From: Podarcis filfolensis
Lineage: Eukaryota
Assembly: GCA_964270895.1 (NCBI GenBank)
Contig: OZ185435.1
Direction: 5' to 3' (one strand)
Length of the DNA: 64,000 nt
Numbering within the stretch: the stretch's first letter is position 1; every line of letters begins with the position of its first letter. The notes under the pieces are model-generated. The model made no database searches. It had not been told where the DNA came from and was given only the letters and a program-made list of their open reading frames with translations. The translations under genes were made by a program, and so were the position numbers. Shown here piece after piece: positions 1 through 64,000 of this stretch.

Positions 1-113
1 AAATCAGCTGTGGTCAATTTATGCCTGGGGAGGAATCAGATAGTTGCAGTCCTCCTGCATATGTGATCTGGTAGTGATAACTTATAAGATGTACTTTATA
101 CACTCATGTCTAA

Positions 114-290
<177 letters not shown>

Positions 291-1248
291 TAAAACTTGT
301 TTTTCTCTTATGAGTATTTACACAAACCACTAGTAGAAGTGAGAAGTAATCTATATGTACATTTTATGTATTCTACTTGGGGGTAGATATTTACCACCCC
401 AAGCAAAAACTTTTAACCAAGCATAAAAAATGTGGCAGCTGACACATGAAGTCACTTCAGATCCATGTAACTTGTCCTCCTTTCTTACTTTACATATTTC
501 ATGCTTTATCCAGCTTAATGATTCATCTCTGTGTTGGGGGTAGGGGGTGAAATATGAAGGAATCTATGTTATCATGTAATATGGAGTCCAGAACAGAGCT
601 CCTTGAGAACCTCTGCATCTGTTTCTTCTTTTGTAACCACCCCCCCCCCCCGGAAGTATTTTCATGTTGTTCTTGCTGAGCAATAACCAGAAGATGGGAT
701 AATTCACCTTGCTCTGATCCAGAGATACATACCTATGTGATACTGTGCTCTGAACACTTAGCCACCTAGTACGTTGTTCACGCAGTTATAGTCCACACTG
801 TTTATTATCTCTTTGAGAGAGATGGCCCAATTTCAAGCTAACATGGATCATTCTTACAGGGTGGGAAGAGAATGAGAAACTTGATCCAGTCTCTTGTCCT
901 CTACAACAGGTGATTGGCATTGTCAAAGCTGAAAAACAAAATACTGAGAGAAACCAAAATTGATAGATTCACCTATTCCTTCTCCTTACTCACATGTCTC
1001 TGACTTGCCATTGTCCTTTTAGGAGCCCAAGGGGACGTGTGAACACGATGAGTCTTTCTCTGAAATGATCTGAAATTCACTTTTAATGTCATCAGCCCTT
1101 TTTCTTATGGGTGCAATCATAGTAATTTTTAGTGAAATGACAGTGCTTCTTCCATCAGCGCTGCTTGAGAATACCAGACTTGTGTTGAATTGTGTCAATT
1201 GCAATTTCTTCAACTCTTTTCTGATCCATTCTTTTTAAAACTCCACAG

Positions 1249-1380
1249 GTGACCACAGACATGTACCAAGTTTTAACAGTCAACAACTATCAACTAGAAT
1301 GCCGAGGGGTTGTTAAGGTCAAAGGTAAAGGAGAAATGACCACCTACTTCCTAAACGAAGGCCCCCCACTGGCAAGTTAA
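1249..1380 (+). CDS. ADCY5: Adenylate cyclase 5, last coding exon
   Basis: Acceptor ctccacag|GTG. Translates [43 protein letters not shown], stop TAA 1378-1380. Closely matches the ADCY5 C-terminus as I recall it, and tail-to-tail SEC22A supports ADCY5 over ADCY6. Confidence 0.95.
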
Positions 1381-2820
1381 CAGCAGTGGGCAAGAATGAC
1401 TCAAGAATGGCTCAGTTTGATTTAAATACAACGAGTTGGCAAAAAAAATCTGCTGCTGCTTAGCAGCGAATCTAATACCAAGGCACAGTTGAGTATTTCA
1501 TATGATGCCTTCCTAGCAGAAGTGTGTGCAAGAAGTGGGGGAGGGGGGGACACAGTTTGGGCTATGTGGCACACCATTCGGAAGTTACCTAGCACTGCTG
1601 TGGATTTTTTCTAGGTTGAGTGTAAATGAATTGACCAAAGATTTTTTGCTGAATGGAATTCGAAATGAAGACGTGGATTTGAGATCTTCAGTGAGGCTGC
1701 TACACAGGACTTAAGATATTTAAGTATTTATTTGAAGCAACACAATGTTTTTTACTTGGTTGAAGGAAAGTTTGATTCATTGCAACAAAAGGACAAAAAG
1801 GAACAGCATTACTCTGGAAAGGCTGTGCTGTCCCATAGTATTTCTGGTCTATGCTGTTAACTCCTTGAAGTGTGCCACTGTTCTCTTATTAGCTGTTTGA
1901 GTGGACTTTTGAAATTAAAAACACCACCCATGATTGCTCTACAAAAAGGGCCTTTTTTAATGACATCACCAGTAATGTTTTTTTAATGGAAAAGAGGCCT
2001 TGTTATGTACTCTTGCCATCCCTACCCTTACACAGATAGGAGGTTCCTTCTTTTTACCAGAACTGATATACTGAAAGTGAAAGGAGAGAAATAGTTTTTA
2101 AGGTGAGGGGGAAATGATGCTTCAAGCATATTTATTAAATGAGGAGGCCTTCTCACTTCTGTTCAGCATATTTTGGTTTACACATGAAAGACTAGCTGCC
2201 AACGTGAAACACATGGAGAAACACAGGGAGATTTCTCTGAAATGTGTAGGGTTGTTGGTTTTGAGGTGCAGTTTTTTGTATTTTTTAATATGGAAGATTA
2301 TGAGATCTAAGAAATACACCAAAATTCTATATTTTGAACGTTCTGTGTATTAAACAGTTGCCCCAATGGAGCAACAGCGATCTATGTGTAGCTCTGTTGT
2401 AGTGAAGTTCACAGAACAGCTGTTTGAAGGAGACTCATATCCAGAACTGAGCACCCAGCAAAGCATCTGTCAACTGTTAGGCAGGACAAGAGCAGGGGCA
2501 CCTTGACACAATCCTGAATCCCTTATCAGGCAGTCAACCCTTGACAAAGAAGCTGATAGTCACTGTTAGGAAGAAGGGAACGGGCACCCAGGCTGAGTTC
2601 AAGCACTTCTGTTTCCCTGTCGGAAGGTTGATCGGGGCTATGGGATGTTTCTGCCCTGCAGCTATGTTTGTCTCCATGAGTCCAGCAATGGGTGTGAAGT
2701 CTTCTGCTGAGCTCACAGTTCTTTGGATCGGATGCCAGGTACATTGGGAGGTGTACATAAGCTATAGAATTGTGTGATATTCTTTTCATTATCTCTGAGT
2801 TGCAGACTTGGCAGTTTTCA

Positions 2821-2826
2821 AATAAA
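2821..2826 (+). terminator. ADCY5: Candidate ADCY5 polyadenylation signal (AATAAA)
   Basis: First AATAAA I noticed downstream of the stop (~1.44 kb 3'UTR), preceded by TGTACATA at 2752-2759. Further AATAAA at 2899, 3280 and 3373, so the site actually used is uncertain. Confidence 0.45.
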
Positions 2827-5800
2827 TATTGTACAGTGCAGCAAACAAGCTGAAGTAATAATAATGCAGGGGCTCAAGTTTGATTTTTTTAAAGAGGAAA
2901 TAAAGTGAGGAAAACCTACAGTTAGACAGAGATGAAATAGGAAGAATGAGAACAGCTGTGCTCATTCCTAACGTCAGAGGGAGCTGAATGCAATAGGTAA
3001 ATTGTGTATTCAAAATTCTGAAAGTTATTTGACCAAGGGTATTATGCCTGAAGCCACTTCAAGTGTGCCTCTGGACAGTAGCATAAGAGGAACAACAATC
3101 AAATCAAGAATTTCTTTTTGAAAGAATGTTTACAGTTTATGTAACAACTGTCTGTACAAGTAAGTGCCGCTGAATATTACCTAGAAATTTTACTCTTCTG
3201 GATTGATATTGTGGGAGCTGAATTCCATTTCATATATTATGAATTTCAGTTTGAAGACTTTGGCAAGTTTTTTCCCCATAATAAAACATATGTATTGATT
3301 GATTCTCTAAAGATATTGATGTGGCCTATCCTGCTGAACAATACTTATTTTTTAAAAAAGAGGGGGACTGTTAATAAATGTATAAGTGAGTTAAATACAT
3401 TTTCAACTTTTAAAATCAAGGTCCCCTTCATATTTTATTAAAAAGTATAAAAGCATAAAAACCTATATTTTTATATTTCAGTAGGGGAAAACTTTTGATA
3501 TTGAATTTGGCAATTTCAAAAATGACTCAAACATTTTGACACATACTTTTTCCACTCTTCTCAGGGAAGAATTTCCATTACCTAATGATTACCCAGCACT
3601 GGCAATTATGACGAGGGGGCGGGGGTTAGTGTCACCTTTGACCAAAAAATAAGGTAAAATCCATGGTCTCAGTGATATGTGTAATATTGCTATTAAACTG
3701 TTTCAGACTAGAGTGTCAGTAGCATCCCACTTTCCTTTCATCCCCTCCCTTTCTACTAGGGCACACCCTTGGATAGTATAGTTGCCGGATTCCTAGAAAA
3801 CTGCCAAGTCTGTCCTTGTACTATATTTTTGAACCTTTTCAAGAAATGCCATTTGATTTGCAAAGGTCTTTATTTACACAGTACTGCAGCTTGTTCTTCA
3901 TCACCTTCCACCCTTCATTCTTACCGTCATTTACCACTTCCAAATTTTAATTAATAGCACAATATAGGATCATTTTGTTTTAGGTTTGCCTCCTGCTTTG
4001 AAATGTGCATTCTTAACATTTGAGCAGACCACCTTGCGCAATTGTGTTGTCAATTCAGTTTTCAGTTACCTGTATCTCTGACTGTGATTGATGACTGTGT
4101 CAGGATCATTTCAAGGGGTATGCAGTCTTTTTTCTGGCTCTTGCAAAAGGTGATACAGTTATGATTTCCCATGGAAATTGCAATCTGTTTAAGTAATTTA
4201 ACAATTATATTAAAACACTGTTTCACTTGTGAATGTTTCTATTTATTCATTAGAGTCTGGTTTGTTTTTTAAAAGCTACAAAAGTAGGAATGTAATTTAA
4301 TGTTTTGTGGCGGGAGTGACAATAGAATTTTGTGCATCACAATGGTATGATTCATCAGTTCAGTAAGGGCAGCTCCAGACTTGTGTAACTTGTCCCAACA
4401 AATAGTCCTGCTCATGTATGAATTTTTGGATGATATTTTGTTCCTGCTGCATCACAGAAAGAAGAGAATGGACTTTGTACAATGGTTTCTCTTCACTTCT
4501 CTGCGACTGGATGAAAAATGGTAAAATATTCAGATGAATACAGCGAAGGTGGTTATTAATCTCAGCCCCTTGGTTCTAAATGAAGGAGCTGATTCGGATA
4601 TTTCATTTGTATGTCAGATTCAAGAAAACTGTATTTTAGGGAGAACTTTGGCAGCTGGAAGCAGTAGGCTGTGGTCTAGTCCTACTCAACTAATTGAGCT
4701 AGTAGTTTTGTGTGTGTGTGCACAAGAGCATAGCCATCTGCATTTAAATACAGGTCTGGGTAATTCAGTACAGATGAGCAACGTGGTGCAGAATTGGATT
4801 TACGTAGAAGTGCCCGATTCAATCTATGTTACCTGTGCATGTAAAGGAGCCTTCACCCACATATGGATCTGCTTCACTGGAATGGTAAGTCTCTGTTTGA
4901 AATTATGGTGCTTGGCTGTATATTGTTAGGATAAAATATTCTGAAATCAACTGGTTATATTTTCCGATCACTGTAACATGTTTTCTTATGTTTTAAGATA
5001 ATAACACAGGTGCCCAATATCTCTGAAGGTAGTCTCTAGATATTGGGTGGGAAGGTTGCTGGCTCAACAATAAGGGAGAAACTCATCCTGAACTCATATT
5101 TAAGTCATCAGTGGGGTCCCTGCATGCTGCTTTTCCTTGTGCTAGTCCCTGTTAAGGTGAGTGGGGAAAGCAGACAGGCAAATTGCCCTTAGTTGTTAAT
5201 TTTGCAAGCACAGTGGTGGTCTCCAGCACAGATGAGGAACATTTTAGATGTTCCATGCTAGCTAAGAGTATGGTCATGAGCGCGATTTGCACTTAGAAAG
5301 CATGGGAGCCATTACATAACACAACATTAGGGGGATTGCTAGATATAGGTCTTTTCAGTTAGGATAATTAAATCATTTGGTATTGCATAACTCTCAGCAT
5401 CTTTCCTAGTTCCACCCCCCCCCCCAAAAATGGGCCACAATCCAGCACAGTCACATAATGGGACTTATGATAGATAACACTGTGTTCTGTGATGGGATTT
5501 TTTTTAATCCTTAAACAAATTCTGCTAGCTTTTCACCCTTGGATTGTGTGCCTGCAATATGCATCTGTAAGCATACTTTATGTCAGTGCTTCTAGTCACA
5601 TGTATGAAATCCAAGATGAAGGCTTACTACTTTTTGGAGAAGTCAGAGCCTCAGCAGAGTTGCATGCCCTGAACATCTTCATGCTCAGCCCTTGGCTATG
5701 ACTCTTTACAGACATGAAAGTATTTAGGGCAGGCTCCAGTTGCCTATAGTGCTAGCTGTATCCACCACCCCACAGTATATATCATTAATGTCCCAATCTT

Positions 5801-5894
5801 GAAGTGTTGGCTGTGATAAACACTTTCATTAAAAAAAAAATCCACAAAGACCCCCATGTAAGTTGCAGTGACCTCACTTCAGAAGTCTTGACCA

Positions 5895-6012
5895 TCTTAT
5901 AGCTGCTTCTGCATTTATTTATACAGCACTTTTATTCTACAAAGCACTTTACATTTTCATTGAAATGATCAGTATTCCCATTTTGCAGCTAGGAAACTGA
6001 TGCCTAAAGTCA
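5895..6012 (-). mobile_element. Degraded MIR/CORE-SINE-like fragment
   Basis: cccattttgcagctaggaaactgatgc resembles the reverse-strand MIR core (cccattttacagatgaggaaactgaggc). Confidence 0.4.
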
Positions 6013-7958
6013 TCAAAAGCAGCATCCCATGGCAACCAGAGTGAGTCTTTCCCTCATTTGGCAGGAGTTCCTTTACTTATATTTTAAATTATCATGAAGG
6101 TAAAGAAAACATAACATACAAGAACAGCAACTAGACTAGGGCAACTGGAAGACCCAGTTTAGGACTCTTTGTATGCCTATCATGATAAATGAAGAATTTG
6201 TGTGTATCGTTATTAACATTTGGGTCTACAACAAATATACTTGGGCTATTTCACACATTACTTGCATGTGGTTTCAAAATAATGCCTGACCTCCAGATCT
6301 AGGGCCTGATCTGCCTCTACCCTTCCCCCCAATAAGCTTCATCCATTTTGGCAGCAGTGGCAGAAAGAAAAAAATAGACCTAGCACTACAGTGGGTAGAG
6401 CTCACCACTCTGATGTGGGTGCAAATCTCCCTAGCAATCATTTGATGAGCAGGGAGAGGGTGATTAACCCTTCCTCTGCTGATCTATGTAGATGAGGGAG
6501 CTCCTATGTGTGCATGCAATGGTTTTGGGTGGCCACTGTCCAGAGGTTAGTCAAGGGTAAAAATTGATGCTGGGACAAAAACAGTCAGCCACTTCTGCGG
6601 TACAGCATCTAATTCAAGGGCAGGGGTGTTCCAAGTAGTGCGGGAGTATACTGATTGGGTAGTCTCTGCCCACTCACTATTGTCCTATAAAATAATGCTT
6701 TAGAAGTTATTGTAGTGCGTAAAGCAGCTTAGGATTCATAGTAAAACTAAGACTAGACAATCTTATTGTCTACTGAAAAAAACTACCACTTTTGTGTAGG
6801 TGACATCTTACAATTAAAGACTAGGAGGATCATAAAACATTAGAGATGTGGTAGGTAGGACAATATAACTTCAGTCTGGCATCATCGCTTTCTTGCTAGA
6901 ATCTCTACAGAAAGTTTTCACACTGAAAGCTTGTGCCTAGATCAGTGGGAGTAGATTGTTGAGTTTATTAAATGTAAGCATAAACATAGAACAGGCTTCT
7001 CTTGAATCTTAAGTTTGTCTCTGGGAGAAAAGCTTCCTCATCTCATGACTGACGTGCATTTAGAATGGCAGTGGATGCTAACAGTACAGATGTCTTGAAC
7101 CCCCAGCTGCTAAAATCCTCACAAACCCTCAACAACTTTTATCTGGACATGAGGAAACTTCTGCAACTACCTTCATTGTGAAGGCATTTTGTTCTCATGG
7201 CTGCTACTTAACATACAGGATGCAATGCAATCCAGCAGGTTTACTTTTCTCATTAATGTGAGATTAGTAGGGTCGTATCCAGTGATAATCCTCAAAATGA
7301 GGGAGGCTCATTGAGTCAGCAAAGGTGGCCACCAATGAAATAGGGAAGGAAACATGGGTCCCCCCCCAATCTCCCTCCCTGCAGCTAACCCAAAATCTGC
7401 TCCAGAGGGTTAGAGGAGGGTGGAAATGAATAACCATCACCCTCCCTCATTGGTCTGCTGATGGCAGGCTATTTTGGTCCACTGTAGGATTCTGTCAGGT
7501 TGCTCACCTCTTCTACAATAGATCTGTTGTTCACAACCAGTACTTTTAATTTCCTTTGTTCCCAGAAGTTTTTCTTAGACAATTAAATTGAAATTAGTAG
7601 AAGTTAGGCTCTTTCCTAGATGAGGCTAGTCAATTTCTTTTCATCCTTCAAGCGTTAGAGAAAAGCATTAGAGATTGCTACTGGGGCTGCAGAAGAGAGG
7701 TCACTTTCCAAATTTCTTTCAAAGCAAATTACACAGAAAAAGTTGGGGAGGGGTAGAAACAAAGCAATTCAGAATGAGCACTGCACTAGATGGTAGGCCT
7801 TTGGGGCCCAGGAACTAATCCCCATGAACAGATGGTTCTGGGTTAGATTTTAATTAAGGAAAATGCAGACACACACCATTAAACTTATGTGCATCCAATA
7901 ATCTCACATTTAGAAATTCATTCATATTGAACAGTTTGTTAATATGCAACACCATCCT

Positions 7959-7964
7959 TTTATT
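7959..7964 (-). terminator. SEC22A: Candidate SEC22A polyadenylation signal
   Basis: tttatt on + = AATAAA on -, ~345 nt after the SEC22A stop. Another at 6964-6969. Confidence 0.45.
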
Positions 7965-8308
7965 TCAGCCTTTTCTACTATCTCACAAAGGCAAACCTGG
8001 TATGGGACTGAAGGAATCACTTGATATGCAGAACAAGCTCCTTGCCATTTTCATACTTCTGGATGTGGAATTTTCATGCTGCCCCTCCAAACTTCTCACG
8101 TTGCCCTTGAGGTACATTCTCCTGCACAGGGTTTTCATTTGTCCCGCAACAGGGTCCCGAACCATTTCCAGCTCTTCTTTGAAGAAGAATTTCTCTGTCA
8201 TTAATGCCCTAGACTATGGGAAGCGTCTGTCTTGCAGAAAAGTGTTTCATTCCTGAGAGGAATACTGCTTGGATCAAGTTTGCCTTGAGACTTGCTGGAG
8301 GACAACCA

Positions 8309-8509
8309 TCACACATTGTAATCAGGGGCCTTCCCTTGTGGCTGCCTCAATCGGATCTGTAACGTTGAAAAAGCGCTCACAGTCACATGAAAAAAGATCT
8401 GCCAGAGGTTGCGTAGTTCATAGAGATACATGTTGCATAGGCAGATTAAGCCAAAACTTAGGAAGGATTTGATGTTCCGCCAGCCTGTGCAATACACAAA
8501 CAGATAGCA
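8309..8509 (-). CDS. SEC22A: SEC22 homolog A, last coding exon
   Basis: Acceptor tgcag|TGC. Translates [66 protein letters not shown], stop TGA 8309-8311; 201 nt. Confidence 0.96.
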
Positions 8510-9829
8510 CTGCAAAGGGAAAAAAAGTCACAAGCATGTAAGTAACCTGTTGAATTGTCTCATATTTCTATAGCAAGCGGCATCCAGCTAATGTGCCAAG
8601 AGACTCCTTTCATACCTTTCCACTCAACAAAGGTAAGAAGGGGAGTGCAAATGTTACCTCCAAAGTGTGAGCTCCCTTGACAAAAGCTATGGCTTTCAAT
8701 TTAAATCTACCATTTGCTGTGGCATTTTAATATCTTATCAAATTACCGTTGCCCAAAATTTGTGCACTCTAGTAACACCCTACCATAGGTGGAGGTACGA
8801 TCCAATTTCTGAACATCTGTCCTGGCCAGTTGAAGTCTACACAAGAGTCTTCTATGAGCCATATGAATCTTATATAACCCTTTAAAAATAATAATAAATA
8901 TTTAAAATAAACAAAATACCACAGCAGCTGAAAGTAAGCTGTCTGTTACCAGCTATTTTGATTAAATATTACCTGAAGCAACAAATATCTCCACTAAGAA
9001 GATACAATATGCTCTCTCAGGAAAGTTAGCATAATAAGCTTACCTGTTTACTGCATGGCCATAAAATCATTAATGAAAATACAGAAATTTTCAGCAAGCC
9101 TGTGGGTGGCCAGGTACACTGAGCCTCAGGGTCTTAGCCAGGGGCCTCCACCTGGGACCAGGTGCTTTTTTGTTTCAGTTTATAACTTGATTCTAACAAT
9201 ATTCTCACCCTGGGCCTCAGACAAGCTCTGCAAGCTAAGAAATCTTAACCAAAAAATGCAGGCAAAAATCTGTCATTCTGTCCGATAAATTCCAGAATAA
9301 AAGCCCAGTTTGATTTAAGTTATGCCTCATCATGGACTAGTTTGTGTGATATTATGAGATAACATCTGTGGGGAGGGGCAGAACACGTTTCACATGCAGG
9401 AATTGCCAGATAGGGCTCAGAAAGACTCTGGAAAATCAGGGCCAATCTGTGGATACATTGACTAATAGTCTGATTTGTTATAAGGCAGCTCTATATTTTC
9501 AAACAGCTCCACATTAGGCCCAACCACCTTCAGTTTTCCCTGCCCAAAATTCAGATACTTATCTACTGTGACAATGTGGGGGAGTCAAGCCTCTGTTGCA
9601 ATCCACCAGCTACGTACTTTGTATACTTCAATGCAAATGTCCAGAAAGGCTAAACTAGAGTTGCAGTACAGTTCACTCACTACCAACCGAACTCAGAAGG
9701 AAACTTTGAAATAAATCTATTTACACTCATTTAATTTTGGACTCACAAGGTATGATACAACATACCCTAAGTCAGAAAGGGATTACAACTTTTAAAAAAT
9801 CCTTCAGACTTGTAAGAGGAAGATCCTAC

Positions 9830-9895
9830 CTGATATAAACAAGCTGCCGTGCCGAGGAAAAAGGCAATAACATAGCTGAGGTCCTCTCTGTCGTT
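9830..9895 (-). CDS. SEC22A: SEC22A coding exon 5 of 6
   Basis: ttccccag|AAC ... CAG|gtagga; 66 nt, NDREDLSYVIAFFLGTAACLYQ. Too short for the ORF track. Confidence 0.95.
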
Positions 9896-11258
9896 CTGGG
9901 GAAACAATTGGTGTCCTTATTTAGTAACGGAAGTTGCACAACTGGTCCCAGTGTCAGCCAAGCAGCCAGCACTTGGGTCATGATAAATGCAAGGCAGTAA
10001 AACACATTTAACTGAATTGCTTAAGTAGTAATAGCTAAATAGGTATGTCTACATTCATTTAGCAAAAATCAAGTGAGTATTGCCATCTGTTCACCATCAA
10101 ATTAATGTTATTCTGCATTTACTGAAATTGGTATCTGAAATATTCCCACTGGACCACTTTTTTTCCAATGTACAACAGCTATCATTGGGGGAAAACTCTT
10201 CCTCTCTTTAAATGCAGATCAGCAGAGATCTCATTTTAAGAGCAAATGGGGTACATGGGTGACAAGTGCTAAACTCCTCCCCCCCATCCATTTTTTTATC
10301 TCCCTGCAGCCTGTCCCCACCAATCGCCAGACTAAGTAGAAACACTTGGAAATAAAAATTCAGGAGACAGACTATGAAGAGGTAAGCTGGTGTAGGGCCT
10401 TAGCGTCTTTCACAAATGTGCCCCCTTTTCTCTTAAAACAAGCAAAATGTCCAGCCCATTTTCAGCAATTGCCACAGATCAACATTTAAAGAGACTGATC
10501 TGCTGCCATCACATGCATCCACTAGGTGGTGCTCAGCTCCTGCAAAGTAAAAAGTAAACGGGTAATGAAGAAAACCCACAAAGCAGTATTTACACAGATG
10601 GCTGCTAAATATTACACGATATACTTTCCTTAAGTTGTAATATCTAACAGTTGTATGAGCAGGAGCTTTGGATCTGGGAGATATGGGTTCCAATGGATTT
10701 TGGTTTGTTTCTCACATTACAGAAAACCTGACGTACCAGAACATGTGTGCACATAACAAAAGCAATTGTTACACACAAGCAGCACACTATTTCTTAACTG
10801 AAATATGAGTTCCTTATGAGAAAGTGAAAAGACAACAATGGCTGTTGAAGACCGCTTTCAAAAGGAAGAGCAATAAAGACTAGAATTGCATGCAAATCAG
10901 AAGGTTCTTCAATGATAATGGGGAAGGTGTAATTTCTAACTGTAATCTGTGGGCAATTATAGAGTACAAGTCAATATAACTTTATGTTACATGCTTAGTG
11001 GAATATTGAAAAATGAAACAAGACCTCAAGGACATCTCATTTGTTATAACCGTTGCATGGGTAGTAATAACATTCATTTATTACTTTCGTATTATATTAT
11101 AATTTAGTATCCTGAGCCAGAAGAGAAATCCAGAATAGTGTGTGCAGTTCAAAATGACTTTTCAAAAGTGTATTTTAAATTTCACTGAAAACATTTACAT
11201 TTGAACTGAAAAGAAAAGGTGATGCAATTCATCTGAAATGGGACTAGAACTCACACCT

Positions 11259-11379
11259 GCCAGTTAGCTCAGCTGGTTAGAACATGGAGCTGATAACTCC
11301 ATAAGGCCCAGCTGCAAATTCCTGCATTGCAGGGGGTTGGCCTAGAATCCTCTGAGTCCCTTCCAACTCTATGATTCTA
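11259..11379 (+). mobile_element. tRNA-derived SINE with CR1-type 3' tail (Squam2-like), internally deleted
   Basis: A-box head gccagttagctcagctggttagaac, then ttcctgcattgcagggggttgg...cccttccaactctatgattcta, the same 3' end as the CR1 fragment at 25741-25928. No B box visible. Confidence 0.7.
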
Positions 11380-12230
11380 GGCGCTCCCAATGTGTAGTGC
11401 AGTCCTCCAAAACATTTTCCCAGAGTGGAGAACATAGGAAAGAACAGTTTTAACTAGTGCATCCAGAGCTTTAGCTTGGATTGCTGTAAGTGAACAGTAG
11501 AACTTCCCAGATCCTTCTCACATCATCTTTGTATGATCCTCTCAATACAGAGAGTATTTGCAGCAATCCTGTGTTCTAAAGGGATTCACTGAGAGAAGGT
11601 ACTCCATCATGGATTTCCCTGATGCAAGAGAACAGTTCCCTGGCCATGTGGATCAACATCCCCACAGAAAGCTGCTTGTCCCCAAACAACCTGTCACATG
11701 ATTCAGTGCTATCACACTGAGAGCTTCCTCCACCACCAGCAATGAATGTCATTGACATCCACGGCAGGCAGGCAAACTCACCATGTAAACGGCCCAGAAA
11801 TGGTGGGGTGGTCAGAAAACACACCAGGGAAAACCTACTTCTGTTGTAAAGTTTAATAGCTAGACCAACTCAAAGAATCTTATTAAAGTCTACATGTGAA
11901 ACATTCTGGACTTCTCTACTGGCTCAGCTTCCCTACAAAAAAAAGCTAGCGACACAGGTCTGAAACATGTCAGTAACAGAAAGATATATTGCTCCACCAG
12001 CTGAGATGTCAAACAGCTTAGCTCAGAAGGACAAACCTAGCTTGCAGGCCATAGTTGCCAGCCCTCTGTGGGAAAAGAGAGGTTTCTCCTTATCCAAACA
12101 ATATTCAGAGAGTGATTTAACTCTACCACTTATTGCAAGAGCATTTTAAAAAAAGAAATTGATAGGTAGGTCTTCCAAGACTGGGCTTTTGTTTTTCCGT
12201 GCTACAAAGTCATAAACATTGCTACAGTAC

Positions 12231-12349
12231 CTGCAGAAGACTCTCTATGGCATGAAAACCACGAATTAAATTCAAAGCCCCACATAAAAGGCTGAGTAGA
12301 AAGGAAACAATCCCTGACAAAGTCACAGGTTCCAGTCGCTGGTGAGGGG
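12231..12349 (-). CDS. SEC22A: SEC22A coding exon 4 of 6
   Basis: ctgccttccag|CC ... CAG|gtactg; 119 nt, (A)[39 protein letters not shown]. Confidence 0.95.
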
Positions 12350-14396
12350 CTGGAAGGCAGAGGGGAAAAAACACTTATCAATATTTAAAGATGTGTTCCT
12401 TAATGTTTGAGCCAAAAATGTTAATGCTATTTTTCAGTGTCTTCCTGCTCAAGATTTTGTAACTTAAATGAGAAAATACTCATAAGCTTAAGAGACTCCC
12501 TTTCAATTTATTTTAAACTGAGTACTTGCTTAGAGAATATATAACAGCAAGCTGAAGAAGCATAACTCTCAGAGCACATTGGAAAAAATATATTTTGCAT
12601 GAGCAAAAACTGAAACTCTCCAAGGCCTGGTTAAAAATAAGTTTTGAACTAATGCACCCAAGTTCTTCAGTATTAGGCTTGGATTGTGGGAGCACAGCTG
12701 TAAATCTCCAAAATGCAGAACTAGCTGGTGAAATTAGTCTGCAATTAGCCACTGAGTAGTTAAGCCTCACCCTTGAAATAGGGCTCTCATAGTTTGCTTT
12801 TCTGCCCTAAACATGCTTACTCAGAAGTAGGGCTCAATGGTACTTACTTGCAAGTAAGTGCACAGAAGTTGACAGCCTGATCCTTTTCCATATTTTTAAT
12901 TGACAGCAATGTGGAATATTACAAAAAAATGAAAAGTAATATACCCATAATTGGTATTCTAGGAGGCAATGAATGGGGGTCCTTTCATCTCCTAAAAGTC
13001 TTCCAAAAACTATTGTCAGTTTATCCTCCTCCAGCACTTTTAGCCCCTTAATCAGACACTCCTTTGTTTCTCACAAGGAAGTCCAATCAATCCTAATGGA
13101 CTTCCTCCCAAGTAAATGTACATAGGCTTAGTGCCTTAGTGTATTTGCTAAATGGGGCACTGTGAAGCAGAAGGAGAGGTAGGCTAAGTATGAAAGCTTC
13201 TAGCTTCACTGGCAAATCCAGAGAGGGGCCCACTGCACAATTCTCTTACAAACTATACTGACGCTAAAAGATGCGGAGGAGGTGGCCGAAAATAAGCATT
13301 TATGCAGACATTCATCGGTGCTACTGGAGAGCCAACGGTACACACAAATGTCTGCCAATTCATAGTGAATGTGTGTACAAGCAGTTACTGTGCTATTCCG
13401 CAACAAGTGACAGAAAATGAATATGAAAAAACAGGGCAAAATCCACAGTAGTCTAGGCAACACAGAGAGAGTGACAATGAGGTTACTGAACCATATTTAA
13501 ATCATTCTGTTTAAATCAGTGAAGTGTAAAGGTGCCAACAATGAAGTTAATGAGCTGGAACATTAATATTGAGAGGGGTGTCATTCCATGTTGTTTGCAT
13601 TGAACAGCTGCAGCAGAAAAAGGCTCTCCAAAGCAGTTCATAAAGTCAGAGAAAGCACAGCAGCGACAAAGGGAATTTCTCCAGAAGACGAAAACTAGAC
13701 TGTGTGAGCATCACTGTTTCCAAACTCTGGAAGGAACACACTAATCTGTGCACAGCTTAGTTGTTGTTTGGAAGAAACATGTTTTTTTTTAAATACAGAT
13801 TTCTATTCTACATGTATTTTACTCTAAAACAAACATGTCGGAATAAACAGATTATATGAGATAACAATTTCCATCAAACCTCAGTGAGCTTCATAGTTAA
13901 ATAGAGACTGGCTTCCTCCCTACATTCATGTCCATCGTTCTAATCCAGAATCACATATTTTAGAGTCAAGTGAAATTTTGCATTGGCATATTACTTATAT
14001 TCACAAATTCAAGCTTGTTGATTGTTACAAGAGTGGAATAATATGGTGGAGCCATTAGCAAGACCTCAGATTTAGCAAAATTTTAGGATCAAATGTCATT
14101 TGACCTTGAGGGAAACAATGGGACCTTTCCTCCCACTGCAAACTGAAGGTGCTGTGTTGTGGGTGGGAGAGATTCTAATCAGGAAAGCAGCAGGGGCAAA
14201 GGGTTAAAGTAGTCTCTCCATGCCACAGCCCTGATCCGGAATAGGCCCATTGCAATGGCCATTTATTTTACTTTAAGACAGGCTAAACAACAAGAATGAC
14301 ATCTAGTTTGGTCCCAAGCTTTACAAGACTGGTATAAGCAAATTGCTCTAGTTTTGAAGCTTCCAAGCAAAATTATGTTTAAGGAAACAAACTCAC

Positions 14397-14591
14397 CTGT
14401 AGATATTTTCCCAGTACCTTTGTATTCTGGAAGAGGTACATGTGGATACCCATTGGCTGAACCCAATTCAGACAAGGAAATTTGATAAGGTGGTCTCAGC
14501 CTGATTTCTGTCTGCATGTCAGCAAGGTTTATCTTTGTTGACAGAGACCGTGGGTTGTTATATCTCTGCTTGGTTCTCTGAATGAAATTAT
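14397..14591 (-). CDS. SEC22A: SEC22A coding exon 3 of 6
   Basis: cacag|AT ... ACAG|gtgagt; 195 nt, (D)[64 protein letters not shown]. Confidence 0.95.
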
Positions 14592-15608
14592 CTGTGTAAA
14601 ATTAAAACAAAACCCCCTTAGACATATGTTAATAAAATCATCTGAGACCCCATGGCTTTATGGGCAATCTAAGTCTCTGAGACACATTTAAATTCATTAT
14701 TTGGAATTCTTACATCCATTGTGGAAGGTTTTAATATTGTTGCTACTTTATAACTAATATATCATGGGCTAATTAATTTTGCAGCACCAAAAAATTAAGC
14801 GCTAGGAATCTAATTATAAATAAACTAATGACTCATGCACTGACAAGCCTGAAAGTAGGGCTAATATAATTAATGAATTGCATTTTGTTTAGCTTTTCAT
14901 GCAATTCAGAATATATTCTTACAAAATAAAACAAGAGCTTGTTCTGAAAACAAGCCTGTTTTACTTCGACATACATAATATGAGAATTAACAGCATCCAT
15001 AATGATGAACTTTCTTTCCCAACAAAAGCATACGACTATACAGATGTAAGAGCAAAATACGTGCTTAAAGGGGAAAGCCCACAGGCTTCTTCATTTTCGA
15101 CATATTCTTAGGGCATCTGGAATCTAAGAAATTGGGGGAATCCCCAGCACAGCACACAGGGGGAGGAGAGGTGGGACTGTTGCATCTGGCAAGCTGAAAT
15201 GCTTGCATACAGAACATATCTCATACATAACACAATGAATTTCACCCTGTGATTCCACACACACACAAAAAAATCCTTCCTGGTTGTGGCATCACCTCTG
15301 GCTCCCTTCCTAGGAAGACCTACCTAAACCCACCGCTTCAAAATGTCATTAAACAGGTGAAAGCGCTCTCTCTTTTTTGGAAAGGTGCTGGAAGAATGGA
15401 CTATATATCATAGTAAAGGTTTGTGGCTCAAACAGTGGTTATGTTTAGATTTTAACTGCTAATTTTATCGTGTCAGCTGAGTAATAATAATAAAAAAGCT
15501 TTTTGTAAGCCACCTCGAACACTTTAGGGTGGAAAGATATGTTACAGTTATATATATATAAGATCTAAAACAAGTCCATCATTAAAGAAAGTGGTGAATT
15601 CTCTTTAC

Positions 15609-15772
15609 CGAACTCAATGAAACAGTATGGTCTAACAGCTGTATTTGTCTTCATCATGTTGTATGTGGTGATGAACTCCTTTTGAAGCTCATCCAGGAAA
15701 CAGAAGGCCAGGACACTGGGGTAATTTTCAGTGCAGAGCATCATGTAACTCACTCCCAAGGAACTAATAAAA
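15609..15772 (-). CDS. SEC22A: SEC22A coding exon 2 of 6 (longin domain)
   Basis: ttttgtag|T ... TTCG|gtaaag; 164 nt, (N)[54 protein letters not shown]. Confidence 0.96.
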
Positions 15773-17230
15773 CTACAAAACAGAACAAAAACATTTTAAA
15801 ATGTGTTTAATGTTTCAGAATTAAATTCATGCATCTACAGCTTGACTAGAGCAGCTCTCTGCTGTAAGAACAAGAAAAATGGCTCTGAGTGTAATGAAAG
15901 CATCAATATTCATGAGAAATTGTAACATTGTTTTCAAGAGGAAAAGGTCCCGGGTGTGTCCCACCACAAGTAAAAAGCAGAAGAGTACGAGGATTTTTCC
16001 TCTCTACAGTGGGAAGAAGGAAACAGATCAAAGAGGGCCTTCCCATCTTTAACCTCTGAATGTTTTAATTTTTGGTTGTGCATAAAAGGACATCTTCATT
16101 CCAAAACCCAAAACAAAAAAGCTCTTCAGAATTATCTTTATGAGCCAGAGAATGAAATCCTGCCCTAGCAATGATGCTTCTTCGTCAGTATTCAGTGATC
16201 GCATTAAAGGAACTCATCAGAAGCTGGAAAACTCCCCAGATCTAATTGAAATTCTGGCATATGCTTACACTCTTTATTTATTAAACATTCTGTTAAAACA
16301 CTGCATTAGTTCATCATTCCTTGTGCAATTCAAAACAATAATTCTAGGACAATTTTAGGTACATACTGTACATCTGACACTTTAAAAATAATTAGACTGA
16401 TATACTGATATACTAAACACCAGAGATTTATCAAGAGTTCTTAGGGAAGTTTGTTTATAAAGGTCAGTGCCAGAAATGTACACATCAGATAATAATACGA
16501 ATTATATAATTTTGAACTGTGAATATTGATTCTCTCCCCAACTCCATTTGCATCTACTTACAAATAATTCATTCCCCATTTGGTCTAGGGCTCACTTAAT
16601 TATTAAGATCATGAAACACACACACTGTAGCACACACACAAATAAACCATTCCAAAGTATAGTTTTGGTACAAGAAAAATGAAGGCAATGAGAAAGGTTT
16701 GAAATTTATGTTTTCAGCTTAAAGATACACATGGTTTTATGGCTGCTGTACACTGCTGTAATTTAATCCAGATAAACATAGTCCATCTAGGTGTGCATAA
16801 GGCATGCTGGGTTTTTCTATAACCTATTGGACAAAAAGAAAAAGCACTGCCAACAAACTCAGGGTCTTAGACACAAAATATATTGAAGTCTGTAGGAAAA
16901 TGAAAGAAAAACTATAGGCAGGAGTGACCCAACACTCTCAGCAGGTGAAGTCCCAACTGATATGCTTCAAAAACTAAAGGTAAACAACCAATGGAACAAA
17001 ATGGCATAATGTGCTATGACATCACACTACTGCTCCCACCATGTGTTCACAGCATATTTTGCCCCATTAGATTCATTTCATAAACACTTCAAAGGAAAAG
17101 CATCTCTGTTTCCAGAAGGGTAGTCCAAGGCTTGGCTGCCTATGATATACTAGGGTTTATGTCAGACCACTATATCAAGATAATCACTTGATTTGCCTTG
17201 TGATTAGTCTGCCGTTATATGCCTTATATA

Positions 17231-17541
17231 TCCACCCACATGGTTCAGCCTGGACACTGAGATCCAGCACCGAGGGCCTTCTGGCAGTTCTCTCACTGCA
17301 AGAAGTGAAGCAACAGGGAACCAGGCAGAGGGCCTTCTTGGTAGTGGCTCCCACCCTGTGAAATGCCCTCCCACCAGATGTCAAGAAGATGAGTAATTAT
17401 ATATCTTTTAGGAGACATCTGAAGGCAGCTCTTTCAGGTCTAATGTTTTCCTATGTTTTTATATGTGCTGGAAGCCCCCCAGAGGGGCGGGGACAACCCA
17501 GTAAGATAGGTGGGATGAAAATTATTGTTATTGTTATTATT
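17231..17541 (+). mobile_element. L2 LINE 3' fragment (ORF2 C-terminus, 3'UTR, (TTA/TTG)n tail)
   Basis: Encodes QGTRQRAFLVVAPTL*NALPPDVK...FRRHLKAALF, a typical L2 ORF2 end, followed by ggaagccccc...caacccagtaagat and an attattgttattg tail. Confidence 0.85.
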
Positions 17542-17689
17542 AAGCAATACTGAAACTATTTATTTTACTGTATAACAATTAAAATTTCATTACAATTAAA
17601 AACTGGGGAGCATTGAAGAGCTACATAAAACAGATTCTCCTCTCCCCACAAAAATGGGGATCCGAACAGACAAATTTAAAATAACTAGA

Positions 17690-17850
17690 AGACTGGCAGA
17701 AGAAAAATGTCTTAACCTCTTGTTTTAAAGATATCAGATATGGGGCCAGTCTAACCTTCTTTGGGAGGGAGTTCCACAGTTGAGATGCTGCCACCAAAAA
17801 GGCCCTGTCTCATGGCAGTGGAATGCAAAACAGGATCTCTGAGGATTACC
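17690..17850 (-). mobile_element. Older L2 LINE fragment
   Basis: Reverse complement reads agggcctttttggtggcagcatctcaactgtggaactccctccc, similar to the L2 RAF.VAA..LWNSLP motif. Confidence 0.6.
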
Positions 17851-18039
17851 ACAATTTATGTGTGTACATATATGAGGAATGAAGCAGTTGTACAAATGCC
17901 TTCATACTTAAGATTTATGAAAATACATCAGCACTTAAAGCTAACCTAGTTCCCCCCCAAAGCAAATAGTTGTTTCACTCCCTATTATAGCAGCCAACAG
18001 TTGTATATGAAACAAGATAAAATCCCAGATAAAACTTAC

Positions 18040-18221
18040 TTTAGGTTATACAGTCCTGCATGAAGTGTGCATCTATCAGGAAGCTGAGAAAGTCTCTTTG
18101 CAATAGTTTTGAAGTATTTTTGGCACTCCTGCACACCAACGTTTTGCTCATAATCAGTAGAAGCAGATAGAGGGAGTCCATCTCTCACACGGACCACCGA
18201 GGCAGACAGGATCATGGACAT
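18040..18221 (-). CDS. SEC22A: SEC22A first coding exon (exon spans 18243-18040 including 22 nt of 5'UTR)
   Basis: Acceptor ctgtttcag| at 18244/18243, ATG at 18221, [60 protein letters not shown], donor AA|gtaagt; 182 coding nt. The six exons sum to 927 nt = 308 aa + stop with consistent phases. Confidence 0.97.
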
Positions 18222-20044
18222 TGCCAGCAGGCACAAGGAAAATCTGAAACAGAACATACATATAGAGTTTGATTTACCTTTGCTTTCATTCACTACATTT
18301 CCAGTAAGTGTATTTCAGGGTTCTAGTAAAATCCCTGGTTCAACCTCTGAGAATATCCCATATGAAACTCTGGAGTGCCACAACCAGACAGTGTACTGTA
18401 CACAAAACTGAGCTAGTTGGATCTGACTTCCTATGCACCTAATCCTATTTCTTATATTCATATGGCATTTAGCAAACCATCACAAAAGTAATTCTGTCAC
18501 CACAACTGGGGGAAGAAGAGCAGTCACAAATTGTTCCAACCACAAAACTGCATCACCACTGAAATATATATAAGTGGGCCCTGCAACAAAATGTTGTAAA
18601 ATGTTTCTGTACAATATTCCAGCCAGCCATAGCCTCATCCAGGCTGCTCTGTTCTGTTTCACCCACTTTTCCATTCACTCACTCAATGAGTGACCACTAA
18701 GCATATTCAGCCTTAACTGAACTGTTTTGTGGAGACCGAATGGTCCCTAAGAATTTTTTGCTAACATTGGGGTTCTCCTGAACATGCTGGTGCCTCCCCT
18801 CCTGTTTCACAGTGTCCTTGCTTTGGCTGTCATCCTGCTTGCATTCATTTATAACTCCTGCAACAAATATTGCAGTGTGGAGTGCTCTTGTTCAGAGTTC
18901 TAGCCAGCCAATCAATCATGGCCTATTCCAGAACAGTCCTTTCCATTTCCCCTCTGCACTAGTTTGCATTCCCCACCTCCAGCAGTCAACCAGCATCGCA
19001 TGGTACACTGAGCTGACTTAGCCTCCCTCCTTTAAACACAGAGCCTGCCAATACCTTCCTCTTTTGCTTTTGGGGGCTACATAAGTTGGAGAATGAGTTT
19101 GCTCTTAGCATATGGGATTTGCTCCTAGCTGGATATTATTCCTAGCTGCGAGATATATGATATTTCATAATATGTGGAAAACAGGAAGAGCTTATTAAAA
19201 CATTCATAATGCAGAAGGTATCTCTAGTAATAACTCATAGCAGGCATTTAAAATGCCTACTAGGCAGTCTTTTTGTAAAATATCCCAAACTGTAATTAAG
19301 AAACACTCAAGTTTCTCTTTAAAGTACTCATAAAACTAGGAGAGCATTGTGAAACTTACCAAACAGAATGCTTTTGGTATCTACAGACTCCCACAATTCC
19401 ACTTGGGCACCACCCTAAAGTCAGTCAACCTGGAGAGCTGGGCAAGGATTATCACAGTTTGTGAATTGTCATCTGCACTGCTTCCCAGCTCCAGGGTTGC
19501 ATGCTGTTCCCTGAAGATGCTGCAAGTACATTAAAGCAGCAGCACTCAAGTACACTCAACCGCATGTACATTTCTCTTTTCCCTTGGGAAGGCCAGTGGG
19601 TGGAAGACAGATGTCAGCTGGAAAGAAGGTGGCAGATGAATGATAGGCAGGGAGTGGGCAACTAATTTTTTTGACATAGCTGCCAAGCCAGCCCAAAATT
19701 GTAGATCAAATGCAAATATGTCACTTATTCACTGAATAACATAGTCTGCCTGCCCAATTTCTTATGCATAACGGTACAAAACACTGCCCTAAGAATGAAT
19801 AGTAGCAAGTTACTTTTAAATGCCATTAATGAAACAAAGCCACATTTAGCTCAAACCACAGCTCACAAACCCACTTTTAACAATGGTTAGTGCCAAGCCA
19901 GTTTGCAACCATGGTTAGAAACATATTTGCAAATTGCAGTTTGATACAGTACAGATGTAACATGGGTTAAGCTTTGAAAATGAAAGGGAGAGGAAAATTC
20001 GCATACAAGAGGAGAAAGTTGTGTCTGAACCTGTGGGGCACGCA

Positions 20045-21215
20045 TAAATTCTTAACCATTATGAATGATTAAGAAGCATTATGAATGTGCCAGCCAAAGT
20101 GTTTTTGTCAGCTTTTTTAAAGAAAACAATGGTTGCACATGGAGAGAGATGCAACTGGAAGTACCAGTGTATCTGTTCCTCGAAAACAAACTAAAGAAAA
20201 TCCTCACAACACTAAATAGGTTCACAGAATCTATGCTTAAAGTATGGAAGGAGAAAGCAGGTAAAGTGCCCCCAACCCCATTAACCCCCTTGCCCACCAC
20301 CCACTATTCCACCAAGCAACCCACAGCATCCAAACAAAAACATGGCAAGTCAAAGGTTTACACAGCCTAACAGACTTCTACAAAAATGACAAACCCATAC
20401 TAACACAAAAAATAAAAGACAAACTAGGGAAAACTAGGTGTCCCCTAGTTTGTATACCCTGGCTGACCCAACACCAACTGCACACCTTCTTAAATAACCC
20501 AGCAGTCAAAGGACTCTGAACACCTTCGATAAACTTCTAACAGAGGGACACAGCAAGGGGATGGAATCCACAATATACAAACTACTACTAAAACCCTACA
20601 AAACTGTGTTCAAAACTCTGTTTAAACTATGGTCTAAACCATCCTTTAAGTCCATCTCAACCAAAAGAAGAGAACTGACTTTGAAACTAATTTATAGATG
20701 GTACCTAACACCTCGGGATGCGGGTGGCACTGTGGGTTAAACCACAGAGCCTAGGGCTTGCTGATCAGAAGGTCGGCAGTTCGAATCCCCGTGACGGGGT
20801 GAACTCCCGCTGCTCGGTCCCTGCTCCTGCCAACCTAGCAGTTCGAAAGCATGAAGTGCAACTAGATAAAAATCTTCTCTGGCGGGAAGGTAAACGGCGT
20901 TTCTGTGCACTGCTCTGATTCGCCAGAAGTGGCTTAGTCATGCTGGCTACATGACCTGGAAGCTGTACGCTGGCTCCCTCGGCCAATAAAGCGAGATGAG
21001 CGCCGCAACCCCAGAGTCGTCCGCGACTGGACCTAATGGTCAGGGGTCCCTTTACCTCTACCTTTAACACCTTGGAAGCTGGTGCTGATACACCCAGGAA
21101 GCTCACCTAAATGCTGGAGAGGCTGCACCACTACAGGCACATACCTCTGAAAACACAGACGTTGTATGTACCCTTGTTAACCATTAAAATCCTTTAATAA
21201 AAACAATTTTTAAAA
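20045..21215 (+). mobile_element. L1/Tx1-clade LINE ORF2 C-terminal relic, interrupted by a Sauria SINE
   Basis: Removing the SINE and one TSD copy restores LTLKLIYRWYLTP|WKLVLIHPGSSPKCWRGCTTTGTYL, resembling the Cys-rich C-terminal (zf-RVT-like) region of L1-clade ORF2. A-rich sense strand, ending near ttaataaaaacaattttt. Confidence 0.7.
20714..21064 (+). mobile_element. Sauria SINE (Squam1-type), full length
   Basis: tRNA-like head (tggcactgtgg A box, gttcgaatcc B box), body shared with three other copies, (tttacc)n-type tail, 8-bp TSD taacacct at 20706-20713 and 21065-21072. Confidence 0.92.
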
Positions 21216-24200
21216 GGCAATGTAATGGTGTGTTCTGTAAGACACTAGAACTAGACTGGTTTTGTTCATGAGGCTAAAATAGTTTAACTGCACATCTGTC
21301 AGTTTAAATGGCCTGTAATTCAGATGCAACATGTGTTCCAACAGTTCACTTACAAGATTGCATACCGTATAAACAAATTTCCTACAATAAAAAAGTCCAT
21401 GGGTTCAGTCTTAATACTATTCTAACTAGAAAGAGATTTTTCCTCCTATCCTTATCCAAATTTCCATAAATCAAAATTAATCTTACATGAGAAAACAAAG
21501 TATAATTCTGGTGACCTTATTATATAATGCAATTTCTGTTATTTTGAAACAATTCTGCAACGTATAAAGCTAGTACAGAATCTCCTTTTCTCTCAGTAGG
21601 TTTTTGTATTTTAGGACCAGAGATACAAAAAAAAAAAAAATCCCAAATACTAGGGAACTGGAGGTGGTTAGAGCTTCACAGGACTAGATCTATTTTACAA
21701 AATCTTCCCTAAATCCTGGATAAACAGCATTCATTTCCTTTGAACTCCTATTTATGCAAAGGCAAATTAGTCACTCTTCCAAAAGATAAGCCTCCCTAAA
21801 ACCGGCAAGCTGTTTTCCATGCATTACCAGATGATAGTAGCACAAAGCTGTATTTAGCTACAGCCCTATCTCATATCATTAGTCAAAGGGGTTCTAAGTG
21901 AAACCGTGCTCATACCTCATTGCATGATATAAAATGTGCTTGTGGATTAAATTCGCCTGTGAGCTGCTCCTCTATTATGTATATCATTTGAGAATGCTAT
22001 TATCCTGTTCTCTCCATTCTTACATCTTGCACTTTTAGAAATACTCTGGTTGCTTCCAGATGAACTGTTTATTGAGCATTTATCCTTATTAATATGCACA
22101 AAGATTGTGGGGAGGTTAGAAGATGTTGGCTACTTACCGAGCATTCATTTTGATTAATATACGGGGAAGTTACATGACGTCAAGCAATCATCATTCCCCA
22201 CTTTCCAGTGCATCCAATCACTTTCCTTATTGTGAAATGTCTGATTTGAGGGAAAGAGTGGGTTTGCCGTGCAAGAGTCCTCATCAACTTGAATTGCATA
22301 ACTTGGATTTGCCAGTGTGTGAAATAATAGCAACAGTTTAAAAAGCTCCCTCTGAGACAGACTACCATATGCGCTGCTACCCACAAGTAGAGCTCCTATG
22401 TGTATAATCATCCCCATTTTTTTCTGTGCGGAAGACAGCTCCACTCAAGAGAGTGAGGACATCTTCACAGGCTGCAGCACTCCATATTTGCTTTGGAGCA
22501 CCACTCCTCAATCACTTGGTCAGTTTCCTTGGCATTACACCTCCAAATGTGTGGCTAAATTGGCCTCTGCTCAGGGATAAACTATGCAATGTTAAATGTG
22601 TGTCTGACTTAAACTTCTCTTAAAATGTACTAACCATCCACTTGGGAGGGGACTGAAAATCACTGGGATCACAGCAGATGTGGAGCATTCTCCAGATGTG
22701 CTCTCTGCATTAAGGGATAGCTCCCAAAGTACCAATGGGAACTTTACAGGTTTTCACGAAATTATTTCCATTGTAACTGCAAGGCAGAAAATGGGTAAAC
22801 TCTCCCTCCACATCTCCTCCATCCCAATATTTATCAGCCATTCAGCTGCTAATAGCATTTTTTAAAAATCTGTATATTAAAGGCAAAGACTGCCATATCT
22901 AGTTTGCCCCTCAGAAAATGAAACATACACAGCAAAGTGTTGAAGCAGCATTGCAAGTTGGTTCAGAGTAAGGGTGGCTTACATATCAGGACAGAAGAGG
23001 GTCCGGAAATATATAAATGAGTGATGGGAGACCCTAAAAGTTAAGCTGTCAGTAATCTTACAGAAATATATTTGGGTGAAAATATTTAGTACTCAGACAA
23101 TTTCAATAAATTACTATCACAGGGTTGTCTAACACTCTAATGGTAGCGAAATAAGTTCAAAGCAAGATGAAAGAAAGGTGGGTTTTGCAGACTGTTGGGG
23201 GACATGTGTGTAAGAACAGAAAACTTATTGGTCACACATTCTGCTAATAATATAACAATATACTTAAGCTCATATTTCTCCAAACCAAAAATTAAGTTTA
23301 ATAACACATTGTGTTCAGTGGGGCCTACTCCCTTGGGAGTGTGTTTAGGATTATGCCTAAAGGTTTTCTGAAACAACTATTCCTGAAAGAAAAGGGCACT
23401 GTTACAGCTATACTTTTATTTGCAACGTACTGTACTGGAAAACTAAGGAGACAATTTCTTTTTCCATCTCTGAAAGAATGGTATAGAAAATTATGGGGCA
23501 AAGAAACCATGAATAAAATTACATAATATATTTTTGTGTTAGAGAAGAGAAACAAAATTGATGTGTTTGGAGAAGAATGGAAATGGCTTAGAAACTGCTG
23601 GAATGCTGAACGAAGTATTATTAAGCAAAATCCTTTTCCTTATTATAAGGTTTCTCCTTTAGTGTCCTTATGTTTATGTTTGAATGATTTTTTTCCTATG
23701 TAAATTTGAGATGTGTATGAATACATCCTTTTAAAAACTTTTGGCTTTCTCAGAAACATAATAAATAAAGTAATGGGATGCATGACAATTGCTTTTAAAA
23801 TAATACTGTGGATAGACAGCCTGTATTATGGTACATAGTGATACACAGAAGGCAGTAAATCATGTGCCAATACTGGCAGATATTACAGTTGTCTGGCTAA
23901 CATTTTATTATGTTGTTCTTCATAAGCCCACATAGGCAAGTATAATGGCTGAAATCTGTTATTTAATAATGTGTTCAATTGTGTTGACTGGCAGTCCTTT
24001 CAGCAACCTAAAAGGGGCTTGCATTAACAACGGACTGTTATGTTATTTTTCATTATTTACAATAAAATAGGCTTGTAATCAGCCACTTGCCTGTTTGCCT
24101 CATGGTGACTAAGGGTTGACTCCAAGGTCCCAGCTGAATCTCCATTGCTTTGAAGCTATAACCACAAATGCAGCTGCCATAGCTCTGAACCATATTTTCA

Positions 24201-24272
24201 CTAGGCTATGCTCACGTTTCCAGTCTCAATATTCGTATCTTGAAAGGTGGAAGACAGCCCCATACTTTAAGG

Positions 24273-24402
24273 CAAGGATAGGGAACCTGTAACTTACTAT
24301 CCAGATGTTGCAGGACTAGAACTACAGTTGTCCCTGACTGGCTGAGGCTCATGGGAGCTGGTATTCAACAGCATATGGAGGGCTATAGGTTCCCTATCTC
24401 TG
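24273..24402. mobile_element. Short hAT-like non-autonomous TIR element (MITE)
   Basis: TIRs caaggatagggaacct / aggttccctatctctg and internal ccagatgttg...caacagcatatggaggg symmetry. No clear TSD. Confidence 0.65.
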
Positions 24403-24482
24403 AGAAACACTGAAGCTAAAATCATATGCACACTTACCTATGAGCAAGTCCCACCTAAAAGTCAGTCATTGTATTGCCAATA

Positions 24483-24709
24483 CAGTGGTACCTCGGGTTA
24501 CATACGCTCCAGGTTACATACACTTCAGTTACAGACTCTGCTAACCCAGAAATAGTACCTCGGGTTAAGAACTTTGCTTCAGGATGAGAACAGAGATCGT
24601 GTGGCAGCGGGAGGCCCCATTAGCTAAAGCGGTGCTTCAGGTTAAGAACAGTTTCAGGTTAAGAACGGACCTCCGAAACAAATTGCGTATGTAACCAGAG
24701 GTACCACTG
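24483..24709 (+). mobile_element. Tc1/mariner (Tigger/pogo-like) MITE, copy 1
   Basis: TIRs cagtggtacctc(g/t)ggttacatacgc at both ends, TA TSD at 24481-82 and 24710-11. Strand is arbitrary. Confidence 0.9.
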
Positions 24710-25740
24710 TACAAGTTGGAGCCTGGATAGCTGAAGGAGCATTTGCTTCCATACAGACCTACCATACTTGTTTGTAAAGATCATCAAAGGAGGCTCTCTA
24801 ATGGTGTCACCACTGGCTGTGGCACAGAATGCGGGAACCTAAGCAAGGGCCTTTCTTGTGGTTGCATCCGTTTCACAGAACTCCTTCTGCTTTGAAATAT
24901 GCTTGGTGCAGATTGTGCTGGATTTCAACACCTGCTTCAGACTTAGCTCTTTACCTCAACTTTTGCTATTATTATTTCATTTTAGTAACTGCTTGCTACG
25001 TAAGGACTTCCTAAGCAACTTGCAAAATTTTAAGAGCATAAACATAAAGCAGAGCATAAAATAAGGAAAAGTAACAATACATAACAATTAAAGAACCCTA
25101 TATTCCATAAATCAGACCCAGCTTGAAATAGTATTTATTGCTGGCTGCAGTGGGTATAATTTTATAATGGTTTTAATATGTATTTTATCCTATTACATTT
25201 TGTGAACCACTCTGGTTTTACTTAGCTGAAAACCAATGTATAAATAGCTTTAAATAAACTAACAAACTCATTCTTTGGGACTTCCTTCTGAGTACATATA
25301 CAAAGGATTACACTTAAAATCAAACTACATTTAGCAATCCCACTGACAGTCAATAAAATTTCAAAGGAGTCAAATGAAAAGTTTTTTATAGGACAAGATA
25401 ACAATGAATCTCATGTAAACCACTGAAGGAGGAAAAATTATTTCACTTTAACACCATTTTTAACACTGCAGCACCATTTATTTGCAACAACATGTAAGAA
25501 ATAGAGTGATCTCTCCTTGATTGAACAACTTCCTCTTAGCAAACTTAAAGGAATACACTTGTAGCTTTTTGAGTTAACACTATAGAATACTGTTACCATT
25601 TGAAGAGAGTTGCATTAATGTAACCTCAGGGATACACAGCTCAGAGTACCATATGGCCAAATCAGTAATTACCACAGTATTATTACATTCATTAAGCAAT
25701 AACAGCATGCTCAAGAAGCTGAGGCCTAACCCACAGCGGT

Positions 25741-25928
25741 AAGGAAGAACTTCCTGGCATGTACTCCCTCAGGATGTGGTGGACTCTCCTTCATTTCAGG
25801 TTTTTAAACAGAGGCTGGATGGCTATCCATTAGGGATTCTTTAGATGTGATTCCTGCATTGCAGGGGGTTGGACTAAATGACCCTTGGGGTGCCTTCTAA
25901 CTCTGCAGTTCTATAATTCTATGATTCT
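25741..25928 (+). mobile_element. CR1 LINE 3' end
   Basis: aaggaagaacttcctg...tttttaaacagaggctggat...gggggttggactaaatgaccc...ttctataattctatgattct, with the CR1 (ATTCTRTG)n-type tail. Confidence 0.85.
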
Positions 25929-25939
25929 ACTGTACCTTT

Positions 25940-26301
25940 GGGACGCGGGTGGCGCTGTGGTCTAAACCACAGAGCCTAGGGCTTGCCAATCAGAAGGTCG
26001 GCGGTTTGAATCCCCACAATGAGGGGATGAGCTCCCATTGCTCGGTCCCTGCTCCTGCCAACCTAGCAGTTCAAAAGCATTTCAAAGTGCAAGTAGATAA
26101 ATAGGTACCTCTCCAGCGGGAAGGTAAATGGCGTTTCCGTGTGCTGCTCTGGTTTGCCAGAAGCGGCTTAGTCATGCTGGCCACATGACCCGGAAGCTGT
26201 CTGCGGACAAACGCCAGCTCCCTCGGCCTATAGAGCGAGATGAGCGCGCAACCCCAGAGTCGTCTGTGACTGGACCTTACGGTCAGAGGTCCCTTTACCT
26301 T
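25940..26301 (+). mobile_element. Sauria SINE, full length
   Basis: Starts gggacgcgggtggcgctgtgg, ends ccctttacctt; 12-bp TSD tactgtaccttt at 25928-25939 and 26302-26313. Confidence 0.92.
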
Positions 26302-26879
26302 TACTGTACCTTTACTAACCACTTAATAACTTGCCACAACCATATCTACAACAATTGCCCTAAAACGTCACAGCATTTCCCCCCCAGTATCATATTAGGG
26401 AAGGCTGAGGGAAGGGTTCCCTCACCCCCTTTTATTTCAATAAATCATAAAGCAACAAACAGTCTCATTAAATCCCCCACTAGAAGCACCCTGCATGGAA
26501 GGGCAAGGGGGGGGCAAAGGGCACCCTTCTTTTCCACAACTACCAAGAGGCCTTGCACTCAGAAATGCAGTTTTTAGTGGTAGGCCTAAAATCCTAAATA
26601 TACATCCCTTCCCAAAGCTCATTATGCGAGAGCACTTCCTTCTCCAAATCCTCCCCAATACGCCTTTTGCCAAAACCCTAGAGGGGGGTATGCGAATCAC
26701 AAACACACACCCAGCTACATTAGCTCAGGTATTTAAGGGCAGAGTCACTCCCTCTCCCCCCCCCCGCCTTGCCCTCTGGCACAGTTACAGTGCCTTGAAT
26801 TGCTGCATGGCGGGCAAAACATCCAACAGCTGCAGCGTTTCCCTCCCACCCCTAGAGAGAAAACTTCCCCTGGTGAACT

Positions 26880-36935: not shown

Positions 36936-38966
36936 TAATTTCACCCTCTGGGCTTACTAGTCTCACAGGGAAGCTGGTGGGCTCTTCAAGTGGCAATGGG
37001 ATTATAGCTACGTGGCATATACAGTGTGTAAATAAATAAACAAACCAGCATGTATTATATTCAAATTGCACTACGCCCACCCTCTGATCATCCCACTGGA
37101 TGGTGGCCCTAAGCCCTATATTCCTGCCCTAACTGCACCACACAATTCAGAGAGGAAACCCATCCCTGCTTGTAGAAGCAGTAGCTGCATTTTATGGAAA
37201 GACTCTTACCGCAGTGAGGCTCTGCATCCTTGTGCATGGCAAAGGCAGTCTTTCCTCACAGTGCATCTCTCTTAGCTTGCGAAGCAACAAGCTTCCGTTA
37301 GGGTGATATATTATTAGTATCGTTTCATTTTCAGGGTCACAGGCACTTTGGCTGTTGCGCAAATAAAGCAGGTCTGTTTTCTTTTGGTGATCATGTAACG
37401 GGGCCGATCCAATCACAGAGGTCTCTCTTCGGGTCTTTCCACCCACCACTTGCTTTCTTCCTTCTCTGGGAATGAAATTGAATCCGAAAACCACATTAAT
37501 ACACTCCTAGCTCATACAGTCCCTTTAGATTTCCTGCTACTTGTAATGGAACACATTGTCAGATTTTGTTTACATTCAGATATTTTTGGAGAGAGAAAAA
37601 CTCATTCCAACCTGATTGTTTCATGTATCATTCTTCTCCACCAAACTTAATTAGATTTCATTTAAACAATTAAAGTAAATGAGAAAAGCATTCATTGTAA
37701 ATAAGATTGCCCCATAAACAATTTATAGTCAAACAGCTTCATATCCCTAAGGCCAGTAAAAATAATACCTGCAGCAAGCAATGCACAAGCAGGAAGGGGG
37801 AAATAGCTTAGGAATCCAAGGATAGAAGAAAATTGCTCAACTGTGTTTTTTAAAAGGGTTTCTAACCCTCATGCAAATTCATCAGAACTTGCTAAGGTGT
37901 CTGGTGACCAGGATATTGGACTTTTATCTCCTTGCATATCTTATGACCTCTCCACAAACTCAAGCGCTTTCCCATTTGCCACCATATATGCCCATACCCA
38001 CGCTACTCCTCTCATGTTATAATTTTTTATATACCGGTAAGTTTTTGACATATAAAATAACTCATTCTCTCATTTTTATTTTTCTTCCATAAAAAAGCAA
38101 ACAAAATAAATGCACAACATCAAAGTATATATATTAAAAATGTAGAGTCAATATTCCAGATTCACCCTTGTGAAAAACAGTAAGGTAAAAAGATAAGTTC
38201 TTCCATTAATTTAGTGTTGGATGAGTCAAGCAAAAACTGCATTGCCCAAGCATTCTAATAGGTACATTTTGCAGTTTTAGCAGTTTACTGATATCTTTAC
38301 CCTTTTCTTCTGTATAGCAGATAACTAGTCTGAAGCCTGTGCTGTTTCCGAAAGAAAAGGGAAAAAAGTCTGAGTTGGTGGGTGATGGCTTGTCTTCTAA
38401 AGGCTGCATATAATTAATAACTCAGAAATATAATTCATATTTATTTATTTTTCCATCCATCAGAAAGAGGCAAGCAAATTAAACAAACCCAGGAGAAAAA
38501 TGAAAACTGAGTAGACGTACACAGACACTTTGCTATAAGGGTCCTTGACTACCTTTAACTCTGCCAACAAAGCGGAATTCAAGGTTTTGTGCAAACAGTG
38601 TATCCTGCTTATCTTGCACACCCTGTCATAAAAAGGCACAGGCAAGCTGCTCCATTTGAGACAAAATAATGTTTTGCAGACCCTTGCCCTTTTTGTGTCC
38701 TCCCCCTTTTTACAGTTGTTCAGCTGTGCTCCTCTCTGCCTTACTTTTACCAAGCTTGCCTGCAAAATCTTTCCCCAAATAAAAGTTGGCATCTTCCAAG
38801 AATGCAATTGCCATGTCATCACCCTCTCGCTCAGCGCCCAGCAAAATGGGGTATTTGTAAGTGGTCAGTAGTTGTCACAAACTAGCACTATGCCAGTGGC
38901 TCTTTAAAAGACAAGGGGGAAGTACATCACTGGCACAAAGATGCATCAACCACCCACTACACCAAA

Positions 38967-39202
38967 GCCAACCTAGCAGTTCAAAAGCACGTCAAAGTGC
39001 AAGTAGATAAATAGGTACCACTCCGGCAGAAAGGTAAACGGCGTTTCCGTGCGCTGCTCTGATTCGCCAGAAGCGGCTTAGTCATGCTCGCCACATGACC
39101 CGGAAGCTGTACGCCGGCTCCCTCGGCCAATAAAGCGAGATGAGCATTGCAACCCCAGAGTCAGTCACGACTGGACTTAATGGTCAGCGGTCCCTTTACC
39201 TT
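38967..39202 (+). mobile_element. Sauria SINE, 5'-truncated
   Basis: Body from gccaacctagcag to ccctttacctt; 11-bp TSD with one mismatch, tacaccaaagc (38958-68) / tacaccgaagc (39203-13). Confidence 0.9.
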
Positions 39203-40937
39203 TACACCGAAGCATCTAGGCTCTGCTAGCTAGATTTGATGAGTCACAATGGGCAGGGATTGAGAGGGCATATAGTCAGTCATAGGTATGCTTGCAGCAT
39301 TGGGGGTTATCACATGTGGACTAGAAAACAGAGAAGGTGCCCCTTATTGGCAGGAAATCTTCCAAAGCCCTTGGCTGCTACTATATGGTGTTTCAGCCAA
39401 TCAAGTGTGACTCTATGAACTGGGCAAAGGCAGAATAAATTTCTTTCTAATAAGGCACAGGAGTTGTAGCTACAAGCCATTTCTTGGTGTGAAATTTCTA
39501 CCTACAGCCAGGTATGGTTATTATTTATATAACATCATCAGAGTGCACAGTACTGTACACAGTACTGGCGCTAGCGAAAGGTCCCTGCTCACAAGGAGCT
39601 TACAATTCAGGCAGTGAGAAAAATGCAGAGGCAGGGGGAATAGAAGGTGAGTGAGTTGTGTTACACATATTTAAAGTGTGCTGAAGTGGGTTTTGAGGAG
39701 GGATTTGATGGATGAGAGAGAGCGAAGTAGAAATATGTTCTTGAGTTCCATTATGAGTGAGCACATAAAGAGAAGAAGCAGAGAGGGCACACAGAAAATT
39801 CTGAGGTATATCCAATACATATGACATTGAACTAGAATTGTGTGGATAAATTAAGCTTTACTGTAATAGGCATTCGAGTGAGAGCCCCAACTTCATTAAC
39901 ATGTGCAATTCTGCATGATGATCTGATTAGCTATTACAGATCATTTAGCAGCAAATGTATAAAGGCACCACATCCCACATACCAAATATGTACACAGTTA
40001 AATTGAAGAAAAGCAAGAGAAAGTGTAATGATAGTCTGGTTTATTTGCAAACAGAGGTCTATAATCCCAAGCAACAGAGGGTAATTTATTTCCATCTGTG
40101 ACATCTCTGAACAGTTTCTGATAGACAGGCTGAATCCCTCTAATGATAGAGCTGATCTGTAGGTTCTAGTATTTTGGGCCTCTTAGTGCATCACAAAATT
40201 AGAACACCCAAAATTTCAATATTCACTGACAGAGGTAGAATTTTCAAGAGAAACATGTAGTTAGTTCCCTGCCCTATATTTTGCTCATAACACAAATGCA
40301 GAGAACACTTGTAGAGGAGAAACACATAGTCCATCTCCTGCCTACCAATTCTCCCATGCAAATACTTTCCCACAGTTGTTTTTAAAGCTTTCCCCTCCAC
40401 ACCCTAGCTCTGAATTAATAATTCAAATTGTGAATTTACCTTGTTTGTGGAGCAAATGTTTTCAGCGGAGAATAAGTGGGCATGGAGAAGGGTTTTCCTT
40501 CCAATTTCCAAATTACCTCAGCAGACGCAGATCTCAAAACACACCCTTGGCGTGATACCATGTAGCTCAGCCCTTTGCAGTGGGCAGTCATGAATGAGCA
40601 GCAACTGCCATTGAGAAATCTTTTATATGTGATTAAATTATTCCAGCTCAAATGATCAGGGATAATTTTATCCCATGTAAATTCAGTAAGCACATTATGG
40701 AACGTTGTTTATTTAGTGGTTTACCCTCATGTGATCAATGTGATCTAGTAGCCAGAGTGCTGGACCTTGACCCCAGAGAGTAACATTAAAATATTTGTCC
40801 AGGCAAGAAGCTCATCATATGATGCTGGATCAGTCCATCTTCATCAGTCTAATTTACCTGATATGGTTCTTGGTAGTCTATGCTGAAAGAAGCAAAGTAT
40901 GGATACATGGGTTATGTAACTCTACCCCTGTGAAATA

Positions 40938-41179
40938 CAGTGGTACCTCGGGTTAAGTACTTAATATGTTCCGGAGGTCCGTTCTTAACCTGAAACTGTT
41001 CTTAACCTGAAGCACCACTTTAGCTAATGGGGCCTACTGCTGCCGCCGCACCGCCGGAGCATGATTTCTGTTCTTATCCTGAAGCAAAGTTCTTAACCTG
41101 AAGCACTATTTCTGGGTTAGCGGAGTCTGTAACCTGAAGCGTATGTAACCTGAAACGTATGTAACCTGAGGTACCACTG
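40938..41179 (-). mobile_element. Tigger-like MITE, copy 2
   Basis: TIRs cagtggtacctc...gaggtaccactg, TA at 40936-37 and 41180-81; opposite orientation to copies 1 and 3. Confidence 0.9.
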
Positions 41180-43538
41180 TAATGCCTATGTATGCCACTA
41201 CCTGGTGGAAGAGGAGCCAGCATTATACTGTAGTAGCCAATTTTCTCATAGCTTGGATATTATTTATCCCAGAACAAATATTTGAACATTTCATGTTCAC
41301 CCATGTTTGTGTTGTGGGAAAATACAGTTATGTAAGGTGGCAGCAAAACCCACAAGTGCCTCCCCCTTCTGGGTAGTAAAATAATAATATTAAAGTAAAT
41401 AACAATTGGCTGTCCTTTCATGACACCTAAAATCAACTGCTGCACCCTCATGATTGTAGGACTTGTTGTGGCCTATATAGCAGAAACAACCTTTTTTGGT
41501 ATGAGCTAATCTATTGGGATGTTTGATTACAGAAAACCTGCCCCAAGGTAGCTTGTCCTGGGCATCTACAAAATCCCTGCGCTTTTAAAACCCAACTTCT
41601 AAGAGAGAGTTAAAAGGCTTGCACGACTTAAAAATGTTTCAGAAACATTTACATAATGTCTCGGAGGTTGGTATAGATATTTTCTAGTTCCTTACATGTA
41701 TCTGTCCCTTGCATTATTAAAAGGCGACACACAATTATTACTCTATGTGCTACTGAAATGTAAAAACTCATATTGGCAAGTTTCTTATGTCATTTTAATA
41801 AATACGTGCACACATAATGGCTTCTTTCTCTTCCATTGATCTGGGTCTAAGGAATATTAAGATGAATGCCAGTAACCTACATATAGATAGTGAAATATAT
41901 ATTTCATGAAATTTTTTATTTGGAAATGCTACTAAGGTCCAATCCTGTAAAATCAGCCATGGTTTGGCAGAATACCTTGCATATCATACTGAGAAGAGAA
42001 AGCTATGCTGTCTTTACAGTTGTGCAAAACGATTAAGATGTTATCTATATAAATTAATGCATGGATGTACATGTGCATACATCTATGTATACCATATACT
42101 AGCTAAGGGCCCATCAATCATGAAGTGGTGGGTAAGGTCAGTCCTTTTCCTATGCTTATGCACCACTTCTAACTAAATCCTTTACTACTCCATTCCCACT
42201 CACTACTACCCCCTATTTTCTGAGCAGAGAAGCAGGTAAGGGGTTGTTGGTTGTGGGAATGAATTAAGAAAGCCAGCCTGCTTTTCTAGACCAGAGTCTA
42301 TTCTGACAAGTTCACCAGATGCTTAGGAGTGGCTTGTGGGGAAAATCAGATGCAGAGCAGACACTCTGCCTCAAATTGGGCAGGCCATCATGAAAAGAAC
42401 AAGGATTTTTACGCTACCTCAAAAGACTAATACATTTGTTACAGCAGAAGCTTTCCTGTATTGAAGTACCCATCATCAGTTGCATGGAGCGTTTTTCTCA
42501 GTTGGCAGGCATATAGGTGCAAAGAAAGAAAGGTCAGAGGGAAATTAAATGGGGAAAAAAATCAAAGTGTGACAATTATGTCAAAGCTTAGATGTATGTA
42601 CAGTGAACTCAATGTCCTTTCAAAGTGCACATTTTATTCTCTTGAACAAACACAGCCCCGGTATCCAGGCCAGATCTTTTGTTTTAAACTAGCCTGTGAA
42701 ATATAATAGTTGCCCTGATCTCTGCTTTTAAGAAATCAGCTCACCAACAGTGTTTACATTTGAAATAGGAAGGACTTTGGCTTTGATCAGCACAGGAAGA
42801 ACAAAAGTACAATTAGTCCTAAACTGAAGCTTCGATTGTAGCTTTTTCCCACCTCCACCAACCCCTCTTTTTGTCTACAATAAACAGACATCGTCTGTGG
42901 ATTCCAGTGCCATTGGCTGTGTCTATATTTGTATTAATTGCTGAGAACTGCAGACATTTATTAAAAAAAAAATAAGTTGGAACTTGCCAATGGTGACTTC
43001 ATCTCTTGGGATTGCTCCGAATCACAGGCTTTAGTGCATGTCTAGGACAATTGCTCACTGTGCTTTAGATAAGTAATTCTTTTCAACTGGTTACTCCACA
43101 ATGACATGAAAATTGTGGAATCCAATTTTCCCATTGGGATATTGTAATGGAGTCTATTGGCCTTGGAAGATCTCCCTTCCTTCCCCTGTTTCAGTTAACG
43201 TGCAAATATAATTTACCTCCTATTTATAGTTTCATGACCCATTTCATTCTCAGCCAAGATGTCTTTTGAGTGAGATGATTTTAAACGAGATGAACAATTA
43301 AACTCTAATGGCCTGCAAAAGCTTTAGGCACTACAAACCACTGTGCATCAACTTGAACTCCTTAGCTGTTTAATTAGGAAAGGCTAGGCCAAAATCCGAT
43401 GTGAAATCCACCAAGTTTGGGGTGGTGGAGGGGGGGGAACCTAAGTGAAGAGAGTTTGGCTTACAAAGTTTAATCTGCTCTACTCTTTATTAAAAACTTG
43501 GGAAGTAACTTTAAAAAGAAATTAAATGCAAATTAGTA

Positions 43539-43762
43539 CATTGGTACCTCGGGTTACATACCCTTCAGGTTACATACGCTTCAGGTTACAGACTCCGCTA
43601 ACCCAGAAATAGTACCTCAGGTTAAGAACTTTGCTTCAGGAAGAGAACAGAAATCGTGCTCCAGTGGTGCAGCAGCAGTGGGAGGCCCCATTAGCTAAAG
43701 TGGTGCTTCAGGTTAAGAACAGGTTAAGGAACGTATTAAGTACTTAACCCGAGGTACCACTG
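43539..43762 (+). mobile_element. Tigger-like MITE, copy 3
   Basis: TIRs cattggtacctcggg...cccgaggtaccactg, TA at 43537-38 and 43763-64; small internal deletion relative to copies 1 and 2. Confidence 0.9.
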
Positions 43763-45602
43763 TATTTCACAGGGGTAGAGTTACATAACCCATGTATCCA
43801 TACTTTGCTTCTTTCAGCATAGACTACCAAGAACCATATCAGGTAAATTAGACTGATGAAGATGGACTGATCCAGCATCATATGATGAGCTTCTTGCCTG
43901 GACTGTATTTGTATCCTTTCATATAAAACAATTTCCAGTGCTTGCTCCTTAAATACCTACCTACCTACCTACCTATCTATAATCTATCTATCTCCTGGTA
44001 CTTCCATCCGACTGCCTCTCAACACATGCCCAAGTTTTTCCTAAAGGGAACTTTTTTTTCTTCTTTAAAGGACTATGTGCCTTTTGTCTTCTGTCAGATT
44101 TGTAGGAAGCTTCCCCCCTAAACTGCCCAAAGAAATTCATTTTAAGGAGTATGTCTTCATGTATATGCAGAATATTTCCTACAAAAGTGTCATATTTGTT
44201 TCAAGGAAGGAAGGGACTACAATGAAACCACTGGGCTTCTTCAGTTTGATCCAGACCAACCATGAACAGAGTTGTGCTCATGCCCACATGCTGAAGGGGA
44301 GGAAGGTGAATTATGCAGATTCCTCCTGTTTGTAAACCCCCAGGAAAGCTGCTGTGGGTGACTGGGGGACCCTCCATGTGGGAGGTGACATGGGGACTCT
44401 TTTGGGAGTGCAGAATAGAAATTTAATAAAGAAACCAACAAATAAAAAACAGATAATACTGGGGGAAGTTACCTCCATCCCATTTGTGGTGGAGGCCTCC
44501 ACTGTATCTCAGTCATTTGTGCAAATGGAAGGAACCATTCCATTTGTAGGTGAACACATCTTGATTCAACCATAGTTATTTTCTGCCTTCCATTCTGGCA
44601 ATTGGCAAGGAGGATTAAATGCTCACTCAGCCAATGAAATGTTGACCAGCTGTCAGTCCTACTTTATGGCTCCTATGTGCCAATATCATCAAGCCACAAA
44701 GAGAAGGATTTGTTGCTGCTATACCACAGAAGTGGAACTCCCTTGAAACTTAAATACCACAAGTAGGGATCATTGAGCATTTTGTTCAGTCCCCATTTTA
44801 AATCAAACAATCCTAACAGCACTTCCCAAACTAATATATGGATCAGAACAGATTTATGTTTCAGCTTTCCCTGATTTTTGCATTGCAGTTCTCAGTTGGG
44901 AAAAGTACAAAAATACATTTTAAAATGTGCATTTTAGGTTAAAGGAGTTATTTTTGGATACATACTTTACATAAAATGCAGATTTTTCATGTGGTTTAAA
45001 AATGGAAATATTGTGTGGAAACATGTCTGAATGGACTTACGGACATAGGAATGAACACGTGTGAAACTGTCCCAGACTGGAAATAATGATCTGTCCATCT
45101 CTACTCACAACTACATCAGCCTAAGAACAACAGAAAGGAAAAATGAAGATAGTACTAAGTGGTAAGGACAGGTTCTATAGAGAAAAGAAGGGTGGGGGGA
45201 GAAACACCATTCATTTTCCAGACAGCTAATTGTCTGGCTAATAGGAAAGTTCATGCGGAGTCTAATAAAAGAACCTGTTTGGCATGGAACCATTGCTTAG
45301 ATTTATGTTATGGTTAACAAGCTTACTACCACACAAGGCAAATCACCCTATCATCATTCACTGATTACATAGCAGGGGCTCCAGCAGATTAATGAGTGCC
45401 AAATACATAGAAGCAATAATTGGGCCAGAGAAAAAGCAGGAAGTGCATTGAGAATGAAAAGCGGAGTGGGAACTCCTGTGAGGTCTCCTCCCACAGTCTC
45501 CCTCGGCAGCACAAAAGCACACTGTTTTGAGAGTTAGTGTTTCACTAACAGAGCGAAGGCCAGGAGAAAATCACATATGATTTAATAAGTCTGGCAAAGC
45601 AC

Positions 45603-45620
45603 CACACACACACACACACA
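45603..45620. repeat. (CA)9 microsatellite
   Basis: Direct inspection. Confidence 0.85.
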
Positions 45621-48104
45621 GAGAGGGGGGGGTACAATCAAACTAAAATTAAACATTATTCCCATTGAGTTTAATTGAATATATTCAAGGAACCATGATG
45701 GGAATGTTGCAGCTCCACTGTTGGGCGGTAGGATGCTTTCAAATACTATTTGCTGGGAATCACACATGGGGATGATGCTGTTGCCCTCAGGTCCTGCTTG
45801 CAGGCTTACTGTAGGCATCTGGTTGGCTACTGTAAGAACAGGACTCTGTGCTCATGGGCTTGGGCCCTGATACAGCAGGGCTCTGATGTTCTTCATGTCA
45901 GCGGCACTTAAACACATAACTTTGCTAAATGTCCAGGTGGGAAGGATGACCCCCCCACACACACTTCCCCTCCCAGCTGTAGATCACCTGAATGACAACT
46001 GGGCTTTACAGCAGGTCATCAATGCAGACCTCCCTGCTTGCTAGCATTCAAATGAATACATAAGAGGAAAACCAGGCCGCTGGTAGCTTGTTAAAAAGTG
46101 AGAACCCACAGCAGATAAAACGTGGAGCCCGAACAAGAGTGAAAAGAAGCAAGATCAAGCAGACAGTGAGTAGAGATTGTTTCTCCACTGAGAATACTCC
46201 AGTGACATTCTCGGATTCATACATGCCGTTTTACGCATACTATATTCAAAAGTGACAGTGTATGTGGGTCATATCTGTACCACTACTGCCCCTTTTCTAT
46301 GCATACATCCTATAAGTATTCCAGCAAGTTTGTTAGTTGCTAGATCCAACTTTCATTGCTAACGGACACCCCAAATTGATGGGAGTGAAGTAAGGAAAAA
46401 TTTATCTCCTTTGAGATCTATGTACTGGCAAGAAGTAGCCCAGGTAGAGAGGCTGTGGGTTTTATTTCATTACAGATTTCCCGAATTTATCTGCATCTTC
46501 CACCAGATGGAGCAGAGGAGTCAAGAGAAACAGCGTTACGAAGACTCTTTTGTTACTTGTAACTTGCCTTAACAATTAGGCAAGACAGTGGCAAGGAGAC
46601 TTTTGTTTTTTCCCCACAGGGACTTTGAAAACATGGAAGCGGAGACTGGAGATGCTTGACCTTTCCGGTGTGGCTAGCGAGAACGGTTAGCAGAAATGGT
46701 TTTTAGTCACCAGCACAGCAGCTTCAGGCAATCTGGCCTACAAAATGTTGAATAAAGGCAGCAATTAGAGCATATTTTCAATCTTTTATTCTTTTTGATC
46801 AAATTGGAAATCACAAAAAATATAATAAATCCCATGGAGACACAATGTCCAGATCACCCTCACCTCACAGAATCTGCACATAATTACGGACTTTTAAAAG
46901 CTAGTTCTAGTAATGCTGTTATTTTCTTACATCACTGACAAGGGGCTAAACAATTTTTTTTTTAAAGCACAACTTGCTTCTATAGAATTCTAAAAAAATT
47001 ATACTTTCCTTTTGTAGTTAACTCACATAGACAAGCCTTTGGAACGTAAACAAGTATTGTTGCATGATGTTTCTTCATATCAAAAATATCAGTGCCTCTG
47101 TCAACAGTCAAATGGAATGCTTAGCAAATACGCAGTTCCTATGGTCAGATCATAAATTAAGTAGAACCTTATTTATACCTGCACTACACCACTCCTATGC
47201 TTACAGGAGCATTGGACAACGTGAGAGCAAACACATACACTGAGAGACATTCGGTGCTTGATATGTGCCGAATGCAGAGACATTTGTTTGAAATAACCCA
47301 CACATTCTATAAAGATATGTAAACAGTACGGCAGATTAAAAAAACAAAAACAAAACAAAAACCACCACTACAGTCAATTAAGATCTGAAATGGCCAATCA
47401 ATGCTTCTTCATTATTTCCCTATTATCCCTGAGCACCTTAAAAATTGCGCCCCCCCAATCTCTCTAGGAAGGAAGTGTAACCTAGCAAGACCGCAAGAGC
47501 ATGTCCCAGTCACAACTAGTCATCCTACTAGTTTGGCACTGTTGAGCACAACTAGAAATGCACACACACTGTTCCTGGAAAAGGCCCCACTTACAAAAGA
47601 TGCTTGCGTGATAATTGTGGCAGATCTGTCATGCAGACTCCACACACTACCCTGTTCTGGCAGATGTCCCATTAGCCATGCAGAGCGGGAGTGAGCAGTG
47701 CAGGCTGATGTCTGCTTAGTACGTGGACTATAAGGACTGAAAGTGCACTTAATCACACCTGGTTCCTGAAATAAGTGCTGTGCACACAACTGCACCTGAA
47801 GAGGCTTGGGGCAGAGTCCACTGGGACCTCAAAGCTCTGTCAGTTTCCATGGAACTTGCTCCTGATGGATCCATTGCACCTTCCTTTCATCCTCTCCCTC
47901 CAATTTTTAAAAGCCATTTCACATATAATATTCTTCAAAAATTAAAAAAAATGCAGAAATCACCTTGTCAGGGGAAATCACTATCAAACCTACAGATTAC
48001 AAAAAAGATTGCATAGGAGTATCAAATGGGCATAGGTGCATCAAATGAAGAGAAAACGCTCTTCTTTTCGTTTTCCATAACAGAATATGGCAACAATGAT
48101 GTCA

Positions 48105-48110
48105 TTTATT
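48105..48110 (-). terminator. PDIA5: Candidate proximal PDIA5 polyadenylation signal
   Basis: AATAAA on -, ~180 nt downstream of the stop. Confidence 0.5.
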
Positions 48111-48288
48111 TTTTTCCTTTTAAAAATCAAATGATCTCACTTTATTTCAAAATTGTACAAAATGGCAAATGGCTGTTTGTAAAAAAAACCAAAGTCTCTC
48201 TTTTTAAAAAGATGTGGAATCCCAGGCATTGTACCAGTGGCCCTGAGACCATTCACAGTGCAGTGGAAATCATCGTGTGAGGCAGAAA

Positions 48289-48369
48289 TTACAACTCATC
48301 TTTCCTCTTCCCTATCTTTTCATGGTCCCGTTCTCTGAGCGTCCGCATGAAAGTTGAGAATCCAGACTC
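48289..48369 (-). CDS. PDIA5: Protein disulfide-isomerase A5 (PDIR), last coding exon
   Basis: Acceptor ctcacattccag|GAG; ESGFSTFMRTLRERDHEKIGKRKDEL*, stop TAA 48289-91; ER-retrieval C-terminus. Missed by the ORF track. Confidence 0.93.
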   Translation of the reverse strand, partial: ESGFSTFMRTLRERDHEKIGKRKDEL

Positions 48370-51046
48370 CTGGAATGTGAGAGGAAAGAAAGGCATTGGT
48401 TGCATAGTGAAACTGGAACACAGGACTCCAGTGCGTCTTCTACAGGCAAATAGACATGCAGTAGTGCAGGCAGAGGTAAAAGGAGCAGGTAAGGCAGGTC
48501 CTTGTATTTATATGACAAGTGACCATTTGGTCACAAACTGAACACTTCCCTTAAGTAAAAGCAACACTCTACAGCATCATGGTTGCTCTGAATGGATGGA
48601 TGGGGTCAGAGTGGGAGTTAAGTACCGGTACTTCATCACTCTTCCAGAACCTAAGTGGACACAGCTATGTGAAGGATGCACGTTGCGCACTGCTGCTGCT
48701 GCCTTCCTCTCCCCTGGCTCACTCTTGCCACACAACTTTCCCCAATTCCAGTCTGCCAACACCCGCTCCTGGTTTTGGATCACTATTTTCAAAAGCCTCC
48801 TGGCCTCCACCACTAGAAACTGTATAATCTTCCTTCCTCAGAGTGGTAATCTCACAGTTCAGTCCCCACACTGCCCACACCTGGTCATATGTCCTTCATT
48901 ATCTCTGTCCCTTCTTAAAAGCTTCCTCTGCTGCTGAGCCATTTTTGAGATGGAATAATCACTATAAGGAAAAGCTTCCAGCTAAACTCATCAGATGATT
49001 AAACCGCCTTGTGAAGGCTCCCCAATGTGAAAATACTTGAAAGGTGTAACCACATTCTGAAACAAGTCATTACTAAAAGTGAACATGAAATTTGCAGGGC
49101 AGGGGAGTTCTGCTGTTATTCTGCCATGTCTGTGAGAATTCTGCAGCAAAGAACTATGCCTTTAATCTGCAGCATATTGTCTCTTTGTAAGTGATCAAAA
49201 TAATGAGGTCATGCTCCCAAAACAGTGAGAGTTTGAGCCAAACTACCACAGAAGTCTGTAAGCTTTTCCATTAATTTCCAAGGGCTTTAGATTAGACCTG
49301 ACAACTCATCTGATCTATTTGGACACATGATGCAGAGGGAATGGAACCACTGCTATTCTGTCGGCTGCATCTGTCAATTTTAATTCAGAATGTTCCGCAC
49401 CACTAGTTGCGAAATTTGAGATCCTAGTAAACACCCCAAAGAACTAGCTTTTGATTAGCAATGTACCTGCTATTACAAGTGTTATCCGAAACACATTATC
49501 CAGCCCAGTGAAGCTGTGTGTGATGTTTCTTTCTCCATTTCTAACAAAATGTCCAATACCCAAGTAACTGTTGAAAAGGATATATAACTACAATTAAAAT
49601 AAGCTCCCCCGCTCTTTTTTAGTGCTCCACTTCAAGATGTGTTTAGCAGGTCCTGTTTTCAACACAGCAACATTGCATTGGTCTGTTATCTGCCTTTCTC
49701 CAGGCTCACTGCAGTGTAGAAGCAGTGTGGGATCCAAAGAAGTTTAGGTGCATGGATTTATTGAACAGCAGCCACCATCACATGGTCAATTATTACTTTT
49801 AAAACTGAAGGGACCGTTAATACTGCTGTACGATATGGGGCCTGTGGTTCAAAGACTGGGGGTGGTATCTAGTGGTGACTGAGAGAAGGAATTCATCAGC
49901 AAAACAACCAGGAATGTAATTTTCTGCGATTCCCCCTTCCTCCTACATCTATCTTAAATCTATTCTCAATGGTTGAAAGACCCCAGATAAATATTCTACT
50001 AGACATGCCCTGTGCCTAAAGCACGATACCTCTTTGGAGCCCTGTAAGACAGATGAGCCAAAGTAAGTGCCATGAGTCCCACTGAGACTTCACAGGGAAC
50101 GTTCTCTTTCACTGCATATGAGAAGCCCAGACTCCTTTTTTTTAATGAGAGCTAGTAAGAGATTGTATCCTTATTTGCAATGTAATAAATACAGCCTTGC
50201 AACATATGAGTACAATGACAGTAAATTAGCAGTTTGCTGCTGTACTAAAGATGCACTGCTAGAGTTACTCTCAACAGGGATAACACTACCTAACATAAGC
50301 TGAAATGTTGGCCTAGGAGGAAAGGGATTGGGGGGAGGGCAAGTTGCTCATCGCCACAAATGGAAATATTTTTAAACTAACGAAAGGATTTAACAAAATC
50401 TCCAATTTCCCAGTAAGCACTTGGCAGTTACAGTCTCCTCTGAGCACATAGGTTCCAGCTGGGTAGAGGGAGGCAGCCCTCTGCTAGTAACTGAGAGAAT
50501 GAAGTTGGAGAGGCACTCTGTGCTAACTCAGATGTTAAGAAACGAAAAGGATAATTGAACGCTAGGACAACTAGCCAGATTCTCCACCCCCAAAGTGTGA
50601 TTTTGAAAGAGCAAGTGTGCACTTGTTTTTTTCTTCCTTAGCCAAACAAACAAGTTCTGTTGGTTTTCATAAATCCCTTTACTTTTGTAAGCGCATTTAT
50701 AAAGCCAAAGAGATGTTGTGGCTTAAACTCAATTCCCTGTTATTTATATTTAGGCGGATAAAGCTTCATTCTAAAAGCAAAGCACAACACTTGATCCATG
50801 ACAAAGTTTACAGTATAGCTTAGTTCATTAAGGATCAAATTGTGGAGGTGTTATCCTGACAGAATTCCCACATGAAAAACCTGCAGAAAGGCTCATTGAA
50901 GACCCACAGGATCGTACCACAAATCCTCTCTTTCTATATATCTACAGATTTTTTTGTACCAGCAGCAATAATATTGCAGTCAAATGTTTCTCAACAATGG
51001 TTACTGGCCATATTAATATACAAAACAATCTTTCACATTAGGTCCC

Positions 51047-51483
51047 TGTAATGGTTATATGGGGTTGCTCGTGCGTAAGTTGCCGCCACTCCTGGCTAGG
51101 TTGCCTGGTTAAACCTTTTCCTGGCTGGACAGCCCTTCACTTCGTGGCTGTTTCAGTCGCTAGCAGAATCCATCAGTGGGCGTTTCTTGAACTTCTTCCA
51201 GCAAAGAAGTTCTTTGACGCCAAGTCTACGCCTACTTTCCCTGCGCGGAAGTCTTCTGCACAGGGTGGGTGTGGGTAGCGGAGGACCTGTGCTCTCCCCG
51301 CTGGTCTCCGGCGAAGAGTCCTGGAGCCCCCTCTCCGATTCCCCCATCCGCCCCCCTTTATTCCTGGTGTTACGCTGATTTCCTTCCCCAGCTGATGAGT
51401 TCCCTCTCTCCCTGCTGGGCCCTTCTCCGGCATCGCTTGGGAGCCTTGCCTCCACTTCTGGCTCCGATGTCAGTTCCCTGACA
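51047..51483 (-). mobile_element. Solo LTR (437 bp) in the last PDIA5 intron; superfamily (Gypsy/BEL/ERV) and orientation uncertain
   Basis: Begins TGTAA, ends TGACA (TG...CA), flanked by the perfect 5-bp TSD gtccc (51042-46, 51484-88); GC/CpG-rich against its flanks. Confidence 0.85.
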
Positions 51484-52163
51484 GTCCCGATCTTCTCCAG
51501 GCAATTATTAACAACCTAGCTATGGAACTTTAAACTGAGCATTCTCGAGTAGCTGCTAAACTTTTGTCTCCTCCATTTCAAGATATAAGTGAACTGCTAA
51601 TAATCTATCTCTGCAAAACCTGAAATGTAAGGAGACATCAAGGTCACAAGCTAAAGGTGACAAGTGCAAACTGCCCAGAAAATGTGGGTTTTGGTCACAA
51701 AACAAAACCAACAAACAATCTATTATCATTTGGCTGTGTGTAGTGAATTTCCAAATGTGTACAGGGCAACCAAAGGCTTAGATTCCTAATGAATATGGAG
51801 AGCCCATTGGAACAGCTTCTGCACTACATTGGCTAGGAGTTGATGTGGAATTGGCAGGCGTTCAATTTTTGCATTTTCATTAGTGCTAAATTTTTAATAA
51901 ATTATAAGACTCAAAATAAAAGCCTCCAAAATTTTCTACTGAGTTAATTCCAGATGCTAAATGCATGCATTATGTGTGGAATAAGGTGACACAGTCATGA
52001 GGAATTCATAATGGAAGCATTAAACTCATTGGCAAAATAACTGGCTCTGTATTGTGTCCCTGTTGTTGCTGCTGGTGATTTTACTGTTTGCTGATGAAAC
52101 CACTTAAAAAAGATACTCCCTCCCCACACCAGTACATCTTTTAGAGCAGCACCATGTACTTAC

Positions 52164-52298
52164 CCCTCTGTCTCCATTATATTTTTCTATAAATTTTCCA
52201 TAGTTGTAGTAGTTAAAGGTTGGGTAACCATCCACACCTTCCTGCTTACACAGGTCGTGATTCTGTTCTTTGGCACAGTCCACTGCAGCATAGGCAAT
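52164..52298 (-). CDS. PDIA5: PDIA5 penultimate coding exon (C-terminal half of the last thioredoxin domain)
   Basis: ttcctgtgttag|ATT ... GGG|gtaagt; 135 nt, IAYAAVDCAKEQNHDLCKQEGVDGYPTFNYYNYGKFIEKYNGDRG, with AVDC and GYPT thioredoxin motifs; phase 0 joins the last exon. Confidence 0.94.
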
Positions 52299-52869
52299 CT
52301 AACACAGGAAGGAAAAGCAGATCAGCTGTCACCAAGTGTGATCCCATTCTATGGCCCTCAGACACTTTAAAAATGAAACATATGCTGTTTCACATAAACT
52401 AAGATATGGGAAATATTTCCAAAGGCTAAGCACTACCAGAATCAGAATTCTGAGTTCTTGTTTTGCCAATTCCTGAGCATAGGTGCTCAGGGCAGATCCA
52501 GCACCTTACCCCCCTGTGCATTAGTGGAAAATCCTTCCACTTGCGCACAAAGGGATGATACAAAGCCACTATTTGATTGAGCAAAATCACGCGAACATGT
52601 GGGCTCCTGGACATGAAGTTTCCTGCTGCAGCACACTAAGCTGTAACCAAGGTTTGTTCTGAAAGGATCCTGTCCCTTAAACTACAGCAATTCTTTAAGT
52701 GCATGAAGAGCAATGTCACTGCATCTCATAGAACAACTAGATATCTATCTACGTACTGTACTTAGTTTCATTGATCTCCTGCTCTACATCCAAACATTCT
52801 CTGGGCAGGCAACAATGATATTTAATAAGACAAAGTAATCTCATTTAAAGTCACAGCAAAGCACAATAA

Positions 52870-53340
52870 AAACAGGACGTGAACAGTTTCACATTAAGCA
52901 GGCCAAAGCTCCAAACAAACAGACAGGTTAAACAGTGGATGGGAAGGCATTCCAGAGCAGGGATGCTGCCAGGGGAAAGGATTGCCTACATGTAATTCCC
53001 AAGGTTAGGACATTAAGGAGAGCCTCCATAGAGGATCTGAACTCCCTGGACTGCCACATACAGGAAGAGGAGTTCCCTCATGCAAGTAATCCAGGGCTTT
53101 TTATGCCATTTGTAAAACTTTGAATTCAGAGTGGAAATGGATTGGAAACAACTGCAAATATTTTAGAACTGGAGAAAGATTATTCTGACTGGAGACTCTG
53201 CTCAAGAGATGAACCACTACATTTCGCCCCAGCCGCAATTTCCAAGTGGTCTTCAAGGGCAGCCCTGCATAGTATGTATAGCAGGAATGAAAATGAAAGG
53301 TTATCAGAGCATGGATTACTGAGGCCAAGCTATTCCTGTA
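52870..53340 (-). mobile_element. Old L2 LINE ORF2 relic
   Basis: Minus-strand translation YAGLPLKTTWKLRLGRNVVVHLLSRVSSQNNLSPVLKYLQLFPIHFHSEFKVL resembles the L2 motif GLP...KLQLVQNAAARLL...HITPVL..LHWLP....FK. Confidence 0.75.
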
Positions 53341-54060
53341 GATTCATCATAGTGCCTTATTCAGTTGCTACATTTTACCTCCACCTTGCCCCCAGCTGAG
53401 TTCAAGCTGGCATAAATGAGATGTTCTCATTTCATCCTTTAATGTAAGGGTGAGAGGTGGTGAAATCCAACTAGTGCCCTTGCATGAAAGAAGAGCTTTG
53501 GATCAAGGCATCAGCTAATGAAAAGGGTGAGGGGATTTCTGTTGATTCCACTGTCCTCAAGTAGACTTCCATATCACTTTCCACCCTGTTCTGGAGGGCC
53601 CCCCAACAATCTGGAACAGATTTTCAGAGGGTACTTTTGCCTGCAGGTAGCAGGGGGATGGGAATTGCCTGCTTTCCTCTTTTGCTGGTGGACACACCTC
53701 TGCTAAATCAAGAGCTCTTCTGTGAGCACATGAGCAACAGATGGATTCCACCCAGTGATATGCAACCCAAAGAGCTTTGTGGATGAGCAGAGATTGAACT
53801 GCAGGTCTCCCCAGTCCAAGTCCAACCCACAACCCTCACTATTCCTAAACCATCAGTGGAATAGTCTGAATCCAAGTGACCAGGGATAAGTTGGGGAAAC
53901 CTCAACACTGAACCAACGTACAGAAATAATGTACCTGGTTCAGGAGCATGGGTTCAGTTCCTAGAGGCTGGCTATAAGATGGGCTGGATGTAGATTACTC
54001 AGATCCCAAGGCAAAGTCCTAACACACAGGTATTATATGCACGGCTACATGACTGGGTTC

Positions 54061-54245
54061 TAGCATGTGAGTATGAGACAGTGGCTAAGAATGTGATCAA
54101 ATCCTACCTGAGCCACAAATTTACCGCATACCCTTAGACAAGCCACTATTCTGTCAGGTCAGCTTACCTTCTAAAACAGGGGCATAAAACTGGCCTATCT
54201 TCCAAGGCCACCAAAGGATTACTGAGATTACATTAAGCTCCCTTG
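54061..54245 (+). mobile_element. Degraded MIR-like CORE-SINE
   Basis: gtggctaaga...caaatcctacctgagccac...cccttagacaagccact...ctaaaacaggggcataaaactggcctatct resembles the MIR/CORE layout. Confidence 0.55.
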
Positions 54246-55497
54246 AACACATTTTTTAAATAAAAAAAGATATACTTGAAATATACATTTGAAAGGTAAT
54301 GCAAAGTATTATCATATGCTGCCTCAACAGACTTCATTATAGCTGCTACATTATGTCTCAGGAAAAGGCCTGGCAAATGTTAATTCCTAAGAATTATCCT
54401 GCAATGCTCTGCTCTCTCACTAGGGCTCTCTAGATGATCCTTCTGCCTTTAGCGGACACTGATAGGTCAACACTACCGCAACAGCACTTTCTAAGACTAT
54501 ACTGCTATTAATACACATTTGCTTCACTACATCTGCCAGGCTCATTCCTGTAGAAAAGTCATTTGTTCAGTTTTAATCCCATTTAAATACAGATATGGGA
54601 GCCTTCTACTTTAATTTTATTGTGACTGCTGGCTAGAATCTATTGAAGGGAAATTTAAAGCAGTTTTAAAATTTAAGATTCCATTACACTGCTTCTTTTA
54701 GACTATCTGCTCATAATACCCCCCTCTTGCCTTCCGGGCTGTTATTGAGCTGCAGTCCCATAATTAAATGTCATTTAATATTCCATTATGACCTCTAACT
54801 TCCTGGTGTTATGCAGTAAACGTTACACATGCACCTACAGCGGCATTCTTACTAGTTATTAACAGCTCTGGACAAGTCATTTTCTTTCTATTCCATTTGT
54901 TCACTCTGCGCTCCACCTAATTACTTCCTTGCTTGAATTGCTGCTGCCTTTGACTCTTCTTTTGCTCTAGAGCCATCTACTGCTGGGCAGTGAGCAAGTG
55001 TTGCTTACTTGTCAATGCAAACTCATCTGCTGGCATAGGCAAGCTGGCCAGTATCTTGGCTGGCAGGAGCAAAGCCAGTTCACTTCCTTTAGGCATACCC
55101 AGCTGGCATGTGACAGTTAAAGTTATTTCCGCTTAGGACTCTCATTTCCACTCAAAGTGTACGTTCTCAATGGGATTGTCCCAACACAGCTGACTGGCCC
55201 TTTGGAACCCTTTGCAAATGTTTAACTGACAAATGCTCCTTCTCTGTGGATAATGAAGCGGTGCAGTCCCTGAGCCAAAATAAGAGAGAGAGAGAACGCA
55301 AAAGCTCAGAGAAGCATGCATCCCAACTGAAGAAAAGCTCAGTCAGTCTCTTTATACACTCTTTGCAAACCCTTCCTCAGCCCATCTCTTAATTTTCCCA
55401 GCTGCATTATAACTCCTGAAAGTCTCTCAATAACCAGCTTATGAACAACTAGCAGCATTATTTAGGCTGAGTCCATACTTGTTATTATTTCCCATAG

Positions 55498-55584
55498 TAG
55501 GGCTAGGTAGTGTGATGTCCTCCAGGTGTTGCTGGATTCCAGCTCCCATCCGCCTCAGTCAGCATGTCCAACAACATCAAGAGG
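55498..55584. mobile_element. Partial hAT-like MITE
   Basis: cctccaggtgttgctggattccagctcccatc...ccaacaacatc; same family as 24273-24402. Confidence 0.55.
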
Positions 55585-57635
55585 AAAGATGTTGTGCACT
55601 CTTATCCTACACCTTTCTCTATGAAGGGAAGATTCATTTTAGAAGGAAAAATAAAATGAGATGTGGTGAAGCGCTGGCAGCAGCAGGAGAAGATAGGTGG
55701 TGGCACTTTTTGTTTTGCCTCAAGAAGAGAAACAGGAGGCAACATCCCCTGGCCAGAAACCTAACAAATCAAGCAAGAGAAAGTGCACTAATAACACTAC
55801 CAGCTGATGAAATAGCTACTGTATGTTCTACTACTATTAAGAAGTAGAATTGCTGGTGAAGTCCTGGAAGGTGCTGCATGCTCAAGATTTCTTGAAGCCT
55901 GAGGTCAAGGCGCTTCCTTAGCCATTCATGTGAATCATCTGAACTGTGGAGGCTGTGGAAACCTTTGTAGCAAGCCTTTGCTAGCCGGGCAAGGATTGTC
56001 CTAGACTGTTCATGTCTGCCTGTCAAAAGATTCATGCAGCCAGCAGTGACCTCTCATGGCAGTACAATCAGAGTCTTTGACAGTCGGAATCTATGAAGAC
56101 ATGCATGCTTTCCTGGCTGCCAAAGGCTTTCACTACTGTCTGCACAAACAATCTGTACTGTCTGCACAAATGGTAGCCACCAATAGGAAGAAATTATGGA
56201 GGCTTGCAAGGCCCCTCAGTACTTGGTTGTGAATATTTCCTGTGTCCAGGAAAGTCGTCTTCTTTTTTGGATATCAGAGGGTGGGAGCAGTAATGGATTA
56301 AAATTTGGCATGGGAGGGAAGTCAGCCAATACATTTAAAAATATATTTTGCATGAAAATGGCTTGTTTTTGAGCCACAAGGTAGCTTTGCCCATCTCCGA
56401 CAGTAGCAGACTGCAACAGAAGTGTACAAGCCACCAACTATCATTTGAGTGTTAACATTAAGACGAATGCTAGCACATGGCATGTCCCCAGACTTAAGAA
56501 ATACTATTTACACAATAAAGATAAGCTCACTCAAACTGAACTTATATAAGCATGTGCCCAAGAGATCAGAAGCAACCAGCAATTGCCATCATTCTTAAAT
56601 AGCTGCCTTTCTCTTTCTCTGTCTCTCTCTCTCTTTTTAAAAAAGCCACTATAGGGAAGGCTGCTACTTATCTAATTAACACTGTAGCTCTTAAGATATC
56701 CAGTTGGTGTGTAGTTAAATCCTGCTTAGCCTCTTGTTGATTTGAGCAAACACACAAAGTGTGTTTTTTTATCATTGGGACCAAGAAATCCTTTTATAAT
56801 GTTTAAGATTACTGTAATCAGTCCTTTTTTTCTGGGGGTACTCAAGGGTACACAGTACCAGCACTTTCACACACACCCCACCTCCACAAATGTTAAAAGT
56901 GTGGCACTTATTATAACAACTTTATGGTGAGTTCCAGCACCATTTTTCTATTAAAAAAAGAAAAGAAAGGGCACTGACATGATTCACATTATTAGGTCCC
57001 GTTTTTAAAAGCCAATCTAGGTTTGTACTTCACATGCATTGAAGCTGGCCTTGGAATTCTAGGCTGCATCACTGAAAACAACAACTCAATTTTAATCTAT
57101 TTCTATTTCACACAGCACTTCATGATGGATCCAAACATCATTTAACACCCATTTAGCAACTTTCCACATGGAAAAGTCAACCCAGTTTTGCTAAGAACCC
57201 ACAACAGGGAAGCAGTGATGCTGGGTTTCATGTAACCAGATGTGACAAATAATTGCATTTCATCATGCAATTTGAGCCATCACCCAGCAGTTTTTAAGCG
57301 GCCACTGCTGACTTTACTGTCACTTGAATTCACCCTTGGCCATCTCACAGGTAACACAGATGTGTGAGTAAGCAAAAATACCCAAGTCAAAATTTACAAG
57401 TGGTGCAGCCAAGATTTATTGCACAAATATTAAAACCCAGAAGTGAGCTTCGCATTAAAAAAGAGACTCCTAGTGTTTCTGAGCCATTGCATCATTTCCT
57501 CAAAATAGTTATTTGCTTCTTTATGTTACGATTTAATGCTTAAGATCCTCACTCTCTTTGAATTTGAGAAAAGTTTGTAAGCTATATACTGCCTAATTTT
57601 ATATACTGCTTGATTGTAAAAAACACCCTCAAAAA

Positions 57636-57940
57636 AACACAAGGTGGTTTACAAAAAGAATGCAATTATCAGTAGAAACAGCTATTTAAAAATTCAAATA
57701 AAACTAAAATCAGTGATAAGCTAAAAACAGATTAAAACACATGCAAACATTCTACATATCTGGGTAATGTTTTTAGCAAGCACTGGAAAAAATACAATGA
57801 ATGTGCCTGTCTGATGTCAATAGGCAGGGCATTCCACACTAAAAGACTGATTTATTCCAAATGTGGAATGAATATTATGCGGCACCTGTAACCGTGCCAG
57901 TTCTGCTGATCGAGTAGACCTATATGGGGCAAGGCGATCT
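57636..57940 (-). mobile_element. Old L2 LINE 3' relic
   Basis: tgtttttagcaagcactggaaaaaatacaatgaatgtgcctgtctgatgtcaataggcagggcattcc is the reverse strand of an L2 ORF2 end (WNALP...GTFIVFFQCLLK). Confidence 0.6.
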
Positions 57941-58883
57941 AAATATTATTTATTTAGTTCATTTTCTATCCTATTCCTTCTCAAGGTCCTTGAGCAAGTA
58001 TCAGCAGCTAAAAAGAAAAAGAGGAGTATATTGACAAAATACCCAATTACATTTTATCAGATGCCTGTTCAACCCTAGTTGTTGAACGCCAACCTGAAAA
58101 GAATTTTTTACAGTTCTTCTGGAAAGCATTCAGCCCTGGAATTTCACAGACCTCTAGGGAAAGAGTTTTCCGTCTTGCTCTTCAAACTGAGCACATGAAT
58201 GATACCGTCAGAAAGCTGTTCTTGGTTAATTGCACGATGGTACAAAAGGAGAGGAAGTGGTCTAAGGTATGTAGCGATGAATGAAGTACTCATTAATGCA
58301 TGATTTTACCATACAGATGCTTCTGAATTTACCCCCTGGTTAATCAGGTAGCAGCAGTGGTTAGGGATATTTTGTGACGTGCTCTGGCTCAAATGAAATC
58401 TTCTTTTTTTGCCTATTGGTTAGAAAACTTTGTTCTTTATAGAAAAAGGTGTTTTGGACAATGAATAGCTAAATTGAATGGGGGTGGGGGAGGAAAATGG
58501 CATGCAACTGGAAACAAATTTCACATTTTAAACATTTTTGTGTGTTTAGTTTCCCCCCCGGCAATGGACATATAGGTGTAAACAATTATTAATAATTACT
58601 TTTCGTTAGAACTTTTGATAACTTGCATTCATGCCATATATTTTTGTATGTATATTTGTCTTGATGCTTTATCACAGTGGTGGTTAGAAGTTTTATCAGC
58701 AGATGATTTTCTGGCTGTTTAGCAGGTTTTTTTATTATAATTTCACAACTCCCCTGAAAAAGAACGTAAATTTGAAACATACTCTGATTTCAATAAGGCT
58801 TTTGTAACATTGGTTGCAAAAATAAAAACATTATCTGCACTGCCTATAGCCTTTATTGTCTAAATGAGAAGTTTCTTTGAAAT

Positions 58884-58884
<1 letters not shown>

Positions 58885-58932
<48 letters not shown>
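58885..58932. repeat. (TAT)16 microsatellite
   Basis: Perfect TAT repeats; source of the poly-Tyr ORF 58864-59256. Confidence 0.95.
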
Positions 58933-58933
<1 letters not shown>

Positions 58934-59672
58934 TGTTTACCATAGGAAAAATAATAAATCCCTCTCCAGCAACGTCCTTGGGAAGAAATGTTCTGCTAAC
59001 TTTTCATAAAAATCAAGAAATCAAGGGTGAGATGCAAAAGAGAAGGAAGTATGCACCTCCAAGACCTGTGAATTTTGCCACTCTGAGATCTTGTATTGTA
59101 CAAGTGCATAGTCTGGTTGTGATGATGTTAAAGTGGCCTGAAAACATCAAACCATTTATTTGTATAGGGACTTTGCTAATCTTACTCCAACTGCTTTGCT
59201 ATTCCCCTGATAATTGGGAGGTGTTAATCAACAACAGCAAAGCGTCACCATATTAAGTGGATTAAAATCATTTGATTTACATACTACATTAGCAGCTTTT
59301 GTTTCCACTGCTCCCTACGCCGCCACTGAATATATATTAAATAGAAAATGAATAAATATTTTTCACAATCTGTATCCCAGAAGGCCAATGGAAAGAGGAA
59401 CTGGATGCAAATATATACACATTTGTTTGCCTTCAAGGCAGTCAGATGTCAGCAATATTTCCACAGAAATAGGTTTCTTTTGGGTTACCAATTCAGGGGT
59501 GAAACAGAAATAAATTTCCCTCATAGTTTTTATGGCCTTGATGGAAGAATAAATGATCAAGTGAGGAGTAAACAAATTCAGCAATTTTTTTAAAAAAAGA
59601 CTTTTTTAAGGGGGAAAAATGACATTGGAAAATGAAAAGAAGCAACTCCTAGCAGTGCTTTATTTGTAAAAC

Positions 59673-59919
59673 CAGGGCTCCCATATGTCTGGGATTACCA
59701 GAACAATACCAGGATTTCAAAAGCGGAAGTGACGTCGGGAGGGGGGGCGGCATTTCTGGAAGGCATTGGTATGTCATGGCTCTCAAGTCAAGTAAACTGA
59801 AAATGTTTGTATTTTCTGGAGTTTTTTTGGGGGGGGGAGGAAGCTCAACAACTTTCGGATTTTCCTAAAAAGAAGCTTGGGGTGTCCTGGTTTTTACTCT
59901 TTGAAATATGGCAATCCTA
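59673..59919. mobile_element. hAT-like MITE
   Basis: Imperfect TIRs cagggctcccatat / atatggcaatccta. No TSD seen. Confidence 0.6.
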
Positions 59920-62900
59920 CCTTATTCACCAAGCCTATATTTGGAGTATGCAATGTCTGAGAGAGCAAGTCAAACCATTGCCTCATGTCCAGTATGAATC
60001 TGGACTCTTAAAACTTTGCACAACAAATGGGGATTTATGCAGCTTCTGCCCTGCCCCTGCCGAAAAGTCCCCTTGTGTAGGAAATGTATACTTTGTGTGC
60101 CTTCTGCAATTTCCAGTTTTAATTTAAATAATATGAAGCACTCAGGAAAGACATGGGTTGTGATATAGGAGCATCAGTGGGATGGGGGAACTGGTGGAAA
60201 TCAGGGACGGGCACCTTGTATGAATAAAGCTGTCACGGGAGAAGTGACAAGTACTCTTAAGTGGAAATAAACCAACTGAAGAGCACTGAAAATTTAAGAC
60301 TACTACTTTTATCCACAGAAGGTGCTCCAGGGGCTTCTCCATTCATTTCCAACACTGAAGACACTATATATGTGTAATGACAGTGAAGAGACTGGGGAAT
60401 CTCCTCCCTATCACTGTGTGTATGTGTACATTGTATATACCTGGGCCTTGGATTAGAACCAATGGCTGATATAATTTGAACAGTAGCTGCTGTGGTAAGA
60501 ATGAAAGCAAACCAGCTATGCTGTTTTTTGTTTTTTTAAAAAAATAAATTCAAAAAGATTGCCCACTTCTTTGTGTTCAAAATAGATGGTTTATTGTAGC
60601 TTCTAAAAAAAAAAACCCCATCGTCATTCACGTTGTTAGATTCAAAAGGAGATGTTGAGTTTCTTGAAATGTGAACATTAAACTGTCAGTTCCTCAGTGC
60701 CTTATCTGAAAATTGCAGCTAGTAAGTCCCTGCCTCTGTGGGATTTGCAAGAATAAGTTGGAGAACCATTTTCAGCACTATTCATATCATGACTTCTTCA
60801 AGCGAAACATATTCCAGGAGAGCAGTAAAACACAGCTTTCTGTTCTAGAGTGATTTATAGATGCAACTGTGAGACGTCTTTGGCCCGTGTTGTTATAGTA
60901 TCTGAGTGCTTCATATTATTTAAATGCACTTGTATCTACATGATCCCTTGTATCACTGACAGCTGATATAACTGGTGGTTAAAACACTCAATCTGTATTC
61001 CAAGTGGCAATATATGTTTGAGTCTGAGGCCAGAACTAGCTATTTTATTACATTTGTGTCTTCTGTCAAAAGCAGCCGCTTTATACCCCCCAATTTCTCT
61101 GATAATCTAAGTCTGATTTGGGTGCTGAATCCCCTCACTTGCAAGCAAGCATGTGAAGAGAAATTAGGTGTTCTGCCAAGCCCTACCCTCTCTGGCATGT
61201 CAACTCTACATAAGTGTGAGGGCAAGGGCCTGAGGGAGGCAGCCTCTTGTACTCATGGACCTTGGCCACAAGATTAAGAATCCTGATTGTTCAGGGTTCA
61301 AAATAGTGGGGGGAGCCTCAAGTTGACATTTCTCCTCATGTCAAACCTTTGTCTTCATACTTGTGGAGGGCTCAAAACTATTGAGAGAGTGGGTTAGTCT
61401 TGGCAACACATCAACCCTTATTCTCATGTTTTGTTTTACACAAAGACTGGATCCCTGAATAGGGCTCTAGTAATTGTATGATGTGACATGGTCATAATCC
61501 AGCTTTCCTTAACCCTGAAAACAGCCACCAATGAAGTGGAATGGGGGTGAGGCCTCATAGTTGCCAAAACCATTCAGTTCTGGCCTTACGGCAACTCTAT
61601 GGTCATCACCTGCTTGATACATCATAATAAGGCAAGTTAAAGCGGTCAGATCTGGCAACATGCTGCAATTATTCCCTCCCTTTTTAAGGAATCATTATGA
61701 AATCCTTGTCTGTCAGATTCCCCTCCAGATTTTAGCATTCAGTTTTATAGTTTGACCATCCCACAGCCAACTATGTATAAATCAATTGTCTTCTGAAGGT
61801 GTGTTGGAGTAAAAATGTGGAGGAGCGTGGAATGAAATGATAATAAAAGGTAAATACAAAATTTAAAAGTGATTTTGGGTGTGTTAGAAATTACAAATAA
61901 ATATAGACTAGCTTTAGGGTTGTTGTTTTTTAACTTCAGCACTCCTGTGCAGTGCTATTTCCTTTTCCTTTTCAGAATTGTTCAACAGAACACCTGGAGT
62001 ATTTTTTTGAAAGAGGGAAATTGCACATGGTACCTATCCATGGGTGGTGGCCTCTGCCATGAAGTCAGAATTGGCTAGTAGCCAGGAGTCTAATGGGGTC
62101 ATGTGTGATCTCAGAAATGGGTCAGTGTGTTATTACAACGGCTTGTCAACCCTGAGGAGTACTCATCTTCAGCACTTTAAAACAGAGATATATACAGTAC
62201 AGTATAATCAATATTTCTTTTTGTCTTACATCTTTAGTCGCAGGGTTTTACACCTCGACTCTTCAACCAGATTTCCTTCCTGGTCTAGCAATTTGAGCAA
62301 GCCTCTGCTAGTGATTATTCAAACTCAAATGAGCAAATGGCAAAGAATTAACTACATACTCAGCTTCACTTCGCTTAAATGACTACATTACATGCAGACT
62401 TCAGGGCCAAAGTTCAGGCCCCCACAGTCCCTGTACTTGGGTGGATAGCTGAGCAAAATAACACGCTACGCTCTCCACTCCCCAGATGATACTCTAAAGT
62501 GAGGAGCAGTTGACTGTGGGCGGCAGAGGAAACTGCACTGTGCCTTATGAAGCAAATCACTGTGCAACCCAGGTTCCAGTAGCTCATCAACTTCCAGCTG
62601 CAAATGGCAGGCTGCTGGAAGTTCAGCCAGTAAAGTGATACACAGCACTAGCCACTTGGTTGGTCAAAAAGGTTTTTCAAGAAAGCACAAGTGGAGTAGC
62701 AGGCAGCAGCAGTGGAGGCAGGAGAGAGGAAATAAGAATGGCTCTGCTGACCAAAAGGTTTAAAATGTGGGGCAGCAGCAAGGGGGACACCATCATAGAA
62801 GTGGAGCTAGGAGAAAGCAGTGGGCCAGGGCAACAGTGGTGGAGAAATGACCAGAGCAGCGTGGGCCCTGTCGCAGAGGACCCCTGGCTTGGTGCATTCT

Positions 62901-63869
62901 CAAACCCTGAAGTGCCTCTGGTTTACACCCATACTCACACCCACCCACCCACCTATGTCCAGCCTTTCCCCCCTCTTTTCACAGACTGCCTTTCTAGCTA
63001 CCACAGGAGCCTGTAATAATAGAAGTCTCCTGCAGGAGCACTTGGCCTTTCTCCCATTAAAATATGTACCACCACACATCAGCTTATTGATTCAAGGAAA
63101 TAAATCTCTGCAGGAGCAAATATTGACTTTTGTTATGAAAATGGAAGTGAATAACTAACTGAACATTGATTTTGGAAAGGAATGAAAAAGGGCAGGTTTT
63201 TAATTTCTCCCCCCTTCCTAAGTGTTCTTTTAAAAAGGATAACATTTCAGTCGGGAAAAGAATAGCTTAGAAAGTAGTCAACTAAAGATGACAAATCTCT
63301 GCTTACACAGAAAAGGATGTTGTTGCCAAATGACTTAAAGGTTGGGTTCTGCATGGGGCGTATTGCAAATCTTCTGTTCCCTGACAATGACTGTGCTGTT
63401 GCTTTATTTCTGTTAAGTATTATACATCATAAACACAGTGCTTCTTGGCCAAGCTAAACATGGAGCCTCGAGACGTCTTGGGATTTGCAGGGGCCTGATA
63501 GAAGGCACAAGGGGATTTCCAGGAGATCAACCCACACTTGACTGTGAGGGCTGTTTAATATATAATATATAACATAGCTGTGACAAAACTCATGGTTGCC
63601 ACCAACTTCAGGGAACCAAACCTAATTCAGTCTCGCTAGAGAGTACTATGACGTATGATCTGTACTATGATGGCCCACTGGACCTGTAAAGCTGAAGACA
63701 GGGAAACCAAGTAGTAGGTGGAGCCAGAGCCCATGACTGGTTTTAAGAAAGAAAGAAAGCTGCTCGAGGGTACATGAAGGTTAATAGAGCAGTGGCCATT
63801 CACCCTAATGAGCCAGTTTCTTCTGCATCTATATAAGACATGCATCTTGCCAACACATGCTTATGTACA

Positions 63870-64000
63870 CAGTCGTACCTCTGGTTACGAACGCTTCTGG
63901 TTATGCACGCTTCGGGTTATGAGCTCCGCTAACCCAGAAGTAGTTGCTCCTGGTTGCAAACTTTGCCCCAGGATGCGAGCGGAAGTCGTGTGCCAGAGGC
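63870..64000 (+). mobile_element. Tigger-like MITE, diverged relative, cut by the window end
   Basis: cagtcgtacctctggttacgaacgcttctggttatgcacgcttcgggttatgagctccgctaacccagaag parallels the 5' end of copies 1 and 3. Confidence 0.75.

What the first reader, a model, noticed from the sequence alone, without database searches (positions are those of the whole stretch)
40797..43910. Perfect 170-bp inverted duplication grafted onto two diverged MITEs, with a transposon-end footprint at the junction
Seen: 141 bp of unique flank (40797-40937) plus the first 29 bp of MITE copy 2 are the exact reverse complement of 43734-43903, while the remaining MITE bodies differ by many substitutions and indels. The copied flank is therefore much younger than the MITEs. 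At the right junction the copy is followed by ACTG-TA-TTT (43902-43910), which repeats the end of MITE 3, its TA and three flank bases (43759-43767). Established: Tc1/mariner transposases leave 2-3 nt of element end on the flank after cutting. Inference: a single-end cut or stalled fork at MITE 3 was repaired by invading the inverted MITE 2, copying past its end into unique DNA, then rejoining the original flank. Repeating this would let MITE pairs grow their own inverted repeats. The ~370-385 bp arms around a ~2.4 kb spacer could also support an inversion polymorphism or fold-back RNA.
Basis: partly seen in the sequence, partly recalled or inferred. Interest (0 to 1): 0.7.

Follow-up and report, generated by a model that had tools for sequence, protein, structure and literature searches.

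The report
MITE flank copied onto inverted neighbour
In a wall-lizard genome, 141 bases of ordinary DNA next to one small transposon were recently copied, upside down, onto the end of a sister transposon 2.6 kb away; it is a real and tidy scar of DNA repair or replication of a kind already known, with no sign of a function.

Summary
Window 40797-40966 is the exact reverse complement of 43734-43903 (170 bp). The rest of the two TA-flanked Tc1/mariner-type MITEs (40938-41179 and 43539-43762) differs by about 9% plus indels, no closer than either is to an unlinked copy.

- Two species (A, B) carry the duplication with the same two outer junctions, at about twice single-copy depth. It is therefore not an assembly artefact or a high-copy repeat.
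- A more distant species (E) has both MITEs, but one unbroken single-copy contig runs through the left flank. The left copy is therefore ancestral and the right one a derived 143-bp insertion.

Best reading: a DNA 3' end in the outer terminus of MITE 3 paired with inverted MITE 2, copied out through its TA into 139 bp of flank, then rejoined the original flank 2-4 nt inside the MITE 3 end.

That CTG-TA junction fits a Tc1/mariner single-end cut. A transposase-free replication template switch fits it about as well, and the two cannot be separated here.

Not tested: recurrent growth of inverted repeats, an inversion polymorphism, a fold-back RNA.

The scan noted a similar MITE-to-MITE patching event elsewhere in this genome (s1-328098).

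New member of a known kind; modest interest.

The parts
40797..40935 (+). Donor: 139 bp of unique flank left of MITE 2 (the ancestral copy)
   Evidence: 100% identical to the reverse complement of 43765-43903, with no other copy in the window. In species E it lies inside one unbroken single-copy contig covering 40374-40963 (record 9).
40936..40937 (.). TA target-site duplication at the outer end of MITE 2
   Evidence: TA flanks both ends of MITE 1, 2 and 3.
40938..41179 (+). MITE 2, 242 bp, Tc1/mariner-type (pogo/Tigger-like termini). It supplied the homology for priming.
   Evidence: Terminal inverted repeats found. It is 85.5% identical to MITE 3 and 84.7% to MITE 1. Read depth is of the order of 10^4 times single copy.
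41182..43536 (.). 2355-bp unique spacer between the inverted MITEs
   Evidence: No repeat in the window. Collinear contigs in species A, B and E. No Rfam hit.
43539..43762 (-). MITE 3, 224 bp, inverted relative to MITE 2; the recipient
   Evidence: Its inner end is present in species E (record 14), so it predates the duplication.
43734..43762 (-). Outer 29 nt of MITE 3, identical to MITE 2; the homologous junction lies here or just inside
   Evidence: The perfect tract ends at arm position 170. This stretch shares variants with MITE 2 that differ from MITE 1. On its own it is only weakly significant (P = 0.06).
43763..43903 (-). Derived copy of the TA plus 139 bp of MITE 2's flank
   Evidence: 100% reverse complement of 40797-40937. 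In species A and B it is a collapsed 158-bp unitig with no differences, at depth 29.5 and 24.7 against 8-14 and 7-12 for unique DNA.
43902..43907 (+). Non-homologous junction: (AC)TG-TA. It holds 2-4 nt of the MITE 3 end plus its original TA, then the original right flank.
   Evidence: Read directly. The donor reads AAATA after GGAC, whereas the copy reads TGTAT. Contigs of species A and B start at 43874 and cross this junction (records 8 and 24).
24483..24709 (-). MITE 1, an unlinked copy of the same family used as a yardstick

Best explanation
This is a single, recent templated insertion of 143 bp. A DNA 3' end lying in the outer terminus of MITE 3 paired with the homologous terminus of MITE 2, which sits inverted 2.6 kb away on the same or the sister chromatid. 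It was extended along MITE 2's strand, out through the TA and 139 bp of MITE 2's unique flank. It then let go and was joined, with 0-2 nt of microhomology, to the original right-hand flank at a point 2-4 nt inside the MITE 3 end.

Shown: the donor, the polarity, both junctions, and the relative age. Inferred: the initiating lesion. The most likely lesion, at roughly even odds, is a cut by a Tc1/mariner-type transposase at the outer end of MITE 3 only. Such a cut leaves CTG-TA on the flank. Repair would then run by synthesis-dependent strand annealing from the wrong MITE, finished by end joining.

The product is a 367-385-bp inverted repeat around a 2.4-kb spacer. Nothing here indicates that it has a function.
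For: - The outer 170 bp are perfect, against about 9% mismatches plus indels in the MITE bodies (Fisher p = 1e-4).
- MITE 2 to MITE 3 identity (85.5%) is the same as MITE 2 to unlinked MITE 1 (84.7%), so these are independent old insertions.
- Species E has the ends of both MITEs but a single unbroken contig, at single-copy depth 13.7, through 40374-40963. The flank is therefore single-copy there and the left copy is ancestral.
- In species A and B the contigs break exactly at 40826 and 43874, a k-1 overlap with the repeat. They carry a 158-bp unitig at about 2.6 times single-copy depth, so both junctions are real.
- Age is consistent. Divergence from the window is A 0.58%, B 0.97%, E 1.36%. 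The chance of zero differences between the arms is 0.19 if the copy dates from the B split.
- After GGAC the copy reads TG-TA-TTTG where the donor reads AAATA, which is the MITE 3 end plus its TA.
- Tc1/mariner cleavage leaves 2-3-nt 3' overhangs, and the Sleeping Beauty footprint is C(A/T)GTA (PMC3878927).
- Filler insertions within 3 bp of transposon ends are documented in rice (PMC5023962).
Against: - The ancestral right junction in species E was not displayed, and it could not be fetched another way. Polarity therefore rests on the left side and on copy number.
- The MITE family is old. Most reads are 90-95% alike, and no evidence was obtained that its transposase was active when the event happened.
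- MITE 3 was not excised, so this is not a canonical footprint.
- A 2-nt microhomology (AC) explains the junction without any transposase.
- Raw reads of the window's own species were too thin (about 1x) to cross either junction.
- Unitig depth of about 2.6x does not strictly exclude a third copy.
Confidence: 0.8

Rival explanations
1. The same templated copying happened, but without any transposase. A replication fork stalled at the inverted MITE pair, or a spontaneous break occurred there. The nascent strand then switched template. It could have folded back on its own newly made MITE 2, or moved to the other arm. It copied 141 bp of flank and switched back to the original template at a 2-nt microhomology (AC). 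This would be a 2.6-kb-scale version of quasi-palindrome correction, or of inverted-repeat-mediated template switching.
For: One junction lies in the inverted homology and the other has 2-nt microhomology. The MITE family looks old (read-likeness classes). MITE 3 is still in place. Inverted repeats are established fork obstacles and template-switch substrates (own knowledge: Ripley 1982; Carvalho et al. 2011; Mizuno et al. 2009).
Against: The return point falls within 2-4 nt of the exact MITE end. Transposase cleavage predicts this, but it is one of many possible positions for a free template switch. The switch distance of 2.6 kb is long for classical quasi-palindrome events.
Confidence: 0.35
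2. The whole arm (flank plus MITE, about 385 bp) was duplicated in inverted orientation long ago. A recent gene-conversion tract then homogenised only the outer 170 bp.
For: The identity profile (perfect outside, about 91% inside) is what a partial conversion tract would give.
Against: Species E has both MITEs but only one copy of the flank. MITE 2 to MITE 3 divergence equals that to the unlinked MITE 1. The right arm ends in the MITE end plus TA signature, which the left arm lacks.
Confidence: 0.04
3. The 139-bp flank belongs to a larger repeat whose consensus includes the MITE. Alternatively, 40797-43903 is one long-TIR or foldback transposon.
For: Long inverted termini around a 2.4-kb body superficially resemble such elements.
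Against: - About 23,000 reads in the window's species and hundreds of contigs in A, B and E leave the alignment exactly at the TA (40935/40936, 43764). Their continuations agree only at the random level, 0.32-0.36.
- The flank is single-copy in E and about two-copy in A and B.
- No target-site duplication brackets 40797-43903.
- No transposase-like ORF or Pfam hit was found in the ORFs tested.
Confidence: 0.02
4. Assembly artefact: the second copy of the flank does not exist in the animal.
For: Raw Hi-C reads of the same species did not cross either junction at the roughly 1x depth sampled.
Against: Independent short-read contigs of two other species cross both outer junctions and show the flank at about twice single-copy depth (records 1, 7, 8, 17, 23, 24).
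Confidence: 0.01

Closest known systems
Filler or templated insertions at DNA-transposon ends after transposase-induced breaks (rice Mariner/Harbinger excisions, PMC5023962; P-element gap repair copying non-homologous sequence from ectopic sites, Nassif et al. 1994; Tc1 footprints, Plasterk 1991; the last two from memory and from the reference list seen)
   Same: A break within 3 nt of a transposon end. The repair copies a nearby identifiable template, primed by homology, and ends in end joining. A short piece of the element end plus the TA is retained on the flank.
   Different: The element was not excised, so only one end seems to have been opened. The template is another, inverted copy of the same MITE rather than the sister chromatid, so unique flank DNA was carried over and the inverted repeat grew longer.
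Inverted-repeat-mediated template switching (quasi-palindrome correction, Ripley 1982; DUP-TRP/INV-DUP, Carvalho et al. 2011; from memory)
   Same: Pre-existing imperfect inverted repeats. One junction lies inside the repeat homology and the second is at microhomology. The result is a longer, perfected inverted repeat.
   Different: The spacer is not triplicated or inverted. The scale (2.6 kb apart, 143 bp copied) falls between the two classical cases. The second junction coincides with a transposon end.
   Same: MITE-to-MITE ectopic repair drags neighbouring unique DNA along.
   Different: Here the captured DNA lies outside the element's termini, so it is not mobilisable cargo. It exists as one extra copy only.

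Membership tests
Tc1/mariner-superfamily MITE (for the two elements) | TA target-site duplication on both sides | tested here: met
   MITE 1, 2 and 3 are all flanked by TA on both sides.
Tc1/mariner-superfamily MITE (for the two elements) | Terminal inverted repeats beginning CAGT, small non-coding body, high copy number | tested here: met
   18-25-nt inverted termini. Length 224-242 bp. Depth about 5x10^4 against about 1 for unique DNA.
Tc1/mariner-superfamily MITE (for the two elements) | A cognate autonomous element with a DDE/D transposase and matching termini | not tested
   None is in the window, and no lizard genome collection was searchable.
Tc1/mariner excision footprint | 2-3 nt of the element end retained next to the TA on the donor flank | tested here: met
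   The junction reads GGA-C-TG-TA. Between 2 and 4 nt of the end are retained, depending on how the AC overlap is assigned. Expected overhang taken from PMC3878927.
Tc1/mariner excision footprint | The element is gone from the site, with footprint halves from both ends | tested here: not met
   MITE 3 is still present at 43539-43762, so at most a single-end cut can be claimed.
Templated insertion by homology-primed ectopic repair (SDSA plus end joining) | An identifiable donor, homology at the priming junction, and little or no homology at the closing junction | tested here: met
   The donor is 40797-40937. Priming occurred within the shared MITE terminus. The closing junction has 0-2 nt of overlap.
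Templated insertion by homology-primed ectopic repair (SDSA plus end joining) | An ancestral allele without the insert at the recipient site | tested here: inconclusive
   Species E has only one copy of the flank. The contig across its right junction was not listed, and the ORF look-up found nothing.
Inverted-repeat template switching of the DUP-TRP/INV-DUP type | Inverted triplication or inversion of the segment between the repeats | tested here: not met
   The spacer is single-copy and collinear in species A, B and E.
Long-TIR or foldback transposon | Several genomic copies of the whole unit, each with a target-site duplication | tested here: not met
   The flank is single-copy in E and about two-copy in A and B. 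Continuations beyond the TA are random. No duplication brackets 40797-43903.

The most novel reading that the evidence does not exclude
Single-end cuts by a still-active pogo/Tigger-type transposase at MITE termini may be a recurrent source of such events in wall lizards. Each cut would be repaired from a neighbouring inverted MITE, so MITE pairs would progressively extend their own inverted repeats into unique DNA. That would create long hairpin loci, possible sources of small RNAs against the family, and the raw material for long-TIR or cargo-carrying elements. Two other notes in the same genome hint at recurrence but were not checked here: s1-328098, a MITE patched from a sister copy that dragged its flank along, and s1-318056, a hAT MITE flanked by an inverted host duplication.
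Probability: 0.12. Interest if true: 0.6.

Novelty: new member of a known kind. Interest (0 to 1): 0.33.

Why it matters
This is a clean, datable natural example in a vertebrate. It shows how homology between dispersed MITE copies can misdirect repair or replication and carry unique DNA from one locus to another. In doing so it turned two diverged 240-bp repeats into a 370-385-bp inverted repeat with a perfect 170-bp core.

Such structures are fragile sites, substrates for inversion, and potential hairpin-RNA sources. With about 10^4 or more copies of this family, the process could matter genome-wide.

As a single locus with no sign of function it teaches little that is new. Its value is as a seed pattern for a genome-wide count that could tell transposase-initiated events from replication-initiated ones.

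Tried and rejected
- Fetching the species E allele through ORFs. Six ORFs around 43744-44441 were looked up by exact sequence, and none is in the protein collection. The ancestral right junction therefore could not be read.
- Reading the flank's copy number from raw-read depth. My bins included the TA and the MITE end, so spill-over from about 5x10^4-fold MITE depth swamped them. Contig depths and contig break points were used instead.
- Raw Hi-C reads of the same species. Only about 1x was sampled, and no read crossed either junction.
- Earlier notes searched by sequence: nothing found.
- Literature search for this MITE family in Podarcis: nothing specific.
- Pfam on eight of the window's long ORFs and Rfam on the whole window: no relevant hit, so no gene context was obtained.
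- Rejected readings, with reasons given under the rival explanations: transposition of the whole arm, old duplication followed by partial conversion, composite or long-TIR element, and assembly artefact.
- RNA evidence for a hairpin transcript.

Full report
**What is there**

Reading 40400-44300 and a repeat search show two inverted arms, 40797-41181 and 43537-43903.

A global alignment of the left arm with the reverse complement of the right arm gives:
- 170 perfect bases from the outer end;
- then one T/C difference at a CpG;
- then an 18-bp indel;
- then 18 mismatches in about 193 aligned columns. Thirteen of all 19 mismatches are transitions and eight lie in a CpG context.

The inner 224-242 bp of each arm is a small element with CAGTGGTACC-type inverted termini flanked by TA. 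The same element occurs at 24483-24709, and in part from 63870. The outer 139 bp plus the TA are not part of that element. They have no other match in the window. The arm pair is the only near-identical repeat in the 64 kb.

Chance does not explain it: Fisher p = 1e-4 for flank against MITE, and a 170-bp perfect run has probability 6e-8 at the MITE's divergence.

**Are the two MITEs independent?**

MITE 2 is 85.5% identical to MITE 3 and 84.7% identical to the unlinked MITE 1. The two bodies are thus as far apart as any two members of the family. They are not two halves of one young duplication.

The first 29 nt of MITE 3's outer end are identical to MITE 2. They share several states that differ from MITE 1. 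Identity over 29 nt alone is only weakly significant (P = 0.06). The homologous junction can therefore be placed only somewhere in the outer 35 nt or so of the MITE, next to the 18-bp indel.

**Evidence from other genomes**

The one run search found this stretch in contig sets of seven coded species, plus one raw Hi-C run with the species label that appears to be the window's own. I laid 40374-44603 on that Hi-C run and on contigs of species A, B and E. Unique DNA differs from the window by 0.58% in A, 0.97% in B and 1.36% in E.

Species A and B:
- The left contig stops at 40826 and the right contig starts at 43874. Each is exactly a 30-nt overlap with the repeat.
- The repeat itself is a separate 158-nt unitig (43746-43903) with no differences from the window.
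- That unitig has depth 29.5 in A and 24.7 in B, against 8-14 and 7-12 for the neighbouring unique contigs.
- This is the signature of a two-copy exact repeat with both outer junctions present, in independent short-read data. An assembly artefact and a high-copy family are both excluded.

Species E:
- One 1763-nt contig at single-copy depth (13.7) runs without a break from 40374 to 40963, through position 40797.
- Other contigs reach the inner ends of both MITEs (41159-41435 and 41410-43561).
- Species E therefore has both MITEs and one copy of the flank, the left one, in place.

The duplication is thus younger than the MITEs, and the right copy is the derived one. Zero differences between the arms fits an age near or after the B split (P = 0.19-0.37).

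The contig that crosses the right junction in species E was not among the rows shown. An attempt to reach it through ORF look-ups failed. The predicted ancestral junction has therefore not been seen.

**Is the flank part of the family?**

No. In the raw reads about 23,000 reads leave the alignment exactly at 40935/40936. In species A, B and E hundreds of contigs do so at 40935/40936 and 43764. Their continuations agree at only 0.32-0.36, which is random for AT-rich DNA (table 7). The family ends at the TA.

**The junctions**

The donor strand reads, after GGAC, AAATA. The copy reads TG-TA-TTTG. The recipient sequence thus resumes 2-4 nt inside the MITE 3 end (the AC overlap is ambiguous), followed by its own TA and flank.

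The three T's shared by the two flanks are a coincidence and carry no weight. The net insert is 143 bp.

**Mechanism**

Shown:
- the donor;
- the polarity;
- a homologous junction inside the inverted MITEs;
- a closing junction with 0-2 nt of overlap.

This defines a templated insertion. A 3' end in MITE 3's outer terminus paired with inverted MITE 2, was extended through the TA and 139 bp of flank, was released, and was joined back.

Inferred: what opened the DNA.
- Tc1/mariner transposases cut the non-transferred strand 2-3 nt inside the element and leave that overhang on the flank. The Sleeping Beauty footprint is C(A/T)GTA (PMC3878927). CTG-TA is exactly that.
- Fillers within 3 bp of transposon ends are documented after excisions in rice (PMC5023962).
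- Against this, the family is old. Most reads are 90-95% alike. MITE 3 was not excised. A fork template switch that returned at the 2-nt microhomology AC gives the same sequence.

I put about 45% on a transposase single-end cut and about 35% on a transposase-free template switch or spontaneous break. One locus cannot decide between them.

The co-converted 17-29 nt at the MITE end would fit trimming of a mismatched invading end. This rests on my own knowledge (Anand et al. 2017), not on a test here.

**What was not supported or not tested**

- Nothing in the window shows recurrence. The other MITE copies have ordinary flanks.
- An inversion polymorphism cannot be read from short contigs, because the arms are longer than the k-mer overlaps and the inner and outer junctions are unchanged by inversion.
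- The arms would pair strongly as RNA (cofold -671 kcal/mol). That is trivial for such a repeat, and no expression data were obtained.
- No Rfam family or Pfam-bearing ORF lies nearby.

**Earlier notes of the scan**

- s1-328098 describes a MITE in another part of this genome that was patched from a sister MITE 12 kb away, dragging 280 bp of flank along.
- s1-318056 describes a hAT MITE flanked by an inverted host duplication.

Both are leads for recurrence and were not checked here. The notes also identify the genome as a wall lizard.

**Verdict**

This is a real, derived, single-copy rearrangement of a known kind: homology-primed ectopic copying at a transposon end. It is unusually legible. 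Interest is modest.

Noticed in passing
window 43746 (equivalent to 40954/40955): In species A and B the collapsed two-copy unitig starts at 43746, which is MITE position 17. That is 12 nt short of the perfect tract in the window (43734). The two arms therefore probably differ at MITE position 18 in those species. This could be a later substitution, or a shorter original conversion tract that was extended in the window's lineage.
   Followed up: no
window 20715-21061, 25940-26304, 28586-28803, 38967-39205: A second interspersed repeat family of about 210-366 bp, at 84-92% identity, in both orientations. It was not classified.
   Followed up: no
window 26128-27234: Three overlapping ORFs of 144-209 aa on the + strand with no Pfam match. 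The first overlaps a copy of the repeat family above.
   Followed up: partly
window 41361-41501: A short stretch of the spacer with about ten-fold depth in contigs of all three related species, and about four-fold in raw reads. It looks like a low-copy repeat embedded in otherwise unique DNA.
   Followed up: no
window 43945-43993: A (TACC)n/(TATC)n microsatellite 40 bp to the right of the junction. Reads and species E contigs break there, which is part of why the species E junction was not recovered.
   Followed up: no
window 41128-41169 and 43552-43590: Each MITE carries 2.4-2.6 tandem copies of a 16-bp unit at its inner end. The unit repeats the inner half of the terminal inverted repeat, so these may be reiterated transposase-binding sites.
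   Followed up: no
window 44202-44203: Species A and B each carry an 8-bp AAGG-type insertion relative to the window. This is a small tandem-repeat polymorphism.
   Followed up: no
window 40813-40824 and 43876-43887: A perfect 12-bp palindrome (CATCATATGATG) lies inside the copied flank, 16 nt from where copying stopped.
   Followed up: no
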